Below are positions 1-64,000 of a stretch of 64,000 nt of DNA, piece after piece. Source of the DNA: an uncultured Dehalococcoidia bacterium (lineage in GTDB: Bacteria; Chloroflexota; Dehalococcoidia; Lucifugimonadales; UBA3495); contig CAYFGT010000002.1 in the NCBI GenBank assembly GCA_964343075.1, forward strand, positions 89,964 through 153,963, written 5' to 3'. How positions within the stretch are numbered: the stretch's first letter is position 1; the number at the start of each line of letters is the position of its first letter. Made by a program: the position numbers and the translations under genes. The notes beneath the pieces were generated by a model that was not told the DNA's origin, made no database searches, and saw only the letters and a list, made by a program, of their open reading frames with translations.

Positions 1-41
1 TCGTCTTCTTGGTCCCGGTCCATTTAGAGTTGCTCTGCAGT

Positions 42-1100
42 TTACAGGTTCAATTGTGGAACCATGTATCCTGTTAACTTGTTATAAATTTGTAATCGTT
101 GTCTCTGGCAGTCAGCCACTACAACACGGTCATTTTCAGTATCGAAGCTGATACCGGTGGGTAGTACAAAAGACCACTCAGATTCAGTAGATTTAACCTC
201 CCTACGTCGGCGAAGGTAGTCCGTGTTGGCTTCAATAGTCATTTCTGCCCATCTTGATAATTGTTGTGCATCCCCCGCTAAAGAGACAATGTAGTCTCCT
301 TCTTCTGAGAATATATGAACTTTGCCCCAATGCATGTCGTTTGGAGCCCAGTCGCTAATATAAATATCTCCATTGCTATCAACTGCTACTGCAGTTGGAT
401 GGTCCAACTCGCCAAATTTATTACCATAGGAGCCGATAGATTTTTTGAAATTCCCATCAGTATCAAATAGTTGAACGCGATGATTTTTATGGTCAGCTAC
501 ATATACGATGTTTTTTGAGTCAATAGTTATTCCCCAAGGCCTGTTTAGTTGCCCCGGTTCTGATCCTTCTTCTCCCCAACTAGTAATTAATTCCCCGGAA
601 GGTGAGTATTTCCGAACTTGGCTAGCAAAACTACCAGTGATATATAAATTGTCTTGGTCATCTATAGTGATGCCGGCAGGTCCAAAAGTACCAGGTTCGT
701 CAGATACAAAGAATTCGCTGATAAAGTTACCCTCTAAGTCGAAACTTAGTATTTTGTCCATATGTTCATCGGTCACATATAAAGTATTTGTGCTTGATAT
801 TGCTATATCAGTGGGCCAAATGAACTCCCCTTCTCCGTTACCGTATTTACCAAATTCTCCGGTGAAGGTTTCTTCTCCGTGTCCGCCGCCGAGCGTAATC
901 ATACTTACTCGGGCGCCAACTCCTGTTTTGTTCCATGGAACGTTACTTATTGTTTCTGCTCCTCGGTTTATCACATATGTAATACCGTTAGGACCGAAAG
1001 TCATTCCGCACGGATAATTGAATCCCATGCCTGACTGAGCACCTCTGCCTATAGAGTGACTGTAGTCATAAGTGCGACCATTTGCGGTTGTAGTTAACAT
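42..1100 (-). CDS. NHL-repeat beta-propeller protein
   Basis: Repeated NHL blades (WPTDIAIS, RPWGITID..VYVADHKNHRVQLFD, HPTAVAVDSNGDIYISDW); no signal peptide. Confidence 0.9.
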   Translation of the reverse strand: MLTTTANGRTYDYSHSIGRGAQSGMGFNYPCGMTFGPNGITYVINRGAETISNVPWNKTGVGARVSMITLGGGHGEETFTGEFGKYGNGEGEFIWPTDIAISSTNTLYVTDEHMDKILSFDLEGNFISEFFVSDEPGTFGPAGITIDDQDNLYITGSFASQVRKYSPSGELITSWGEEGSEPGQLNRPWGITIDSKNIVYVADHKNHRVQLFDTDGNFKKSIGSYGNKFGELDHPTAVAVDSNGDIYISDWAPNDMHWGKVHIFSEEGDYIVSLAGDAQQLSRWAEMTIEANTDYLRRRREVKSTESEWSFVLPTGISFDTENDRVVVADCQRQRLQIYNKLTGYMVPQLNL

Positions 1101-1131
1101 TATAGTCTCCTAATACGGTAAGGCTTGAGCC

Positions 1132-2259
1132 TTACTTCATATAAGCTAATTTTTCAAAGTTACCATTTACTATGGGGTTAGCGTCTAGGCCGAACCAATC
1201 TTCAACCATAGTTGAATAAACACTTCTAAAGTCTACGTTTGGAACTACGTCTCCCTGCTCAAGATGTTCTGGTTTCATGCTTGGGAACTCGCCGTACTGA
1301 CCACCTTTGATTTGGTCACCAAGAGCAAATGCTACTCCACCTGCGCCGTGGTCTGTGCCGGAGCCATTATCAATAACCCTACGACCAAATTCAGAGAACA
1401 GGAACATAATTACATTTTCGCTGGCGTTATGCTCTCTTAGGTCAGCAAAGAATGCGCGAATGCCTTCTGAAACGTCTTTCCAGAGTTTGTCATGCATCCC
1501 TACTTGGTTGGAATGGCTATCGAAGCTACCATGATCACAATAGAAAACTCTAGTTCCGAAGTTTGCCAAATGAACTTGAGCGATTCCTTTGAGTTTCTTA
1601 GCTATTGTACTATCAGGATATTCGACGGTCGAAGAATACATTTTAGGAGCATCTTTTAGAATGTCAGCACCTTCTAGAGTATCTAGACCTGTTTGTCCTA
1701 AGTAGTCCATTACAGCGCCTGTTCCAATTGTGGGAGAGTACATTCTTGCAAACCTATCAAGAATTTTGTTTCTTTGTTCGTTTGCTATACCTGGTAGAAG
1801 TCCATAGTTATCAAGGTCATCTACGCACGCTACTGGTACCCCAGGTAAAGCTAGTGCTCTAGGTAATGCTGCTCCGAAACTAACAGCTGTGAGAACGTTT
1901 TCTTTGTTAGGGTCTAATTCTCTAGTAACTTTACCTAACCATCCTTCGGTTCCAATCTTGTCTGGCTCGCATGTGTGCCAAATGTCCATAGACCTGAAGT
2001 GGGACCTAGGGGAATCTGCGTAGCCTACTCCATGGATTATAGCCATATCCCCTGCGTCATAAAGTTCTTTGATTGGAGCCATTTCTGGGTGAAACCCGAT
2101 CTGGTCATCTATTTTAATAATTCTGTCTTCAGGAACTCCGACTACAGGTCTTGAGTCCCGATAAATGCCATCGGCATATGGGATTGTAGTGTTGAGATAG
2201 TCATTTCCTCCAGACATCTGGAGGACTACTATTACTGGATCTTTTTTTGTACTAGTCAT
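1132..2259 (-). CDS. DUF1501 domain protein
   Basis: VVLQMSGGND, HGVGY..SPRSHFRSMDIW, GWLG, FDSHSNQ, SEFGRRV..NGSGTDHG motifs. Confidence 0.9.
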   Translation of the reverse strand: MTSTKKDPVIVVLQMSGGNDYLNTTIPYADGIYRDSRPVVGVPEDRIIKIDDQIGFHPEMAPIKELYDAGDMAIIHGVGYADSPRSHFRSMDIWHTCEPDKIGTEGWLGKVTRELDPNKENVLTAVSFGAALPRALALPGVPVACVDDLDNYGLLPGIANEQRNKILDRFARMYSPTIGTGAVMDYLGQTGLDTLEGADILKDAPKMYSSTVEYPDSTIAKKLKGIAQVHLANFGTRVFYCDHGSFDSHSNQVGMHDKLWKDVSEGIRAFFADLREHNASENVIMFLFSEFGRRVIDNGSGTDHGAGGVAFALGDQIKGGQYGEFPSMKPEHLEQGDVVPNVDFRSVYSTMVEDWFGLDANPIVNGNFEKLAYMK

Positions 2260-2273
2260 TTCCTTCTCCTAAC

Positions 2274-3665
2274 TTACGCGTATTGAAATTCTCTTAAAGA
2301 TACAATTAGTTGTAACAGCTCGGTGATCCTGATTTCACAGTTGTCATCGCTGGAGCAGTCTAAGTCTCCTTCTTCTTGAGCATAAGCGATTAGTTCTGCT
2401 TTTGAGGCTTCTGTTACATCAAGCGGACCCATCAGATCGAGACAGGTATCTACTAATTGTTCGGGGCTAAGTTTCCCGCCTTGTTTAACTCTATTAATTA
2501 TGTTCTGGACACCGGGTTTGCTGGCATCTCCAAACATGTCTGCAGTGAAGTTGATTCTTCTCATTAATGAACCGCTGTTGATCCATTCTGCCCCATAATG
2601 CCATCCTTCAACAGAAGGAACATTTAGTAAGTCTTGCCCCATATAACCATATTGGCGACTCATGTCTCCTAGGCCAGGGAATGGTTTTTCATAACCACCA
2701 ACCATTCTAAGAGTGGAAACCACAATTTCTGCAGGATTTTTAATTTTTTCGAATCTTGCATTCTTGAAGAATTCTGAATTAAATAGCACTCTTAAAGTGT
2801 GTTTTATGTCATAGTCAGTTTCTATCAAAGCGTCTGCGAGAGCGTCAACGGCATCTTCATCTCGGGGAGGTGTTACACCCCATGCAGGTACTTGTACTTC
2901 GTCTGCAACGAAGAAGTTATATAGATGTCTCGCTAGGAATTGTGCTGTTGCTGGCTGTTCCAAGATAATTCGAATGATGTCATCACCATTGAAATTGCCT
3001 GTTTGTCCTAAGAAGGTCTTTTCGCCATCGTCATGAAGCTCTGGCTTGTATATAAAGTCTTGATCATGTCGGCCAACTGGTCCTCTTGGGAGCATTAATT
3101 CGTAGGTCCAACCTGTAAATGCTCTAGACGCCTCTCTTACATCTACTTCTGTGTAATTTCCTACTCCCATTGAGAATAATTCGAGTAGCTCTCTACCCCA
3201 GTTTTCATTCACAGCAGTAGCAGTGTTTTCAATATTGTCTAAATAAAACAACATTCCTGGACTTTTAGCAGTGGCTATCAGGATGTCTTCAAATTTCCCC
3301 ATCCCAATCTCTTTGAATTCGTGAATTCTTCTGTTTTCATTTTGGTAGTGGTCAGTTTTGGCTACCCCAGTAGGGATAAGCATGTACCAGAACAAAGCTA
3401 GTTTTTCTTGAAGAGGCCTTTTTGAGGCTATCATAGCTTGTAACCATTCTGCGCTACCGAAGTTTTGGATTGTGCCGCTTCTGAATGCCCATGGTTGGTA
3501 TCTCATGATTTCCCATCGGTCTACGGCGGGTTGGCTATCAGGATCTAAGAGTTCTTCCACAGTGGCTTCGTAACCAACTTTAACTCTTTCTTCTAACTCT
3601 TCTCTTGTAGCTCCAAAACCGGCCCTTCGCATCAGATGGGCCATTAATTCTATATCTGCTGACAT
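2274..3665 (-). CDS. DUF1800 domain protein
   Basis: HLMRRAGFGA, NENWGRELLELFSMG, SRAFTGW, HDDGEKTFLG, PSVEGW; start placed at ATG 3665 behind GGAGGAG (track start 3683). Confidence 0.9.
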   Translation of the reverse strand: MSADIELMAHLMRRAGFGATREELEERVKVGYEATVEELLDPDSQPAVDRWEIMRYQPWAFRSGTIQNFGSAEWLQAMIASKRPLQEKLALFWYMLIPTGVAKTDHYQNENRRIHEFKEIGMGKFEDILIATAKSPGMLFYLDNIENTATAVNENWGRELLELFSMGVGNYTEVDVREASRAFTGWTYELMLPRGPVGRHDQDFIYKPELHDDGEKTFLGQTGNFNGDDIIRIILEQPATAQFLARHLYNFFVADEVQVPAWGVTPPRDEDAVDALADALIETDYDIKHTLRVLFNSEFFKNARFEKIKNPAEIVVSTLRMVGGYEKPFPGLGDMSRQYGYMGQDLLNVPSVEGWHYGAEWINSGSLMRRINFTADMFGDASKPGVQNIINRVKQGGKLSPEQLVDTCLDLMGPLDVTEASKAELIAYAQEEGDLDCSSDDNCEIRITELLQLIVSLREFQYA

Positions 3666-3777
3666 ATTGACTCCTCCATACATATCATCTCATAGATTCT
3701 AGTCTCGCGATTTTATCGTAAAAAACGGAATTTGTACATGTGATTTGATGTTTGTGTGGATTTAATAGCAGGCTAGT

Positions 3778-3854
3778 TGGTGGGCGATCCTGGACTCGAA
3801 CCAGGGACCTACGAATTATGAGTTCGGTGCTCTAACCAGCTGAGCTAATCGCCC
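3778..3854 (-). tRNA. tRNA with CAU anticodon, probably tRNA-Ile2 (lysidine) rather than Met; CCA encoded
   Basis: Reverse complement GGGCGATTAGCTCAGCTGGTTAGAGCACCGAACTCATAATTCGTAGGTCCCTGGTTCGAGTCCAGGATCGCCCACCA folds as a cloverleaf; G1:C72 pair (not initiator); C4:G69 and A73 fit Ile identity. Confidence 0.9.
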
Positions 3855-3913
3855 GTTTATTTGCCTGTTGTTATTAGAAAGAACATTGTACCAGTTACTA
3901 TTAACATATCAAA

Positions 3914-5269
3914 CTAAATGCCTAGATTTTTCTTGTAGTCAGGGTCCCAATTAGCAAGCGTTTTTGCTTCTAATCGTTGTAGGGGGTCAAATGTAGCAGA
4001 TGGCTCTCTATCTCCTGGTATGTCTGCTATGAGACCTTGTTCATATAGCGAGTCAAACTCTTCATCAGATAAACCAAGGATTGTTTTTAGATAGTATTCG
4101 TTATGTTCTCCAAATTTTGGAGCTGGCTTTGTGATGTGTAAAGGATGGTTGCTTAGCTTATAGGGTCTGCCAAGAAACATTCTAGTTCCCATGTTTCTGT
4201 CTGAAGGATACTCCACTTTCTCTATAAAATTTCTTGATACGAAATGTTTGTCATAATGTATGTCTTGGCTGTTAATAACAGGGCCTGCTGCTATACTGTT
4301 TTCCTGCAGTAAATGCATGATGTCATATTTGTCCTGTGTTTGAGTCCACTCACTTAGGATAACATCTATCTCATTATGATTTTTTATCCGATCGTTCAGA
4401 TGGATGAATTTGGGATCTTTGGCAATTGCGGGTTTATTGATCAGGGAACATAGTGTTTGCCATTCTTCGTCACTATCAACCGAAATTGCGATCCATTGGT
4501 CATTTCCTTTCGTTGGGTAACAGTTTTGAGGAGCTCTAAACGGACTTTTATTCCCGATTCTGTCTGCTTCTTGCCCATTCAACTGGGCGTTTAGCAAATA
4601 TTCGGATATAAACATTACTCCCGTTTGATACATTCCGATATCTATCCATTGCCCTTTGCCTGTTTCACTCCGATATTTTAAGGCTCCACCCAGTGCAAAT
4701 AATGCTGTCCAAGTTGCCAGGAAGTCTACAAAAGAAGCACCAGCTTTAGAAGGAGGCCCATTTTCATATCCGGTTAGGTTTGCCATTCCATGACTTAGTT
4801 CAGCTGTAGTGGCTTGACTTGGATAGCTGGAATACGGCCCATCTCCGTGTCCATATCCAGTGTTGCTGACCATAATTATGTCAGGCTTGAGTTTTTTAAG
4901 ATTGGGATAATCTAATCCCCACCCCTTCATTACTCTAGGGGTGAAATTTTCCATGACCACATCACTGATTTTAACCATTTCTTTAAACAGTTCTCTTCCC
5001 TCAGGATCTGCCATATTAATCACTAAAGAGTTTTTCCCTCGGTTGATAAGGTTGAAAGTAGAAGGTCTGTTCCACCAGTCTTCTCCGTGATCGTTGTCAG
5101 CGAAAACCCCTGCGTACCCGCCTGTTCTGGTTACGTCAGGGCGAGAAGGACCTTCGATTTTGATGACTTCTGCCCCTAGGTCCGCTAAATGTCCGCCAGC
5201 GTAAGGGAGTGCAAATACGTATGTGGAGTCTAATATCCGTAATCCTTCTAATGGGCGAGGGTTAGTCAT
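3914..5269 (-). CDS. Family III (CaiB/BaiF) CoA-transferase, subunit with the catalytic Asp
   Basis: LADLGAEVIKIE, NRGKNSL, DVVMENF, GASFVDFLA. Confidence 0.9.
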   Translation of the reverse strand: MTNPRPLEGLRILDSTYVFALPYAGGHLADLGAEVIKIEGPSRPDVTRTGGYAGVFADNDHGEDWWNRPSTFNLINRGKNSLVINMADPEGRELFKEMVKISDVVMENFTPRVMKGWGLDYPNLKKLKPDIIMVSNTGYGHGDGPYSSYPSQATTAELSHGMANLTGYENGPPSKAGASFVDFLATWTALFALGGALKYRSETGKGQWIDIGMYQTGVMFISEYLLNAQLNGQEADRIGNKSPFRAPQNCYPTKGNDQWIAISVDSDEEWQTLCSLINKPAIAKDPKFIHLNDRIKNHNEIDVILSEWTQTQDKYDIMHLLQENSIAAGPVINSQDIHYDKHFVSRNFIEKVEYPSDRNMGTRMFLGRPYKLSNHPLHITKPAPKFGEHNEYYLKTILGLSDEEFDSLYEQGLIADIPGDREPSATFDPLQRLEAKTLANWDPDYKKNLGI

Positions 5270-6466
5270 TTATACAACTCCTATTTGCCGGAGTTTCACC
5301 AATTGCGCGGCTGTAAATTCTAGATTGTCTATATAAATTTCTTCGTTATGTTGCCCTAGTGTAGGTGCTGGGTACCTCATTTTGAATGGGGTGGCACTAT
5401 ATTTGAATAATTCAGCCGGGACATTTACTTTTCCGAAATATGGATGCTCGATCTCATGGTAGAATCCTCGTGACTGTAATTGTTCACAGTCATTCAATTC
5501 CGTTGCAGTTTGGGCTACTCCAAATAACATCCGAGCCTCTGAGGCCTTCCTGAATAATTCCCATTTTCCTTTGTTTTTCATATAACTCTCCACAATATTG
5601 TCGAGTTCAGAACCGTGGGCTATTCGCTGTTCGCGTATGGCAAATTTTGGTTCAAGCAATTCTGGAGATTCGAAAAAGTTTGCTATGTCTTCCCAGGAAG
5701 CACCACCTCCGGTTTGCCATACTACCCAACCGTCTTTTGTTGCTTGTGCGGCTTGTTCGGAGTTGCTACCTTCGGCTTTTCTCCTAGTTTGGGTTCCTCC
5801 CATAAATGGGTATATTGACTGAGTTGCCATCATTGTAGAAGCGACGCATTCTGTGATAGAAACATCTATATGTTCTCCAATACCGGTAAGGCCACTTTTA
5901 AATAGTGAGATACTAGTTGCTCCGGCCCCAAATAGCCCTCCTTCATATTCAGCTTGCATACCTGCGTGCTTTAGTGGCTGTTGGCCTTGTACACCACTAA
6001 TGCTCATGATTAAGCTCATCGCATAGTTGATTAGTTCGGAGGCTTTAAAATTTTTGTAAGGCCCCGTCTGACCGAAAGGGGTAATAGACGTCATACTTAA
6101 CTTAGGATTGATTTGCTGCAACGTAGGAAGGTCTAGCCCTAATTGTTTCATGAAACCCGGTTGAAAACTTTCAATGATGAGATCTGCTCTTGAAGCTAAA
6201 TCTTTGAAAATATTTTTGCCAATCGATGTTTCAAGATTGAGAGTGATACCTTTCTTGTTGAAGTTATGAGTGAAAAAAGATAGGCTTTTTTCATAGTGAG
6301 GATCATTTTCGAAGAATGGGCCCTGAGTTCGTAATTTAACTCCGTTGATGGGTTCTATTTTTAAAACATTAGCTCCATAATCAGCAAATAGTCTAGCGCA
6401 GAAGGAGCCTGATACATCTTCACTGACGTCTAGTATAGTGAGGTTTTCGAAAACATTGTTAAGCAT
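5270..6466 (-). CDS. Family III (CaiB/BaiF) CoA-transferase, second subunit
   Basis: ADYGANVLKIEP, NFNKKGITLNL, SITPFGQTGPY, APTLGQHN. Confidence 0.9.
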   Translation of the reverse strand: MLNNVFENLTILDVSEDVSGSFCARLFADYGANVLKIEPINGVKLRTQGPFFENDPHYEKSLSFFTHNFNKKGITLNLETSIGKNIFKDLASRADLIIESFQPGFMKQLGLDLPTLQQINPKLSMTSITPFGQTGPYKNFKASELINYAMSLIMSISGVQGQQPLKHAGMQAEYEGGLFGAGATSISLFKSGLTGIGEHIDVSITECVASTMMATQSIYPFMGGTQTRRKAEGSNSEQAAQATKDGWVVWQTGGGASWEDIANFFESPELLEPKFAIREQRIAHGSELDNIVESYMKNKGKWELFRKASEARMLFGVAQTATELNDCEQLQSRGFYHEIEHPYFGKVNVPAELFKYSATPFKMRYPAPTLGQHNEEIYIDNLEFTAAQLVKLRQIGVV

Positions 6467-6593
6467 TAGTTTTTTTTCAGTTATTGTGGATTCTTTGCCA
6501 ATCGAGACAGGATTGTATCTGAACTATATCTTTAAGGCAACTTAATAATTAAGTACAATCAGTAAAGTGAAAAATGAGCCATAGGAGGAAGGA

Positions 6594-7370
6594 ATGGTCA
6601 GAGATAACAGAGTAAAACAAGTAATGAATTCTGGAGGTTTAGCTTTAGGAACATATGTAGGACTCGCTGATCCCCAAATTGTTGAAATAATAGGATTAGC
6701 TGGATATGACGCTGCGTTCATAGATATGGAACACACAACTTGGGATTTGTCCACCATAGGAGAAATGATTAAATCTGCGGATTTGGTAGGAATTACTTCT
6801 GTCGTGCGAGTCCCTGGGAATGATGAAAATTTAATCCTTAGATTATTAGATATGGGAGCTGAAGGGATCATAATTCCTCACATTGAAGGCTTAGAGGGAG
6901 CTAAACGGGCAGTTGATGCTGTTCGTTATCCACCTATGGGTACTAGAGGTGCAGCTGGTAGTAGCAGAGCTGCGAGGTTTGGCACGGTCAAATGGGAGGA
7001 ACACGTAAATACATCGAATACGCAAATTTTGTTGTCCGTAATGTGTGAGGACGATAAAGGGATTAGTGAAATTGAACAAATAGCAGCTTTAGATGGTATA
7101 GATCTTGTGTCGATTGGCCCTACTGATTTTTCTGAATATATGGGTATAAGAGATCCAAAAGATGATAGATTGAGAGGAAAGTTGAATGACTTAGCAGAGG
7201 CTGTTAAGGCTGTCGGTAAAGCTAAGTTATCAGTTCCAATGCATCATCCAGCCTTGCCTTTGGACGCTAATGACTTGCTCTCACTTGGTGTGGGATACAC
7301 ACATGTTGGCCCTCCTCCCGGATCGATTTTATATCAATCATTGGCTAGCAGACTGAAAGAGATAAGATGA
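6594..7370 (+). CDS. HpcH/HpaI-family class II pyruvate aldolase
   Basis: FIDMEH, VVRVP, LLDMGAEGIIIPH, RYPPMGTRG, IGPTD; GGAGG RBS. Confidence 0.85.
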   Translation: MVRDNRVKQVMNSGGLALGTYVGLADPQIVEIIGLAGYDAAFIDMEHTTWDLSTIGEMIKSADLVGITSVVRVPGNDENLILRLLDMGAEGIIIPHIEGLEGAKRAVDAVRYPPMGTRGAAGSSRAARFGTVKWEEHVNTSNTQILLSVMCEDDKGISEIEQIAALDGIDLVSIGPTDFSEYMGIRDPKDDRLRGKLNDLAEAVKAVGKAKLSVPMHHPALPLDANDLLSLGVGYTHVGPPPGSILYQSLASRLKEIR

Positions 7371-7397
7371 AAATCATAAATAAGTGTTAACTCGTCT

Positions 7398-7895
7398 ATG
7401 AAGCTAATATTCGTTTCTAGTCTATTGTTCGTGATTATGTTGGGAGCTTGCCAAGTTGATGAAGTTGATTCATACAATTGGGGAGGTCGTTTAGGGAACT
7501 CTGTTCAAATAGGAGTTGATATCATATCTGTTGATATTGCAGATACTCCCGAATTGCGAATGATTGGCCTCTCTGAGCATGAACGATTAGATGAAGGTAG
7601 CGGAATGCTTTTTGTTTATTCTAAGGCAGGGTCGCGTGCTTTTTGGATGAAAGGAATGGAATTCCCGTTGGATATTATCTGGATAACATCAGATTGTAGA
7701 ATTGGTAAAGTTACGGAAAATGTTCAAGTTCCCAATTATGAAAATGTAAATGATACGGGTTATAGGACATATGAATCTGATGGTCCAGTTCAATTTGTCC
7801 TGGAAGTCAATTCAGGGTATGCCGATGAACACAACGTGAGAGCTGGAGACGCTGTGGTGTTTTTGGGTCCGTTGACCGAGGATTATCAATGTTAG
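7398..7895 (+). CDS. DUF192 domain protein, probable lipoprotein
   Basis: IADTPELRMIGL, GMLFVY, FWMKGMEFPLDIIWI, VLEVNSG; lipobox-like MLGAC. Confidence 0.85.
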   Translation: MKLIFVSSLLFVIMLGACQVDEVDSYNWGGRLGNSVQIGVDIISVDIADTPELRMIGLSEHERLDEGSGMLFVYSKAGSRAFWMKGMEFPLDIIWITSDCRIGKVTENVQVPNYENVNDTGYRTYESDGPVQFVLEVNSGYADEHNVRAGDAVVFLGPLTEDYQC

Positions 7896-7911
7896 AAAAG
7901 TGCAGGTAAGA

Positions 7912-8829
7912 ATGAAAGTTTTAGTTTCTGGGTCGTTAGCTTATGACAGGATTATGGATTTTAGTGGAATATTTAGTGACCATATACTCCCGGATAAATT
8001 GGATGATATAAATGTGAGTTTTACTGTAGACAACTTGACAGAAAACTACGGAGGTACTGCTGGGAATATCGCATATGCGCTGCAATGTATGGGGGAAACT
8101 CCAGTTTTACTGGCGACTCTTGGGTATGACCACCATCGATACTCAGCTCGGTTAGAAGAACTTAATATAGATACAACGTATGTGAAGCTTATTGAAGATG
8201 ATGCGACTTCATCTGGTTTCGTAACGACAGATAGTGATGGTAATCAAATTACAGCATTTAACTTAGGAGCAATGAAATATGAGTGTGATTTCACTGAAAA
8301 GGCAATTAACTTCGAAGATACAATAGCTATCATTGCCCCAGGAAATATCCAAGATATGGTTAGGTTATCTGAGATATATCATGAACACCAAGTCTATTCT
8401 ATATTTGATCCCAGTCAATCTCTTCCGGTTTGGAATGGGGAAGACCTAAGAACTGCAATAATGCAAAATGATATTACTATAAGTAATATGTACGAATTAT
8501 CATTAATTGAAAACATTACGGGTTGGAGTACAGAACAATTTGTTGAGCAAGCAGGTACAGTAATTACAACAAAAGGACAAGCAGGGTCTGAGATTTTTTA
8601 TGAAGGCTCCAGAATTAGTATTGATTGTGTAAATGCTGAGCAAGTGATTGATCCAACAGGTGCTGGAGATTCATACAGAGGAGGTTTGTTAAAAGGTTTA
8701 ACCCAAGGTTGGTCCCTGATGGATAGCTGCAAACTTGGTGCTGTTGTTGCAAGTAAAGTTGTGTCAACTCGAGGCACTCAAAATTATTCCATAACTTTTG
8801 AAGAAGCTTATAGAAGGTTGGCTGAGTGA
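7912..8829 (+). CDS. PfkB-family carbohydrate/nucleoside kinase (adenosine kinase-like)
   Basis: VSGSLAYD, GGTAGNIAY, DPTGAGDSYRGG; ATG at 7912 preferred over track GTG 7900. Confidence 0.85.
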   Translation: MKVLVSGSLAYDRIMDFSGIFSDHILPDKLDDINVSFTVDNLTENYGGTAGNIAYALQCMGETPVLLATLGYDHHRYSARLEELNIDTTYVKLIEDDATSSGFVTTDSDGNQITAFNLGAMKYECDFTEKAINFEDTIAIIAPGNIQDMVRLSEIYHEHQVYSIFDPSQSLPVWNGEDLRTAIMQNDITISNMYELSLIENITGWSTEQFVEQAGTVITTKGQAGSEIFYEGSRISIDCVNAEQVIDPTGAGDSYRGGLLKGLTQGWSLMDSCKLGAVVASKVVSTRGTQNYSITFEEAYRRLAE

Positions 8830-8844
8830 TAGGGTTCTAGATTA

Positions 8845-9252
8845 ATGTTGTTATCAAGTTATTTCAGATCGCTAGTGAATCGTTATAAACTTGGATCTAG
8901 TAAAGATAGCATGCGTGAAACTTTTCCACATAACGCTAGATTTTTAGTTATACCTCGTCGAAATGATAGTTCATATGGAAAAGGTGATGTAGTAGTATTC
9001 CAAGATTTGTCTGATGGAAGTATAAATCTGGTAAAAAGAATTATCGGCACTCCAGATGAGGATATTGTTGTTGATGGTAAAGAGTACTTCCTGGGTACAG
9101 ATGAATATTTCGTCATTGGAGAATCGCATGGTCATGTCTCAGGATATATTCCATATGATAGTCGGTACTTTGGCCCAATATCTGTTAACTATATTATCGG
9201 TAGAGCTTGGTTTATGTATTGGCCGTTAGGCAGAATAGGTAGAGTTTCCTAG
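8845..9252 (+). CDS. S26 signal peptidase I-like protein without an obvious membrane anchor
   Basis: DSM (Ser), GDVVVF, VKRIIG (Lys), DSRYFGP, IIGRAWFMYWP. Confidence 0.7.
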   Translation: MLLSSYFRSLVNRYKLGSSKDSMRETFPHNARFLVIPRRNDSSYGKGDVVVFQDLSDGSINLVKRIIGTPDEDIVVDGKEYFLGTDEYFVIGESHGHVSGYIPYDSRYFGPISVNYIIGRAWFMYWPLGRIGRVS

Positions 9253-9518
9253 AAATTCCAGAAATTACCGACCTGACATACCAAGTCTACAGAGTGGATT
9301 GATTCAGCTTCCCATCCAACCATATTTATCCAGTCTTCAAAATGTTGTTGTTCAGCTGCTTCGCATTCTGAAACGATTTTGCCGCTATCTAGATCAGCGT
9401 AGACTTTGAGGATAGTCGTCCTACGATCAGGTCTCCATTTGGCGACACCTGCCAATTTTGATTTGAATTGTTCTTCAGTAAGTCCTGGAACATTGTGTAT
9501 TGCCATGAATCTTGCCAT
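9249..9518 (-). CDS. Small DUF4242-like (SCO4226 nickel-binding-like) protein
   Basis: MARFMAIH..PG.T, YADLDSGKIV.ECEA, ESIHSV pattern; 89 aa. Confidence 0.55.
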   Translation of the reverse strand: MARFMAIHNVPGLTEEQFKSKLAGVAKWRPDRRTTILKVYADLDSGKIVSECEAAEQQHFEDWINMVGWEAESIHSVDLVCQVGNFWNF

Positions 9519-9530
9519 TGTTTTTCTCCT

Positions 9531-10088
9531 CTAATCTTGTGGTGGCACAAAAGGATACGGTATATCTTTGCCGCCACGTATGGGTAATACGACAGTTGCG
9601 GTACCAGGCATACTTTCAACTCCATCTTGTGTCTTCATTCCAATTTCCAATTCGATGATACCCATGCCGTCTTTCTCAGTTTTGTCGACTACAGTGCCCC
9701 ACATTATTAGCACGTCATTAGGGGTCAACATTGCACGATGTTCGAATCTAGCTTTCCAAGGCCAACCTCCTGGTGATACCCAATCTTTCAAAAATTGAGG
9801 GACTACAGATTGTTTCCATGACCCATGAACTAAAATGGTTGGATTCTTGTCATGATTTAACGCAAAGTCTAAATCGTAGTGAATTCTGTGGAAGTTTTCT
9901 ATACTAGCTGACCACCTGAAAAGATGAGTTGGGGTTTGCCTGTATATGTATTTAGGGAGCTCTTGTCCTACTTCTACATCGTCATAATAAATTTGTTGTT
10001 TGTTTCTAATCGCCTGATCATCGGGACGTTCATTATGTTTTATAATGTCCTCAGGGTCCATATTTAATAAGTCATCAACTGTAACCAT
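9531..10088 (-). CDS. MaoC/hot-dog acyl-CoA (de)hydratase, catalytic-type subunit
   Basis: YYDDVEVGQELP, NFHRIHYD, LVHGSW; start at ATG 10088 behind GAGG (track 10106). Confidence 0.8.
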   Translation of the reverse strand: MVTVDDLLNMDPEDIIKHNERPDDQAIRNKQQIYYDDVEVGQELPKYIYRQTPTHLFRWSASIENFHRIHYDLDFALNHDKNPTILVHGSWKQSVVPQFLKDWVSPGGWPWKARFEHRAMLTPNDVLIMWGTVVDKTEKDGMGIIELEIGMKTQDGVESMPGTATVVLPIRGGKDIPYPFVPPQD

Positions 10089-10106
10089 ATTATTACCTCT
10101 AATCAA

Positions 10107-10661
10107 TTATCGTCTGATCGTTGTTGCGCGTGTTATACACAATAGATGATCATCTTGGTTGTAGAATTTTGTTTCTCTAGTTATCAATAGAAAAGCATTT
10201 CCTTCTCTGCCCACTCGTTCTCGGATATCGGAGTATCTATGTTGGAATTTGATTCTGTCTCCAATTGAAGGATATTCATATAATTCAAGTTCATTACCGC
10301 CGTTGACCACGCGTACTAGATCAGTTGGCACATTAGGAAGTTCTCCGAACTTTTTCACCGATCCTATACCATCAGAGAAAGGATTTTCTTCAAAAGCCTG
10401 AGTTACAGGATCGCCTCCACCTAAAGGTATTCGGCTGCTCATGTAAGAGACCATGATAGGGGGTACAGTTAGTTGGCCAAACCTACTACTTTTTGCCCAT
10501 TCTTCGTCCCAATACATTGGATCTGGATCCATTAACGCTTGGGCAAACCGTCTAAGATATTCTTGGTCTACCACTCCCATCATTTCTACCATTTCACCTT
10601 CAACACCAATCATTGATTGGACTTCCGGGGTCATTTTTGATTCTGCTGGTGTATTACTCAT
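10107..10661 (-). CDS. MaoC-like (FAS1 dehydratase N-terminal) hot-dog protein
   Basis: RRFAQALMDPDPMYWDEEWA..SRFG...PP, NGGNELE...PSIGD. Confidence 0.8.
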   Translation of the reverse strand: MSNTPAESKMTPEVQSMIGVEGEMVEMMGVVDQEYLRRFAQALMDPDPMYWDEEWAKSSRFGQLTVPPIMVSYMSSRIPLGGGDPVTQAFEENPFSDGIGSVKKFGELPNVPTDLVRVVNGGNELELYEYPSIGDRIKFQHRYSDIRERVGREGNAFLLITRETKFYNQDDHLLCITRATTIRR

Positions 10662-10685
10662 AATAATTCTCCGTTAGGTATTTAT

Positions 10686-11720
10686 TTATAGAGGTAGGCT
10701 GATTTCTTGCCCAGTCTGCCAGCTTCTTGTGACTGCTTCTGTGAATTCCATGTAGTGAACTCCGACGTCAAATGGAGTCCGCGTAACTGGTTCAGTTCCT
10801 CTTACGGCATTGATGAATTCTTCCTCTACTCTCCAATAAGCTTGCTTTGATTCAGGGTTTTCCATTGCTTCTAAAGATTTATCGCCCCGTTTCCCTGCGA
10901 AAACGTTTAATTGATTATCTACTTTAACAGTACCTTCACTCCCATATATCATAACGGAATTACCAGAAGATAATCCTGTTACGGTGCTAAAGCTCAGTCT
11001 CGCTTGTGCACCATTCGCCAGTCTTGCTAATATATCTATATGATCCGGGATAGTAATTCCTGTATAGTTACCCGAATCGTCTTTGCGTGCTGGTACATTG
11101 ATTGTTGCCATTGCGGAGACGGATTGAGCTTCTCCAACCCATCTGATCATTGCTTCGTACCAAATACCCATGTTCATTATATTGAAACCACTGAATTTGC
11201 GTTCGTTTCTCCAATGTAATGGAGCATCGCAGTCTATGAAGCCTGGTTGCAAGGACTCAACGTGTATGGCTAGCAATTTACCTATATAGCCATCATTAAC
11301 AAGTTCACTAAGTAAATTATCTACTTTAAATGATAGAGGAGAGGGTACGATTTGAGCAACCAGATGAGGATTTTCTTTGGAAGCAGCAAGCATGTGATGA
11401 GCGTCCTCTGCTGTAGCAGCCATTCTAGCTTCACATAATACATGTTTGCCGCTTTCCAAAGCATTAATTGTTATTGTGGAGTGCATATATGGCCAGGTAC
11501 CAATGCAAATAGCATCGATATCGGGATCCATAAGTAATTGCTGCCAATCCCCGTAAACCTTGGGGATATTGAATTGGTCCGCTACGACGTTACCGGATTC
11601 AATAGATCTATTGGCTACAGCTACCAATTCCACGTCATCTATTTTTTGGAATCCAGGAATGTGGCGATCTCTCGTGTTGCGCCCAGCTCCTATTAACCCT
11701 ACTCTGACTTTATCTGCCAT
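10686..11720 (-). CDS. Gfo/Idh/MocA-family oxidoreductase
   Basis: VGLIGAG, DPDIDAICIGT, ALESGKHVLCEARMA. Confidence 0.9.
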   Translation of the reverse strand: MADKVRVGLIGAGRNTRDRHIPGFQKIDDVELVAVANRSIESGNVVADQFNIPKVYGDWQQLLMDPDIDAICIGTWPYMHSTITINALESGKHVLCEARMAATAEDAHHMLAASKENPHLVAQIVPSPLSFKVDNLLSELVNDGYIGKLLAIHVESLQPGFIDCDAPLHWRNERKFSGFNIMNMGIWYEAMIRWVGEAQSVSAMATINVPARKDDSGNYTGITIPDHIDILARLANGAQARLSFSTVTGLSSGNSVMIYGSEGTVKVDNQLNVFAGKRGDKSLEAMENPESKQAYWRVEEEFINAVRGTEPVTRTPFDVGVHYMEFTEAVTRSWQTGQEISLPL

Positions 11721-11789
11721 TGTGTACTCCTATGTGATCTAATCTATAACAACGGCATTATATTGCAGGCGAGGGGCCGGAGTCCATGT

Positions 11790-13352
11790 TTATGGCAGTT
11801 TCTTTAGGGTTCCTGCTCGCAAAGATTTGAATAGACCTGACTGTATTCCAGCAACGATAGCGCCCGATAACATAGTGAATATTACAATAGAAGTTGCCGT
11901 AGAGAATCCGTCTCTGTATATGTTTTGATACTCTGCTAAGGATTCTATGCGTAAGGTTTCAAGAATACTTGCTGCTGGTAAGGCGAGAGCCATCACAGTT
12001 GCTGATATCGTTGAACCTATGGTATGTCCTAATTGCCTATCCATTTCAAGAGTTCCAGATGCAAATGCAGCATCTTCTTCTAGATTGTTCATCACGTTTG
12101 CATTGGAAGGACTATTGAATGCGTGGGTCCCAAGGAATGCAATCATTAACAATAAGGCGATCCCCCATACAGGGACCATGTTTGAAAATATGGCTAAACT
12201 GCCTATCCCAATTACTATTAAGAGTAATGACCCTGGTCTTAACCACGGTGGATCATTTTTATCAAATATGAAGCCAGCTAAGATTGGAACAATTAATCCT
12301 AATGACTGCCCAGGGACCAACACCCACGAAGCAACCAAAGGTCCATATCCTCTTCCCTCTTGTACCAGAATAGGTATGAGTACCACAGTACTCATCATGC
12401 TCATATGGAATACAAAATCACTAAAAACAGCCATACTGAAACCAGGGCGTTCTTTAAAATAACTGAATCTAAAGAATGGTGCCTGATCGTTTCTTTGCAA
12501 TATAAGGAAACATACTGTCAGCCCAACAAAACATAGGATGATCGGCAGTTGGAGATTCATTGATGTTAGATTTACTCCAGAGCTTAAATCAGACCATAGA
12601 GTATTTATACCAGAGGTAGTATTTCTGAACCAGCCGGATGCGTTAAGTGAGATTACTAGTGCAATTATCATTGCACTGAAAAAGAAAGCAGTGAAATAGT
12701 TTATCGATACTGTTTTAGATTTGTCAGGTTTTAGGTAGTCAAATTTAATCAGCCCTCGTACGTTCCACAAACACCATAATCCTATTGGGAATCCTGTAAA
12801 GAACACTAGTCTCCAACTACTCCATTCTAATAACGGTCCAAAAGCCATCATCCCAAGTAATGTGCCTGCTCTTGCCGCTATGATCGGTATAGAATAAGCT
12901 TTTCCACGTTCATTAGGTGCGAAAGTGGCTGTTAAGATTGGGTTTGCTGTTGCTGTGATCATTGCAGCACCTAATCCAATGAACCCGTTCCATATTATTA
13001 AGAAGTAGATATCAGGAGATATTGCAGCTAAACCAGATGCTACGGTGATTAGAATACCTCCAATTATGAATATAGGAGCATAGCCATGTTTTTGTCCCAG
13101 CTTAGCAAAAAGCAGTACTGTACTACTTAATATTAGCAGGCGAATAATTACCGTCCAGCTAGCTGTTATGAGGTCTGTTTCATAAAAGTCTTTGACGGTT
13201 GGTATAGTCAATGCCACAGGTATTGTAGAAATCTGTACAAGTAATTGACTAGCGGCTAAGGACCGTAAAACTGCTTTTTTTTCGGTGGTAGAACCTAACG
13301 CCTTGAACGCCGCAACGATATTTAAGCTATCAAAGAGTTTCCTGAGCATCAT
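11790..13352 (-). CDS. MFS transporter (DHA2-like, about 14 TM)
   Basis: Many hydrophobic helices, motif A-like AKLGQKHGY, NERGKA; ATG 13352 preferred over track GTG 13391. Confidence 0.8.
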   Translation of the reverse strand: MMLRKLFDSLNIVAAFKALGSTTEKKAVLRSLAASQLLVQISTIPVALTIPTVKDFYETDLITASWTVIIRLLILSSTVLLFAKLGQKHGYAPIFIIGGILITVASGLAAISPDIYFLIIWNGFIGLGAAMITATANPILTATFAPNERGKAYSIPIIAARAGTLLGMMAFGPLLEWSSWRLVFFTGFPIGLWCLWNVRGLIKFDYLKPDKSKTVSINYFTAFFFSAMIIALVISLNASGWFRNTTSGINTLWSDLSSGVNLTSMNLQLPIILCFVGLTVCFLILQRNDQAPFFRFSYFKERPGFSMAVFSDFVFHMSMMSTVVLIPILVQEGRGYGPLVASWVLVPGQSLGLIVPILAGFIFDKNDPPWLRPGSLLLIVIGIGSLAIFSNMVPVWGIALLLMIAFLGTHAFNSPSNANVMNNLEEDAAFASGTLEMDRQLGHTIGSTISATVMALALPAASILETLRIESLAEYQNIYRDGFSTATSIVIFTMLSGAIVAGIQSGLFKSLRAGTLKKLP

Positions 13353-13430
13353 ATATCCAGAACTGAAATAATTAGAAACCAACAGTATCACAGGATGTCA
13401 CTTTTGTATATGTTGGTGAGTTAAAAAAGT

Positions 13431-13450
13431 AGCAATTATCAGCAATTATC
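13431..13450. repeat. 10-bp tandem duplication AGCAATTATC x2 over the stop codon of the loader ATPase
   Basis: Read directly from sequence. Confidence 0.7.
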
Positions 13451-14810
13451 GAATTCTTCGTTGGTCTCGATAATTCGGGCTAATAATGGGGAGCCAGTCT
13501 ACAACCATGCTGTCTACTAGTCGTGATGCGATTCTTGCTTTTGAATGCTCTAATTCATCTAGACTCAGAGAGGAAGTTATTATGGTTGGCATTCGAAGTT
13601 CATGTCTATGAACGATAATCTGGTAAAGTTTCTCTTCCGCCCAAGGAGTACTACTCTCTCCGCCTAGGTCATCTAATATTAGAATCTCACTTTCTTTCAA
13701 AGATTCAAATACAACATCGAAATTAACGTTAGTTGTAGGAGAAAAACTTGCTCTCAGATAGTCTAATAAATTAGGTACGAAGGCGTAATAGACTGACTTC
13801 CCTGCACGTTCAAGTTCATTCGCTATCGATATCGCTAAATGAGTCTTACCAGAGCCGTTTGGGCCTGTTAATAGGATCCATCCTTCAGGATTTTGAGCGA
13901 ATGTTTTACATCCAGTTAAGGTCTGCTGCAAAGCATTTTGTTGTTCTCGATTTGAATTTGAATTACCTGATGGATCAAAATTTCCAAAGGTCATTCTAGA
14001 GGCCATTTGTTTAGGTATTTGGCCAATGTTTCCGGTGCTTTGATTAGTTTTGTTGCCTACTTCGACTAATTGAGAAAATGCTCCGTTTGGACGTAACTTG
14101 AACGCTATAGAATCTTCAAGAGCATCAAAAGGATATCGTACTGTAAAGACTGTTGGCAGTTTATAATTAAATCTATGATTTAGAATTTGAAGCAGTTTTT
14201 CATGAGCCCATGGAGTGGAGGAATTGGTATTTAGATCGTCTAATACTAGAAATGATACAGATTTGATTTGCTCAAATAAAGAATCATATTGAGAGTCTGT
14301 ATCAGGAGCAAAAGCAGATCTCAAATGATCCAATAATTCTGAAACAGATATGAAATAGGTCATTATCCCGCTGTGGATTGCTTTGTTCGCTATACACGCC
14401 GCTAAATGGGTTTTCCCAGAATTATGTGATCCAGTAAATACTAGCCAGCCGCTAGGATTGCTGGCATAAGTTTTGGAGATTGATAGCGCATTTTCGAACA
14501 AGTCTGTACGTTGTTCATTGTTTAAATGTTCTAGAGATGTGGTGTCAAAATTTATCGAAGACAAAGGACCTAAATTGCTCAGGGTTTGTAGGGTGGCAAG
14601 CTTGGTGTGGGAGTTCTTGGACTCTTGGCAAACGCATTGGAATGCAACACCAAAGTCTGGATGACCGAAAGGGAGTTGTTTACTAACCCATCCGATGTCC
14701 TCGCAAATATCACAGTTTACGATTTCAGGGCTTTCTATTTCTGAGACGTCTGTATTCGTCAATGTACTTGTTATTGTCAGTCGCTTCAGTATGTCGCCTA
14801 AACTTTCCAT
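13446..14810 (-). CDS. DnaC/IstB-like helicase-loader ATPase with N-terminal Zn-finger and two tandem AAA+ modules
   Basis: CDIC...CVC; Walker A GSHNSGKT and GPNGSGKT; Walker B LVLDDL and LILDDL; each module ends with WA.EKL.QI..HR. Confidence 0.85.
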   Translation of the reverse strand: MESLGDILKRLTITSTLTNTDVSEIESPEIVNCDICEDIGWVSKQLPFGHPDFGVAFQCVCQESKNSHTKLATLQTLSNLGPLSSINFDTTSLEHLNNEQRTDLFENALSISKTYASNPSGWLVFTGSHNSGKTHLAACIANKAIHSGIMTYFISVSELLDHLRSAFAPDTDSQYDSLFEQIKSVSFLVLDDLNTNSSTPWAHEKLLQILNHRFNYKLPTVFTVRYPFDALEDSIAFKLRPNGAFSQLVEVGNKTNQSTGNIGQIPKQMASRMTFGNFDPSGNSNSNREQQNALQQTLTGCKTFAQNPEGWILLTGPNGSGKTHLAISIANELERAGKSVYYAFVPNLLDYLRASFSPTTNVNFDVVFESLKESEILILDDLGGESSTPWAEEKLYQIIVHRHELRMPTIITSSLSLDELEHSKARIASRLVDSMVVDWLPIISPNYRDQRRIR

Positions 14811-15405
14811 TTTTCTTACCTTCTAATTTCCATCTAGATAATATGGTGTTTATATACCGCCAATGGTTTTTTTCGCCTGTAACAGCTATGTTAAAGGCCT
14901 CAGAGATCCATTCTGGAGGATACAATGTTTCCGCCTCTTTAAGTTCTTCAGACACCGATGGTGTTATAGTACCAATGTGATTCTCATAAAGTCGATATAT
15001 ATTAATTGGTTGTTCTCGGGGCTCCGGGTTTTCGACAAGCTCCAGACGCTGATCTGGTTCAGATAGATGTTCTTTAGTTTCGAAACCTAAGCGCTCTGCG
15101 GTTTTCAGCCAGTTTGATATACAAGCTATGTAATACACAGTAGTTGATACTGGATGCTTTTTCTGTAATTCTATTATTACTCTGTCTTCTAAAGCTACGT
15201 TTATTCCCATACGTATACTATGTTTGTTGAAGTATAGACCTCGGTTTAATGTTTCATTGTCGATCAGTGAATGTTCCTCTACAGGTACTGGATTATTGTC
15301 GTCGATGATAGATAAGAGAGTTAGGCATACTTTGAGGGCCCTTATATCCGATATATTGGTTATAAGGTGATTGGTTAACTCGCTTCTGGAGTGATAAGGG
15401 TTCAT
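14725..15405 (-). CDS. DnaD-domain protein
   Basis: NIYRLYENHIG.ITP...EEL, WISEAFNIAV, WRYINTILSRW; lies between dnaB and the loader ATPase. Confidence 0.8.
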   Translation of the reverse strand: MNPYHSRSELTNHLITNISDIRALKVCLTLLSIIDDNNPVPVEEHSLIDNETLNRGLYFNKHSIRMGINVALEDRVIIELQKKHPVSTTVYYIACISNWLKTAERLGFETKEHLSEPDQRLELVENPEPREQPINIYRLYENHIGTITPSVSEELKEAETLYPPEWISEAFNIAVTGEKNHWRYINTILSRWKLEGKKNGKFRRHTEATDNNKYIDEYRRLRNRKP

Positions 15406-15409
15406 TTAG

Positions 15410-16777
15410 CTACGGACTCTGGATTCTTGGTAATGAGTTAAATCTGACATAGTTTTCATTAAATACCAAATTCATACTACCTGTTGGGCCGTGCCTATGT
15501 TTGGAAACAATAATTTCTGCTATTCCTTTTGGATACGGTTTATCAGGGAACATGCTGTCCCACTCTGATTCGGTGTAGTATACGTCTTCTCTATATATGA
15601 AAAATACGACGTCAGAATCTTGTTCTATAGAGCCTGAGTCTCGTAGATCTGATAATTGAGGCCTATGGGATGGTCTATTTTCTATGACTCTGCTTAATTG
15701 GGATAATGTTAATATAGGAATATTCAAATCTCTTGCCATACCTTTAATTGACCTAGATATGTGACTAATTTCTTGTACTCGATTTGTAACTGCAGAAGCT
15801 GATGTCCCTTGTATAAGTTGTAAATAATCTATAACTAGCATGTCAAGGCCATGTTCTAGGGCTAATCGTCTACTTTTTGTTTGCATTTCTAGGATAGATT
15901 GAAAGGGAGTGTCGTCAATAAATAAGGGAATGTCTGATAACTGTCCTATGGAATCTGTAATTCTTTGTTCGTCAGCTTCTGTAACTAGGCCTAAACGTAA
16001 TCTGTGCGCATCCACTTCCGCTTCAGATGCTAACATTCTCATGGCGAGTTGTTCTCGACTCATTTCAAGACTGAAAATACCTACTTTGAGTCCATTTTTA
16101 GCGGCGGTCACAGCCATGCTCACAGCAAGAGAGCTTTTACCCAGTCCTGGTCTCGCTCCTAACACTACCATATCCGATCTTTGCAATCCTCCCAACAACT
16201 GGTCAAAGTCTTCGTAGCCGGTCATGATAGGGCCAGATGAAATGTCTAATTCATCAGCAAAAGTAGCTCGGTCTTCTAAATATTCATCAAAGATCTGTCT
16301 TAGTGGAGCGAATCCTCTATTAGTTGCAACGTCACTTATTTGGAATATCAAGTCTTCTGCTTGCCTGATAGATACATCAACGTCTTCATTGTCTGCATAT
16401 CCGATAGCTGAAATTTTAGTTGCTGCATCTATAAGTTGACGCATTTTAGAAGCTCTGGATATGAGGTTTGCATAATATTCAGCATTGACTGAGGTTGGGG
16501 TTATCGCGATTAAGTGGCTTAGATAGGCCATTCCTCCAACTGTGTCTAAATGATCGTTTCTACTAAGTTCTCTGGATAATGTTATCTGATCTATTACTTC
16601 ACTTCTTTCGATTAGTTTCGTGCAGGCAGCGAAACAAAGACGATTTTTTTCTCTGTAGAAATCATCAGGATTTATGCGATGCGATACTTTGAGAAAAGCA
16701 TCGCTGTCTATCAAAATCGAGCCTAAGACGGCCTCTTCGGCTACTATATCATGTGGCAGAAGTTGTTCTGCATACAT
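15410..16777 (-). CDS. dnaB: Replicative DNA helicase DnaB
   Basis: PHDIVAEEAVLGSIL, GARPGLGKSS, VIDYLQL, LSQLSR, DLRDSGSIEQDSD, KHRHGPTG; no intein. Confidence 0.97.
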   Translation of the reverse strand: MYAEQLLPHDIVAEEAVLGSILIDSDAFLKVSHRINPDDFYREKNRLCFAACTKLIERSEVIDQITLSRELSRNDHLDTVGGMAYLSHLIAITPTSVNAEYYANLISRASKMRQLIDAATKISAIGYADNEDVDVSIRQAEDLIFQISDVATNRGFAPLRQIFDEYLEDRATFADELDISSGPIMTGYEDFDQLLGGLQRSDMVVLGARPGLGKSSLAVSMAVTAAKNGLKVGIFSLEMSREQLAMRMLASEAEVDAHRLRLGLVTEADEQRITDSIGQLSDIPLFIDDTPFQSILEMQTKSRRLALEHGLDMLVIDYLQLIQGTSASAVTNRVQEISHISRSIKGMARDLNIPILTLSQLSRVIENRPSHRPQLSDLRDSGSIEQDSDVVFFIYREDVYYTESEWDSMFPDKPYPKGIAEIIVSKHRHGPTGSMNLVFNENYVRFNSLPRIQSP

Positions 16778-16779
16778 GA

Positions 16780-17229
16780 CTATTCTTCAGAAGTGGCTAT
16801 AATTTGGATGTCAGCGGTTATTTCGTTTGCTAGTCTTAAGGTGACGTTGTAATCTCCAGGCTCTCTAATTGCTTCCATAACATCTAATAGTCTTCTTTCA
16901 ATTGTCCTGCCCAAGATTTCACTCAGTTCATCTGCGACTCTAGTACCAGTAATAGCTCCGTAGTATCTGCCTGTAGGAGTAACTCTTCCAGAAATCTCTA
17001 CTGAAGTACCTTCAATCAATTTGGCAAGTTCCGCCATTTCTTCGGTTACTTTGATTCTTGCAAGATCTCCTGCGTGCTTGATTTTGTGCAGTCGCTTTAG
17101 GGCGTCTTGTGTAACTAATTCCGCATATTTCTTAGGGATTAGGTAGTTTCTAGCGTAGCCGTCTGCTACATTTTTTATTTGTCCTGCTTCGGCTGTGCCT
17201 GGCACATCTTGTAAAAATACTACTTCCAT
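16780..17229 (-). CDS. rplI: 50S ribosomal protein L9
   Basis: MEVVFLQDV..G..GQIKNVADGYARNYLIP. Confidence 0.97.
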   Translation of the reverse strand: MEVVFLQDVPGTAEAGQIKNVADGYARNYLIPKKYAELVTQDALKRLHKIKHAGDLARIKVTEEMAELAKLIEGTSVEISGRVTPTGRYYGAITGTRVADELSEILGRTIERRLLDVMEAIREPGDYNVTLRLANEITADIQIIATSEE

Positions 17230-17290
17230 ACTCGAACCTTCATGAATTTATGAGGTATCATTATACATTAATGAATAAGAAAAGTGGGAA

Positions 17291-18058
17291 TTACACTGAT
17301 TTCACACATTTCATAACAACACATGGCCAAGAGAAATGAATATCATCATCTTTAAATGTGATTTGGAATGCTTCCTGCGTTTCGGGGCTAGCCTTGATAA
17401 ATTTTTGTTGTAAATATTCACTGAATGTTTTTGAGACTCCAGTACGACCTACCCAGCTACTAAATACTAGATGAATTCTAGTTAATTGACTGGTTTGTGT
17501 ATTAAATCCATACTCGTTTATAAGGCCATTTATTTCGGAAATTCTCCGATTCCGGATATGAGATGGGTCTCTTTCCTCTTCGATTTCGTTTAACCAGTGG
17601 TCTAAATGATCATCTTCTGGGCTGATACTGTCTGCTAAGATCATGATGCCACCAGGTTTTAGAATTCGGGCACATTCTTTAATGTACTGTGAAAATTCAG
17701 GAAAATGATGCCCAGCTTTTCGACAGGTTACCAGTTCTATAGAGTCGCTCATTAATGGGATTTTTTCAGCTACGTTTTGGATGGCGAAGATATTTGTGGC
17801 ATTCGTATAGAGACATGCTTTGATTGTCTGATTAAGCATTGGGCGAGTAGGGTCGCTCGCAATTACTGTTTGTGAAAATCTGGAGATACTCAGAGCTGTG
17901 AACCCCGCTCCTGTGCCTACATCAACAGAGGTTTTGAAATAATGTCCTGAGAGCATGTTTTCGATAATATCTAAACTATCGTCACGGACATGGACAGAAC
18001 TTTGAGCATAGGCTTCGGCGTTTGTGCCAAATATTTCTTGAGCTTTAGATCTTGTCAT
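17291..18058 (-). CDS. Class I SAM-dependent methyltransferase (YcgJ/YafE-like)
   Basis: VDVGTGAGFT, AEKIPL, AGHHF, RILKPGG, RDPSH. Confidence 0.85.
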   Translation of the reverse strand: MTRSKAQEIFGTNAEAYAQSSVHVRDDSLDIIENMLSGHYFKTSVDVGTGAGFTALSISRFSQTVIASDPTRPMLNQTIKACLYTNATNIFAIQNVAEKIPLMSDSIELVTCRKAGHHFPEFSQYIKECARILKPGGIMILADSISPEDDHLDHWLNEIEEERDPSHIRNRRISEINGLINEYGFNTQTSQLTRIHLVFSSWVGRTGVSKTFSEYLQQKFIKASPETQEAFQITFKDDDIHFSWPCVVMKCVKSV

Positions 18059-18168
18059 AATATTTTCAGTTATTAAGCAGGTAAATTCTGATGCAATAAT
18101 ACAGTAATACTAAAAACAACGTTATTATTGACCCGATCAGTAGTTTTATTAAATTAATTTTGTTCATA

Positions 18169-18597
18169 TTAGTCAGTCATTAATTTTTTTAATTTGGGTA
18201 CGTCAACATAAAAATAATTATAGTATTCTGAAATAACTGTCCAGAAACCATCATTATCGGTTTGGCTGCCATCTACTTCCCCGAACCACATAGGTAATTG
18301 AGATTGGAGATCTTCTAATACACTTTGGCCGTGAGTTATCAAGTGTTCGATTCCATCGTTTGTAATTACATATTTCTTGCTAGAGGTAGTTGTTAACATG
18401 TTGCGATCGAGAAGTGATTTGATACAAGTACGGATCCTATCAGGCATACTCGCACTTATCTTTGATTGAATTTGAGAGCTTACACCTTTTACTATTATCT
18501 TGTCTGCTATAGTAATAATGTCTTCATAGGATTGGCCTTCTTTGGGATGATTTAACGCGTTGTAATTAAGTACAAACATTTCATAATGTTTATTCAT
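18169..18597 (-). CDS. Hypothetical protein, possible winged-helix domain
   Basis: 142-aa ORF filling the gap; LLDRNML....KYVITNDG resembles a wHTH wing. Confidence 0.55.
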   Translation of the reverse strand: MNKHYEMFVLNYNALNHPKEGQSYEDIITIADKIIVKGVSSQIQSKISASMPDRIRTCIKSLLDRNMLTTTSSKKYVITNDGIEHLITHGQSVLEDLQSQLPMWFGEVDGSQTDNDGFWTVISEYYNYFYVDVPKLKKLMTD

Positions 18598-18682
18598 TTT
18601 CTTACCGTCTAAGATTTTCTTTATAATCAGCGATTATGTCTGATTCCAAGTTTGTGATCATGGTTAGCAAAGAGTTCCTAAG

Positions 18683-18757
18683 TGGTCGGGGTGATAGGAT
18701 TTGAACCTACGACCTCCTGTTCCCAAAACAGGCGCGCTACCCCTGCGCTACACCCCG
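18683..18757 (-). tRNA. tRNA-Pro(UGG), CCA encoded
   Basis: Reverse complement CGGGGTGTAGCGCAGGGGTAGCGCGCCTGTTTTGGGAACAGGAGGTCGTAGGTTCAAATCCTATCACCCCGACCA. Confidence 0.95.
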
Positions 18758-18762
18758 ATAAA

Positions 18763-18837
18763 TGGTACCCCCGGAGAGGGTCGAACTCTCGTCTCAGGCT
18801 CCGGAGGCCAGCGCTCTATCCACTGAGCTACGGGGGC
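18763..18837 (-). tRNA. tRNA-Arg(CCG), CCA encoded, tandem with tRNA-Pro
   Basis: Reverse complement GCCCCCGTAGCTCAGTGGATAGAGCGCTGGCCTCCGGAGCCTGAGACGAGAGTTCGACCCTCTCCGGGGGTACCA. Confidence 0.93.
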
Positions 18838-18952
18838 CTAGAGCTATTAAGAATACCATGGCTCTCAGATACAAACAAGAACTTTGATTTTGTGTGCGTA
18901 GACAAAATAACTTACTGAATATAGACTAGATTTGATTTAAGAGGAGGGTATC

Positions 18953-20005
18953 ATGCCAAATTTTGAACCAGAACATTTAGAGAAACTAGCTTTTGCTATC
19001 TACGTCGCAAAGGGTACTCCAGAAGAAGAAGCTAGCGTAGTAGCATCTCACCAAGTGAAAGCGAATTTAGTTGGACATGACTCACATGGAGTAATTCATA
19101 TTCCTGAATATTGCGAACGGATTGACAAAGGGCACATAGTCCCAGGAGCTGCATTTGATATCTTGAGTGAAACCGACTCGACAGCAGTTATTGATGGTAA
19201 TTGGGGCTTTGGATTTGTCGTCACTGAGAAAGCTATGAAAATGGCTATCGAAAAATCTAAATCCACAGGAGTTGCTACTTTGACGGTTAAACGTCAGAGC
19301 CATATAGGTCGGTTAGGAGACTATGCAACTATGGCTCTCAATGCCAACATGATTGGTTTGATAACCGCAGATTCAGGAGCAGGTCCCAAGGCAGTTGCAC
19401 CTTTTGGTGGTAGAGCTAGAAGACTTGGAACTAATCCAATATGTATAGGCGTTCCAAGTGATTTGGATGGACCGGTAGTCCTTGATATGGCTACAAGTGC
19501 AGTTGCGGCAGGTAAAATTAGTCTTGCTAGAAACAGAGGAGAAGAGGTCCCATTAGGATGGATAGTCGATAAAGATGGTAATCCGACTACTGATCCTAAT
19601 GACTACTACGCTGGAGGAGCGATATTGCCGGTGGGGGCTGACCAAGGACATAAAGGGTATGGTCTATCATTTATGGTAGAAATGTTTTCAGGATTGTTTA
19701 CTGGTTTAGGTTTCGGCATAGATCCTCAGGCTAGACACAATGATGGATGTTTTATTAGTGTATACAATGTTGAATACTTTAGACCGTTACAAGAATTTAA
19801 AACAAGCGTTAAAGAATTTGCAGAATTCATTAAAACATCGCCCCCAGCTGCGGGTTTCTCCGAAGTCTTCTACCCAGGAGAAGTTGAACATATAACTGAG
19901 CAAAAAAGACGAGCTGAAGGAATTTACATCGAAGATGAAACTTGGAGGCAAATAACTGAATTAGCTAGTTCTTTGAATGTACCTGACAGTATAATTAATA
20001 ATTAA
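18953..20005 (+). CDS. Ldh_2-family (malate/L-lactate/sulfolactate/ureidoglycolate-type) NAD(P)-dependent dehydrogenase
   Basis: GHDSHG, SHIGRLG.Y, GTNPI, DMATS, GHKGYGLS; GAGGAGG RBS. Confidence 0.9.
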   Translation: MPNFEPEHLEKLAFAIYVAKGTPEEEASVVASHQVKANLVGHDSHGVIHIPEYCERIDKGHIVPGAAFDILSETDSTAVIDGNWGFGFVVTEKAMKMAIEKSKSTGVATLTVKRQSHIGRLGDYATMALNANMIGLITADSGAGPKAVAPFGGRARRLGTNPICIGVPSDLDGPVVLDMATSAVAAGKISLARNRGEEVPLGWIVDKDGNPTTDPNDYYAGGAILPVGADQGHKGYGLSFMVEMFSGLFTGLGFGIDPQARHNDGCFISVYNVEYFRPLQEFKTSVKEFAEFIKTSPPAAGFSEVFYPGEVEHITEQKRRAEGIYIEDETWRQITELASSLNVPDSIINN

Positions 20006-20018
20006 GGTTATTAATTTA

Positions 20019-20108
20019 GGAGAGATGGCTGAGCGGTTGAAGGCGCTGGTCTCGAAAACCGGTATATCCTTTCGGGTATCGTGGGTTCGAATCCCACTCT
20101 CTCCGCCA
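20019..20108 (+). tRNA. tRNA-Ser(CGA) with long variable arm, CCA encoded
   Basis: GGAGAGATGGCTGAGCGGTTGAAGGCGCTGGTCTCGAAAACCGGT...GTGGGTTCGAATCCCACTCTCTCCGCCA. Confidence 0.95.
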
Positions 20109-20123
20109 TCAATAGAGGTGTAA

Positions 20124-21539
20124 ATGACGAGACGTGTCATTCACTGGTTTCGGCAAGATCTAAGGTTATCAGATAATCCTGCACTGTTTAATGCTTGTAA
20201 AGCCGGTAAAGTGCTACCTGTATTTATCTACGATGCTGTTTCTCTTCCAGAGCTTGGACATAGATCAAAATGGTGGTTATATCATTCCCTTCAATCATTG
20301 AATCATTCTTTGGATGGAAGATTGAAGATTTTCGAAGGTGATACGCAAGACATCTTCCTAGACATTATTAAAAAATACAATCCGAATCAGGTTTTTTGGA
20401 ACAAAGTGTATTCCCCAGATAATTTGGCTTTGGACTCCAAATTGCTGCGTATATTGAAAGCTTCGAACATTCAACATGAAATTTATAATGGTACATTGTT
20501 ATGGGACCCTGAAAAAATCCTTAATCAGGACCACTCGCCTTATAAGGTGTTCACTCCTTTTTATAAGAAAGCTTGTAGTTATCCCGATAGTCCGGAACTG
20601 CCTGTAGGAATGCCTGATATTCATGTAATAGATGATGTCTTTGACGGGATTGATGTTGATGATTTAGATCTTTTGTCACAAGAACAGATTAGTGACAGAC
20701 TACATGCTAGTTGGTTAATAGGTGAGGCTCATGCTAGGAGACAGTTGAATAATTTTGTATCTAATAGCCTTCCTAATTATAAACATGGAAGAGATTTTCC
20801 TTCTTTACCTAACGTATCTAGATTGTCACCGTACCTGCATTTTGGAGAAATCTCTCCTAATTATGTGTGGCATGAAGTGTTGAATGTAAATAGATTCACT
20901 GATTTTAATGCTGAAAAATTTCTTACAGAATTAAGTTGGCGTGAATTTGCACATTATCTGTTATATCACTTCCCTGATCTACCTTCTAAAAACTTGCAAC
21001 ATAAATTCGATAAATTTCCTTGGTCAAACAACTATAAATACTTAGAACTATGGAAACAAGGTATGACGGGGTATCCCATAATTGATGCCGGGATGAGAGA
21101 ATTGATTCAAACAGGGTACATGCATAATCGACTGCGTATGATAGTTGGTTCGTTTCTAGTAAAGAATTTATTGCAACACTGGCATTTAGGTAGGGATTGG
21201 TTCTGGAACCTTTTGGTGGATGCTGACATAGCTAATAATAGCGCAGGCTGGCAATGGGTAGCAGGATGTGGTTCGGATGCAGCTCCATATTTTAGAGTTT
21301 TTAATCCCGTGTTGCAGGGAAAAAAATTTGATCCAAATGGTGAATATATTAGGAGATATATTCCGGAATTGAGGGAAGTACCATCTGAGTACATATTTAC
21401 GCCATGGGAAGCACCAAATTCAGTATTAGGTCACTCCGGAGTCGTTTTGGGTAAGGACTACCCATTTCCTATAGTGGATTTAAAAGAATCTAGAGTCCAG
21501 GCGTTAGAAGCATTTGACAACCTAAAGATTGATAAATAG
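20124..21539 (+). CDS. phrB: Deoxyribodipyrimidine (CPD) photolyase
   Basis: WFRQDLRLSDNPAL, SRLSPYLHFGEIS, WREF, MHNRLRM, DADIANN..GWQWVAGCGSDAAPYFRVFNP. Confidence 0.95.
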   Translation: MTRRVIHWFRQDLRLSDNPALFNACKAGKVLPVFIYDAVSLPELGHRSKWWLYHSLQSLNHSLDGRLKIFEGDTQDIFLDIIKKYNPNQVFWNKVYSPDNLALDSKLLRILKASNIQHEIYNGTLLWDPEKILNQDHSPYKVFTPFYKKACSYPDSPELPVGMPDIHVIDDVFDGIDVDDLDLLSQEQISDRLHASWLIGEAHARRQLNNFVSNSLPNYKHGRDFPSLPNVSRLSPYLHFGEISPNYVWHEVLNVNRFTDFNAEKFLTELSWREFAHYLLYHFPDLPSKNLQHKFDKFPWSNNYKYLELWKQGMTGYPIIDAGMRELIQTGYMHNRLRMIVGSFLVKNLLQHWHLGRDWFWNLLVDADIANNSAGWQWVAGCGSDAAPYFRVFNPVLQGKKFDPNGEYIRRYIPELREVPSEYIFTPWEAPNSVLGHSGVVLGKDYPFPIVDLKESRVQALEAFDNLKIDK

Positions 21540-21589
21540 TCAACATAATATATACTCATACATTACAAATAATAATTGGTAGGTAACGA

Positions 21590-22627
21590 ATGAAATTTTC
21601 TAACTTTTTGTTCCCTGAAAGTAAAGTGCCAGATCTGGACTACGATGTAATAACAGAGTCTTTACAAGAAGCTCAACTGTGTGATCGATTGGGCTTTGAT
21701 ACTGTGTGGTTGGCAGAACATCATTTTGATGGTGGTTGCGCTTACGTAGACCCTATGACATTTGCTTCTGCTATTGCTAGTTCCACACAACGTATCAGGG
21801 TTGGCTTCGCTGTTGCTCAAATGGCTTTGCATCATCCCATACGTTTTGCAGAGCAAGTGTCTTTGATCGACAATTTAAGCGGAGGACGTATAACAGTCGG
21901 TGTTGGAAGAGGTACAGCCTATAATTATTATGAATTTAGAGGATTTGGAGTAGACCCAACGGAATCCGCAGAAAGATTGTTAGAAATCGAAGAAATATTG
22001 TCAAAGGTATGGACCACTGATAATTATAAACATTCAGGGCAGTTTTGGGACATAGATTTGCCGGCCTTGCGTCCAGCAGTAGTGCAAAAACCACATCCTC
22101 CAGTGATAAGAGCTTGCTCGGGAGAAGAATCTATAAAAGAAATGGCAAGTACTAATCGTCCGTTCTTGATGAATGTGCAGACAAATGAAGTGACGGCTGG
22201 TCGGGTTAATATTTATAGGGAAACGATGAAGGCAAGTAATTACGATGAAAGTCAAATTGAAAAAAATCTACAAAACTCTTGGGTTTGGAGAAACATAGTA
22301 ATCGCTGATACTGATAAAGAAGCAGAAGAGATTGGTGTCGACAATTTTGTAAATATGCGAAAATTTCTTACTGAAAATAGAACCAAATACAATACACAAG
22401 AAGAATTGAGTTCTCAGGCTGCAGTAACAACAAAGAGAGCTTTAGATACGGTCGAACATGGTTTAATAGTGGGATCTCCAGATACGGTGTCAGAAAAGCT
22501 TGAAGCGATTAATGCTACGGGGATCGGTGGCATGATTATTCATTTTAGATTGGGTGCTATGTCTTGGGCTGAAACTCAGCATAGCTTGAATCTGTTTGCC
22601 GAAAAAGTAATGCCCAATTTTCAATAA
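21590..22627 (+). CDS. Luciferase-like (LLM) flavin-dependent monooxygenase
   Basis: GFDTVWLAEHHF, HPIRFAEQ..LIDNLSGGR...GVGRG, LIVGSPDTV. Confidence 0.9.
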   Translation: MKFSNFLFPESKVPDLDYDVITESLQEAQLCDRLGFDTVWLAEHHFDGGCAYVDPMTFASAIASSTQRIRVGFAVAQMALHHPIRFAEQVSLIDNLSGGRITVGVGRGTAYNYYEFRGFGVDPTESAERLLEIEEILSKVWTTDNYKHSGQFWDIDLPALRPAVVQKPHPPVIRACSGEESIKEMASTNRPFLMNVQTNEVTAGRVNIYRETMKASNYDESQIEKNLQNSWVWRNIVIADTDKEAEEIGVDNFVNMRKFLTENRTKYNTQEELSSQAAVTTKRALDTVEHGLIVGSPDTVSEKLEAINATGIGGMIIHFRLGAMSWAETQHSLNLFAEKVMPNFQ

Positions 22628-22641
22628 TTGCGCCATACACC

Positions 22642-23916
22642 TTAGGTTTTGGAGTCTGGTTTCACCTTAAGCATTATAAAAAAACCGATAACAAAAAGCA
22701 CTAGCACGGAAGCCATTCCTGCTTTTGGCGACGTTAATGCGAAGGTTACTGTCCCAAATAGGGTGGGTCCTATGAAAGCACTAACTTTCCCAGAGAATGA
22801 ATAAAAGCCAAAAAATTCATATTTCTTATTTTCTGGTATCGCTTTAGCAAAATAAACTCTACTCGCTGATTGGATTGGACCAAAGAATAAACTTAAACAC
22901 ATAGCGAGTAGTATGAATATGATAGGCTCCGTTATTATTAATATAATGATACTTATCAAGGTGATAGCAACTAAGGAAATTACTATCATGTTCCAAGATC
23001 CTAAACGATGTTCTACAAAACATAGAATGCCTGAACCTAATCCAGCTGCAATGTTAGTTCCAAGAGCTAATAGGATTATCTGATTTGTGTCCATTTGAAA
23101 GACTAGTGTTGCATAGATAGCTGCTACTGCAAATATTGCATTAATTCCATCGGTATAAAACAAGCGGGCTAATAAGAAAATTACTAAGTTCTTATATTTA
23201 TTGATTTCTTTAAAAGTTTCCACGAGATTTATAAAGGCTTTGTTAAAAGTGATATTTTTAGTTGTTGGAAGGGCTTTTGGCATGCATAGGAATAAAGGGG
23301 CAGAAAAAATTAGAATCCAGAATCCAGTTAATAAAAAACTGATTCTTATATGTTCAAATGTATTCGTATTTAAATTGATAAAAGGTTCTTCTGGTACAAA
23401 AAATAAAGCATAGTAAATCCCAAATATTATGACAGTGCCGGCGTAACCTAGAGCCCATGCTAAACCCGACAGTTTGGCGTAATAAGCTGGTTTTGTGATT
23501 GCTTTTAGTTGCCCGTTGTAAATAATTTGAGATATTTCATAGGCCACATTACCTACGAATATGATGCTTGCTAGCACAATTAGTGTAAGATTGTTTGGAA
23601 TAGCAAACCATAGCCCTATAGCAATTAAGGCGTATAGACTAGTCGTCACTATTAACCAAGTTTTAGCATTATTCGAAGAATCTGAGATACTACCGACTAC
23701 CGGACTCAGTAATGCAGCAAGGAAGCTGGATAAGCCTATAGTCCAAGTCCATATAAATGTGCCCACGTTTGGATCAGGTGCAAGGATATCAACAAAGTAA
23801 CGTGAAAATATGAATGTGATTATAATGGCTGACCATGCGGAATTAGCCCAGTCGTAAAGCGCCCAGGTAAATCGGATCAGCTTTGACCTCGTATTGTCTT
23901 TGAGGGTGTTAGTCAT
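22642..23916 (-). CDS. MFS transporter, UMF1/Atg22-like
   Basis: WALYDWANSA, SGLAWALGYAG, ARLFYTDG, EFFGFYSFSGK. Confidence 0.85.
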   Translation of the reverse strand: MTNTLKDNTRSKLIRFTWALYDWANSAWSAIIITFIFSRYFVDILAPDPNVGTFIWTWTIGLSSFLAALLSPVVGSISDSSNNAKTWLIVTTSLYALIAIGLWFAIPNNLTLIVLASIIFVGNVAYEISQIIYNGQLKAITKPAYYAKLSGLAWALGYAGTVIIFGIYYALFFVPEEPFINLNTNTFEHIRISFLLTGFWILIFSAPLFLCMPKALPTTKNITFNKAFINLVETFKEINKYKNLVIFLLARLFYTDGINAIFAVAAIYATLVFQMDTNQIILLALGTNIAAGLGSGILCFVEHRLGSWNMIVISLVAITLISIIILIITEPIIFILLAMCLSLFFGPIQSASRVYFAKAIPENKKYEFFGFYSFSGKVSAFIGPTLFGTVTFALTSPKAGMASVLVLFVIGFFIMLKVKPDSKT

Positions 23917-23998
23917 TTGAAATCAATTTCATAATGAAAATTTAACTTGCGTAAGCTTAGATTAAGTACAGGTGACAAGGCAACAGCTGTAATCAAAT

Positions 23999-25303
23999 CT
24001 AAGACACTAAAATTTGTTGAGCAACCGTTTTACCCATACGAACACTGTAGTTGGTGCCTCTGTCTTCTGGATAAATTTGAGAAGTATTGGCTACAAAAAG
24101 GTTACTTATCGGAGAAGTGTGAGAAGGGATGCTTTGAGAATAATTTACGTCCATAACCGGTTGCGCTTTACTTATTTTGAAATGAAATGATTCTTCTATC
24201 CAGGATGAATCGAAAACTGGATTAATACGTTTTACAAAAGGAAGATAAGTTTCCAGAAGTTGGGATTCTCTCATGTTGAATATGGGATGATCTGTTGAAA
24301 CATAGTTGGTTATGTATGCTATATGTTTCCCATTGTATTCGTTTGGTGATAGTAGATTGGTATGCTCGATAATACCTAAAAAAGGGAATTGACTATCCGC
24401 TATATTTAGCCAATACACGCTAGAAATCGGTTTAGATAGGACTAATATCTCTACTACTGCGGATAAATATGAAACCTTGCTCAGTTTGTCTTTATAGGAA
24501 GGGAACTCTTGTAACTGAGGTGTTAGGGCTAATAAGACATCATTGCTTACGGTGCTTAGAACTTTATCGAATACTTCGCCTCCAGTATTTAAATTTAATG
24601 TGATGCGACCGTTTTCTTCTGTGATATTGTTTACTGGAGTGCCAAGGTTGATTTGCACATGTTGCTCAGCCAAGCGTTCTAGGATTTTGGACAGGATTGT
24701 CTCAAAACTTCCTTTAGGATAGCCTAATAATTCTCCAGCAGTTCCAGACTTTCTAGATTTGACTCTTGTGTTAAGTTTCCCCCAAATCCAAGCCATAGGT
24801 ACTTTATCGTAAAGTTCAGGACCAAATTTACCGAGTAATAGAGGTTCCCATAACATTTCATAAGCTTGTTTACCTAACTTGGATCTCAGCCATGATGTGG
24901 CAGTTATATGATCGTATTTCATCCAGTTTGTTTGTAATTGAAGATATTTAAGGACTACCCCAAGTCTAAATCTATTAATCATTTTCAATGGAGAAAGTTT
25001 TAGTAGGTCTATTGGTGAATTCAGATCGTATATCGCTCCATCGGCATAGATACCTACTGATGATGGGAGCCATTCAAGCACATCAGGTATTCCTAATTCT
25101 GAAACCAGACTTTGGATGTCTGTATCACTTGTAAATAGGTGATGGTATCCGCGCTCCAACAAATTCCCCTGTATAGAGAATGTTGATGCATGACCTCCTG
25201 CAAAAGGAGCATGTTCATATATAACAACTTCATGGCCTGCGTTGCTCAAATGATAAGCAGCTGTTAGGCCGGTCATTCCGGCTCCGATTATTCCTATACG
25301 CAT
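23999..25303 (-). CDS. FAD-dependent oxidoreductase (amine oxidase/protoporphyrinogen oxidase-like)
   Basis: IGIIGAGMTGLTAAY, GGHASTF, ERGYHHLF, YPEDRGTN. Confidence 0.85.
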   Translation of the reverse strand: MRIGIIGAGMTGLTAAYHLSNAGHEVVIYEHAPFAGGHASTFSIQGNLLERGYHHLFTSDTDIQSLVSELGIPDVLEWLPSSVGIYADGAIYDLNSPIDLLKLSPLKMINRFRLGVVLKYLQLQTNWMKYDHITATSWLRSKLGKQAYEMLWEPLLLGKFGPELYDKVPMAWIWGKLNTRVKSRKSGTAGELLGYPKGSFETILSKILERLAEQHVQINLGTPVNNITEENGRITLNLNTGGEVFDKVLSTVSNDVLLALTPQLQEFPSYKDKLSKVSYLSAVVEILVLSKPISSVYWLNIADSQFPFLGIIEHTNLLSPNEYNGKHIAYITNYVSTDHPIFNMRESQLLETYLPFVKRINPVFDSSWIEESFHFKISKAQPVMDVNYSQSIPSHTSPISNLFVANTSQIYPEDRGTNYSVRMGKTVAQQILVS

Positions 25304-25330
25304 TGGTTAACTATACATGTTTTTAGTCAA

Positions 25331-26929
25331 TTAAGGCGTGTTTTTTACTACTACAAAAGCATGATAGTTTTCGAGATCTTCAACAATGTTTGTATTTAAA
25401 GCAATTTTCACGATAACAGGGAAAGTGATTATACCTCGTTTGGTTATAGGATCTTGTTTTATATTTTGAATCGTCCCTTCGAAAGGTTTTGGGCTCAATT
25501 TGGGTATATGCACTTCTACTGACTGATCGATTCTAATGTCGTCTAGATAATCTCCTTCTAATGATCCATTAAATATCAATGATTGTGGCTCAACTAACTT
25601 CATAACAATTGAGTTTTCATTGATGAGATCATCTACATCTGCGTTGATGGAGTAAACAGTAGAGTCTGATGGGGATTTGAGCGTGCTGTTTATCTTGTCT
25701 TGATTAGCATCCTCTAATTTTTGTTGAGCTAGTTTAACTGAAGCGGCATTCAATTCATATTCGCTGTTGTAGGGGTCATTTAGGAGTTCTTCTAGTTCAG
25801 CAGTAAGTTTGTCAACAGTAGTCTGGGATTCTGCCAATGCTATGTCACTAGGTTGATCGCCTAAGGCGTTAATATCACGAATGTATTTTTCAACTTGTTC
25901 TGAGGCGACTCTCACTGCGACCAAGAGTTCTTGATAGGTCAAGGTTTCTGATCCATCAGTGATATTTTTAAGATCTTGGTTAGCGGTTATCAAGTCATTA
26001 TTAGCGGTTTCCAGGTCTAATTCGGCTAGCTCAAGTTTGTTAGCGAGGTCGATTTTATCAAGGTCTTCGTCATCGTCCATAAGATTAGCTAGATCAGCAT
26101 TTGCTTTGTCCAATGCTTTTTGCGCCACATCAATGTCTGCCTGGTATCGATCCACTTTATCGAAATCAAACGATCCTTTCCGAAAAGGCGCTTGCGTTTG
26201 AAGCCATCCAATCTTGAGGGTCTGCATGGCGTCTTCTGCCTCTTGAAGTGTTAGTACCGCTGCTTCTTGCGTCTTTTCTGCAAGGGCTATTTTCTGTGAT
26301 TTGACTATATCACTAGCATTTAGGTTATCTTGAGCGATTTCGATTTTCAATTTCGCTGCTGAAACAGACTGTTCCGCTTTCTTAACAGCTTGCTCTGACT
26401 TGGTGATTTTTGAAGATTGGGAATGTTCGAAATTGGATAAGTCCTTTTTCGCTGAATCGAGTGTTGAGTTAGCTGTTGCAAGGAGTTTCTCTTTGTCTGC
26501 AAGTTTTTTTGCGTGGTCATCGATTAGCTGATCGTAATTTGTGATTGCCGTATCCAGAGCAAGTTTTTTTGCTGCGATTTTATTTTGCTGTGTGGCTTCG
26601 TATAAGTTTAATTTTTCTATCGCGGCGTCCAAATTGACTCTAGCTTGTTTTTCAGCTTGTTCTAAGGTCATTTGTGTAGTCGGATCAAGCTTCATAAGTT
26701 CTTGACCTATGGATACATTATCACCAACTGACACGTTGATTTGTCCTATTTCTCCGGTAGTATCAAATGAAAGGACGTGCCTATTAGAGAAATATAAGCT
26801 ACCTTGTATTTTTATTTCAGGAACAGCGTTGTCTAACTCATCAACAGGCTCGGCTACATTCGGGTCTTGGGAACACCCATAAGCAAAAGCTAGGATTACA
26901 AACAAGGCTGAGTAGGTAAGATACTTCAT
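25331..26929 (-). CDS. RND membrane-fusion/adaptor lipoprotein with very long coiled coil
   Basis: Lipobox FAYGC; lipoyl halves LSFDTTGEIGQINVSVGD and LKSPSDSTV flank about 330 aa of heptad-rich helix; ATG 26929 preferred over track start 27019. Confidence 0.8.
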   Translation of the reverse strand: MKYLTYSALFVILAFAYGCSQDPNVAEPVDELDNAVPEIKIQGSLYFSNRHVLSFDTTGEIGQINVSVGDNVSIGQELMKLDPTTQMTLEQAEKQARVNLDAAIEKLNLYEATQQNKIAAKKLALDTAITNYDQLIDDHAKKLADKEKLLATANSTLDSAKKDLSNFEHSQSSKITKSEQAVKKAEQSVSAAKLKIEIAQDNLNASDIVKSQKIALAEKTQEAAVLTLQEAEDAMQTLKIGWLQTQAPFRKGSFDFDKVDRYQADIDVAQKALDKANADLANLMDDDEDLDKIDLANKLELAELDLETANNDLITANQDLKNITDGSETLTYQELLVAVRVASEQVEKYIRDINALGDQPSDIALAESQTTVDKLTAELEELLNDPYNSEYELNAASVKLAQQKLEDANQDKINSTLKSPSDSTVYSINADVDDLINENSIVMKLVEPQSLIFNGSLEGDYLDDIRIDQSVEVHIPKLSPKPFEGTIQNIKQDPITKRGIITFPVIVKIALNTNIVEDLENYHAFVVVKNTP

Positions 26930-26990
26930 AGGTGACTTATTTCTATGTGTGTTTTCTATTCTTGATTTCATTTCTGATTTTATAGCTCCT

Positions 26991-29900
26991 TTATCTTGAG
27001 AAAACCTTGGTTGTAACATTTTTTAATCTTGTTAACATTCCTGATCCGCTATTTTGGAATAGTAAGTAGATTGCTGGTATGACTAGCAGCGTTAGGAATG
27101 TGTTACTTACTAGTCCTCCGATTACTACTGTGGCCAATTCAGCTCCAATTATGCCTCCATCTCCGGCTGAGGAATTTAGTGCTAGTGGGAGTAATGCGAA
27201 AGTCGTAGTAAAGGCGGTCATTAAAATCGGTCTAAGTCTGATTCTTCCGGCTTCAAGGATTGCATCGTAAGCATTTAATCCTTGATCCTTGAGTTGTTCT
27301 ACAAAAGTTAGAAGTACTAGTGCATTGGTTACTACTACACCAATCAACAATAGAAAACCCATTAATGCAGATAGGCTCAAACTACGATCAGTAATTGTTA
27401 AGGCTACAAGTGCACCTACAATGGCTAGAGGTAGGCTTAGAATTATTATAAAAGGATTTCTAAGGGATCCCAAACAAATTACCATGACCAGATATACTAA
27501 GATTACTCCTACAAACATTGCGAAGTATAAGTCTTGGAAGCCTTCACTGATCTGCTCAAATATTCCTCCTGTTTTAACGGTTACACTGGGAGGGAGCTCT
27601 GCAGATTCTATAATAGAGTCTACTTGCCGACCAATGCCTTGTGTATCTTTTGCTGTTATGTTGCCGCTAATACTTATAGAGCGTTCATTATCGTATCTAG
27701 TGATCGATGTAGGACCGTCCTCAATGATTATATCTGCCAAACTGCCTAATTTTGTTTGACCAACTGGGGTTTCAATGTTCAATTCTTTGATAGTGTTTAT
27801 GTTGTTGGTATCTTGTATATCCGAGATTATCAATACATCTAACGTCGTATCATTGATATCAATTTCGGAGATTTTCCGCCCTACTAGCATTTGATTAGTT
27901 TGTGATGCTATAGAACTTACGGATGTTTGCTGAATGGTTATTTCTTCTAGGTTTGGTTTAATTACTATTTGTGGTTTAGAATCTTTGACATCGCTTGTTA
28001 CATTCCTCACTCCTTCTATGTTTCCTATGCTTGCGACTAGTGTATTAGCTGCTTGGTTGATTTCTGTAAAATTGGTCCCAGTCAATGTAACTTGTAAGTC
28101 TTCCGCTGGAGGGCCACTCCCAATACCTTCTATATTTATTTCTGTTGAGTCGTTTAATTTAAGATTAGCATTTAAAAAGTCTACTGTTTCTGATTGGCGA
28201 GTTTTGTCAACTGTTAGGAAAAATCCGGCCAAATTATAGCCAGCGCTCGCAGCGTCTATTCCTTGCAAATTAGATGAGGCTCCTATTGTTACTTGATATG
28301 TTTTCACAATTCCTTCTTGTTCTAATTGTGAAAGTATAGCTTCAGTCTTAAGTACTTCTTGGAAAGTTTGCCCGATTGAGCTACTTGTAGGAAGTTCTAG
28401 ATCAAGAGTGATGTATTCTGATTCTGTGGGAGGGAATAATGTGGCGGGTATGAATCTCAGTAATCCTAGACTTGATAATGAAATGATGATAGCAGATGCT
28501 ATTACTATAAATTTGTGGTTTATCGCCCAACGTAAAATGGGTAGATAAACCGCTTGAGCGTAGGTGGAGCTATTGGGTGAAAGGTCTCCAGAAGCTCTAA
28601 TCTTGTCTGGGTTAAGTACGAAAATGCTTAATACTGGAACGACTGTTAAGGCAACTGCTGTTGACGCTAATAATGCAAAGCTTACTGATATTGCGAATGG
28701 AGTGAAAAATTGTCCGACCAAACCTTCGATGAATGTGAGAGGCACGAACACTGCCACGGTAGTCAACGTAGAAGATACGATTGCGGCTCCCACTTCTTTA
28801 GTGGCTTCCATTGCCGCTTCGTATTTTGATTCTCCCATTTGAATGTGTCGGTATATGTTTTCTAGCACTACTATACTGTCGTCAACAACTCGCCCTACGG
28901 CAATCGCGAGTCCAGCCAAACTCATGAAATTTAGGGATATTCCATATAAATTGACGAATATTACTCCTGTTAACACGCTCAACGGGATGGAGCAAGCGAT
29001 TATGAAGGTTGGTCTTATCGCTATTTGAGAACCTTTTAATAGACTGGGACGGAAGTTTAGTAGAAATACGAAAACTACAGAGATGGCGAACAAAAATCCA
29101 ATGGAACCTTCCCCAAATAACTGTGCCAGTGACTTTTCTACTTCGGGACCATCGTTCTGGAGTACCAAAATACTGATATCTTTAGGCAGATTTGGTATAG
29201 CTTGAGTAATTTCCGAAATACCATCTGTTACATCGACGGTGTTTGCGTCAGGCTTTTTAAGTATAAACAGAGTTAAACTTGGTTTTCCATTAGTTCTGGA
29301 TATAGTTGTCGCGTCGTCTGTGTCGATTAGTACATCTGCTACATCTTTGAGATAAACGGGTCGGTCTGTGTATAAACGCCTAGTTTGAGTCGATGGATCC
29401 AAATGTTTTTCATGCCCAATGATTAAGTCTCTCAATTGCTGCAAAGAAGTTAGTTTGTTTGAAGTTTTGATCGGGTATTGCAATCCTTGATCCGTTAAAC
29501 TACCCGCAGACGTGTCCACATTACTGTTTTGGACGGCGAAAGTTATGTCCGATCGAGTTAGCCCTGTATCTTCAAGTTTTTGGTCATCAATTCTTATTTC
29601 TAACCTTTCATCAGTCTGACCAGATACATCTACCCTAAACACACCTTTAACAGATTCTATTTCAGGGATGATAATTTCATCTACTATATTTTGTAATGAA
29701 GGTATGTCTCTATTGCCTGAAATTGTGAGTCGCATGACAGGAAACTGGTTGTTGTTGATCCGGTTCACTTGTGGTGTAGTACTGAATTCAGGAAGCTTCA
29801 CACTAGAAATGCTGCTTTCTATGGTCCTTTCGGCTTCTTTCATGTCTTCGCCGAATTCGAAAGTCGCTAAAATTACAGAATTTGACTCAGATGAGGTTGA

Positions 29901-30146
29901 CTGGACTGTTCTTATCCCTTCGATAGATTTGATTGCATCTTCCAGTGGCACTGTTATGTCACGGTCTATCGTTTCTGGATTGGAATCTGGGTAAAAAGTG
30001 ATTATCGTTATGTTGGGGAATTCAATGTCGGGAAATAATTCTTGCTCAAGAGTTAGGTAGGAATATATTCCTAGTGCAGCTACTAGTATTATTATTAATA
30101 GAGATACTGTTCTTTTTTCAAGTGCCAGTTTAGTTATAAATGTCAA
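26991..30146 (-). CDS. RND efflux permease (AcrB/SwrC-like)
   Basis: ELFPDIEFP, GRVVDDSIVVLENIYRH, GVVVTNALVL, RLRPILMT, VIGGL. Confidence 0.95.
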   Translation of the reverse strand: MTFITKLALEKRTVSLLIIILVAALGIYSYLTLEQELFPDIEFPNITIITFYPDSNPETIDRDITVPLEDAIKSIEGIRTVQSTSSESNSVILATFEFGEDMKEAERTIESSISSVKLPEFSTTPQVNRINNNQFPVMRLTISGNRDIPSLQNIVDEIIIPEIESVKGVFRVDVSGQTDERLEIRIDDQKLEDTGLTRSDITFAVQNSNVDTSAGSLTDQGLQYPIKTSNKLTSLQQLRDLIIGHEKHLDPSTQTRRLYTDRPVYLKDVADVLIDTDDATTISRTNGKPSLTLFILKKPDANTVDVTDGISEITQAIPNLPKDISILVLQNDGPEVEKSLAQLFGEGSIGFLFAISVVFVFLLNFRPSLLKGSQIAIRPTFIIACSIPLSVLTGVIFVNLYGISLNFMSLAGLAIAVGRVVDDSIVVLENIYRHIQMGESKYEAAMEATKEVGAAIVSSTLTTVAVFVPLTFIEGLVGQFFTPFAISVSFALLASTAVALTVVPVLSIFVLNPDKIRASGDLSPNSSTYAQAVYLPILRWAINHKFIVIASAIIISLSSLGLLRFIPATLFPPTESEYITLDLELPTSSSIGQTFQEVLKTEAILSQLEQEGIVKTYQVTIGASSNLQGIDAASAGYNLAGFFLTVDKTRQSETVDFLNANLKLNDSTEINIEGIGSGPPAEDLQVTLTGTNFTEINQAANTLVASIGNIEGVRNVTSDVKDSKPQIVIKPNLEEITIQQTSVSSIASQTNQMLVGRKISEIDINDTTLDVLIISDIQDTNNINTIKELNIETPVGQTKLGSLADIIIEDGPTSITRYDNERSISISGNITAKDTQGIGRQVDSIIESAELPPSVTVKTGGIFEQISEGFQDLYFAMFVGVILVYLVMVICLGSLRNPFIIILSLPLAIVGALVALTITDRSLSLSALMGFLLLIGVVVTNALVLLTFVEQLKDQGLNAYDAILEAGRIRLRPILMTAFTTTFALLPLALNSSAGDGGIIGAELATVVIGGLVSNTFLTLLVIPAIYLLFQNSGSGMLTRLKNVTTKVFSR

Positions 30147-30330
30147 TAGTGTTCCTGTTCACCAATTCGCTTTAAATTTTATCCCTATTTGAAAATCTGA
30201 ATATCATTATATCGTGCCAGTGATCCGTATTCCATCTTTCAAGACAGTATATATTCTACACTGTAAAGCCTTAATGTCAACTATATACATCTATTAGCTA
30301 TGCTAAAATTAATGTCTGGGATTTTACAAT

Positions 30331-30405
30331 GCCGGTGTAGCTCAGTGGTAGAGCGGCGGTTTCGTAAACCGTAGGTCAAGGGTTCAACTCCCTTCATCGG
30401 CTCCA
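30331..30405 (+). tRNA. tRNA-Thr(CGU), CCA encoded
   Basis: GCCGGTGTAGCTCAGTGGTAGAGCGGCGGTTTCGTAAACCGTAGGTCAAGGGTTCAACTCCCTTCATCGGCTCCA. Confidence 0.95.
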
Positions 30406-30468
30406 TATTTTAAGATGATGTGTTAAGGATCGATTATATTTATACATTTTAAATCTATTTTAATAACA

Positions 30469-31296
30469 TTGAGACCATGGCAATGGATAAAGAACGGATT
30501 AGTTCTTGTCCCACTAGTGTTTGGGCTTAGACTAGGATATATGTCAGATGTGTATCTCGCTTTAGGAGCTTTTCTGGTTTTTTGTTTGGTTTCAAGTGCG
30601 GTGTATTGCCTGAATGATGTTCTTGATCTGAGAACTGATTTATTAGACGAAGAAAATAAGAAAAGACCCTTGGCAGCAGGTATGATTGGAGTTACTCCCA
30701 CCATCCTAGTATCAATAGTGTTATTAATCGGAGGCTTGGCGATATCTTTATCGTTAGTATCTCCAATGCTGGCTGGAATCATAAGCGTTTATTATGTTCT
30801 TAATTTGGTTTATGCGATTTATTTGAAGCAAATTATCCCATGGGGTGCAATAGTAATTGCATTAGGATTTGTGTTGAGGGTTTATGCTGGAGCCAGTGTT
30901 ATCGCGATTGAATTGTCATCATGGTTGATACTGGTTACATTTTTTACAGCGTTATTTGTGAGCCTAATAAAACTAAAGCACAAATTTGCTAACAGTTCGA
31001 ATATAAATGACCAATCATACACAATTTATCTGGATGCTTCTGTAAATATTACTGCCGGTCTCGTGATAGTTATATATTGCTTGTGGGTTATATTGGGCCA
31101 AGAGATGTTGATAGATCAAAGGATGTTGGTTTCTATCCCGTTCGTGATAGGTGGTATATTGAGATTCATATTTTTGAATCGTGAGGCCAATATCAACCGA
31201 GATCCTACTATTCTGATATTTAAAGATAAACAATTGTTAGTTACTTTCGCATGCTGGATGATTTCGTGTATTCTTTGTTTGTATGTTCAATGGTAA
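30469..31296 (+). CDS. UbiA-family polyprenyl-phosphate 5-phosphoribosyltransferase (DPPR synthase-like)
   Basis: RPWQWIKN, SAVYCLNDVLD..D, KKRPLAAG, GFVLRVYAG, DPT...KD; adjacent to dprE1/dprE2-like genes. Confidence 0.85.
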   Translation: MRPWQWIKNGLVLVPLVFGLRLGYMSDVYLALGAFLVFCLVSSAVYCLNDVLDLRTDLLDEENKKRPLAAGMIGVTPTILVSIVLLIGGLAISLSLVSPMLAGIISVYYVLNLVYAIYLKQIIPWGAIVIALGFVLRVYAGASVIAIELSSWLILVTFFTALFVSLIKLKHKFANSSNINDQSYTIYLDASVNITAGLVIVIYCLWVILGQEMLIDQRMLVSIPFVIGGILRFIFLNREANINRDPTILIFKDKQLLVTFACWMISCILCLYVQW

Positions 31297-31302
31297 TGTA
31301 GA

Positions 31303-32607
31303 ATGAGAGACCACCGTTATCTTTCTTGGGGTAGATATCCGAAAAGTCAGCATATTGGCGTTATTAATGATTTGACAAAACTGACTGGGTTATGTGTGGT
31401 AGACGGTGAGTCTACGATAATACCTTACGGTAATGGTCGGTCTTATGGTGATGTGTGCCTCAACAATAATGGGATGTTGTTCGATACAGTGAAATTATCT
31501 ACGATCGAATTTGATAGAAATCAAGGCCTATTAAAATGCGGGGCGGGTGTTACAGTAAAAGAGGTTTTAGATCAAATTATCCCCTGGAATTGGATGCTCC
31601 CTGTAGTACCAGGAACTAAAGAAGTCACTATAGGTGGAGCTGTAGCTAATGATGTTCATGGTAAAAATCATCACGTTATGGGTTCTTTTGGTAACCATAT
31701 AAGATCAATGATGCTACATTCCACTTATGCGGGAATCGTGGAATGTAGCATGGATACGAATTCAGAACTGTTCCGAGCTACAATAGGTGGATTGGGCCTT
31801 ACTGGATTAATTTTGGAAGTAACTATCCAACTGGTAAAAATACCTTCACCGTGGATAAGTACACGCAATATTCCGTTCAATTCGGTATCAGAGTTTATTG
31901 ATATGAGTTTAGATTATGATAGACAGTACTCGTATTCTGTTGGTTGGCTTAACATATCGAAAAAGCTAGGTTCGGGCATATTACAAGTAGCTAACCATAT
32001 AGAATCGAATTCGAGATTGATATCTAAAACCAGGTTTAATCAGCTACGGTTACCTTATTTTGTCAGAGCTCCAGGTATGGTCAATCGGTTTAGTGTTAAA
32101 TTGATAAACTTCGTGTATTCAAAATTAAATTCTGATGAGTGTTCAGAGAAATATTTTGACGAGTTTTTATTTCCATTAGATAAATTTGGTTCATGGAATA
32201 GAGTATTTTTCCCCAGAGGTTTTATTCAGTATCAATGCGTTATTCCGTATAAGAATGCAGATATAGCTTGTCAACAAATACTAGAGATAGCATCAAAATC
32301 AGGAAGTTTGTCTTTTCTTAATGTGATTAAATCCTTTGGGTCTCAAAAATCAGTAGGAATGATGTCGTTTCCTATGGAAGGCATAACTTTGTCCCTGGAT
32401 TTTTTCAGGATAACGTCTAAATTATTTAAGCTCCTAGACGAAATGGATAGTATTGTGTTTGGGTCTGGAGGAAGGATCTATCCAGGTAAAGATTCTAGAA
32501 TGCATAGTAAGTATTTTGATTTGAATTTTCCTGATAAAGACGAATTTGAGCCACTGATAGATCCCAGATATTCTTCCAGTTACTGGAGGCGAGTAAGTAA
32601 TGCGTAA
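31303..32607 (+). CDS. DprE1-like FAD-binding oxidoreductase (polyprenylphosphoryl-ribose 2'-oxidase)
   Basis: GNGRSYGD, VVPGTKEVTIGGAVANDVHGKNHH..GSFGNHI, ATIGGLGLTG, GFIQYQ, TLSLDF, GRIYPGKD. Confidence 0.85.
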   Translation: MRDHRYLSWGRYPKSQHIGVINDLTKLTGLCVVDGESTIIPYGNGRSYGDVCLNNNGMLFDTVKLSTIEFDRNQGLLKCGAGVTVKEVLDQIIPWNWMLPVVPGTKEVTIGGAVANDVHGKNHHVMGSFGNHIRSMMLHSTYAGIVECSMDTNSELFRATIGGLGLTGLILEVTIQLVKIPSPWISTRNIPFNSVSEFIDMSLDYDRQYSYSVGWLNISKKLGSGILQVANHIESNSRLISKTRFNQLRLPYFVRAPGMVNRFSVKLINFVYSKLNSDECSEKYFDEFLFPLDKFGSWNRVFFPRGFIQYQCVIPYKNADIACQQILEIASKSGSLSFLNVIKSFGSQKSVGMMSFPMEGITLSLDFFRITSKLFKLLDEMDSIVFGSGGRIYPGKDSRMHSKYFDLNFPDKDEFEPLIDPRYSSSYWRRVSNA

Positions 32608-33343
32608 AAATATAGTGATTATTGGTGCAAACTCAGACATTGCCAGAGAATGTGCTTTGATCTGGGCACAGCAAAATCATGACTTAACATTGGCATCTAG
32701 GGATTTGTCAGAACTTAAAGAACAAGAGACTGTTTTGATTAAAGAAGGGTGCAATACTGTATCGTCTGTTGCATTGGATGTTACAGACAGGAACTCAATG
32801 GAGGAATTCTTGGATAAATGTTTCAGCCAAGATAAAACAATAGATTTAGTTTTAGTAGCCCATGGTGTTCTTTTAAAATCTGACTCCCAAGAAGCTAAAG
32901 AAGTACAAGCTTTAGAGGCATTTATCGATGTGAATGGTGTAAGTACTATATTAATCATTAGGCACTTACTCAACCGATTTGTTCACTTGAAACGAGGACA
33001 CATTGCAGTAATTTCATCTATAGCAGGAGACAGATCTCGTCCTAGTAATTTGGAATATGGATTATCAAAACAAATGGTTAGCTTTTATATGGATGGACTC
33101 CGAAGAGAAGCCAAAGAGTCAGGTATTAAACTTAGTCTTGTAAAGCCTGGGTTGATTAGGACTAAGATGACTGCACATCTTAAAGAAGGCATGCTATTTA
33201 CGTCATCAAAGGCGGCTGCCAGATCTATAGTCAATGGAATTGATTCTAATAAGTTTGAGTTTTATGTCCCGTCGTACTGGAGGATTATCTCTATTGTATT
33301 GAAGTTGGTTCCATATAAGATTCTGTCTCGATTAAATATCTGA
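32600..33343 (+). CDS. DprE2-like SDR reductase
   Basis: IIGANSDIA, ISSIAGDRSRPSN, YGLSK, VKPGLIRTKMT; overlaps dprE1-like gene by 8 nt. Confidence 0.8.
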   Translation: MRKNIVIIGANSDIARECALIWAQQNHDLTLASRDLSELKEQETVLIKEGCNTVSSVALDVTDRNSMEEFLDKCFSQDKTIDLVLVAHGVLLKSDSQEAKEVQALEAFIDVNGVSTILIIRHLLNRFVHLKRGHIAVISSIAGDRSRPSNLEYGLSKQMVSFYMDGLRREAKESGIKLSLVKPGLIRTKMTAHLKEGMLFTSSKAAARSIVNGIDSNKFEFYVPSYWRIISIVLKLVPYKILSRLNI

Positions 33344-33363
33344 CACAAGTTTTAATTTATACA

Positions 33364-33519
33364 CTATTTGGAAGAGAATAAATTCCAAGGCCAAGAAGAA
33401 TAGATCGTATCCCAGGGGAAAATATTGAAACTAAGTAGACCGATTACTCCTAACCCTATAAGGCCGAGTAGTAGAGTGACTAATAACATTCCCTGTTTTC
33501 CGAATGGTAGGTTACCCAT
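33364..33519 (-). CDS. 51-aa single-pass membrane microprotein (absent from ORF track)
   Basis: My translation: MGNLPFGKQGMLLVTLLLGLIGLGVIGLLSFNIFPWDTIYSSWPWNLFSSK*; AGGA 7 nt upstream of ATG; fills an otherwise empty gap. Confidence 0.6.
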   Translation of the reverse strand: MGNLPFGKQGMLLVTLLLGLIGLGVIGLLSFNIFPWDTIYSSWPWNLFSSK

Positions 33520-33606
33520 GCTCACGTTCCTAAATAATTATTGTTATGTTTTTATTGTAGCAGATTTAACCAAACGGGTGTTCTGCTACTAGTATTTTTT
33601 CTGATA

Positions 33607-34140
33607 TTATACAAATTTGTGTTGGTCTGGGTCTTGCAGGTTATTTTGCAAGAAAATTTGTCCATTTTCATAGTAATTCTCGGCTGTTCGCCTAATCATT
33701 TCATGGTGTTTACTGTCAGTTTGCTTGACGACTTTGGCTGGTGCACCCACTACAAATGAATCGTCTGGAATGACTACATTGCCTAGTACTACTGCTCCGG
33801 AGGCGATTATGGAATTTGAACCAATACTTGCCTCATTGTTAACAATAGCACCGTTGCCTAATAAAGTATTGCTACCAACATACTTGGCGTGGCACATTAC
33901 CAAATGGCCTAGTGTTGTGTTGTCACCGAAGATACAGTCTGAATCACTATGAATCACACTGCCGTCTTGGATGTTTACGTTTGCTCCTATGGTCACTTTG
34001 TGTTTGTTAGCACGAATGACGACTCCGTGCCATATGGAAGATCCTGGGCCGATCTCGACATCTCCTACTACGTATGCAGATTCACTTACAAATGCGGTTG
34101 GATGAATTTTGGGGGATTTGTCTCCTAATGCTCGTATCAC
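33607..34140 (-). CDS. Gamma-carbonic anhydrase family (YrdA-like) hexapeptide-repeat protein
   Basis: IHPTAFV...AYVVGDVEIG, NIQDGSVIH, GHLVMCH (three His). Confidence 0.9.
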   Translation of the reverse strand: MIRALGDKSPKIHPTAFVSESAYVVGDVEIGPGSSIWHGVVIRANKHKVTIGANVNIQDGSVIHSDSDCIFGDNTTLGHLVMCHAKYVGSNTLLGNGAIVNNEASIGSNSIIASGAVVLGNVVIPDDSFVVGAPAKVVKQTDSKHHEMIRRTAENYYENGQIFLQNNLQDPDQHKFV

Positions 34141-34298
34141 GGTAAACCTCTGATTATTTTGGATTGTTATAGATGATTATCACTCATTAAATATTTTTGT
34201 AAAGCTTTTTACTGATCACGGTTTGAATAAAGATGATTGTCAGAGATTAAAATCCTTATAATGGATAGAAATTATTCGCAGGATATATCAAAATTACA

Positions 34299-36671
34299 AT
34301 GGATTTCTTTTTTAAAATTAAAGTTAGATTTTGTTATCTGTTATTGATGTTATTGAGTGTTTCTTGTTTGATAGGAACGGAAGCAGGCGTAGAAAATGAG
34401 CAAGTTACTAGTGAACGTATTCCCGTAGCGACACATGTACAGGAATCATTACAGTCTCATATTTCTGACGGAAGCACGAATGTACTGGAATTATCACAGC
34501 CATATGTTTCTGAAGGCAACGTGAATATACAGGAATCATCACAGTCTCATATTTCTGACGGGAGCAAGAATGCATCGGAATCTTCGCAGTCATATATTCT
34601 GGACGAAAATGCTTCTAAAGGAGCTCTGAATTTTGTTATTGTTGATAACCACCCTGAACATGAATGCTTGAATTTGGAACTAAATAGATTTGTGGATGTG
34701 TTCGGTGTGTATGTTATATCCCACAGTTCAATTCCAGATGAATATATTTTGCATACATCTAAGATACTAGCTGAGTACATAGATAATGATATGGATGGTG
34801 TGCCAGATGATATGAATGTCCTCACCCAACTAATAGAACGAAATTATGTTATGCCTGTGTGGACAGAAACCTTAAGAGAAAAAACCTTTGAAAGTGTGCG
34901 CACCTATTGCGCAGGTGATATTGGATTTGCCGCTAGCATGTATTATCGAGGAGATAAATGGGCTTTGAATGGAATAATCTATGATGGAACTTGGGATGGT
35001 AATTTAGAAGAAGTATGGCATGTTGTTTCCTATGGTTGGTATCTAGCGTACCCTGAATATTTTGGGGATGGATATGATACGCAATCAGTATTGTCTTATT
35101 CAATGGATTTAGCGAGAGGGGGAAGATTTAAGGAAACACCTGACATATATCCAGATGATGCGTGGTATTCATATTACGACCCGACATGTGGATATGGATG
35201 TCAGATTCATGAATATTTTTATTGGGCTTTAATGGCCAATCTAAGTGCTTTAGATCCAGTCTATACGGATAAATGTGAATCTAGTGAGGATGAATGGAGA
35301 ATATGCACACAGAACGAACTCTTTGAAATTGATCGAAGCGTTTATAACTTGTTAAATGATGAACGCTTTAAGCTACCTAAAAACATACCTCAAGGTAATT
35401 ACCCATTAGAGGAATTGAAGTCTAGTAAGTCAATTGCTTATAGTGATGAGGTAGTAGATCATTCAATCAATTTTGAATGGATGACAGATGGTATTGTGAC
35501 GTATGAAGAAAACGCATTTGTTACTAATTTGAGCATATTAGAATACAAATTGGGTCCTGAGGCATACCACGATTTGATATCTAGCAATTGGATGTCTGAT
35601 TCAAAGGAAGATCGTGAATACATACTGCTGTATTACTTGCATGAGTTATGGGAAATTGGTCTGACAAGTTTAGTAAAACAAATTATTCAAATGCCATTCA
35701 TACAACAATCGTATGAACCACATGACGAATTAGCTTTAAGAACGTTATATAGACTTAACATTAATTTTCCAGAGATTTACACTGATATTATAAGCTCTAA
35801 TTGGTTCCAAGATGGTGTTGATGATGATGAAAGTATACTGCTTCAAGTGCTTGGAACTAACAGTGCACTTCTAAACTCACAAGACCTTCAGTACTTTGTG
35901 GATAATCATGAAATTTCTACTAGGAATGTAGATCTGCCGATAGGTGGTACAAGGAGTATTAGCTTTATTCAATCTGGATATTCAAAGAAAAATTTGGATG
36001 TGGTAGATCAGGTTCATGAAGCAGTGGTAGAAATGGAATCTTTCATGGATATTCCATTTCCTAAGAAAGAAATAATTATGCTTTTTGCTAATAAAGATCA
36101 GGTTCCGGACCGTATAAATTGGATAGGTATCAACTTTGGAGATCATATGGTGATGCTGCCTACACTGGCAAAAGGTAAAGACGAAAATACCACGGTTGTA
36201 CATGAAGTAGCTCACTATTATTGGCATTCTAATAATGCGCCACTTTGGTTCAGAGAAGGAATAGCGGACTTTTTGTCTACTTATGTGAGAGATAAATTAG
36301 GCAGAGAGACGTTTGCTGAAAGATTTGCTTTTTCTTCGGGAGCCACGAGTTTGGAGAAAGGTATCCAAGGATGCAATTCACTGGGAGTCAAGACGATTAA
36401 AAGATTAGTAGATTTATTGGAACAGGATGGATATGCAATTCATTCTGAGTCAAATATGTTTTTATGTAATTATTACTTGGGAGAATGGCTCTTGACGCAA
36501 ATTTATGAGATGATTGGTTCAGATAATTTTGCAGATGTGATCGGATCATTATATTCAATAGATACATTATTGAATGACAGCGCTATTTATGAAGCTTTTT
36601 TGGCTAAAACCACTGATACTAATAAGGAAGCGTTTAAAGAACTGTATGCTTCACTATACGGAGAATTTTAA
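34299..36671 (+). CDS. Secreted or lipid-anchored multidomain zincin-like metalloprotein
   Basis: Signal/lipobox LSVSC; 15-aa repeats; EEVWH...EYFYWAL module; three W..D(G)....E repeats; C-terminal HEVAH...WFREGIADF. Confidence 0.65.
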   Translation: MDFFFKIKVRFCYLLLMLLSVSCLIGTEAGVENEQVTSERIPVATHVQESLQSHISDGSTNVLELSQPYVSEGNVNIQESSQSHISDGSKNASESSQSYILDENASKGALNFVIVDNHPEHECLNLELNRFVDVFGVYVISHSSIPDEYILHTSKILAEYIDNDMDGVPDDMNVLTQLIERNYVMPVWTETLREKTFESVRTYCAGDIGFAASMYYRGDKWALNGIIYDGTWDGNLEEVWHVVSYGWYLAYPEYFGDGYDTQSVLSYSMDLARGGRFKETPDIYPDDAWYSYYDPTCGYGCQIHEYFYWALMANLSALDPVYTDKCESSEDEWRICTQNELFEIDRSVYNLLNDERFKLPKNIPQGNYPLEELKSSKSIAYSDEVVDHSINFEWMTDGIVTYEENAFVTNLSILEYKLGPEAYHDLISSNWMSDSKEDREYILLYYLHELWEIGLTSLVKQIIQMPFIQQSYEPHDELALRTLYRLNINFPEIYTDIISSNWFQDGVDDDESILLQVLGTNSALLNSQDLQYFVDNHEISTRNVDLPIGGTRSISFIQSGYSKKNLDVVDQVHEAVVEMESFMDIPFPKKEIIMLFANKDQVPDRINWIGINFGDHMVMLPTLAKGKDENTTVVHEVAHYYWHSNNAPLWFREGIADFLSTYVRDKLGRETFAERFAFSSGATSLEKGIQGCNSLGVKTIKRLVDLLEQDGYAIHSESNMFLCNYYLGEWLLTQIYEMIGSDNFADVIGSLYSIDTLLNDSAIYEAFLAKTTDTNKEAFKELYASLYGEF
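34437..34616 (+). repeat. Four imperfect 45-bp in-frame tandem repeats
   Basis: Units start at 34437, 34482, 34527, 34572: VQESLQSHISDGSTN / VLELSQPYVSEGNVN / IQESSQSHISDGSKN / ASESSQSYILDENAS. Confidence 0.85.
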
Positions 36672-37372
36672 AGATTAGATACTTTTTGTTCAAGGTCATC
36701 TAACAAAGCTTTTTCATTCTGACTCAAGTATGGTGTCATCCATTCAATAAACCATCTCGGGTTATCTGACTCATTGTCTAGTAACAATATTTTAACTAGG
36801 TTTAGCTGCTCTTTTTCACTCCAATGTTCACGTATTATGGGCAAAATAAAAGCCTCTTCATTTTCAAAATGATCATCTTGGGTAACTCTTGCATTGACTA
36901 CTTTTTCAAACAAGTGGCGTTTAGTTCTAGGTATCAGGGCCTGCTGACCAATTTCTTCGTCCAATACATCCATCACATCTTGTAGTTTATTAATCACTTC
37001 TACGTGAAGCGCGTCAGACAATGACAAAATAGCTTCTTTTACTCTGTATTCTAGGTCTTTGTTATCATTGAGATTGATGAGTCCTTCTACCCCTTCCAAT
37101 GCGGTATGGATATCAGCGTGTTCACTTTCGTTATCCCTAGCGTAGTCAATTTCCATATCGACAGTCATATGCGCATCTTCCATATCGGCATGGTACATCA
37201 TAGCTACTGCCCATTCGTTGAAAGATAAAGTGAAAGATTGCATACTGTGTTCTTCGCCAAAATCACCTATGTATTGTTCTACATCTGCTGCGTCTGCAGA
37301 GAAGGCTTTGTGGATAAGTAGCATTACGTCTATGGGATGTTCTATCTGTGATAATACGTCTTGTTCTTTCAT
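36668..37372 (-). CDS. Hemerythrin-domain protein
   Basis: IHKAF, YHADMED, EHADIH, DHFENEE..ILP; ATG 37372 preferred over track start 37435. Confidence 0.75.
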   Translation of the reverse strand: MKEQDVLSQIEHPIDVMLLIHKAFSADAADVEQYIGDFGEEHSMQSFTLSFNEWAVAMMYHADMEDAHMTVDMEIDYARDNESEHADIHTALEGVEGLINLNDNKDLEYRVKEAILSLSDALHVEVINKLQDVMDVLDEEIGQQALIPRTKRHLFEKVVNARVTQDDHFENEEAFILPIIREHWSEKEQLNLVKILLLDNESDNPRWFIEWMTPYLSQNEKALLDDLEQKVSNL

Positions 37373-37494
37373 ATATTCTTTAATTTCTAAATGTTTATTT
37401 TGATTTTTCCAGACTTTAATTTTAACACAAATCATATGGATACAAGGTCATTTTATGATACTATCGTGACAATCAGTAGTTAGGTGCCAGTAAT

Positions 37495-38352
37495 ATGGAA
37501 TTTGGTTTAATAATGTTCCCCACAAGTTACGCAATTCAGCCGGATGTTTTGGCGCAAGAAGCAGAATTACGTGGGTTCGATTCGATTTGGTTTCCGGAAC
37601 ATACTCATATACCAGCCTCTAGGGACAGTGCTTGGCCTGGAGGTCCAGACCTTCCGAAAGAGTATTGGAATACCTATGATCCTTTTGTGGCTTTGTCTTT
37701 TGCAGCCAGGGCGACAACCAAAATTAAACTAGGCACAGGAATTTGTTTGGTGATTGAAAGAGACCCTATAACTCTTGCCAAAGAAATTGCAAGTATTGAT
37801 CAATTGTCAAAAGGAAGGTTCGTGTTAGGAATTGGCGGCGGATGGAATGCAGAAGAGATGAATAATCACGGGACGAAATTTAAAACTCGTTTTGGGCGAT
37901 TGAGAGATACGATTCTTGCGATGAAAGAAATCTGGGCGAATGATGCCGCGGAGTATCACGGTGAGTTCATAGATTTTGATCCAATATGGTCGTTTCCAAA
38001 GCCTTATCAACATCCACACCCTCCTATATTGATGGGAGGAGATGGCCGCTCAACATTTGAAAGAGTAACCGAGTTTTGTGACGGCTGGATGCCTATTTGG
38101 GGTCGAACATCTAGCAGCGTTAACGGTGATAATTTGGAGGCTAAGATAGATAATTTGAGATATAAATGGTCTAGTACAGATCGGAAAGATTCGGATCTAG
38201 ATATTACGTTGTTTGGAGTCCCTCCGGATGGCAACGCGGTTGAAAAAGCAATAAGTATGGGGGCCACCCGAGTGATATTTGCGACTCCATGTGCCGATGA
38301 GTCCATTGTTTTACCTCACTTGGATAAATGTGCGAAACTCATTGTAGGTTAA
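37495..38352 (+). CDS. LLM-class putative F420-dependent oxidoreductase (Rv2161c-like)
   Basis: GFDSIWFPEHTHIP, YDPFVAL, RDPITLAKEIASID.LSKGRF.LGIGGGWN.EE, FPKP.Q.PHPPI. Confidence 0.9.
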   Translation: MEFGLIMFPTSYAIQPDVLAQEAELRGFDSIWFPEHTHIPASRDSAWPGGPDLPKEYWNTYDPFVALSFAARATTKIKLGTGICLVIERDPITLAKEIASIDQLSKGRFVLGIGGGWNAEEMNNHGTKFKTRFGRLRDTILAMKEIWANDAAEYHGEFIDFDPIWSFPKPYQHPHPPILMGGDGRSTFERVTEFCDGWMPIWGRTSSSVNGDNLEAKIDNLRYKWSSTDRKDSDLDITLFGVPPDGNAVEKAISMGATRVIFATPCADESIVLPHLDKCAKLIVG

Positions 38353-38356
38353 TTGT

Positions 38357-38707
38357 ATGAATAGGATATTATTAAAATTAAACAGAGTTTGTTTCTGGAT
38401 CGTGGTAGTGGCCGCTTTAACATCAATGGTTGGCGCTACAGGTCTCCCGTTTGTAAGTCAAACTGGAGAGATATATTCGGAATTCGACAAAGTAAATCCA
38501 GAAAGGATTTACAGTAGTGCAGTTGCCGATATCGAAGATGTTAGAGCTAACAATCGTAACAATATAAATAAGACTTACGTTGCACGGGCTTATGTGTTGA
38601 CTAAGACAATGGCATCCATGTCTGAGCAGTTAGCGTTGCTTTGGGCTGTTTCTTTTATACTGTTAGGCATATTATTACAATATTCTTACTACCATATGCG
38701 CAAATGA
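38357..38707 (+). CDS. Hypothetical two-TM membrane protein
   Basis: Hydrophobic N- and C-terminal helices around a polar loop; 4 nt after the LLM gene. Confidence 0.55.
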   Translation: MNRILLKLNRVCFWIVVVAALTSMVGATGLPFVSQTGEIYSEFDKVNPERIYSSAVADIEDVRANNRNNINKTYVARAYVLTKTMASMSEQLALLWAVSFILLGILLQYSYYHMRK

Positions 38708-38735
38708 ATTCTGGTTTATGGATCGTAGTATAGTA

Positions 38736-38758
38736 TCTTGAGTTACTCAAGAGTTTTT
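38736..38758 (+). terminator. Possible weak intrinsic terminator for the + strand genes, overlapping the copCD stop
   Basis: TCTTGAG-TTA-CTCAAGA followed by GTTTTT. Confidence 0.3.
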
Positions 38759-40995
38759 ATGTAATTCACGAGGTGCCATATTTCTTCATCGGCTAGTATT
38801 GATTCGTGAGGATACATACTAGTACCCTCTTTACCGTATTTGATTATAGAAAATAGTTCGTGATCAGTGTGCAATGGCACGTGGACTAATAAATTATTAG
38901 CATCTTTTTCTGGTACTGGTCTGAGTGTTTCGTATAATGGACCGTCTCCCTTACCTGTTAGTCCGTGGCATGCAACACAATTTTCCCTGTAGATGTTTTT
39001 CCCTATTTGCACAGAAATAGAATCTGGAATCATTGGATTGGTCACTTGATTGTTTAATTCAATCGTGCGCGAATAAATAGAAATTCCTAAGCCTATTAAG
39101 ACTCCAGTAATTCCGATCGTCAAATATAGGCGTCCATATTTATTCTGCCAGCCTCCGCTAGCAATACTTAAGATTAAGAGAGAAATGCCTACGACTAAGA
39201 TTGTTAAACCGAACAAGATTCTCCCAACAAAAATATCTATTTCGCCAAATGAAGGATTGCTGCCACCTATGCTTTCTCTAAAAGCAAATCTAGAATCAAG
39301 TCCAGAAGATTTTTGTATAAGGATTTCAAATTGCCAAATTCCCTCGAGGTTAAGCATTAATGGGTCAGTTTCGTATATCCCTTGGTCTGTTAAGTATGCG
39401 TAGAGAGTTGTATTGCCTACGTCTTCATTTAGGTATGTTGATTTTATGATTACATTCGCTGCGTTTTGGATGGGGTTTCCCGTAAGATCTTGAAGATTAA
39501 GGCTTATGGAATTTAATCCCAGTGAACCGGGGATAATAGCCATGTCCAGATTTACTCCTTGCTCATATTGCTCGAATTGAATTTGGTCTGACAGGATGGT
39601 CTGTGAGCTTTTCGCAGGTTCTAAGGACTTTAAAAACCCTACTGAAATGATAATGAATAGGATTAAAATGGATTCGACAGTAATTAGGTATATGGCTATT
39701 CGGGTCATAGATGTCGGATTTTTGAGGAACTTGATAATGACATAGGTATTGATGCCTGCGATGATAATAGCGAGGCTGATTAAGGTTATTTTGGTCAAAA
39801 GAGATATACCGTAGAGAGTAAATAAAGCTTCCGGTTTATTCACTTGCATCCATCCCACATATAGGCCTGTTATGCTCAGCAGTGCGATTGATAAAATCCC
39901 GATGTTTCTGAATTTAAAAAATGATAGTTTAATAAAATCAGACAAATTAGCGGAGGAGAGCTTTTTTCTTAAGCAATAAGAATAAACCGTTAACGTTATA
40001 ATACTACCGGTCCAAATACTACTGAATATTACGTGCAGTATATTTATTATGACCCCTTGGAAATATAGGCTGCTAATAGATGCATTGTGTCCAGATAAAC
40101 TATGAGCTACAAAAAAAACAACACCAGTGGCTATGACCAAGTATTGTAAACCTACGGATTCCTGGTTTTTTTTGTTCGCTTGTTGGTAGCGGTAGATCGC
40201 ATAGCTTACTGGCAAGGTTAATAGGATGAAGAGTTTAGCCCAGGCCAGTTTACCCCAAGTAGTGTCGAAAAATACGTTTATCAAAGAATTTAGAAAGAAA
40301 TTGAAAGTGGAGACTTCATATAATGATGAGACATGAAGGATCAATTGGATAGAAGATCCGGTTAAAGTCACAACAAACCCTATTAATAAGAGCATATTTC
40401 TTGGAACCAAAGTTATTTCCCAAACGCTATTCTTTGTATGATCTGACATATTTAGTGAGATCGGTTTGAGAATCACCAGGTTGAAAAATGCAGTCCCAAA
40501 TAACAATAAAATTCCAATTAAGATTATCGATTTTACGACTGGCTCCATATCGTACAAAAATACTGATTCTTCTGTAGAAAATGAGGAAGTAGATAATGGT
40601 TCGCCTACTGAGTAAAAATAGCTCCCTCGTACTTTGTGCCCATCGATTGTGGATACATTTTTCCATATAACTGTGTAAGTACCATTAGAGCTTTCTGGCA
40701 AGGTTACACTTAGAGATGTTGGATCGCTTGGGTTTAGTTTGCTATCTCTATTATCTACTTGTTTGCCTTGAGTATCATATACTTTGATAGAGCTTAGATT
40801 TTGAGACAATGTTTCTGTGAATTTGAGGATTATTACTTGGGGACTGGTGTCTAATACACTGTTTTGCTTAGGGTCTGCATCAATCAAATTAGCGTGGCTA
40901 TACACTATACTGGATGAATTAAAGGTAATATAAATTGCAAAAAGGCTGCATAGGGTTATGAAGCCTATCCAGAATTTGACCGGAATGAGTTTCAT
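38743..40995 (-). CDS. CopC-CopD-YtkA-like-cytochrome c fusion (copper uptake/handling)
   Basis: VYS|HANLIDADP and STIDGH (CopC); AHSLSGH, HVIFSSIWTG, YGISLLTK (CopD); LNLEGIWQFEI (YtkA-like); CVACH and M.PH (cyt c); ATG 40995 preferred over track start 41091. Confidence 0.88.
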   Translation of the reverse strand: MKLIPVKFWIGFITLCSLFAIYITFNSSSIVYSHANLIDADPKQNSVLDTSPQVIILKFTETLSQNLSSIKVYDTQGKQVDNRDSKLNPSDPTSLSVTLPESSNGTYTVIWKNVSTIDGHKVRGSYFYSVGEPLSTSSFSTEESVFLYDMEPVVKSIILIGILLLFGTAFFNLVILKPISLNMSDHTKNSVWEITLVPRNMLLLIGFVVTLTGSSIQLILHVSSLYEVSTFNFFLNSLINVFFDTTWGKLAWAKLFILLTLPVSYAIYRYQQANKKNQESVGLQYLVIATGVVFFVAHSLSGHNASISSLYFQGVIINILHVIFSSIWTGSIITLTVYSYCLRKKLSSANLSDFIKLSFFKFRNIGILSIALLSITGLYVGWMQVNKPEALFTLYGISLLTKITLISLAIIIAGINTYVIIKFLKNPTSMTRIAIYLITVESILILFIIISVGFLKSLEPAKSSQTILSDQIQFEQYEQGVNLDMAIIPGSLGLNSISLNLQDLTGNPIQNAANVIIKSTYLNEDVGNTTLYAYLTDQGIYETDPLMLNLEGIWQFEILIQKSSGLDSRFAFRESIGGSNPSFGEIDIFVGRILFGLTILVVGISLLILSIASGGWQNKYGRLYLTIGITGVLIGLGISIYSRTIELNNQVTNPMIPDSISVQIGKNIYRENCVACHGLTGKGDGPLYETLRPVPEKDANNLLVHVPLHTDHELFSIIKYGKEGTSMYPHESILADEEIWHLVNYIKTLE

Positions 40996-41159
40996 TTCAC
41001 TCGTTTGCCCTTCACGCCTAGAATTGCAAGAACTATGGATGCGATTAGTCCTATGAATAGGATCCCATAAAAAATTTCGTCCCAATACCAATATTGACCA
41101 TGTAGAAGAAAAATCATATTTACAGCCTTAATAATAGTCCTAGTTAAATTGTATATTAA

Positions 41160-41201
41160 ATTGAGTTATCTGGCTCAGTAGTGCAGGACAGATAACTCAA
41201 T
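41160..41201. promoter_or_regulatory. Perfect 13-bp inverted repeat with 16-nt spacer (RNA stem or operator)
   Basis: ATTGAGTTATCTG (41160-41172) and CAGATAACTCAAT (41189-41201). Confidence 0.6.
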
Positions 41202-41213
41202 CTCATTTAGGGG

Positions 41214-42224
41214 TTATTTTTTTCTAAACTGCAAAGCTAAGCTTAAGCAGCTGATTACGATACCAACGGCACCAATAATAAAGCTAATTAACACCCAGGT
41301 ATTTATCGTGTCAGAACGCATTAATGCTAATTGAGACGTTTTGGTTGCTTCTGTGATTGCACCTGTGATTTCCCTGTCCGAAGTCAATTTTTGAGGGAAT
41401 TGGATGGCAGTAGGTGGGATAATGTCATCGAAATCACCTCCGCCTCCCATGGATACAAAAGTTTCATCTATTTGAGTGCCATGGATGGTTCCATATACCC
41501 TAATTTCATATACTCCTGGACTAGTTGGTATGAATGGCGAAGTATATCTTCCGGGGTTATCAGCATCTTCGCTTAAATTCAGGATTATAGAAGACTGGCT
41601 ACTAACATGTATCAATTCAGTTTTGAGGGTTTCAGATAATCCGGATATTGGCTGTTTTTCAATGTTATTAGAAGTCATTACACCACTGGTTATGGCGTGT
41701 AATTCTTGGCTGTGATTAACCCAGATGATGGTGGTTCCAGGTTGTATATGAATGTTTGGTGGCATCAGAGAGGTTTCATGAATCATTATTTTAACCTCTC
41801 CCGCATCCCCCTCATTGGATACCTGAATGGTGCCAGTGATATCGTGATTCATGTGATCGTGATACGGAATCTCAACATTGTTGATATCTTTTGAAATGGT
41901 GGTGGAAAAATCGTCTCCAGATGACAATACTTCGCTTGCGAAAATCGCTCCATGCGCTTTGACATCCATATCAGTATGACCGTGTGAGTGATGGTCGTGG
42001 TCATGGTGGCCGTCACTATGTGTCTCTTCTTTCGGTGGTTTCCCTGTAATCTTAAGTTCTATGGCATTGATGATGCCTTCGTAAGCTGGCTCAATTTCAA
42101 ATCCTATGACGAAGTTGAAGTCGTTTACGTCTCTACCTCCATGGGCATATATATCATTTGAAGGTATCCAAGAAAATAATATAGCGGCACACGACAATAC
42201 GAATAAAAATTTAATATATTTCAT
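41214..42224 (-). CDS. Exported, C-terminally anchored His-rich protein with inserted circularly permuted cupredoxin-like domain
   Basis: Signal ending IYA|H; HSDGHHDHDHHSHGH tract; cupredoxin C-half precedes N-half; PGRYTSPFIPTSPGVY (YtkA-like); C-terminal TM; AAGGAG RBS. Confidence 0.75.
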   Translation of the reverse strand: MKYIKFLFVLSCAAILFSWIPSNDIYAHGGRDVNDFNFVIGFEIEPAYEGIINAIELKITGKPPKEETHSDGHHDHDHHSHGHTDMDVKAHGAIFASEVLSSGDDFSTTISKDINNVEIPYHDHMNHDITGTIQVSNEGDAGEVKIMIHETSLMPPNIHIQPGTTIIWVNHSQELHAITSGVMTSNNIEKQPISGLSETLKTELIHVSSQSSIILNLSEDADNPGRYTSPFIPTSPGVYEIRVYGTIHGTQIDETFVSMGGGGDFDDIIPPTAIQFPQKLTSDREITGAITEATKTSQLALMRSDTINTWVLISFIIGAVGIVISCLSLALQFRKK

Positions 42225-42226
42225 AA

Positions 42227-42274
42227 TACTCCTTTAAGTTTATGTTTTGTATAAAACTACTGATTAAGGAGCTA
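42227..42274 (-). promoter_or_regulatory. Predicted SD-sequestering mRNA hairpin joining the end of the uORF to the RBS of the next gene
   Basis: mRNA arm UAGCUCCUUAA (42274-42264) pairs with UUAAAGGAGUA (42237-42227), 10 bp with two bulges; inner GUUUU-AUAC-AAAAC stem in the loop. Confidence 0.6.
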
Positions 42275-42704
42275 CTGGAGGCCTTTGTTTTACCAATGCT
42301 GGTACTTCTAAGAGAATATCCCAAGGATTGTAATAGTAATCTAGTAACGGATTATTTATATCGCTTTGATAAGAAAGTTTGATCCATTTCCAAATCAGAG
42401 TTAAACCTATAAACCCTGTGGTGACCCCGCTATTTGGGATAAATTCAATTGAGGGTTGGGAGTCTAAAGGGTCACTTGAGAGTATGTTGATTGAACCCGT
42501 CTGTGGATGGATATGCATTAATTCGTAATTATGTGTGTGATCTGCAGTGTGAGGCAGATGAGGATGATTGGGATATAGTTCAAATGCGTGATGATCGATT
42601 AAAGGAGTTAGCAATTGGCACAAAAGAGTGACGATAAATACGATAGATATCGTTGTTATTTTATTACTAGGATCACTAACTGGTAGATAACCATGTAAGT
42701 ACAT
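42264..42704 (-). CDS. His-rich membrane-targeted upstream ORF ending KQRPPVAP, candidate metal-sensing arrest/leader peptide
   Basis: Hydrophobic ITTISIVFIVTLLCQLLTPLI; 9 His in 31 aa; second hydrophobic stretch; Pro-rich end; start uncertain (42704 or track 42776). Confidence 0.65.
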   Translation of the reverse strand: MYLHGYLPVSDPSNKITTISIVFIVTLLCQLLTPLIDHHAFELYPNHPHLPHTADHTHNYELMHIHPQTGSINILSSDPLDSQPSIEFIPNSGVTTGFIGLTLIWKWIKLSYQSDINNPLLDYYYNPWDILLEVPALVKQRPPVAP

Positions 42705-43151
42705 ATTAGGCGGAACTCTACAAAAATCGGATACTAAGATAATCTCAATTATATAGTATGCTTTTTTAAGATGCATCTAATTTACGAATTACATCAAGTT
42801 AATGGTCATATGCTAGGTTATATTGTTGTAATTACTGATTGATTGACGACTTTCATTTCCTGGAATACGGTATCTTCGTTCGATGCAAAACAAGATTACG
42901 GATTTAGTTATTTTGACGTCTCTAAAACATAAAAATTTGGTATGGAAAACTGATATTGTTTGCAGTATTATGTCTATATGAAGTGATTAATTCTTGTTGA
43001 TTGGAGCTAATAATTTAATAGTTGATATTGCCCAGAGAGTCACGCAAATGGAATGTGATATTTGGCCAAATGAAACAAGGTTAGTATTGACTAACTGGCT
43101 ATGTTAGGGTAGGCTAATTTTTAACCGCACTTTGATCCTAGAGTTTCATGT

Positions 43152-43181
43152 TTGACAATGGGAATGATTCTCATTTAGAAT
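43152..43181 (+). promoter_or_regulatory. Sigma70-type promoter with Fur-family-like box in the spacer
   Basis: TTGACA (43152-57), 18-nt spacer, TAGAAT (43176-81); AATGA-TTC-TCATT palindrome at 43163-43175. Confidence 0.6.
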
Positions 43182-43298
43182 GCGGAAGGTTAATGTCTGA
43201 GTCGAATTTAATGGCTTTTAAGAGTGAAGGCAGATCGATAAGACAGCAGGATAATCACTGAATGAAATTATCTATTTATTATTTGAGGCGGCTAATTT

Positions 43299-44030
43299 AT
43301 GCATATATTGTTGTGCGATGATCAACAATCTCTAGAGAAACTCGACCCTGTGCTTACCATATCTGGTTACTCTGTTCTTAAATCTGAAGATGGAATATCT
43401 GCTTTAAGAGAGTTTTTAATAAGTGAGCCGGAGCTGGTTATAACAAATTTGAAACTCCAGTATATGGATGGCCTAGAATTAACAAGAAGAATTCGAGAAC
43501 GATCAGACGCTCCAATTATAGGTCTGTCTGATACCAACGATGTGGACGCCAAGATTGAAGCATTTAATGCAGGAGTGACAGATTTTCTGCTGAAACCAGT
43601 TTATGAGAAAGAATTATTGGGTAGGGTTGATGCGTGCCTGTTACGGCTTGGTAAGAATGTTAAACCTATGAGTAAATACGAAGATGATCTATTGTTAATG
43701 GATTTTGTGAAACGAGAAGTTAAAATCAAAAATTCTAAAATAGATTTGACTCGCACCGAATACAACTTATTATCTTTACTAGTGAAGAGGAACTCTCAGG
43801 CATTATCTCTTGAGTTTTTATTAGCTAATGTGTGGGGCAGAGAATACGATACGTTTGATCTGGTTAAATGGCATATCAGTAATTTACGGAAGAAAATACG
43901 GAAATTGAGTGGTGATCAGAACCCGATTGTAACCGTGCGCGGATATGGTTACATCTACGATAGTTCAGAGATAAGTACACCTAAAAACTCTTACGATGTG
44001 ATGTCGGGTTATAGGAATAAGGCTAGCTAA
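43299..44030 (+). CDS. Orphan OmpR/PhoB-family response regulator, atypical receiver (Asp to Asn)
   Basis: ILLCDD...LVITNLKL..MDG, DFLLKP; wHTH LTRTEYNLL, LLANVWG, HISNLRKKI, TVRGYGY. Confidence 0.9.
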   Translation: MHILLCDDQQSLEKLDPVLTISGYSVLKSEDGISALREFLISEPELVITNLKLQYMDGLELTRRIRERSDAPIIGLSDTNDVDAKIEAFNAGVTDFLLKPVYEKELLGRVDACLLRLGKNVKPMSKYEDDLLLMDFVKREVKIKNSKIDLTRTEYNLLSLLVKRNSQALSLEFLLANVWGREYDTFDLVKWHISNLRKKIRKLSGDQNPIVTVRGYGYIYDSSEISTPKNSYDVMSGYRNKAS

Positions 44031-44057
44031 ACACTAACGATTCTGTGAGATTAATAT

Positions 44058-45101
44058 ATGAGATTAGCCACTTTATCGCACATTCCCTGGCCGTCAAACA
44101 ATTTAGATCCTCAAGCATTAATGGCTAACGCCTGCGACGAAGTAGTACTAGCAGAAACTTTGGGGTTTGATAGTGCATGGTTTGCTGAACATCATTTCTC
44201 GAGATATGGGTTAGGATCATCTTCTCTTATGGTTCTTTCCCATATAGCAGCAATGACGACAACTATAAAACTTGGTACAGCTGTGATATTACCGACGTTA
44301 CACAACCCTATAAGACTTGCCGAGGACACTGCCACATTGGACGTTTTAAGTAATGGCAGATTAAAAATTGGATTCGGAAGAGGTACTGAAGGATATGAAT
44401 ACTATGGATACAATGTTGATTGGGAGCAAAGTCAACGACGATTCAGAGAAACCATACAAATTGTGAAAAATCTTTGGACGCAAGAGGATTTTGAGTATGA
44501 AGGAGAATTCCACACTATACCTAAAACCAATTTGGTTCCTAGGCCGTTGCAAGCTCCGCACCCTGCAGTATATATAGCGGCAACTCGTACGCCAGAAACA
44601 CTTAAATATGCTATAGATTCCGGGTATCCTATATTGAGTGGCCCCGTGGCTGATACAGGGGATGCTTTGAGTATGTGCAATAATTATATTGAAGTTGCAT
44701 CCGCCACCAATATGAAAGTCGATATTTCAGAGATCCCATTTTTTAGGTATGTTTATGTAGGACATTCTGAAGACCAGGTCAGAATCGATACAGAGATTCC
44801 TTTGCAATGGACTTTTGATATGATCAGATGGCGACGATCATTATTGACCGAAAGTGAAGTTAATCAAGATATGCAACAGTGGCGTTTACAAAATGATATT
44901 GAGTCTTCGAAATTTGAAGACCTGATTGAAAATAGAGTAATTGTAGGTACGCCTGATCAATGCATTGAAAAAATACTTAAATTGAAAGAAAACGGGATAC
45001 AGTATTTTGGCTGTAATTTTGCGTTTGGTGGACTATCACATGAAAAAGTAAAAGAAGGCATGAAATTATTTGCTTCTGAAGTAATTCCTCATATCAAATA
45101 G
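44058..45101 (+). CDS. Luciferase-like (LLM) flavin-dependent monooxygenase
   Basis: GFDSAWFAEHHF, HNPIRLAEDTATLDVLSNGR, IVGTPDQC. Confidence 0.9.
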   Translation: MRLATLSHIPWPSNNLDPQALMANACDEVVLAETLGFDSAWFAEHHFSRYGLGSSSLMVLSHIAAMTTTIKLGTAVILPTLHNPIRLAEDTATLDVLSNGRLKIGFGRGTEGYEYYGYNVDWEQSQRRFRETIQIVKNLWTQEDFEYEGEFHTIPKTNLVPRPLQAPHPAVYIAATRTPETLKYAIDSGYPILSGPVADTGDALSMCNNYIEVASATNMKVDISEIPFFRYVYVGHSEDQVRIDTEIPLQWTFDMIRWRRSLLTESEVNQDMQQWRLQNDIESSKFEDLIENRVIVGTPDQCIEKILKLKENGIQYFGCNFAFGGLSHEKVKEGMKLFASEVIPHIK

Positions 45102-45105
45102 TTTA

Positions 45106-46539
45106 TTACTTTCGGAATATGGTTGCTATTAGTCCGATTGACAAAACTACGAACAGAGTAAAAAAGGTTGCATGAAGTCCAGTCATGAATGCTCCCGACA
45201 TTTCGGGAGTGATATTATCCAGATTGGATCCGAGGTTATTCATCTGAAAACTTAGTACTATGATGCTTGTTGTAACTGACATGCTGATTACATTGGCTGA
45301 ATTTCTAACAAGTTGAGTCATAGCAGACATGACCCCGAATTTAGTTTTGTCTACTTCATTCAAAATTGAGCTGTTATTTGGAGAATTGAAAATCCCATTG
45401 CCTGCAGTTTGCAGCATTAACATAGGGATTAAAAATATAAGTGGTGACGCATCTGATACCCATATAGATAACGACAAGCATGCCACTATTGATAAACTAA
45501 GCCCCATTATCGTAAAGGATTTCCATCCAAATTTGTCTGATAAGTATCCACTAAGGGGCGATAACACAGCCATACATATTGCAGGAGGTATCATTGATAA
45601 TCCTACAATTAAAGGTTCCAAATTTAGAATTTTTTGCATGTAAAAAGGCATAATAAATCTAACCCCACCAGTTCCAAAAAATGAAATCCAACTTGATAGG
45701 AATCCTAATCCTATAATGGGATTTGTAAATAACTTCACATCAAGCATTGGTGAAGCAACCTTTGTTTCGACATAAATAAATAACAACAGGAGCCCAATAA
45801 GAAACACTGCTCCGCCTAAAATAGGAACCGAACCCCAACCGTATTCTGTTACTCTGTTAAATAGTAATAGTATGCCGACTAAGAAAATTGTTGAAATTAT
45901 TGATCCTTTCCAGTCGAAAGGATTGTCTTTAAGGTCTATATTATCATTGCTCCTTAGTCCCATGATTATTATTGCAGTAAGCACCGCAATTAATGAGACA
46001 GGAATATTTATTATGAAAACAGATTTCCATCCAAAAAGGTCTACTAATAATCCACCTAATGCAGGCCCGGTTATGAGTCCTGTTCCGACAACACTCAGAT
46101 GACTTCCAAGCGCTTTACCACGTTCTGATGCAGGAAAAGTTGACACTATCATCGCTATAGCATTGCCTTGGATCATTGCCGATCCAGAGCCTTGCAATAT
46201 TTTGGACAAAATTACCATGATCAATTCGGACGATATCGAAGCGAGGAGTGAAGCAAAGGCAAAAATTAATAATCCGAGAATATATATTCGGTTTTTGCCT
46301 AAATAATCTCCTAATCTACCCATAGGTAGTAGAAGGGCACTAATAGTCAACAAATATCCAGTTACTACCCATTGTACTGCTGGCAGTTCACTACCAAAAT
46401 GAGTCTGCATAACTGGTAATGCCACCAATACGCTTCCATGATCTACTACTGATATAAATGTCCCTATGGCTATACTAAAAAATACGAGCCATTTGTAGTA
46501 TTTGTTTCGCCTAAGAGCGTCAATCAAGGAAGACATCAA
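45106..46539 (-). CDS. MFS transporter, DHA2 family
   Basis: GRLGDYLG, ERGKALG, GPALGGLL, W..VFIINIP, DWKG. Confidence 0.9.
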   Translation of the reverse strand: MMSSLIDALRRNKYYKWLVFFSIAIGTFISVVDHGSVLVALPVMQTHFGSELPAVQWVVTGYLLTISALLLPMGRLGDYLGKNRIYILGLLIFAFASLLASISSELIMVILSKILQGSGSAMIQGNAIAMIVSTFPASERGKALGSHLSVVGTGLITGPALGGLLVDLFGWKSVFIINIPVSLIAVLTAIIIMGLRSNDNIDLKDNPFDWKGSIISTIFLVGILLLFNRVTEYGWGSVPILGGAVFLIGLLLLFIYVETKVASPMLDVKLFTNPIIGLGFLSSWISFFGTGGVRFIMPFYMQKILNLEPLIVGLSMIPPAICMAVLSPLSGYLSDKFGWKSFTIMGLSLSIVACLSLSIWVSDASPLIFLIPMLMLQTAGNGIFNSPNNSSILNEVDKTKFGVMSAMTQLVRNSANVISMSVTTSIIVLSFQMNNLGSNLDNITPEMSGAFMTGLHATFFTLFVVLSIGLIATIFRK

Positions 46540-47793
46540 TTAGAGTAACTTACGTACTCTGTGGAATGTTATGGTGAAGTATATGCCAAGAAGTAATCCA
46601 ATCAATCCTAGGCAAGTAATGCCTGTACGAACTGAGGTTAGATCTATTAGTAGTCCTGCCAGGACGCAAGGGATTATGATGAATCCTTTAATATGGAATA
46701 ATAAAGTGCTTATTCTTAAGCGGTATTCGTCTGGCGCTAATGACTGGATTAATACACTGTTAGTGGTTCTAAAGGCGGATTGCCCAAAGGACATCACGGC
46801 TATTAGGAAAAATGCTAATGGAGCCCAAGTAGAATTAGCATAAAAGATCACGGCTATTGATCCCAATATCACAGCACCTAGTACTATGTATCCTTTCTTA
46901 ATGATGTATCCAAATGAAGAAAATAAAATAGTGGAGGTTAATCCGCCAAGTCCAGTTACAGCCCACAGGAATCCCGCGATTTGAGGTCCTTCTCCAAGTA
47001 CCTGAGCTACAAATAATGGAATTAGCAACCATACCGGATGTAAGAGCAATTCAGGAATCACAGATAGTGTTATCAAATTCAGCAGGGTTCGATCTTCTTT
47101 CCAAATATAGAGAATACCTTCTTTTAGGCTTTGTATCACTCCTGTGTTGCTTGATTTTTTTGTAGTCTCTCGATAAGGTAGCTTCAGCCGTATTAGTGCT
47201 ATCACGGTACCTAAATAAAGGCATGCTTCAATACCAAAATTCCAATGGAAACCTAAATTTGCTATTAAAATTCCACCAAAAAAAGGTCCTATCATTCGTG
47301 TTCCAGTTATTGTAAACACGTTTACTGCCATGGCATTTCCTATCATTTCTCTCGGGACAGTATTAGCAACGAGAGCATTTCTTAATGGTTGACATATGCA
47401 TAAACAACACCCAGAGATGATTACGTAAACGTACACATGCCATACTGCTACTAGTCCTGTTGTGTTTAGGTATGCAAATGAAAGAGCAACACAAGCCATG
47501 AATGTCTGGAGAATCATAATTAAATACTTTCGATTGAATTTATCTCCTAAGACTCCACCAATAGGACCTATTAAAACGCTAGGTAATAGATTTATAGCTC
47601 CGAGAGAGGCTACAAAGAGACCCGTAGTGCCAATGTCTTTGCTAAGCTCATACACGAGCCAGCCAGCTGTGAACAGTTGAAGCCATTGTGCTCCATTAGA
47701 AAACAAATTTCCAGTCCATAGGTACCTATAATTGGGAAACTGGCGCCAAGAATCTAAGGTTTGTAATCTAGGTAATCGCAAATTAATGTCCAC
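46540..47793 (-). CDS. MFS transporter (DHA3-like)
   Basis: FPNYRYLWTG, GGVLGDKFNRK, RMIGPFFGG. Confidence 0.85.
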   Translation of the reverse strand: MDINLRLPRLQTLDSWRQFPNYRYLWTGNLFSNGAQWLQLFTAGWLVYELSKDIGTTGLFVASLGAINLLPSVLIGPIGGVLGDKFNRKYLIMILQTFMACVALSFAYLNTTGLVAVWHVYVYVIISGCCLCICQPLRNALVANTVPREMIGNAMAVNVFTITGTRMIGPFFGGILIANLGFHWNFGIEACLYLGTVIALIRLKLPYRETTKKSSNTGVIQSLKEGILYIWKEDRTLLNLITLSVIPELLLHPVWLLIPLFVAQVLGEGPQIAGFLWAVTGLGGLTSTILFSSFGYIIKKGYIVLGAVILGSIAVIFYANSTWAPLAFFLIAVMSFGQSAFRTTNSVLIQSLAPDEYRLRISTLLFHIKGFIIIPCVLAGLLIDLTSVRTGITCLGLIGLLLGIYFTITFHRVRKLL

Positions 47794-47865
47794 CTACTTT
47801 ATAACTAGGAAACTGTAAGACGGGATGATAACACAGGTATACGGTTATCAAACAAATAATGCTTA

Positions 47866-48438
47866 TTATGATTTTAAATAAGAAAGGTAATTAGTTAGTA
47901 TATCTTTACCGTTTGGAGTCATGATGGACTCAGGATGGAATTGGATCCCTTCACTCTGGTATTCTTTGTGCCTTAACCCCATTATTAATCCTTGATCTGT
48001 CCACGCGGTTATTTCTAAACAGTCAGGTAATGTGACTTCATCAACAATTAGAGAATGGTATCGAATTGCTTCAAATGGATTAGGTAGACCTTGGAAAACT
48101 CCTTCATTGTTATGATTTATCATTGAAGTTTTTCCATGGCGTATTTCATCTGCTTTGATAATAGTCCCTCCAAATGATTCACCTAAACATTGATGTCCTA
48201 AACATACTCCTAAGACTGGTAACTTAGGTGCGAAATATTGGATAGTTGCATTTGAAATACCAGCTTCGGTAGGACTACACGGGCCAGGGGAGATTATTAA
48301 CCCCTCTGGCTGGAGATTTTCGATCTCTTCAATGGTTGTTTGATCGTTACGCAAAGTTACAACATCTACTCCCAATTCACCAAAATATTGGTGGAGGTTG
48401 TAGGTGAATGAATCGTAGTTATCTATCATTACTAACAT
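47866..48438 (-). CDS. trpG: Anthranilate synthase component II / glutamine amidotransferase (TrpG/PabA)
   Basis: [37 protein letters not shown]. Confidence 0.9.
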
Positions 48439-48558
48439 ATGTTAACCCTGAATGAATTTGTAATATTATATCAATTCGATAACCCTTTTGTAGTGGACGC
48501 GTGGATAATAACCTGAATTTCTATTGATTAAACCTTTTGATTACTGCAAACTATTACG

Positions 48559-49218
48559 ATGATTAAAATACTTCGCATCATACGTAATAAAATGTTTAGA
48601 CTCGATTCAAGAAAGAATCCGATACCGATGAGTACAAAGGTGATCGACAGAATACGTATGTTTGACCATTTATTGCAATTAATGCCTGAAAATGATGGTG
48701 TCATCGTTGAATGTGGAGTAGGTCACGGCCGATCCTTACTCGTTATTACTACATTATCTGTAGCATACAGAGATCGACAAATCTATGCTTTTGATAGTTT
48801 TGAAGGCTTTCCGGAGGTGTCCGAGGACGATTCTATTCATAACCCACAGGCAAAGAAAGGCCACTATAAATCACAATTACAAGACGTAAAACAATTCTTG
48901 ATGAATAGCCGAATGTCAGCTGACAAAGTAAATGATATTATTTTTGTTAAAGGTTTTTTTGATGATACTTTGCGCGATTTTGACCGGCCAATTTCATTCT
49001 TACATATCGATGCAGACTTAAGTATGAGTTATAAAACTGTATTAACTCGATTGTTTGACAAAGTATCATCTGGTGGAATCATTTTGTTTGATGAATATAA
49101 TGAAGCTAAATGGGCTAACGTCACAAGAATTGTTGATGAGTTTATGGCTGATAAAGATGTTACGTGGGGAGAGTATCGGACAAATGAAAACGAAAAATAT
49201 TATGTTATCAAGCGGTAG
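48559..49218 (+). CDS. TylF/MycF-family O-methyltransferase
   Basis: VECGVGHG, FDSFEGFP, VKGFF.DTL, LHIDAD, GGII.FDEY. Confidence 0.85.
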   Translation: MIKILRIIRNKMFRLDSRKNPIPMSTKVIDRIRMFDHLLQLMPENDGVIVECGVGHGRSLLVITTLSVAYRDRQIYAFDSFEGFPEVSEDDSIHNPQAKKGHYKSQLQDVKQFLMNSRMSADKVNDIIFVKGFFDDTLRDFDRPISFLHIDADLSMSYKTVLTRLFDKVSSGGIILFDEYNEAKWANVTRIVDEFMADKDVTWGEYRTNENEKYYVIKR

Positions 49219-49238
49219 CCGTTTGATTTGAATCAAAG

Positions 49239-50480
49239 GTGCATAACAATTTGAGAAAAAGTATAGTAGAAGGCTTTCAGAATGTAGTAATTCTGATGAG
49301 CACTAAAGATTTTAGAGTTTTATGGTTTGCTGGAGGCATATATCACATAACTAGATGGATGGATCCTGTGGTGATGGGGCTAGTGATGTGGGAATTGACA
49401 GGATCTGCATCTCAAGTTGCTATATTGCTTGCCCTTAAATGGTCTCCAATGTTGATATTTGCTTCTATTGCTGGCTATTTATCTATGGCATTCAACAGAA
49501 AAATATTGATGTTGATTACTCAGGGCGGAACAGTGACCATATTGGCAATTTTTGCCATTTTGGCTTTATATGAATTAATTTTGCCTTGGCATTTAAAGGT
49601 AGGCGCGTTCGGACTTGGCGTCTTTTACGTACTGGACTTTCCTGCCAAAAGGACAGCAATACATGATGTGTCACGATCCAACCGTCTCTCAAATGCTATG
49701 TTTCTAGATATAATTAATCATGCATTAGGTAAAGGCGTTGGTCCATTTTTAGCAGGACTCACTATACAATTCTTAGGCCCTGTGGGTGCTTTTTCATTAT
49801 TGTTAATATTGGCCAGCACGTCATTTAGTATTTTAACGTTATATGGGTATAAGCAGGAAAAAATTGTTGTGTCATTTAAACAAATCGGTCCTACGTTAGT
49901 GAACGGTTTTGTCTCTGCTTTTTCAAATAAAATTGTGTTTGGTGCGTTATTGGCAAGTATGGTTTTCAATTGGTTTGTATTCAGTTGCGAGGCACTTCTT
50001 CCTGTAGTAGCAGTAGATGATTTACAGGTCAATGCTTTTTGGGCAGGGATATTGGTCTCAGCGTTTGGGACTGGATGCTTGTTTGGTGGATTATCGATGT
50101 CGTTTATAGGGAATATAGAATTAAAAGGTCGGGTGTTAGTTGGTGGATTTGTTATTCAAATGATTGGGTTTATTGTATTCGGCTGGGCTAATATTTATTT
50201 AGTATGCTATGCATTCTTATTTATGGCTGGATTTGGGAATGCGTTGTTAAGTGCTATGTCAACACCAGTTGTTATGCTAAACGTTGAAGAAAAAGACCGT
50301 TCGATGACATTGGGAGTTGTAGCACAATGCGTCGGTGCTGCAGCATTAGGAGGATTTACTACTAGTAGATTGGCCGAAATGTTTGGTGCGGGCAATACGA
50401 TGATTATAAATCAAGGTTTGGGATTTACATTATTGGCAATCATTTTATTATTTACGCCTCTACTCACCAATCGTACTTAA
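49239..50480 (+). CDS. MFS transporter (DHA3-like)
   Basis: DFRVLW, FNRKIL, DFPAKR, VGPFLAG; about 12 TM. Confidence 0.8.
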   Translation: MHNNLRKSIVEGFQNVVILMSTKDFRVLWFAGGIYHITRWMDPVVMGLVMWELTGSASQVAILLALKWSPMLIFASIAGYLSMAFNRKILMLITQGGTVTILAIFAILALYELILPWHLKVGAFGLGVFYVLDFPAKRTAIHDVSRSNRLSNAMFLDIINHALGKGVGPFLAGLTIQFLGPVGAFSLLLILASTSFSILTLYGYKQEKIVVSFKQIGPTLVNGFVSAFSNKIVFGALLASMVFNWFVFSCEALLPVVAVDDLQVNAFWAGILVSAFGTGCLFGGLSMSFIGNIELKGRVLVGGFVIQMIGFIVFGWANIYLVCYAFLFMAGFGNALLSAMSTPVVMLNVEEKDRSMTLGVVAQCVGAAALGGFTTSRLAEMFGAGNTMIINQGLGFTLLAIILLFTPLLTNRT

Positions 50481-50499
50481 TAGGTTCAGTGACATACAA

Positions 50500-50787
50500 T
50501 TAGGATTGATAGAAAATGTTGAGTTCAGGTGTACTTGGCCAGTTTAATCCCTCACCGGCGTTTGAGCGGTAGTCTTCCCAAAACACCCAACTATCAGGTC
50601 GGCTGTCACAATCTTCATAATAACAACATTTATAAAATGAGTTATCGTATTCAGTAATCCCAAGCTGCGATTCTAGTTCTAGGACGAGGTCACTTACTTT
50701 TTGGAAAGTATTCAGGTTGATTATGAGGCCATCAAGGCTTATGTGAAACGCACGCTCACAGTTTGTGCAAAATATCCATATCCTCAT
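50500..50787 (-). CDS. Small Cys-rich hypothetical protein, putative Zn-binding
   Basis: CTNC and CC..EDC; 6 nt after the VOC gene. Confidence 0.55.
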   Translation of the reverse strand: MRIWIFCTNCERAFHISLDGLIINLNTFQKVSDLVLELESQLGITEYDNSFYKCCYYEDCDSRPDSWVFWEDYRSNAGEGLNWPSTPELNIFYQS

Positions 50788-50793
50788 ATATAT

Positions 50794-51240
50794 TTAAAAC
50801 AATTCTACTAGTTCGATCCAGTTGCCATCTGGGTCTTGTGCATATAACGCTTTTCTTAATAATTTCTCATCCGCGTCGTAAAGAGGCGCTGGTGGATTAA
50901 CAGCGGTCAAACCATTCTGAATAGCTTTTGCATAAAATGTATCTATATCTTCTACAAGGAAAGCTAGATGTGCAGCTCCTACATCGTTTTTCTCGAATTT
51001 AGCCTTAGATCCTAGAGGTGTCAGGTATTGTATCAATTCTAATTGGTGTCCATCTCCGAGGTCTAGGAAAGCATTTTGTAAGTGCACATCCTTATATCCA
51101 ACTAATGTTTCCGCAAACAGACCAGTACGTTCCGCCCTACCAGCAAGCTTAAGTCCGAAGACTGAAGTGTAGAATTCGATACTAGTTTCTAGATTTTTCA
51201 CTATAAATCCAGTGTGAAAGAATGATTTGAGCATGGTCAC
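50794..51240 (-). CDS. VOC/glyoxalase-family protein
   Basis: HTGFIV.NLE.SIEFY, LELIQY, HLAFLVEDID, DPDGNWIEL. Confidence 0.9.
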   Translation of the reverse strand: MTMLKSFFHTGFIVKNLETSIEFYTSVFGLKLAGRAERTGLFAETLVGYKDVHLQNAFLDLGDGHQLELIQYLTPLGSKAKFEKNDVGAAHLAFLVEDIDTFYAKAIQNGLTAVNPPAPLYDADEKLLRKALYAQDPDGNWIELVELF

Positions 51241-52703
51241 CTCCGATTTGAAGGGAATTGAGATTCTGCATTGTCTATTGCTTTTAATAAGGCACCTGAT
51301 TTGTAATACGTCTCTAGATATTCATCTTCGTCTGTACTATCGGCTACGATACCTCCCCCAGCTTGTATGTAAGCTACCCCGTCTTTAATTACACTCGTCC
51401 TAAGAGTGATACAAGTGTCAATGTTTCCAGAGTATGAGAAATATCCGACCGCTCCTGCATAGGGTCCTCGTTTTTGCTGTTCGAGTTCTGATATGATTTC
51501 CATTGCTCTTATTTTAGGTGCTCCTGAAAGGGTGCCAGCTGGGAAGCATGATCTCAGAGCATCAAACGGGTTTAGATTATTTTTAAGTACTCCTTTGATA
51601 TGAGAAACCAAGTGCATAACATGGGAGTATTTTTCTATACTCATGAGATCAGTCACCTGCACAGTACCAATCTCACTTACCTTTCCGACATCATTCCGTC
51701 CCAAGTCAACTAACATTATATGTTCTGAGGTTTGTTTTTCACTGGTTCTTAGTTCCTCTGCTAATTGATTGTCTTCTTCTTCTGTGGCTCCTCTGGGACG
51801 CGTACCTGCTATGGGATGATAATCTATGAGCCCGTTTTCAACTTTGACTAGCGTCTCAATGGATGCACCAACAATATGGAAATCGGATAAATGAAGATGA
51901 TACATGTAAGGGGATGGATTCAGAGCACGTAATGATCTATAGATATCGAATGGGTGGGCTTCAGTTTTGCGTTCAAATCGCTGCGATAATACTATTTGTA
52001 TAGCGTCGCCTTGGTTGATGTAGTCTATACATTTGTTGACAGCGTCGTAGAATTCTTGTTTGCTGAAATTAGATTTTACGTCAGCGTTTGGAACGGGTGT
52101 TTGAAAGCTTGATGAGTAAGATTGGGACGGTAAAGGTACGTTAAGTTTATTGACAACATATTCTATTTGCTCCACTGCATGGGAATAGGACTGGTCGATA
52201 TCGTCATCAAGATTGACGTGGCTAACGATTTTAATGTCATGTCTTAAATGGTCGAATATTAATAAAGTATCAGTAAACATAACTACAGAATCGGGTAGAT
52301 TGATATCATCTTTGTCGAGCATGGGCACTCTAGGCTCAAAGTAATGGACATTGTCGTAGGATAAAAAACCTACGCCTCCTCCGTTGAAACCAGGTAGTCC
52401 ATCAACAGAGACCCCTTGGAACTGATTAAGCTCTTTTTGAATGAGGATTAATGGGTCTACAGCGCCTTGAGGTTGGCTCTTACCAGTTTTGATGACTTTG
52501 TATGGCTTAGTGCCTATAAAACTATATCTGCTTAATTGTTCTCCTCCTGATACGCTCTCTAGAAGGAATGAATAATCTCCTTCAGCAACTTTCAGGTAAG
52601 CGGAAACAGGGGTTTCTAAATCTGCATTGATGGTTCTGTAAACAGGAACAAGGTTCCCTTTATTTTTATAAGATTCGATATCTTCTAATTTTGGATAATA
52701 CAT
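51237..52703 (-). CDS. trpE: Anthranilate synthase component I
   Basis: FLLES and NPSPYM (Trp feedback elements), PIAGTRPRG, EHIMLVDLGRND, FPAGTLSGAPK. Confidence 0.93.
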   Translation of the reverse strand: MYYPKLEDIESYKNKGNLVPVYRTINADLETPVSAYLKVAEGDYSFLLESVSGGEQLSRYSFIGTKPYKVIKTGKSQPQGAVDPLILIQKELNQFQGVSVDGLPGFNGGGVGFLSYDNVHYFEPRVPMLDKDDINLPDSVVMFTDTLLIFDHLRHDIKIVSHVNLDDDIDQSYSHAVEQIEYVVNKLNVPLPSQSYSSSFQTPVPNADVKSNFSKQEFYDAVNKCIDYINQGDAIQIVLSQRFERKTEAHPFDIYRSLRALNPSPYMYHLHLSDFHIVGASIETLVKVENGLIDYHPIAGTRPRGATEEEDNQLAEELRTSEKQTSEHIMLVDLGRNDVGKVSEIGTVQVTDLMSIEKYSHVMHLVSHIKGVLKNNLNPFDALRSCFPAGTLSGAPKIRAMEIISELEQQKRGPYAGAVGYFSYSGNIDTCITLRTSVIKDGVAYIQAGGGIVADSTDEDEYLETYYKSGALLKAIDNAESQFPSNRR

Positions 52704-52782
52704 GCTTTCTGTTGCCTTTGAAATTTAAGTGCTTACCAAGTGAATATATTGTAACAGGATACCCACGAGCTTTTTTTAAGTA

Positions 52783-53751
52783 TTAGACAGTCAGTATAAC
52801 TTTACCCGTGGTTTGCCTGCCTTCTAATTGGCGGTGAGCTTCAGCAGCTTCTGCTAAAGATAATTTGAGGCCAATTCTGATCTTCAAACTCTCTTCTTGT
52901 ACCCAAGTAAGGACCGTACTTGCTCGGTTCAGTAATTCTTCACGGGAAGCGGTGTAGTCTCCCAGCATCGGTCTGGTAAGGAAAATTGATTTTCCGCGGA
53001 GTAAATTGGTGTCAAAAGGTGGGACTGGAGCACTAGCTGTGCCGTAAAGGACCATATATCCTCGAGGTTTTAGAATGTTAAGCCCTTTTTGGAAAGTAGT
53101 ATCTCCCACGGCATCATATACTATCTCTATTCCTTTTTCGTTAGTCTGGTCAAGAATAATTTTTTCAAAATCGTCTGTAGTGTATTGGATCAGGCAATCA
53201 GCGCCTGCTTCTTTCGCCAATTTAGCTTTTGCTTCCGTTGATATGGTAGTGTACACGTAGACTTCGAGCATTTTAAGCATTTGTATTAACAATAGCCCAA
53301 CTCCACCAGCCCCAGCATGGACAAGCGCTGTGTCCCCTTTTTGGAGGTTAGTGATATCGTTGGCTAAGAAATGAGCGGTCATCGCTTGCAATAGAATAGC
53401 AGAAGCAGTTTCAAAAGACATGTCATCAGGAATCGGTACTGTGAGCCATGCTGGTACAGCCGCGTATTCAGCATATGAGCCTGTTGCCATTGCATATGCC
53501 ACCCGATCACCTACTTGGATATCTGATACATTTTTACCCACTTCTACTACTATGCCTGCTGCCTCTCTACCTGGGATCCAAGGGAACTGGTCTGGGATGT
53601 TAGTCCCACGTCTGCTAGCCACATCAGTGTAGTTAACTCCGATAGATTTAATTTCAACGAGTATTTCCCCATTTTTAAGTTTAGGTGTAGGAATGTCTTC
53701 CAATTGCATGACGTCTGGTCCGCCTGTTTGATGAATAGTGATAGCTTTCAT
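52783..53751 (-). CDS. qor: NADPH:quinone oxidoreductase (zeta-crystallin/Qor)
   Basis: GGPDVM, IGVNYTD, PGREAAG, HAGAGGVG, VYDAVG, TTGKVIL. Confidence 0.85.
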   Translation of the reverse strand: MKAITIHQTGGPDVMQLEDIPTPKLKNGEILVEIKSIGVNYTDVASRRGTNIPDQFPWIPGREAAGIVVEVGKNVSDIQVGDRVAYAMATGSYAEYAAVPAWLTVPIPDDMSFETASAILLQAMTAHFLANDITNLQKGDTALVHAGAGGVGLLLIQMLKMLEVYVYTTISTEAKAKLAKEAGADCLIQYTTDDFEKIILDQTNEKGIEIVYDAVGDTTFQKGLNILKPRGYMVLYGTASAPVPPFDTNLLRGKSIFLTRPMLGDYTASREELLNRASTVLTWVQEESLKIRIGLKLSLAEAAEAHRQLEGRQTTGKVILTV

Positions 53752-53757
53752 TTGATG

Positions 53758-55149
53758 TTATCCTCCTAGTATGGATACAAGTCCAGTGATATCGTGAATA
53801 TTTTCTAGGTTTCCAATCTGGTATATTGCCCCTTCAATGTGATCTGGAGGTAATATATACCGTGAGCAGTACAGGAATTTAGCTTCTAGCTCAGTGATAT
53901 CCAGCGGAACTTCAGCAGTACCTTGAGCAAATTCTACAGTGGTTTTGAGGTTTTGTCCGCTGATTAGGGTTATAGATACTTGTGTAGACCTAGGAGTTAC
54001 GGAACTCAAGCCTGTGTTTTCTGAGACCGTGATTTTGTTCATGCAATCCTTGATTGCATTGTCGTGGAAATTATCAGGACTGAATTGCTCGATCAAAGGT
54101 TGCCCATAAATTAGAGTTGAGGCTGCAATGAATGGTAAACTTTTTCGGAGTTCAAATTCAGTCTTAGGTGTGTCGCAATTTAATTCTTTGATAGTCCGAC
54201 TAGGAACTTTGATTTCAACGGAGTTTATATCTTGATAATTGAAGTCATACACTTGCAGCAGTTGTAATATGCATTCAATACATTCGTGAGAGCTCGAAGG
54301 ACAAGGATAGAGCTTTAAAGCTAAGCCTTTATTAGCTAAAGATGAATTTCTGCCAAGGTTACTCAATATGGTGTTATGAGTCGGTCCGTCGATGCCTAAT
54401 TTGCTTAGATATGCTTCTAGTTTGTTTGTTGTGAAATCGTCGATATTGAAATTTTTGGATAGTGTAAGAGCAGTCGTTATAGTAGTCATCGCGGTTTTGG
54501 CATTACAGAAGGAATCTATGTCAGTATGATCAGTGTTTGTGTCAGTATCTAGGCCCGCAACTAACATGCAAATGCCTTGAAGGAAATGAGAATCTGTAAG
54601 CTTTAATAACAGGCTAGCGGCAAGGAATCCGCCTAAACTGATACAGGTGTAAAAATTAGTTGCTGTATGCTCAAGAAGATTGCTGGTATATTCCAATCCC
54701 AATAGGTATGCTCGCAGCACTTCTTTGCCTGTATACCCATTGGCTTCTCCTAAAGCGGTGACTATTGGGAAGACCACAGCAGACAACGAATGATGAGAAT
54801 TAGGAATTTCTTCTGTGTAGTCAAGGATACTTATGATAGCGCTGTTACCAAATGCTGCATAAATGGGAGAGGTGCGGACTCCCATTCCGATTAATGTGCA
54901 TTTACCTATGCTGCCCATTTCCTGAACTAGATTAGATATAGAGATAGCTTGCTGTTGAGAAGCACCCGCTAATCCTGCTGCAGAAGCATTAAGCATCGAA
55001 TGTTTACCTAGAGTAATGCTTTCGGAAGACAAGTTTTCAAAAGGGAGGTTATCTTCTAGAAATGTTAGTCCTAAATGTTCCATGGAAACGCACTCGTTAT
55101 GAATTTGTTTACTTCTGTTGTTATAAAGAAAGTACTGATACTGATCCAA
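53758..55149 (-). CDS. MmgE/PrpD-family protein with degenerate motifs
   Basis: SAVVFP...ALGE...TGKE.L.AYLLG.E, LKLYPC, L..KF at the C-terminus; usual His motifs altered. Confidence 0.7.
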   Translation of the reverse strand: MDQYQYFLYNNRSKQIHNECVSMEHLGLTFLEDNLPFENLSSESITLGKHSMLNASAAGLAGASQQQAISISNLVQEMGSIGKCTLIGMGVRTSPIYAAFGNSAIISILDYTEEIPNSHHSLSAVVFPIVTALGEANGYTGKEVLRAYLLGLEYTSNLLEHTATNFYTCISLGGFLAASLLLKLTDSHFLQGICMLVAGLDTDTNTDHTDIDSFCNAKTAMTTITTALTLSKNFNIDDFTTNKLEAYLSKLGIDGPTHNTILSNLGRNSSLANKGLALKLYPCPSSSHECIECILQLLQVYDFNYQDINSVEIKVPSRTIKELNCDTPKTEFELRKSLPFIAASTLIYGQPLIEQFSPDNFHDNAIKDCMNKITVSENTGLSSVTPRSTQVSITLISGQNLKTTVEFAQGTAEVPLDITELEAKFLYCSRYILPPDHIEGAIYQIGNLENIHDITGLVSILGG

Positions 55150-55247
55150 TTATACAGCAGTCTAATGGAAGTTGAGGTTTACATTGAAACTAAGATGTGA
55201 TTTATTTGTACAAGTGATTATCAAATCAAATGGCATGAGGAGGCGAA

Positions 55248-56024
55248 ATGGCATACGACCATATTTTAGTAGATCAACAGGATAGAGTTGGAATTATCAC
55301 ATTAAATAGACCAGATGTGCTTAACGCGTTAAACCTTCAATTGGTTTCGGAAGTTGACCAAGCAGTCACTGACATGGAAATTGATGAGAGTATAGGAGCT
55401 ATTGTTGTTACAGGGGCAGGAGAAAGAGCATTTTCTGCAGGAGCAGACATTCATGAAAACAGAGAATTGACGCCTGAGCAACGAGATGCTGGTCAAGACA
55501 AAAGAGCTCAATACACATGGCATATGGCGACTTCTTCTAAGCCTATCATCGGAGCTATCAATGGTTTATGTTATGGGGGCGGTACCGTGATGGCGACATC
55601 GCTGGATTTTTTGGTAGGGTGCGAAAAATCAAGTTTTCGTTTCCTGGCGGTGAATTATGGCCAAATGAACGCTACTTGGACGTTACCCATGTTAGTGGGT
55701 ATAAACAAAGCCAAAGAACTACTATATAGTGGTCGTGAAGTATTTGCTGACGAGGCTTATCATTTGGGCCTCATAAATCATTTATTTGATTCGAACGAAT
55801 TGATTGATAAAACTATAGCTATAGCAAATGGAATAGCATCCAATCGAGCCCAAGGAGTGGCTAATATTAAGCAAATGGTTACAGAACATATAGGGGAGCC
55901 TTTAAGAGACCAATTCCAAGCTGAAATTGATGCTAGAAAAGGACGATTTAAAGGATTATCAGTTGAAGAAGGGTTTAGTGATTTCCTTGCCAGGAAGGGC
56001 AGAAAACCTAATGCAGCTAGTTAA
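55248..56024 (+). CDS. Enoyl-CoA hydratase/isomerase (crotonase) family
   Basis: ITLNRPDVLNAL, FSAGADI, AINGLCYGGG; GAGGAGG RBS. Confidence 0.9.
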   Translation: MAYDHILVDQQDRVGIITLNRPDVLNALNLQLVSEVDQAVTDMEIDESIGAIVVTGAGERAFSAGADIHENRELTPEQRDAGQDKRAQYTWHMATSSKPIIGAINGLCYGGGTVMATSLDFLVGCEKSSFRFLAVNYGQMNATWTLPMLVGINKAKELLYSGREVFADEAYHLGLINHLFDSNELIDKTIAIANGIASNRAQGVANIKQMVTEHIGEPLRDQFQAEIDARKGRFKGLSVEEGFSDFLARKGRKPNAAS

Positions 56025-56047
56025 AATTAATTAAGGATAAAGTAATT

Positions 56048-56560
56048 ATGAGTACACAAAAAGCAGAATTGAGTCCGGAATTGATAATCAATGAATTTAA
56101 GAATCAAGGAGTGACTCATATTGTATGGTTGCCAGACAGTGAGACTAACTTTCTGTATTTATTGATGGAGCAGGAACCTTCGTTGACTTTGGTTCCGGTG
56201 AGTAGAGAAGGTCATGCATTTTCAACTGCGGCTGGATTATCTACAGGAGGAGCAAAACCAGTGATATTAATCCAGAATACTGGATTATTAGAATCGGGAG
56301 ATTCACTAAGAGGTTGGTGTATGGGCATGAATATCCCTGTTGTATTGATGATTGGCTATAGGGGATACACGAGACACGGTAGAAATGCAGACACTGCAGC
56401 GACATACACCGAACCATTCTTAAATGCGTTTAATGTCAAATATTATTTGGTCGAAAGTAATGATGATGCAGAAAGAATAGCTTGGGCATTCGAAGATGCG
56501 GCAAAATTGAGAAATCCAGTGGCGGTATTGATTGGAGATGAATTCCACGGATTCAACTAA
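56048..56560 (+). CDS. ThDP-dependent decarboxylase alpha subunit (sulfopyruvate/phosphonopyruvate decarboxylase-like)
   Basis: LPDS, SREGHA..AAG, LIQNTG, P.VLMIGYRG. Confidence 0.8.
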   Translation: MSTQKAELSPELIINEFKNQGVTHIVWLPDSETNFLYLLMEQEPSLTLVPVSREGHAFSTAAGLSTGGAKPVILIQNTGLLESGDSLRGWCMGMNIPVVLMIGYRGYTRHGRNADTAATYTEPFLNAFNVKYYLVESNDDAERIAWAFEDAAKLRNPVAVLIGDEFHGFN

Positions 56561-56583
56561 ACTTTTAAATTGAGGAGAACCCC

Positions 56584-57171
56584 ATGATAGACACATTAGA
56601 AATGTTCAAGATATTTAATAAATACAGAGGCAACAGTATTGTTCTCTCTGGTAGAGGTGGCAGACATTGGCAAGAGGTCAGTGAGCAACCTGACTTAGAT
56701 ATTGCATTAGGAGATCCAGCAATGGGAGGTCATTCTTCTTTTGCCCTAGGTCTGGCGTTGTCTAGGCCAAATGAGAGAGTAATACAATTTGATTCGGAAG
56801 GTGATGTTCTTATGGGATTGGGTGCGTTGCCCACTATCGCAGATAAGATGCCTAAGAATTTTTATCATTTTATGTTAGATAACGAAGTTTATGGGACAAC
56901 TGGAGGACAGCCAGTTCCAAATGCTGAAAACATTTCCTACGATATGATTGCTAAAGGAGCAGGGTACCCTAACACATATGCCTTTGATAATATCGAAGAT
57001 TTTGCATCTAGCATTGAAGAAATACTAAACCTTGAAGGGCCTGTGTTTGTCGCCTTAAAAATTATCCCCGAAGTTACAAATGTCCCAATTGGTCAACGTG
57101 TCAAATGGCAGAACCGCACGAGAGATCAGATTATTTCTGATTTCAAGAATAGAATTGGCGTAAAAGATTAA
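56584..57171 (+). CDS. ThDP-dependent decarboxylase beta subunit (ComE-like)
   Basis: MGG.SSFALGLAL, variant DSEGD.LMGLG, LDNEVYGTTGGQP. Confidence 0.8.
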   Translation: MIDTLEMFKIFNKYRGNSIVLSGRGGRHWQEVSEQPDLDIALGDPAMGGHSSFALGLALSRPNERVIQFDSEGDVLMGLGALPTIADKMPKNFYHFMLDNEVYGTTGGQPVPNAENISYDMIAKGAGYPNTYAFDNIEDFASSIEEILNLEGPVFVALKIIPEVTNVPIGQRVKWQNRTRDQIISDFKNRIGVKD

Positions 57172-57193
57172 TTTACCTGCATAGAGAATTCCG

Positions 57194-58318
57194 ATGGAGA
57201 AACACTTTGAAGTTATAGTGATCGGGGCAGGAGCTATTGGTGGCTCAGTATCCTATTATCTAAGTGAAAAAGGTATCTCAGTTTGTTTGCTCGACGAGAA
57301 CGCGATAGGAAGTGGTGCATCAGCGCATGCAACAGGTTTTTTGTCCAATACATATGATTACGATTCAAATCCTAATATAAATGATGCTCTATTCGATAGC
57401 AGTGAATTGTTTGACGTAGACATTCCCAAGATCAATGATCTAAGCCAGATTAATACCCTTGCAGTGACTAGACCGGGTTTAAGACTTGCTTTATCTGAAT
57501 CTGATGCAGCTATTCTTAAAAACCGTGCAGATTTTTCAAAATTTAGAAATCGTTATCCATTTGATTTATTAACAGGAGACGAAACTAGGAAATTAGATAA
57601 GAGGCTTTCCGAAAATATATTAGCTGCCGGGTATATTCCTGAAGAAACTCAAATTGATAGCTATAAGTTTACCTTGGCATTAGCTGTTGCAGCGGAAAAA
57701 TTAGGAGCAGAAATTAATCAACGGAAGGTTGTTGGGTTAATATATCAATCAGGCAAAGTAACGGGAGTGCAATGTAGCTCAGAGGTTTTGTATGCTGACA
57801 ATATTGTAGTGTCGGGAGGCTTGGGTTCCAATTCTTTGCTATCCGATATAGGCATTAACGCTAACCTTAGCCCCTTGAAAGGACAATCCATAAGAATGAA
57901 ATACTCTGGCCAGCCTCTAGGATTTCACATAGGAGGTGTCGAGTCGTGGCATCTGATAAATAGAGGAGATGATTTAATTAGTGCGGGTAGCACGTCTGAA
58001 TTTAATAATTTTGAAGAATCTCCAAATCATCAGGCGACTCAAAGTATTATGGAATGGGTAATGTCAGTGATGCCAAGCCTAGAAGATGCACAAATTGTTG
58101 AAACTATGTATGGATTCAGGCCAATGTCGCCAGATAACCTACCGATTGTCGGACCGGTTGACTCGATTGACAATGTGTATCTCGCTACTGGACATGGTCA
58201 TAAAGGTATTCATCTTAGTTTATTGACAGGTAAAATAATTACTGACTTAATTAGTAGAGGGTATTCCGAATATAACTGGGATTTCATGAATCCCAACAGA
58301 TTTGCTAGTAATCAGTAG
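57194..58318 (+). CDS. DAO/glycine oxidase (ThiO-like) FAD-dependent oxidoreductase
   Basis: VIGAGAIG, GASAHATG, KGQ, GFRPMSPD.LPIVG, ATGHGHKGI. Confidence 0.85.
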   Translation: MEKHFEVIVIGAGAIGGSVSYYLSEKGISVCLLDENAIGSGASAHATGFLSNTYDYDSNPNINDALFDSSELFDVDIPKINDLSQINTLAVTRPGLRLALSESDAAILKNRADFSKFRNRYPFDLLTGDETRKLDKRLSENILAAGYIPEETQIDSYKFTLALAVAAEKLGAEINQRKVVGLIYQSGKVTGVQCSSEVLYADNIVVSGGLGSNSLLSDIGINANLSPLKGQSIRMKYSGQPLGFHIGGVESWHLINRGDDLISAGSTSEFNNFEESPNHQATQSIMEWVMSVMPSLEDAQIVETMYGFRPMSPDNLPIVGPVDSIDNVYLATGHGHKGIHLSLLTGKIITDLISRGYSEYNWDFMNPNRFASNQ

Positions 58319-58328
58319 AGGTTAAATC

Positions 58329-59708
58329 ATGTCGATTAGTAAAATGTCAGGCATACTAGGGGTTTCTTTAGTCGGTGTAGCGGCCGTTTTGGTATCTATA
58401 TTTGCGGACATAGATTTTCAGACCAAAGTTTGTGTGATCGTGATGATGATTGCGGTTGCTTTTTGGATTACTGACTGGATTCCTGCTGTGACAACAAGTT
58501 TTATTGGGCTCCTATTGTTAACGTTTGCTGGTGGGGTGGATTCATTTTCAGAAGCATTGGTGGGATTTAGCAAACCCATATGCTATTTTTTGATTGGAAT
58601 CTTGGCTATGGGATTTGCTGTTCGAGTTTCAGGTCTTGCTGAAAGAGTAGCAAGTTACATAATAAATATATCAGTTGGAAATCCTGTACTTATGTATTTT
58701 CAAATGTTGCTGTCTTTTGTCCTGCTTACGTTTGTATTACCATCAGCTACTACCAGAGGGGCCATTATTGTCAATATGTACGAAGAAGTATTGGATAGCT
58801 GGAATGTTGCTAAGACCCACCCATTCCATAAAATGCTAATGATGGCTATGTTAGCTTTAAACCGATGTGCGTCAACAGCATTACTAGCGGGTGGCATAAC
58901 GCCTGTGGTAGCCTCCGGATTGCTCGGTGATTTTTCTTGGATAGAATGGTTTGTCATCATGAGTGTACCATTTTATTTGAATCTATTTGCAGGAGGAACC
59001 ATCCTATATTTCTGGTACATAACAGGCGTGCGAGAGTTACCTACTCAACAGTTGAAACAATCAAAATTTGGACCCCTTAAACCTGAAGAAATCAAGGTAA
59101 TAATCATAATTAGTATCACTGTAGTCCTGTGGTTCACAGACTTTATCCATGGGTTCCACGCGTCTGTTCCTGCAGTTCTTGCTTTTGTTTTATTGATGTC
59201 TCCCAAAATTGGAATACTAAAATGGGAAGAACTTCAAAGAGGAATAGCATGGAGTAACTTCTTTATAACAGCTGCTGCTTTATCCCTAGGATTAGCTTTT
59301 TTGAATAGTGGTGGAGCTCAATGGATGGCGACAAGTATTTTAAGTCTTGGATTAAACATCACAGAGAATCCCAATATGTTGTTGATATTAGTAATGGTAT
59401 TAATAGGATTAGCTAGGATCGCATTCAATAATATATCGGCTTACTTAGTGATAATGATTCCTCTTACAATGGGATTCGCTAGTATCCTAGGATTTGATCC
59501 ACTCGTTATAGGATTTTTGACTGTAGTAATAGGGGATTCTGTAATATTTTATTGTGCCGGTACAGGCTCTGGATTAATTATATTCGAGCGTAGTGGCTTA
59601 ACGAATATGGAAGTGTTTAGGTTCGCGTGTGTGATGATGTTGTCTGTGATACTGATCGCGTATTTTATTGTTTTGCCTTATTGGAATGCGATTGGATTTG
59701 TTAGTTAA
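58329..59708 (+). CDS. SLC13/DASS di-/tri-carboxylate or sulfate transporter
   Basis: WITDWIP, SGLAERVA, PSATTRG, TALLAGGITP, AWSNF. Confidence 0.8.
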   Translation: MSISKMSGILGVSLVGVAAVLVSIFADIDFQTKVCVIVMMIAVAFWITDWIPAVTTSFIGLLLLTFAGGVDSFSEALVGFSKPICYFLIGILAMGFAVRVSGLAERVASYIINISVGNPVLMYFQMLLSFVLLTFVLPSATTRGAIIVNMYEEVLDSWNVAKTHPFHKMLMMAMLALNRCASTALLAGGITPVVASGLLGDFSWIEWFVIMSVPFYLNLFAGGTILYFWYITGVRELPTQQLKQSKFGPLKPEEIKVIIIISITVVLWFTDFIHGFHASVPAVLAFVLLMSPKIGILKWEELQRGIAWSNFFITAAALSLGLAFLNSGGAQWMATSILSLGLNITENPNMLLILVMVLIGLARIAFNNISAYLVIMIPLTMGFASILGFDPLVIGFLTVVIGDSVIFYCAGTGSGLIIFERSGLTNMEVFRFACVMMLSVILIAYFIVLPYWNAIGFVS

Positions 59709-59794
59709 ATAATCAATATTAGAAGCTAGTATAAGTATGGTATCTACAAGCTCTTGCATATATATTCAAGAAACACATAAATTGGGAGATTGTT

Positions 59795-60226
59795 ATGGCG
59801 GAAGTGACTAAGCAAGGCGATACCGTTAAGGTTCATTATACCGGTAAGCTACTAGATGGTAGTGTTTTTGATTCTTCTGAAGGCAGAGAACCTTTAGAAT
59901 TTACTGTAGGCTCTGGACAAATGATAGCTGGTTTCGATCAAGGTGTAGTCGGTATGGCGATCGACGAAGAGAAAGAGATAACTATCTCTCCACAGGACGC
60001 TTATGGGGTGTATGATCCTGCCAAAATAATTGATGTTCCTAATGATCAATTTCCTCCTGACTTTGCTTTGGAAATTGGGATGCAGATATCTGCGAGCCAG
60101 CCAGATGGAAGTGCTATTCAGTTTGTTGTTAAGGAACTAGGAGAGACATCTACCAAGCTAGATGGCAATCATTTTCTGGCAGGAAAAGATCTAATATTTT
60201 CGGTTAAGATTGTTTCAATATCCTAG
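59795..60226 (+). CDS. FKBP-type peptidyl-prolyl isomerase (SlyD/FkpB-like, no His tail)
   Basis: GDTVKVHYTG.L.DG.VFDSS, G.GQMIAGFD, DGNHFLAGKDL.F. Confidence 0.92.
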   Translation: MAEVTKQGDTVKVHYTGKLLDGSVFDSSEGREPLEFTVGSGQMIAGFDQGVVGMAIDEEKEITISPQDAYGVYDPAKIIDVPNDQFPPDFALEIGMQISASQPDGSAIQFVVKELGETSTKLDGNHFLAGKDLIFSVKIVSIS

Positions 60227-61032
60227 TACTTTTGTTGGTCCAAAGTACTATAGGTTACTGGACTTGTCGCTGCGAGACCTGCATCGACTGGCATTGTAAC
60301 TCCTGTCACCCATCTTGATTCATCGCTTGCGAAAAATAGAGCTGCGTATGCAACATCCCAACCAGTCCCTTCCGTCCCCAATGGCGCTGCGTTTTTCCTG
60401 ATCTCTCGTAGGTCGTCATTCATCCTGGGAGCTACCATAGGTGTATAAGGAAGTCCAGGTGCAATGCAGTTTACTCTAATCCCATCTCGGCCATGGTCTG
60501 CTGCCATTGAAAAGGTTAGTCCAATAACTGCTGATTTCGAAGCTGTATAAGGAGTACTGCTGTGGGCTCGAAGGCCTGCTATCGAAGAGATATTTATAAT
60601 AGATCCCTGCCCGTTTTCTTTCATAGCGGGGATTGCAAATTTACTAGCTAGCACTATGCTTTTAACATTTACTGACATGACTTGATCCCAGTCAGTTTCT
60701 GAAATTTCCAATACAGTACCTCGTCTGGAAATACCAACATTGTTGTCTAGTATATCCAGCCTCCCATACCGTGACATAGCTGCTTCGACCATTGATTCAC
60801 AGTCTGATGCATTTGTAACATCTGCTTGGAATACGGAAGCCACGCCGTTCTCTGCCTGTATCAATTTAAGGGTTTCCTCTGCTCTGTCTAGTTGGGAATC
60901 TACAATTAGAATTTTTGCTCCCTGTTGAGCAAACAATAATGCGGTCGCCTTTCCATTACCGATTCCCGGTCCACTGGAACCTGCTCCAGTTATGATTGCA
61001 ACCTTATCTTGCAATCGCAATTTACTTGTCAT
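60223..61032 (-). CDS. SDR-family oxidoreductase
   Basis: ITGAGS..GIGNG, LDILDNNVG, NISS, YTASK, IRVNCIAPG. Confidence 0.92.
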   Translation of the reverse strand: MTSKLRLQDKVAIITGAGSSGPGIGNGKATALLFAQQGAKILIVDSQLDRAEETLKLIQAENGVASVFQADVTNASDCESMVEAAMSRYGRLDILDNNVGISRRGTVLEISETDWDQVMSVNVKSIVLASKFAIPAMKENGQGSIINISSIAGLRAHSSTPYTASKSAVIGLTFSMAADHGRDGIRVNCIAPGLPYTPMVAPRMNDDLREIRKNAAPLGTEGTGWDVAYAALFFASDESRWVTGVTMPVDAGLAATSPVTYSTLDQQKY

Positions 61033-61130
61033 AATTACACCTTTTATTATCGATGGACTTTTAACTTTATTAGTTTAAGCATACACATTATACCTTGATA
61101 GTATCTGTTACATGATAATATATGTATTAA

Positions 61131-61167
61131 AGTAAGATATCAAACTTAAAAACTTTGATATATTACT
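61131..61167. promoter_or_regulatory. Imperfect 14-bp inverted repeat upstream of the NYN gene
   Basis: AGTAAGATATCAAA-N9-TTTGATATATTACT, 13 of 14 positions pair. Confidence 0.5.
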
Positions 61168-61191
61168 CAAATTAAGATAATAAGGATATTA

Positions 61192-62655
61192 ATGAATAAT
61201 GATTTTGTGCTCGGAGACGTAGCACTATTTATAGACTGGGAAAATTTTAAAATTAGCTTGGCCGGTGGTAATCGTGTCCCAAACGTGTCTGCTTTGAAAG
61301 AAGAAGTCTCTAATCACGGACGTGTGGTAGTGGCAAAAGCATACGCAGATTGGGTAACTCGTTCTCCTGAATTGAAAGGAGCTAGTCAATTTGTAAATGA
61401 TCCGCCCGCATTGTATGCGTCAGGCATAGAGCCCGTTTATGTGCCAACAAGACTTCAACTAGGAAATTCCAATAATAGTAATCGTACAATAACGGTCAAA
61501 AACAGTGTAGATGTGAAAATGACCGCCGATTGTATAGAATGTGCCCATTCTTACCCCAATATAGACACTTTCGTAATAGTATCTGGAGACTCTGATTTCA
61601 TACATGTAATCAATGCTTTAAGAACAATGGGAAAGAAAGTGATTATCATAGGAGTTTCTTGGACTACTTCTCGTAGGTTATCTGCTTTAGTAGATGGACT
61701 CATTTTCTATGACATTGATGTGGATCAAGATTCAAATAATGCTGGTAATACTTATAATACTCCTCGTGCTCGCAATAATTACTCACGACAAGATGTTCCC
61801 GATATTTTGCAATCGATAGAAAATATAGTAATTAGGGAAAGAGAAAGTGGAAGAATTCCTCTACTTACTTCTGTAAAACAAAGACTAATACGACAATATC
61901 CCGGATTAGATGAAAGAAGATTAGGTTTTACAGGATTCAAGAAATTGGTCCAGGCAGCTACAGAGCAAGGGAAGATACAGATGGTGACAGTAGGTATGGC
62001 TGACTGGGTAATATTAGCTGACGAGCCAGTACCGGAAGAAATAACTTCTGAAGAAACGGACATCTCGGAAAATATTGATAATGCTATTAATGCTAATAAC
62101 GAAGAGTACAATGAGTTAAAAACAAGTACTGATAATTCTGAGAAACTTGCAGCATACAGTGGGGCTATGTCAGAATTACTATCTTCATTGGAAAAGGCTA
62201 GTAGTACCAGAGATGACAATGATGAATCACGTATAAATCAGATTATAGTTATGTCTGATTATTTATATGATGTGAAGGAAAGTACTAGCATAACTCCAAA
62301 CACTTTAGGGGATGAGATCTCTTCTAATATTAAAGGTGCGCTTGACGCTAATAACGAAGAGATTAAGATTCTTTGGGAAAAGACATTTTCTAAAACTTAT
62401 GTGAATAAGCTTATTAAAGGGTTATCAGATGAGAAAGTGTTCACAAAGGGTTGGGGTTCCGTGCAAGAAGAAGGCTCAGATAAGCCAAAAAGGAAAAGGA
62501 CACTCAGCTTAAACCGTGAACATCCAGTGGTCTGCTATGCTTTGGAAAGTTATTGGGGACAATCTATGGAAGATAATGCGCCGTTCGCATCTAATGAAGA
62601 TGAAGATTCTGGCTCTGGACTAGCTGGCAGAGTGATGAGGTTATTTTCCAGGTAA
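61192..62655 (+). CDS. NYN (LabA/DUF88, PIN-like) ribonuclease with OST-HTH/LOTUS domain and C-terminal extension
   Basis: FIDWEN, AYADW, KNSVDVKM, VSGDSDF; LLTSVKQRL..YPGLDERRLGFTGFKKLV. Confidence 0.85.
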   Translation: MNNDFVLGDVALFIDWENFKISLAGGNRVPNVSALKEEVSNHGRVVVAKAYADWVTRSPELKGASQFVNDPPALYASGIEPVYVPTRLQLGNSNNSNRTITVKNSVDVKMTADCIECAHSYPNIDTFVIVSGDSDFIHVINALRTMGKKVIIIGVSWTTSRRLSALVDGLIFYDIDVDQDSNNAGNTYNTPRARNNYSRQDVPDILQSIENIVIRERESGRIPLLTSVKQRLIRQYPGLDERRLGFTGFKKLVQAATEQGKIQMVTVGMADWVILADEPVPEEITSEETDISENIDNAINANNEEYNELKTSTDNSEKLAAYSGAMSELLSSLEKASSTRDDNDESRINQIIVMSDYLYDVKESTSITPNTLGDEISSNIKGALDANNEEIKILWEKTFSKTYVNKLIKGLSDEKVFTKGWGSVQEEGSDKPKRKRTLSLNREHPVVCYALESYWGQSMEDNAPFASNEDEDSGSGLAGRVMRLFSR

Positions 62656-64000
62656 AGCTGATGACCATGCCGATGTTAATGTGGAAACATCAGTATTTAT
62701 TACTTCGCCTAATTTGAATTTATAATCTGTCGTAGTTCCTAAGTGGATTATCGGGACATTAACCATTTGGGCTTGTTCAATTATTGCTTGGCTGTCAGAT
62801 TTCCTGCATGAGATTATTATTCTTGATTGAGATTCCCCAAACAAGTCAGCTTCCCAGTCGTTAAGATTGAAATTGTTAGAAATGAACCCTATGCTCCCGA
62901 TACAGCTGCACTCAGCCAATGCTACCGCCAAGCCGCCTTCTGAACAGTCATGAGCAGATAATATGACATGTTTAGCAATCAAATCTCTGCATAAGCTTTG
63001 TACTTGTAACTCGAGTTCTAAGTTGATTTTAGGACTTCCCGTGACGGATTGGTACAAGGAACTATAGTATTCAGATCCAGATAAACTGTTCCTCTCTAGT
63101 GTGAGTGTATTTGTTCCTAGTATGAATACATCCGCATCTACTTCAGTGAAGCCAGATTTAATAGGGGTGACAGAATTTGGCATTACTCCTAAACAGCCTA
63201 TAATGGGTGTTGGGTAAATTTCAGATAGGTCTGACTGATTATATAAACTAGCGTTTCCACTTACGATTGGGGTATCAAATGTTCGAGCTGCTAACCCCAT
63301 CCCTTGTATAGACTGTTCGAGTTGAAAATATATTTCAGGTCTTTCTGGATTTGCAAAATTAAGACAGTCAGTTAATGCAATGGGCGTTGCGCCTGTGCAA
63401 GATACATTCCGACATGCTTCTGCAACGGCTATTTGGGCACCTATATATGAATCTAAATAACAGTAGCGACTGTTGCAATCGATGCTAAGGCTTATCATCC
63501 TAGTAGTATCTTTGATTCTTAATACTGCGGCGCTATGTTGCGGGCCTATGATCGTGTTAGTTTGTACCTGACTATCATATTTTTGAAATACTGATTGTCT
63601 ACTTCCAATGTTATTGTTCTCGAGTAATGATAGAAGAGAATTTTGTGCAGATAACGAAGGGTCAGGTTGATGGAGAATATTATTTAGAGATTTAAGATCA
63701 ATAGATGAAGTGTCGGCGGAATATGAAGGTGCCTCGGTAAGAAACTGAATTGGAACCTTTGCAACACTTTTGGTTCCATCATTAACTTCTATATGAGGCT
63801 CTTTGATGACCTCACCTATTTGCGTGGCATAGATGCCCCATTTTGTAAATATATTGGAGATTTCTTCCACATATTCTGGACGTACAAAGAGTATCATGCG
63901 TTCTTGTGATTCCGATAGCATGATTTCGTATGGAGACATAGCATCTTCTCGTGTAGGTACCATGGAGGTATTAATGAAAATACCTAATCCAGCTTTACTA
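62641..64000 (-). CDS. purL: Phosphoribosylformylglycinamidine synthase subunit PurL, 5' part outside the window
   Basis: YEIMLSESQERM, VAEACRN, TDCLNFANPE, VSGNASLYN, IYPTP, AHDCSEGG; frame stays open to 64000 (SKAGLGIFINTS). Confidence 0.95.
   Translation of the reverse strand, partial: SKAGLGIFINTSMVPTREDAMSPYEIMLSESQERMILFVRPEYVEEISNIFTKWGIYATQIGEVIKEPHIEVNDGTKSVAKVPIQFLTEAPSYSADTSSIDLKSLNNILHQPDPSLSAQNSLLSLLENNNIGSRQSVFQKYDSQVQTNTIIGPQHSAAVLRIKDTTRMISLSIDCNSRYCYLDSYIGAQIAVAEACRNVSCTGATPIALTDCLNFANPERPEIYFQLEQSIQGMGLAARTFDTPIVSGNASLYNQSDLSEIYPTPIIGCLGVMPNSVTPIKSGFTEVDADVFILGTNTLTLERNSLSGSEYYSSLYQSVTGSPKINLELELQVQSLCRDLIAKHVILSAHDCSEGGLAVALAECSCIGSIGFISNNFNLNDWEADLFGESQSRIIISCRKSDSQAIIEQAQMVNVPIIHLGTTTDYKFKLGEVINTDVSTLTSAWSSALPGK

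Follow-up and report, generated by a model that had tools for sequence, protein, structure and literature searches.

The gene at 41214..42224 on the minus strand of the window (the whole stretch of 64,000 nucleotides analysed) encodes a membrane-tethered extracytoplasmic protein in which, according to both the sequence and the AF2 model, a host domain carries an inserted module. This module was confirmed by sequence comparison to be a circularly permuted cupredoxin, and alignments to relatives indicated that its blue (type-1) copper site has been dismantled. The observations as a whole are best explained if the protein assists a CopCD importer by capturing copper and handing it on, with the module bearing a new site, and we regard this function, as read from the sequence, as probable. 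Bacterial copper import is still poorly understood, and the gene is part of a conserved, uncharacterised three-gene putative copper system that includes the only CopCD encoded by a marine Chloroflexota genome which, at 1.55 Mb, is streamlined. The searchable literature yielded no account of a naturally occurring circular permutant of the cupredoxin fold.

Protein layout and the host domain

All strings quoted in the original prediction were found in the translated 336-aa protein (P0001). Its homologues number 67 and, where named, all come from Dehalococcoidia/Chloroflexota/SAR202. The protein represents a Chloroflexota-specific family without a Pfam model, and whole-protein sequence searches against Pfam, NCBIfam and PDB gave nothing significant. 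The gene and its product are laid out as follows:

41214..42224, (-): whole gene, 336 aa, stop included in the coordinates (ORF list and translation)
42144..42224, (-): signal peptide, residues 1-27 (MKYIK...SNDIYA), with a basic n-region, a hydrophobic core and an A-x-A-like end read from the sequence
42039..42143, (-): N-terminal part of the host domain, residues 28-62 (alignments; AF2 strands 31-33, 36-42 and 53-61)
41976..42020, (-): His tract H69-H83, HSDGHHDHDHHSHGH, read from the sequence and lying in a disordered loop (pLDDT <50 over residues 66-92)
41652..41972, (-): inserted circularly permuted cupredoxin module, residues 85-191, about 107 aa (missing at that position in P0064, P0016 and P0024; profile matches in PDB to cupredoxins only)
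41421..41651, (-): C-terminal part of the host domain, residues 192-268 (alignments; fold of an insert-free homologue)
41232..41297, (-): C-terminal transmembrane anchor, residues ~310-331, followed by RKK (hydrophobic stretch and basic residues; AF2 helix 310-335)

The signal peptide, which AF2 modelled as a helix over residues 2-18, is probably cleaved before His28. The pair Ala27-His28 is invariant in the 60 homologues aligned, which bears out the proposal that the mature protein starts with a His; His28 is its predicted mature N-terminus. The N-terminal part of the host domain forms three strands and contains the invariant motif E45-P-A-x-E49-G...N53. The C-terminal part, reading PISGLSETL...PGRYTSPFIPTSPGVYEIRVYG...GGGGDFDD, starts at P192, the point where the host resumes after the module, and its AF2 strands lie between residues 200 and 261. 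The membrane anchor is conserved in the alignment of homologues. Besides the signal peptide, the protein comprises an Ig-like β-sandwich, a helical stalk and the C-terminal membrane anchor.

The host had been described as YtkA-like, and this assignment was not upheld. Pfam YtkA matched only one of the 17 insert-free members (E 0.065), YtkA-like (PF13115) gave no match in P0001 at E<=1, and hhalign against the YtkA-like region of the neighbouring CopC-CopD partner returned a probability of 0.3%. CopC (PF04234) had no Pfam match in the host, and hhalign against the CopC alignment of the partner stayed below 1% probability; the likeness of the full model to CopC is found at the fold level only (Foldseek, 5icu, TM 0.52). 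YcnI/DUF1775 (PF07987) was matched neither in P0001 nor in the whole genome, with the Bacillus subtilis control detected. Membership of the host in the YtkA-like, CopC and DUF1775 families was rejected on these Pfam and hhalign results. B. subtilis YcnI caps its copper with the conserved Trp137; the host alignment showed no invariant Trp. The insert-free host profile had no match in PDB, and no sequence match of the host to P19/FetP/FtrA was found. The insert-free host model had P19/FetP/FtrA and CrdA/CopC as its top Foldseek matches (E 3e-4 to 2e-3, TM 0.5-0.65 on target), a generic Ig-like sandwich.

Alignment with insert-free homologues, the comparison suggested in the original prediction, showed that P0064, P0016 and P0024 lack the module at that position. 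In P0064 the sequence ...VTRT joins GVEGLEQTL directly, and in P0016 and P0024 the host loop holds only a His/Asp tract. The module is therefore an insertion, and its placement in a loop of an exported, membrane-tethered protein was confirmed. The tract of the window protein (8 His within 15 residues) was thought to have arrived together with the module. Since most insert-free homologues already carry a His/Asp-rich tract in the same loop, it is a property of the host loop and not of the insert. The loop that follows host strand three serves as a site of accretion; in relatives it is empty or holds a His/Asp tract or other His-bearing modules. In the AF2 model the module and the host are both confident and the tract is disordered. 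Residues 143-247 were also considered as a Cys-less cupredoxin in normal order with PGVYEIRVYG as its "ligand loop". This was rejected, because PGVYE.RVFG persists in insert-free homologues and the stretch is therefore host sequence.

Circular permutation of the module

The strands of the module run in the order C-terminal half, linker, N-terminal half, and the canonical order (the N-terminal half with the first His, then the C-terminal half) is absent. The parts of the module are:

41820..41954, (-): module part 1, the canonical C-terminal half, residues 91-135 (HGAIFASEVL...PYHDHMNHDITGTIQV); aligns to P0164 344-383 (C-half of a canonical repeat) and to P0193 39-86
41838..41864, (-): former type-1 ligand loop Y121-H122-D123-H124-M125-N126-H127-D128-I129 (BLASTP to P0193, IPYHCHYHADAGMVG; HMM alignment to P0164, YHCDIHPNM; census of 91 modules)
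41799..41819, (-): linker S136-G142 from the ancestral C-terminus to the ancestral N-terminus; matches the inter-repeat linker of tandem arrays
41682..41798, (-): module part 2, the canonical N-terminal half, residues 143-181 (EVKIMIHETSLMPPNIHIQPGTTIIWVNHSQELHAITSG), including His176; matches Pfam Cupredoxin_1 positions 16-62 (weak), amicyanin residues 18-61 and P0164 400-435

A profile built from 13 modules, which matched residues 85-190 of P0001 in a search of the representatives, found nothing but cupredoxins in PDB, at a marginal E of about 1e-3. In its native order the profile matched 5fc9 in two stretches with swapped order, and after de-permutation it aligned end to end with plastocyanin 3bqv (residues 15-103). 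Further evidence came from tandem cupredoxin arrays, which are surface proteins of the Chloroflexota/Actinobacteria type. In the canonical array P0164, the native profile matched from the C-half of repeat 1 across the linker into the N-half of repeat 2 (E 6e-16), and the de-permuted profile matched one single repeat (E 1e-11). Junctions of two tandem copies colinear with the module were found in P0164 (344-435), P0097 (226-329), P0069 (925-1017) and others. With the native profile there were 24 junction-spanning array matches with a span of >=80 positions; matches to array proteins in the representative library reached 4e-42, summed over repeats. BLASTP of the insert against P0097 residues 226-329 gave an E of 3e-7. 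These swapped-order matches and the junction-spanning alignment to P0164 bear out the original prediction of a circularly permuted cupredoxin devoid of Cys. The permuted order is what would be expected from a tandem cupredoxin array trimmed at both ends.

A colinear stand-alone relative of 137 aa, P0193, is 34% identical (BLASTP E 2e-15) and retains the full Cys/His/Met ligand set. Its residues 49-86 match positions 64-98 of the 99 positions of Pfam Copper-bind (E 4.6e-6) and precede ...TWTNNSSAIHTVTSG. In the module tree, the permuted modules group in a single clade that excludes the arrays (98% SH-aLRT), and P0193 branches close to its base; the tree, built on 105 columns, gave no resolution on a single exchange between host A and host B. 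Further modules were observed in P0168, inserted at the point of the linker S136-G142. The likely intermediates (tandem arrays, a stand-alone permuted form with blue-site ligands and inserted forms without them) are all present, and the module consequently illustrates cleanly how a domain can be permuted by duplication, then be inserted into another domain and have its active site replaced.

Residues 85-191 might instead comprise two half-domains that are unrelated or degenerate, or a tandem pair in decay, with the AF2 model an artefact. Single-sequence Pfam matches were indeed sub-threshold, and Foldseek with the full model found no cupredoxin among the top 50 PDB matches, only weak Ig-like ones, possibly because the strand order is permuted; a Foldseek comparison with the viral library yielded no cupredoxin either. 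We hold such an explanation to be highly improbable, as both halves align colinearly with cupredoxin profiles where two repeats meet, the module of ~105 aa has the length of one cupredoxin and not of two, and P0193 consists of this unit alone. Moreover, both halves are conserved together in about 90 diverged modules, and AF2 modelled an all-β module with seven strands at the expected motifs (pLDDT 85-97 over residues 100-180).

Ligand positions and a candidate metal site

Alignments via P0193 and P0164 mapped the type-1 Cys to Asp123, the C-terminal His to Asn126 and the axial Met to Ile129. The exchanges of Cys and Met had been predicted correctly; the replacement of the C-terminal type-1 His had been overlooked. 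His176, the canonical first type-1 His, is the only residue of the His/Cys/His/Met set retained in the window module, and this first His is kept in 13 of the 91 related modules obtained by clustering at 50% identity. The census of these modules did not support the proposed His/Asp/Met ligand set, since position 123 is variable (Asn 36, Ser 30, Asp 22, Cys 2). Conserved instead are His91 (84/91), His122 (88/91) and His124 (85/91), together with His127 in 56/91. His91 corresponds to the type-1 His position +5 and stands at the edge of a low-confidence segment (pLDDT <50 up to residue 92); the position of the former Cys has His122 on one side and His124 on the other. The motif His122-x-His124 mimics the H-C-H motif of multicopper oxidases.

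With the type-1 ligands of the C-terminal loop all lost, the module could be a metal-free structural or docking domain that places the host on CopCD, on the cytochrome c domain or on the upstream membrane protein, with copper bound only at the N-terminal His of the host and at the tract. Cupredoxin-like domains without metal are common. The CopCD synteny is unchanged in insert-free homologues, so the module is dispensable for the core role of the family. Nevertheless, three to four His are kept in 85-97% of the 91 modules while neighbouring positions vary freely, and the module has been joined repeatedly to copper-handling hosts, including PCuAC. A metal-free domain is therefore unlikely.

The cupredoxin ancestry, the full type-1 set of the basal P0193 and the cytochrome c domain of the partner in every Pfam-checked insert-bearing locus would also suit a module that holds redox-active copper despite the changed ligands and acts as an electron-transfer partner of the CopCD-fused cytochrome c. 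Such a role is very unlikely, because 89/91 modules have another residue in place of Cys and the ligands Met and His are gone. Without a thiolate there is no blue electron-transfer site, and the same cytochrome c fusion pairs with insert-free relatives. The reading as a module with a new binding site is preferred to both of these alternatives, and the coincidence of its conserved His with the type-2 positions of nitrite reductase makes the path from an electron-transfer site to another kind of copper site open to testing.

Genomic context, proposed function and known systems

The gene lies between a small membrane protein with a His motif and the only CopC-CopD(-cytochrome c) gene of the genome, which (1.55 Mb) contains one CopC, one module copy and a COX2:

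38743..41091, (-): downstream partner, a CopC-CopD-(β-rich domain)-cytochrome c fusion (Pfam CopC 4e-19, CopD 2e-11, Cytochrom_C 8e-11)
42264..42776, (-): upstream partner, a small membrane protein; host-A and host-B loci have a homologue upstream of the gene that bears the module (phmmer; alignment)

The CopC-CopD-cytochrome c gene is directly downstream in 21/21 insert-bearing loci, and the suggested linkage to CopC/CopD was confirmed in this way. In the insert-free P0064, this gene is about 0.8 kb downstream. Against the copper reading, no CopCD was found within 5 kb in the P0016 lineage and no CopCD neighbour in the host-B loci. The product of 42264..42776 belongs to no Pfam family; it carries GP-x-x-DHH-x-x-ER-x-P-x-H-x-H...H-x-H as a conserved motif and is proline-rich at its C-terminal end. 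A scan of the locus for sigma-70 promoters and terminators revealed sites no more frequent than in shuffled sequence. A Cupredoxin_1-like lipoprotein likewise has the permuted module nested within it, and in P0157 the module is fused to a PCuAC copper chaperone (Pfam E 8e-26).

The link to copper is drawn from the CopCD synteny, the PCuAC fusion, the nesting in the lipoprotein and the copper-binding fold neighbours of the host. The protein probably acts as a copper accessory to the CopCD importer, like YcnI with YcnJ in B. subtilis. Capture of Cu(II) would fall to the His tract and to the N-terminal His, the latter in a brace-type site together with an invariant Glu. His91, His122 and His124, with or without His127, are candidate ligands of a new mononuclear site in the module. 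The His-brace CopC domain would next receive the copper for import via CopD, and the fused cytochrome c might reduce Cu(II). The sequence would fit copper uptake and sequestration or resistance equally.

If Zn, Ni, Co or Fe were handled instead of copper, the protein could be, for example, a scavenger of zinc or nickel or, like P19/FetP, a component of iron uptake. Zn and Ni proteins typically have three-His sites of the HxH-plus-H type and His/Asp tracts, the sole NCBIfam signal was the His tail of UreE, a weak ZrgA match fell on the His tract, and the top host folds FtrA/FetP/P19 belong to iron-uptake systems. However, the conserved neighbour is CopC-CopD and not an Ftr1/EfeU permease or a Znu/Nik transporter, FtrA/FetP/P19 themselves bind copper, with copper-bound or copper-reconstituted FetP and P19 entries among the Foldseek matches, and the PCuAC fusion and the cupredoxin ancestry favour copper. 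Another metal is accordingly quite unlikely. As regards the copper reading in general, it is to be noted that His-rich tracts also suit Ni or Zn and that P19/FetP relatives act in iron uptake.

A broader reading of copper handling, which we put forward as tentative and rather doubtful, is that the permuted unit may be a previously unrecognised class of copper-binding domain: a cupredoxin shell without the type-1 site, with a solvent- or interface-facing type-2-like tri-His site at nitrite-reductase positions, used as a plug-in in at least three Chloroflexota copper-trafficking proteins (the CopCD-linked family, the Cupredoxin_1-like lipoprotein and PCuAC). The unit, the His-motif membrane protein and CopC-CopD-cytochrome c could then make up a new copper-acquisition system of marine SAR202-type bacteria, and the module might have a redox role (such as cupric reduction) instead of only binding copper.

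Among known systems, amicyanin, plastocyanin and the tandem arrays (Copper-bind PF00127, Cupredoxin_1 PF13473) are homologous to both halves of the module, which has the size of one domain. Type-1 cupredoxins share with it the motifs (V/I)xVxPGxTVxWxNxDxxxHTxTS and FxSGxLxxGxSFxxTF...YxC-loop...G-x-I-x-V. They differ in that the termini of the module are new (4-5 residues after the first type-1 His), that Asp/Asn/Ile stand for Cys/His/Met and His91/His122/His124(/His127) are newly conserved, and that the module is always within or fused to another domain, barring rare stand-alone forms (P0193).

The type-2 copper ligands of the nitrite reductase AcNiR include His100 (type-1 His95 +5) and His135 (Cys136 -1) (bioRxiv 10.1101/2020.07.12.199695). 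By mapping via P0164, these positions are held by His91 and His122 in the module. Unlike copper nitrite reductase, the module has neither a type-1 copper to wire to nor a trimer or second cupredoxin domain to provide the third ligand, and the likeness is positional and implies no catalytic role. P19/FetP/FtrA and CrdA/CopC, the best fold matches of the insert-free host, are periplasmic copper-binding Ig-like proteins with no sequence relation to it; their ligand layout differs, the only invariant His of the host being the N-terminal one. With PCuAC chaperones, the window protein shares only the use of the module, which in P0157 follows the PCuAC domain and a His/Asp linker; it has no PCuAC domain itself.

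A further parallel is provided by YcnI and YcnJ (CopC-CopD-YtkA) of B. subtilis. [quoted passage not shown] The window protein shares the signal peptide, a first-residue His with a conserved Glu nearby, the β-sandwich, the C-terminal helix and the CopC-CopD neighbour, as seen from the invariant Ala27-His28, Glu45 and Glu49, the helix 310-335 and the CopCD downstream in all 21 loci. In contrast to YcnI, it has no DUF1775 signal, YcnI is absent from its top 50 fold matches, its gene is located upstream and not downstream of CopCD, it carries the tract and the module, and its partner ends in cytochrome c. By this analogy, the YcnI-like features probably represent a likeness in working rather than family membership.

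Host domain and insertion loop

Every string quoted in the original prediction was found in the translation of a single minus-strand ORF, confirmed by the ORF list. The encoded protein is an exported, membrane-anchored host domain with a foreign module in one of its loops:

41214..42224, minus strand: single ORF, 336 codons
residues 1-27: signal peptide, ending in IYA
His28: first mature residue
residues 28-62: host part 1
H69-H83: His tract, HSDGHHDHDHHSHGH (8 His per 15 residues)
residues 85-191: inserted module
P192 (PISGLSETL...) to ~268: host part 2
C-terminal region: helical stalk, then membrane helix (~310-331), then RKK

Pfam, NCBIfam and PDB sequence searches with the full-length protein returned nothing significant, and 67 relatives were identified among the 5.8 billion proteins searched. 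The named relatives all belong to Dehalococcoidia/Chloroflexota by record label, except for one 7.4-kb contig labelled Gemmatimonadetes (L010, NZPK01000164.1), on which a copy of the gene with 78% identity is found together with the CopCD neighbour. Since every other match is Chloroflexota, this label is probably a binning error. Invariant among 60 sequences are Ala27-His28, Glu45-Pro-Ala, Glu49-Gly, Asn53 and several residues of part 2.

The full architecture is common to about 13 relatives (identity 33-78%). The majority of relatives have 230-245 aa and align only with residues 1-62 and 192-336. In the insert-free P0064, VRVTRT runs into GVEGLEQTL with next to nothing in between, and in P0016 and P0024 the loop is filled by a His/Asp/Ser tract only. 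In other relatives (P0044, P0054, P0057, P0060, P0063 and P0168), the loop bears another module of ~100 aa, present once or twice, with the motif GEGHAH(I/V)YVDG...RVxLNxNxH. P0044 had no Pfam match at E<=0.01, and P0168 gave no more than a weak, sub-threshold match to DUF2846. The host loop after the third strand is an accretion site, because relatives hold nothing, a tract or other modules there. The insertion proposed originally is thus borne out by the insert-free homologues, whereas the His tract, described as inserted along with the module, belongs to the host loop, being present in P0016 and P0024 without the module.

The AlphaFold2 model of P0064 is an eight-strand sandwich (pLDDT ~90). 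Its best PDB matches were Brucella FtrA, E. coli FetP, Campylobacter P19, Helicobacter CrdA and Treponema HftA, and CopC (5icu) matched the full-length model. These are Ig-like periplasmic copper-binding proteins, and the scores of the P0064 matches (E 3e-4 to 8e-3, TM 0.43-0.65 on the target) are in keeping with a generic fold likeness. The description of the host as YtkA-like found no support: only one of 17 members matched YtkA (E 0.065), and the probability stayed below 1% when hhalign compared the host with the YtkA-like region or with the CopC domain encoded in the adjacent fusion gene. The host is best regarded as a family without assignment.

Circular permutation of the module

The proposed identity of the insert, a circularly permuted cupredoxin, was upheld along several lines. 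When the PDB was searched with a profile of 13 modules in native order, all matches were cupredoxins, namely amicyanin, plastocyanin, the blue copper domain 5fc9 and a nitrite reductase. With 5fc9, two segments aligned in exchanged order (query 71-98 with chain 19-46, query 2-29 with chain 46-74), and when the same modules were rearranged as N-half, GG and C-half, the profile matched residues 15-103 of plastocyanin 3bqv from end to end. The E-values of these PDB matches are marginal (~1e-3).

The deciding evidence is an exhaustive HMMER search in which the native-order profile was run against 1.84 billion representatives (1582 matches at E<=1e-3). The matches include long tandem arrays of canonical cupredoxins, and there this profile bridges the repeat boundaries. 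In P0164 (Pfam Cupredoxin_1 6e-32, Copper-bind 1.5e-27), it covers residues 344-435 (E 6e-16), a stretch that takes in the C-half of repeat 1, then the linker, then the N-half of repeat 2, while positions 2-100 of the de-permuted profile cover residues 304-383, exactly one repeat (E 1e-11). The same junction-spanning pattern was seen by BLASTP of the insert with P0097 226-329 (E 3e-7). P0193, a membrane-anchored protein of 137 aa, is made up of the permuted unit alone and is colinear with the insert (34% identity over 97 residues, E 2e-15). Of the 99 profile positions of Pfam Copper-bind, only 64-98 match P0193, at residues 49-86 and ahead of its ...TWTNNSSAIHTVTSG part.

AlphaFold2 (60-sequence alignment) predicted residues 100-180 as all beta (block-mean pLDDT 85-97), with seven strands that coincide with the canonical strand motifs, and the stretch 66-92 with the His tract as disordered. 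Foldseek with the two-domain model gave no cupredoxins among the matches listed; the predicted topology of the module rests on sequence homology and the modelled secondary structure. In P0168, two GEGHAH-type modules occupy the linker of the permuted cupredoxin equivalent to S136-G142, which makes three levels of nesting; this linker marks the ancestral termini. Taken as a whole, the architecture and the permutation can be regarded as highly probable. No natural circularly permuted cupredoxin was found in the literature searched, which largely excluded subscription journals.

Ligand positions and origin of the module

The type-1 ligands were mapped via P0193 (IPYHCHYHADAGMVG) and P0164 (YHCDIHPNM), and residue frequencies were taken from 91 full-length permuted modules (representatives clustered at 50% identity).

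Ligand positions in the protein and in the 91-module census
Type-1 Cys: Asp123; Asn 36, Ser 30, Asp 22, Cys 2
Type-1 C-terminal His: Asn126
Type-1 Met: Ile129
First type-1 His: His176 (LHAITSG), kept; Gln 43, Val 14, His 13, Ala 10
His91 ('type-1 His +5'): 84/91
His122 ('Cys -1'): 88/91
His124 ('Cys +1'): 85/91
His127: 56/91

The losses of Cys and Met had been recognized correctly, but the change of the C-terminal His to Asn126 had been missed. Nor is the suggested His/Asp/Met site the conserved feature: the permuted clade conserves His91, His122 and His124 instead. The canonical-order array matches (n=23) show the opposite pattern, with His176 in 21, Cys in nine and the position-91 His in none.

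In the nitrite reductase of Achromobacter cycloclastes, the type-1 ligands are His95, Cys136, His145 and Met150, and the type-2 ligands are His100, His135 and His306' (bioRxiv 10.1101/2020.07.12.199695). Within a single cupredoxin domain, His100 and His135 thus lie at +5 and -1, just like His91 and His122 of the module. The His-Cys-His flank is used likewise in multicopper oxidases. From these shared positions we infer, tentatively, a putative mononuclear tri-His site on the face beside the module's new termini, which would adjoin the host domain and the His tract.

P0193 has the full Cys/His/Met loop (YHCHYHADAGMVG) and both the His91 and His176 equivalents. It is a candidate for a naturally occurring blue copper protein of permuted order. 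In a maximum-likelihood tree of 102 module-length segments, all permuted modules fall on one side of a branch with 98% SH-aLRT support and the array segments on the other; P0193 lies near the base of the permuted side, and the modules of the two main hosts are interleaved without resolution. The simplest history would have three steps: trimming of a tandem array to a permuted blue copper protein, uptake of this unit as an insert, and loss of the type-1 site with retention of the His set.

Gene neighbourhood, other hosts and a proposed role in copper handling

The neighbouring features are:

38743..41091, minus strand: CopC-CopD-cytochrome c fusion, downstream (Pfam E 4e-19, 2e-11, 8e-11)
41160..41202, transcribed on the minus strand: inverted repeat (stem ~15 bp) between the stop codon and the CopCD start, close behind the stop codon
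42264..42776, minus strand: upstream ORF, small membrane protein of 170 aa

The original link to CopC/CopD was confirmed, a homologue of the fusion being located directly downstream in all 21 insert-bearing host-A loci (17 of the 31 species-representative genome matches and four metagenome contigs), host A being the family of the protein studied here. In the fusion, CopC (mature N-terminus HANLIDADP, DGH motif) and CopD are followed by a beta-rich domain, two more TM helices and cytochrome c, a layout kept in all these loci. One such homologue lies 0.8 kb downstream of the insert-free P0064 gene, and none was found within 5 kb in the P0016 lineage. The 134-nt intergenic RNA with the stem has an MFE of -23.7 kcal/mol (z -2.06); no U-tract terminator was called for the stem, which could serve in processing or attenuation between both genes.

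In nearly all loci of hosts A and B, the gene with the module is preceded by a homologue of the upstream ORF, which has no Pfam family match. These homologues share a TM helix, the motif GP-x-x-DHH(F/Y)-x-ER-x-P-x-H-x-H(L/V)...H-x-H and a proline-rich C-terminal end (PP..PPR). The ORF is not lineage-specific filler, and its product probably belongs to the system as a third component.

Host B (14 genome loci, L022-L027, L029 and L031-L037, e.g. L026:4614-5381; ~47 representatives) is a lipoprotein. Positions 4-91 of 104 of Pfam Cupredoxin_1 match its N-terminal 90-105 residues (E 1e-11, 2.6e-6), and its last strand (ITLGxLEVxPR) is placed after the permuted module; the result is a cupredoxin nested within a cupredoxin-like domain. 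No CopCD was found within 5 kb of these loci. Their conserved cluster encodes the His-motif TM protein, a secreted protein of 183-196 aa, the lipoprotein and a membrane protein of ~510 aa with HGFGERYDLPIPL in its N-terminal region, behind a hydrophobic leader; none of the lipoprotein's neighbours matched Pfam. A third, independent copper-trafficking host is P0157 from the representative library, in which a PCuAC copper chaperone domain (Pfam E 8e-26) is joined by a His/Asp linker to a C-terminal permuted module.

In an even sample of the taxonomic class, the module was present in four of 301 genomes, all belonging to the window's taxonomic order. The genome studied here has one module, one COX2 and one CopC, the only one in 1.55 Mb. 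An accessory role of the protein in copper handling is reasonably likely: it and the His-brace CopC domain of the importer encoded next door would exchange copper, and the importer's C-terminal cytochrome c may reduce Cu(II). Uptake seems more likely than resistance, because this streamlined genome has a single CopCD and a copper-dependent oxidase.

The permuted module is real and of more interest than a mere domain oddity. Neither the protein nor the remainder of the genome contains DUF1775 (YcnI), and the host resembles YcnI in its function-relevant layout. YcnI has a signal peptide that exposes a His, which together with a Glu binds Cu(II), as well as a membrane helix at the C-terminus and CopCD as neighbour (PMC8424229); Cu(II) is exchanged between YcnI and the CopC domain of YcnJ (bioRxiv 10.1101/2025.05.23.655588). 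The protein remains a variant inside known kinds, the cupredoxin fold and the CopCD accessory proteins.

Follow-up and report, generated by a model that had tools for sequence, protein, structure and literature searches.

CutF of Rhodobacter capsulatus is an exported leader that heads a copper operon (cutFOG; PMC9973294; bioRxiv 10.1101/2025.02.05.636593). CutF-like clusters with His only have been described (SSN 14 and 17; PMC9973294), and CutF-like proteins are reported to be scarce in Chloroflexota (PMC9973294; bioRxiv 10.1101/2025.02.05.636593). CruR (Bp2923) of Bordetella pertussis is a DUF2946 protein (PMC9426467), and its arrest has been shown (PMC12992588). Arrest peptides of the RAPP/RGPP type that bear transmembrane (TM) segments occur upstream of YcnI, PCuAC, and copper-resistance genes, for example, SLIV_16130 and SLIV_18480 of S. 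lividans (PMC12992588).

The locus presented here comes from a marine SAR202-type Chloroflexota genome, and "the window" denotes the whole stretch of 64,000 nucleotides that was analyzed. The order of the operon is leader, AT-rich spacer, exported His protein, and CopC-CopD-cytochrome c (Table 1), which is the kind of downstream neighborhood looked for in CutF-like loci. The distance of 39 nt to the next gene, given in a first-pass annotation of this DNA, was confirmed by the ATG at 42224.

Table 1. Features of the leader and copper gene locus (positions in the window)
Feature	Position	Strand	Remarks
Promoter/operator-like block TGATGTAATTCGTAAATTAGATGCATCTTAAAAAAGCATACTATATAATT	42747..42796	(-)	Contains the ATG at 42776
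Leader protein gene (probable start)	42264..42704	(-)	146 aa + TAA, counted from M25
N-terminal TM helix/signal anchor ITTISIVFIVTLLCQLLTPLI	42597..42659	(-)	AF2 helix 12-42; conserved hydrophobic block
His motif DHH-x7-HxH-x6-HxH-x5-HxH	42504..42596	(-)	9 His in 31 aa, immediately C-terminal to the TM helix
Poorly conserved linker	42282..42503	(-)	Low column conservation; AF2 pLDDT 41-57
C-terminal tail EVPALVKQRPPVAP	42267..42308	(-)	Invariant Pro-Pro at 42281..42276; putative arrest/pause motif
Anti-SD arm GCUCCUU	42266..42272	(-)	Codons Ala169-Pro170 + first base of the TAA stop
SD (AAGGAGU) of the 336-aa protein gene	42228..42234	(-)	Partner of the anti-SD arm
Gene for exported 336-aa protein ("family A"), putatively regulated	41214..42224	(-)	Adjacent to the leader; 39-nt spacer
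CopC-CopD-cytochrome c fusion	38743..41091	(-)	Follows the 336-aa gene on the same strand

The leader had been annotated as an upstream ORF starting at the ATG at 42776. That ORF is present and is the longest one (42776..42264, minus strand; 170 aa; stop TAA at 42266..42264), and it proved to be the gene of a protein with a sizeable family rather than a mere uORF. Its start, however, is more probably M25 (ATG 42704..42702), judging from the comparison with relatives. The upstream ATG was rejected because it lies within conserved non-coding DNA: the surrounding block is almost invariant across three species, whose leader proteins are only ~36% identical, and in loci L002 and L003 it is out of frame with the leader ORF. 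The block contains a -10-like TATAAT (42753..42748), an ATGC-N11-GCAT inverted repeat, and GTAA-N3-GTAA. Counted from M25, the protein falls below the 150 aa used as a limit for CutF-like proteins, as against the 170 aa obtained from the upstream ATG.

After maturation the 336-aa protein starts with His (A|HGGRDV); it also has a His tract and a beta-rich core, and a TM segment anchors its C-terminus. Its AF2 model is partial and gave weak fold matches to beta-sandwiches of the CopC/FetP/P19/CrdA type; the fold search returned no match at E ≤ 0.001. Metatranscriptome contigs cover positions 41446-42188 and end short of the leader and the junction. The next gene matched CopC (4e-19), CopD (2e-11), and Cytochrom_C (8e-11) in Pfam, and CopD and CopC in NCBIfam. 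Of 89 related loci, 36 have a family-A gene as the sole representative of families A and B found downstream of the leader, and in 13 others the family-A gene comes after a family-B gene.

The leader family comprised 568 clusters at E ≤ 0.001 in a representative library of 1.84 billion proteins, with representative lengths mostly of 110-180 aa; a word-index protein search, whose index was too coarse, matched the window leader only to itself. Homologues were encoded in 238 of the 401 genomes of one Dehalococcoidia/SAR202 order and in 23 of the 61 genomes of a smaller related set, and the members found are from Dehalococcoidia or SAR202 MAGs. The family corresponds to no Pfam or NCBIfam model, and the Rfam search was also negative. 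The search for DUF2946 (PF11162) gave no match for the window protein (E ≤ 0.1) or for the 15 members of alignment A4 (E ≤ 1), and none in a six-frame search of the whole genome. CXXC/CxxxC and RAPP are missing from the window leader, and RAPP/RGPP is absent from the C-terminal tails of all 150 representatives, in line with the caveat that QRPP is not the canonical RAPP. The leader is neither a DUF2946 member, by HMM searches, nor an RAPP/RGPP peptide.

Several features of the protein had been recognized from the sequence at first reading, and we found them again: a signal/TM segment (I40-I60 in the 170-aa numbering), nine His within 31 aa (DHHAFELYPNHPHLPHTADHTHNYELMHIHP, D61-P91), a second hydrophobic stretch said to end 30 aa before the terminal motif, and the end KQRPPVAP-stop. 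The hydrophobic N-terminal block is kept across the family alignments, and in the AF2 model only its helix is confident (pLDDT 86-96). No obvious cleavage site was seen by inspection, and the N-terminus probably resembles a signal anchor and not a cleaved Sec signal peptide. The only Cys of the leader lies within the TM helix, and CxxC is absent. The His motif is a putative metal-binding sensor on the outer side of the membrane. The second hydrophobic stretch (42428..42369, G117-Y136) ends about 29 aa before RPP, lies within the linker, and is genus-specific. Outside the TM helix the model is disordered, with no folded domain predicted, which is weak evidence because the alignment behind it was shallow (15 sequences).

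In the 8-member alignment A2, the invariant residues are only the eight His of the motif, one Pro adjoining the TM helix, and the C-terminal Pro-Pro; in the 15-member A4, six motif His and the Pro-Pro are invariant. A family profile (135 of the 150 representatives) has its information maxima at the His motif and over the final ~13 residues, the highest columns being the eight His, D37, and the terminal PP; midway along the leader, a "giVyLts.DG" block shows moderate conservation. The last HxH is separated from PP by 64-83 aa (5-95%; median 74; 76 in the window leader), which is enough to bridge the tunnel and the translocon. Such a pattern would be typical of a sensor, a linker, and an arrest motif.

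In the family the tail has the consensus EAFVAPPK[KR]PPR[AV]-stop, that is, ...PPx[KR]PPR[AV]-stop, written out with its stop codon as EAFVAPPKKPPRA-UAG; QRPPVAP-stop in the window is a degenerate version of it, with PP three residues from the end. At most 10 aa separate PP from the stop in 87 of the 89 loci, and 145 of the 150 representatives have PP among their last eight residues, so the expected conservation of the terminal PP was borne out, as was that of the His motif. The distance from PP to the stop is two residues in 97 representatives and four in 36. The conserved PP is written with all four Pro codons, with a bias to CCU in the first one, and it is therefore selected as amino acids. 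About 10 further tail residues are conserved, next to a linker that is not conserved but is constrained in length. To our knowledge, xRPPx, KPPR, and QPPR, which are neither RAPP/RGPP nor PPP, are not strong arrest motifs. EF-P is encoded in the genome. The stop codon of the family is mostly UAG, which is read only by RF1.

The first-pass annotation had also proposed that the last codons of the leader are complementary over 11 nt to the region of the next Shine-Dalgarno (SD) sequence. The pairing with the AAGGAG SD is real, but it is shorter, with seven contiguous pairs (42272..42266 with 42234..42228; six Watson-Crick and one G-U). This helix is the stem of the MFE fold, although it is short and weak (about -10 kcal/mol) and the fold is no better than that of shuffled sequences (z = -0.46; 61 of 200 shuffles fold as well). 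The local fold is not significant on its own; the support for the helix comes from relatives. The possibility that AAAGGAG serves as the SD of a gene on the opposite strand was rejected, as no consistent start codon was found after it.

Stop windows and TIR windows were compared, with cognate and non-cognate partners and windows of the same locus as controls. Scored for pairing with the SD region, the stop window of the leader ranked among the best 2.8% of same-locus windows. In family-A loci, the duplex between the stop region and the TIR reached -15.5 kcal/mol for cognate and -12.3 kcal/mol for non-cognate partners (p ≈ 5e-5), and in 22 of the 36 loci the pairing was within the top 5% of same-locus windows. 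Helix extension was 3.40, compared with 2.60 ± 0.22 for permuted partners. The two closest congeners keep the pairing with different sequences, and the three nearest species each have a different pairing solution. Flanks change in a compensatory manner (e.g., UAG..GGAGC vs. UAA..GGAGU), and wholly different sequences preserve the helix in L055 (CCUGAACCUGC:GCAGGUUCAGG) and L044; the anticipated covariation of the anti-SD was thereby found. The GCUCCUU arm is homologous to a TAG-CTCCTT element directly after the stop in relatives, and CTCC occurs at +3 after the stop in 22 of the 89 loci; of 616 background stops, 4 have it. For family-B loci (downstream gene of ~190 aa) the test was not significant (p = 0.33), probably because the choice of start codon is uncertain there (the automatic choice also failed in 11 loci); one family-B subgroup has an invariant helix at the stop codon. 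An agnostic search for long-range duplexes over 300 nt was dropped, being too permissive in GC-rich loci. Taken as a whole, masking of the SD by the leader stop region is well supported by the comparative evidence.

The geometry agrees with the idea, already put forward, that a ribosome paused on Pro-Pro would cover most of the anti-SD arm. With Pro166 in the P site, the ribosome would reach ~42266, the last base of the arm. Across relatives the 5' edge of the helix is found at a median of 5 nt past the first base of the second Pro codon, and the start of the helix falls inside the footprint of a ribosome paused at PP. As in SecM, MifM, and CutF, the downstream SD pairs with the segment that this ribosome would occupy. 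At the level of sequence, these comparisons establish the leader as a real conserved protein, with a His motif and a terminal PP evidently under selection and a stop region predicted to mask the next SD.

The reading that we favor, by a modest degree of confidence, is that of an exported metal-sensing leader protein of the CutF/CruR type, in which a Pro-Pro pause unmasks the downstream SD; the earlier interpretation as a metal-sensing arrest switch is supported to that extent by the sequence comparisons. The N-terminal helix would bring the nascent chain to the membrane, and the eight-His motif behind it would reach the outer face while translation continues. Some 75 residues later the ribosome would come to the Pro-rich tail (QRPPVAP-stop here, PPxKPPRA-stop in most relatives) and pause. 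Once on or just past Pro-Pro, it would hold in its mRNA channel the stop-spanning anti-SD arm, otherwise paired with the SD, and the pause would allow time for initiation on the copper genes, which encode the 336-aa exported His protein and, after it, CopC-CopD-cytochrome c. The metal bound by the exposed His motif would most likely be Cu(II), and it would alter the pulling force on the nascent chain and thereby the length of the pause. What we infer is that the ribosome pauses, that metal affects the pause, and in which direction expression responds; by analogy with CruR, we lean towards metal releasing the pause and lowering expression, if CopCD serves uptake.

A more speculative and rather unlikely variant is a distinct class of arrest, in which the tail ...PPxKPPR[AV] would slow termination and not elongation, and the time that the ribosome spends at the stop codon would depend on a Cys-free transmembrane metal sensor, with its His-only sensing part outside the membrane. 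If so, such a sensor would be widespread in the abundant deep-ocean SAR202 clade. The stop codon, mostly UAG, is itself base-paired inside the anti-SD helix.

Against metal-dependent unmasking at a Pro-Pro pause, the alternative that deserves most attention is plain translational coupling, possible although we hold it to be on the unlikely side. The leader would then be a stable membrane-anchored His protein that binds metal and acts as a chaperone for, or a partner of, the exported protein encoded downstream; the His motif may serve just as the functional site of a stable membrane metallochaperone. The helix at the stop codon would only tie synthesis of the partner to translation of the first gene, and the Pro-rich C-terminus would serve structure or interactions or, at the most, slow translation constitutively and without regulation. 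The classical device for coupling is an upstream ORF whose end masks the next SD, and it accounts for the pairing data without arrest; leader and downstream gene occur together at most loci, the "giVyLts.DG" block hints at some structure in the leader, neither KPPR nor QRPP is established as an arrest motif, and EF-P is present. Coupling leaves unexplained, however, why PP is invariant at two or four residues from the stop in 133 of the 150 representatives, why the tail residues are conserved beside a linker held only to its length, and why a single ribosome footprint takes in both the anti-SD and the Pro codons; nor does AF2 predict a folded domain.

Transcriptional attenuation as in CruR appears very unlikely. 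Here the paused ribosome would shield a C-rich, G-poor stretch after the stop from Rho, release of the pause would end transcription ahead of the copper genes, and SD masking would be secondary. Relatives of high GC content indeed have a C/U-rich, G-poor stretch of 15-20 nt behind the stop (C 0.34-0.57, G 0.10-0.26), reminiscent of the C>G bubble in cruR (PMC9426467), and spacers are often of 100-130 nt. The window spacer, in contrast, is short and AT-rich, the leader strand has no terminator-like site, the C-rich stretch is accounted for by the anti-SD itself, and a rut site would not need locus-specific complementarity to the SD. The ordinary z score of the window fold would suit a spurious ORF with an accidental CUCCUU near a Shine-Dalgarno sequence, but this explanation is scarcely credible and is already refuted by the comparative data, which include an order-wide family with invariant His and PP and a clear enrichment and covariation of the anti-SD.

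The novelty seen at first reading is smaller than supposed, because His-only CutF-like clusters (PMC9973294) and TM RAPP/RGPP peptides at copper genes (PMC12992588) are already published. The leader looks like an undescribed branch of the CutF/CruR copper-sensing stalling-leader switches and brings no new principle; since the principle has been published, the finding is an extension and not a surprise. If the favored reading is true, nascent-chain metal sensing extends to Chloroflexota, and leaders are more diverse than current catalogues, this family having been missed by DUF2946 models and RAPP/RGPP motif searches. Copper handling (CopCD-type genes) would also be under post-transcriptional control in SAR202, an uncultured lineage that is dominant in the deep ocean, and the locus would offer a compact, clean test system with its short spacer, 7-bp helix, and His-only sensor.

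The window leader resembles CutF in that a gene for a small, putatively exported protein stands first in a copper operon, with a putative metal-binding motif that faces the periplasm, a proline motif among the last 15 residues, and an anti-SD mRNA helix that shields the next SD and would be opened by a ribosome at the leader end; EF-P is encoded in both systems. It differs from CutF by having His only, with no DUF2946 match and no CxxxC, and probably a signal anchor where CutF has a cleaved Sec signal peptide. The tail of its family is PPR-x-stop or QRPPVAP and that of CutF is PPP, the stop codon itself and the anti-SD overlap in the family, the genes that follow are neither a multicopper oxidase nor HupE/UreJ, and the lineage is Dehalococcoidia/SAR202.

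With CruR, it shares a leader of ~145 aa at the head of a copper operon (for acquisition in CruR and putatively so here), a nascent chain that would sense metal, and a conserved spacing between metal motif and PP (CXXC-RAPP in CruR, PMC9426467; His-to-PP here). CruR has CXXC and RAPP, whereas the window family has His only with QRPP or KPPR, and CruR works through Rho-dependent termination over a 162-nt spacer, independently of a signal peptide, whereas here the SD is directly masked across 39 nt. Like the RAPP/RGPP peptides, the leader is small and TM-bearing or secreted, with conserved residues (His/Cys in those peptides), a C-terminal Pro-Pro near the stop, and copper-handling genes downstream, but Arg-Ala/Gly-Pro-Pro is absent from the window leader and from the tails of the 150 representatives, and there is one TM helix, not four. 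SecM, MifM, and VemP monitor the export machinery, not metal, and their arrest sequences are unrelated; what they would have in common with this leader is a stalled ribosome that melts a helix and allows downstream initiation, with release by force on the nascent chain at the membrane.

The features of the leader, the gene of a His-rich membrane-anchored protein that heads the copper genes, are shown in the table. The ATG of its longest ORF (42776) lies within a near-invariant upstream block and is out of frame in both congeners compared; for this reason M25 (42704) is the most likely start by sequence comparison, which gives a protein of 146 aa.

Features of the leader locus (window positions; residues numbered from the start of the longest ORF)
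Feature	Position	Strand	Description
Near-invariant upstream block	42796..42747	-	~50 nt; window and two congeners compared
Leader, longest ORF	42776..42264	-	170 aa; ORF listing
Hydrophobic segment of leader	I40-I60	-	from sequence
His cluster DHHAFELYPNHPHLPHTADHTHNYELMHIHP of leader	directly after I40-I60	-	9 His per 31 residues
Second hydrophobic stretch of leader	G117-Y136	-	from sequence
Leader C-terminus		-	KQRPPVAP-TAA; from sequence
Downstream gene start	ATG 42224	-	39 nt past leader stop, AAAGGAG ahead of ATG

Homologues of the leader were found by six-frame search in 23 of 61 relatives and by profile search in 238 of 401 genomes belonging to its order; across a sample of the phylum, only 8 of 401 genomes had one. 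Searched with a profile, 1.84 billion representatives yielded 568 clusters at E ≤ 0.001, mostly of 110–180 aa, and the named records were Dehalococcoidia and SAR202 MAGs. Neither Pfam nor NCBIfam holds a model of the family, and DUF2946 (PF11162) was undetected in the leader proteins and anywhere in the genome. Judged by its homologues, the leader represents a genuine protein family. The stop-to-stop frame that holds it is much longer in some assemblies (334–527 aa), probably through a GC-rich frame staying open upstream.

In an alignment of eight leaders spanning 33–68% GC, the only invariant positions were the initiator Met, P34, eight His (HH, HxH, HxH, HxH), and P142-P143; 15 sequences gave a similar picture (D37, E42, six His, and PP). 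Information content was highest in GPLLDHHFAERQPGHxH...HxH..E..HxH and in the last ~13 residues, with poor conservation in between, and the spacing from the last HxH to PP was constrained to 64–83 residues (5–95%; median 74, window 76). AlphaFold2, run on the 15-sequence alignment, was confident for the TM helix alone (remainder pLDDT 41–57), which is weak evidence given so shallow an alignment.

A Pro-Pro pair lay within 10 residues of the C-terminus in 87 of 89 non-redundant loci (45 at two and 26 at four residues before the stop), and within eight residues in 145 of the 150 best representatives, whose mutual identity is at most 50% (97 at two, 36 at four). The tail consensus is approximately EAFVAPPK[KR]PPR[AV]-stop, of which the window tail, EVPALVKQRPPVAP and stop, reads as a degenerate form. 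Codon use indicates that the terminal pair is selected as amino acids, since all four Pro codons occur there among the family loci. High-GC loci favour CCU for its first Pro (47%, compared with 14% at Pro codons elsewhere in these ORFs). The resulting CCUCC may serve as a second anti-SD; slowing by a rare codon is the alternative explanation of the bias. The leader stop is TAG in 51 of the 89 loci, and in 62% of the high-GC loci versus roughly 43% of other long ORFs there. Both the CCU bias and the TAG excess fit selection at the RNA level, the latter because the C that follows GGAG finds its partner in the G of UAG.

The first-pass annotation had claimed an 11-nt complementarity between the leader end and the SD of the next gene. 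The pairing itself recurs in the MFE fold of 42300..42200, where GCUCCUU (42272..42266; the Ala and Pro codons plus the first base of the stop) pairs with AAGGAGU (42234..42228), but it shrinks to seven pairs, one of them G-U, and the whole fold does not outperform its shuffles (z = -0.46). Rfam gave no family match in the leader/spacer region, and no terminator-like site occurs on the minus strand at this locus.

When relatives are aligned on the leader stop codon, a pyrimidine-rich stretch stands right behind it, with CTCC exactly at +3 (TAG-CTCCTT) in 22 of 89 leader loci, whereas other long ORFs of these loci have it at 4 of 616 stops. The string G-TAG-CTC-CTT-AA is also present in the window, shifted by one base and therefore read as Val-Ala-Pro-stop. 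Pairing of a 25-nt stop window with the downstream translation-initiation region was assessed in the 36 loci followed by family A (homologues of the window's 336-aa exported protein). The mean duplex was -15.5 kcal/mol with the locus's own initiation region versus -12.3 with those of other loci (permutation p about 5e-5), and in 22 of the 36 the stop window ranked in the top 5% of same-locus windows. Covariation extends beyond the CUCC:GGAG core (UAG with GGAGC, UAA with GGAGU), and contiguous helix extension was 3.40 for cognate versus 2.60±0.22 for permuted partners. Locus L055 forms its helix from unrelated sequence (CCUGAACCUGC:GCAGGUUCAGG, with a UGA stop inside), L044 and L021 likewise retain a helix through unrelated sequence, and the two closest relatives of the window have different solutions (CUCCUUAA:UUAAGGAG and CUUCU-UCUAG:CUAGAAGGAG). 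In loci followed by family B (~190-aa exported proteins), where start-codon calls are uncertain, the same test was not significant (p = 0.33). Seven family-B loci with the tail EPPPPRLAL-stop (L025, L034, L035, L038, L065, L085, L092) share an invariant long-range helix, GCUCUAG:CUAUGAGC, which includes the stop codon; being close sequences, they show no covariation. They may represent a multi-hairpin version of the switch. An inner hairpin (GGACGGC..GCCGUC) is also seen there, in a region from the stop to about +75. Masking of the next gene's SD by the end of the leader ORF is supported by comparative sequence. Support extends to the view that a ribosome translating that far has to melt the helix.

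Counted from the first base of the second terminal Pro codon, the helix of family-A loci has its 5' edge at a median distance of 5 nt downstream. A ribosome usually reaches ~15 nt downstream; on this assumption, placing Pro166 of the window leader in its P site would put its leading edge near 42266, where the anti-SD arm ends. The invariant Pro-Pro tail would make the ribosome dwell at the leader end, with the His motif already outside the membrane, since 75 residues exceed tunnel plus translocon. Metal bound to the exposed motif would then alter the dwell time. EF-P is encoded in this genome.

A chance origin of leader and helix is excluded by the comparative data. Plain translational coupling, in which a stable metallochaperone is coupled to its partner, accounts for the helix and is a possible but rather doubtful reading: it leaves unexplained why PP is invariant and keeps a fixed distance to the stop, why the tail is conserved beside a non-conserved yet length-constrained linker, and why no fold is predicted. 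Rho-type attenuation is far less probable; it is conceivable in high-GC relatives, where the stretch behind the stop is rich in C and poor in G, but unlikely with the 39-nt AT-rich spacer of the window.

Family A is the sole family-A/B gene downstream in 36 of the 89 loci (mature N-terminus A↓HEGREV..VGW.EEPAYEG), family B follows in 27, and B then A in 13. The order around the leader is variable: B-leader-A in L008, leader-B in L004, and cupredoxin-like lipoproteins after the leader in L020, L039, and L041. Family A (41214-42224, minus strand; homologues in L079-L110) keeps the mature N-terminus A↓H(E/G)GR without variation and has a C-terminal TM anchor and a highly variable central insert, with homologues of 212–559 aa; a His tract and an insert rich in beta structure are seen in the window copy. 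Its partial model resembles beta-sandwiches of the CopC/FetP/P19/CrdA type only weakly. The neighbourhood suggests copper, with CopC-CopD-cytochrome c adjoining and His at the N-terminus of the mature downstream protein. The copper genes are expressed in situ, as marine metatranscriptome contigs (one study, two runs) match 40900-41213, 41446-41865, and 41954-42188 at ≥99%; they cover parts of both downstream genes, end short of the leader and junction, and are uninformative on the switch.

The leader proteins of the window and two congeners share only ~36% identity, despite the near-invariant block upstream. This block contains GTAA-N3-GTAA and ATGC-N11-GCAT, with TATATAAT at its end, and is probably a promoter plus operator, so transcriptional control of the operon is likely too. 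An OmpR-type regulator is encoded divergently (43299-44030).

Among the precedents, copper makes the ribosome stall at the C-terminal PPP of CutF, and the stem-loop that covers the cutO SD is thereby opened (PMC9973294; bioRxiv 10.1101/2025.02.05.636593). TM peptides with RAPP/RGPP precede YcnI and copper genes (PMC12992588). CutF-like clusters with His only have been described upstream of HupE/UreJ, and CutF-like proteins are reported to be scarce in Chloroflexota (PMC9973294). The window leader agrees with the rule-based CutF-like definition in size, PP position, and neighbour. However, by homology it is not DUF2946, to which CutF and CruR belong, it lacks CXXC, and it has neither the RAPP/RGPP of the arrest peptides nor the PPP of CutF. 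On these grounds, and since the known His-only clusters precede HupE/UreJ, we class it as an order-wide SAR202 family not described before, whose tail reads PPR-x-stop and whose anti-SD helix encloses the stop codon.
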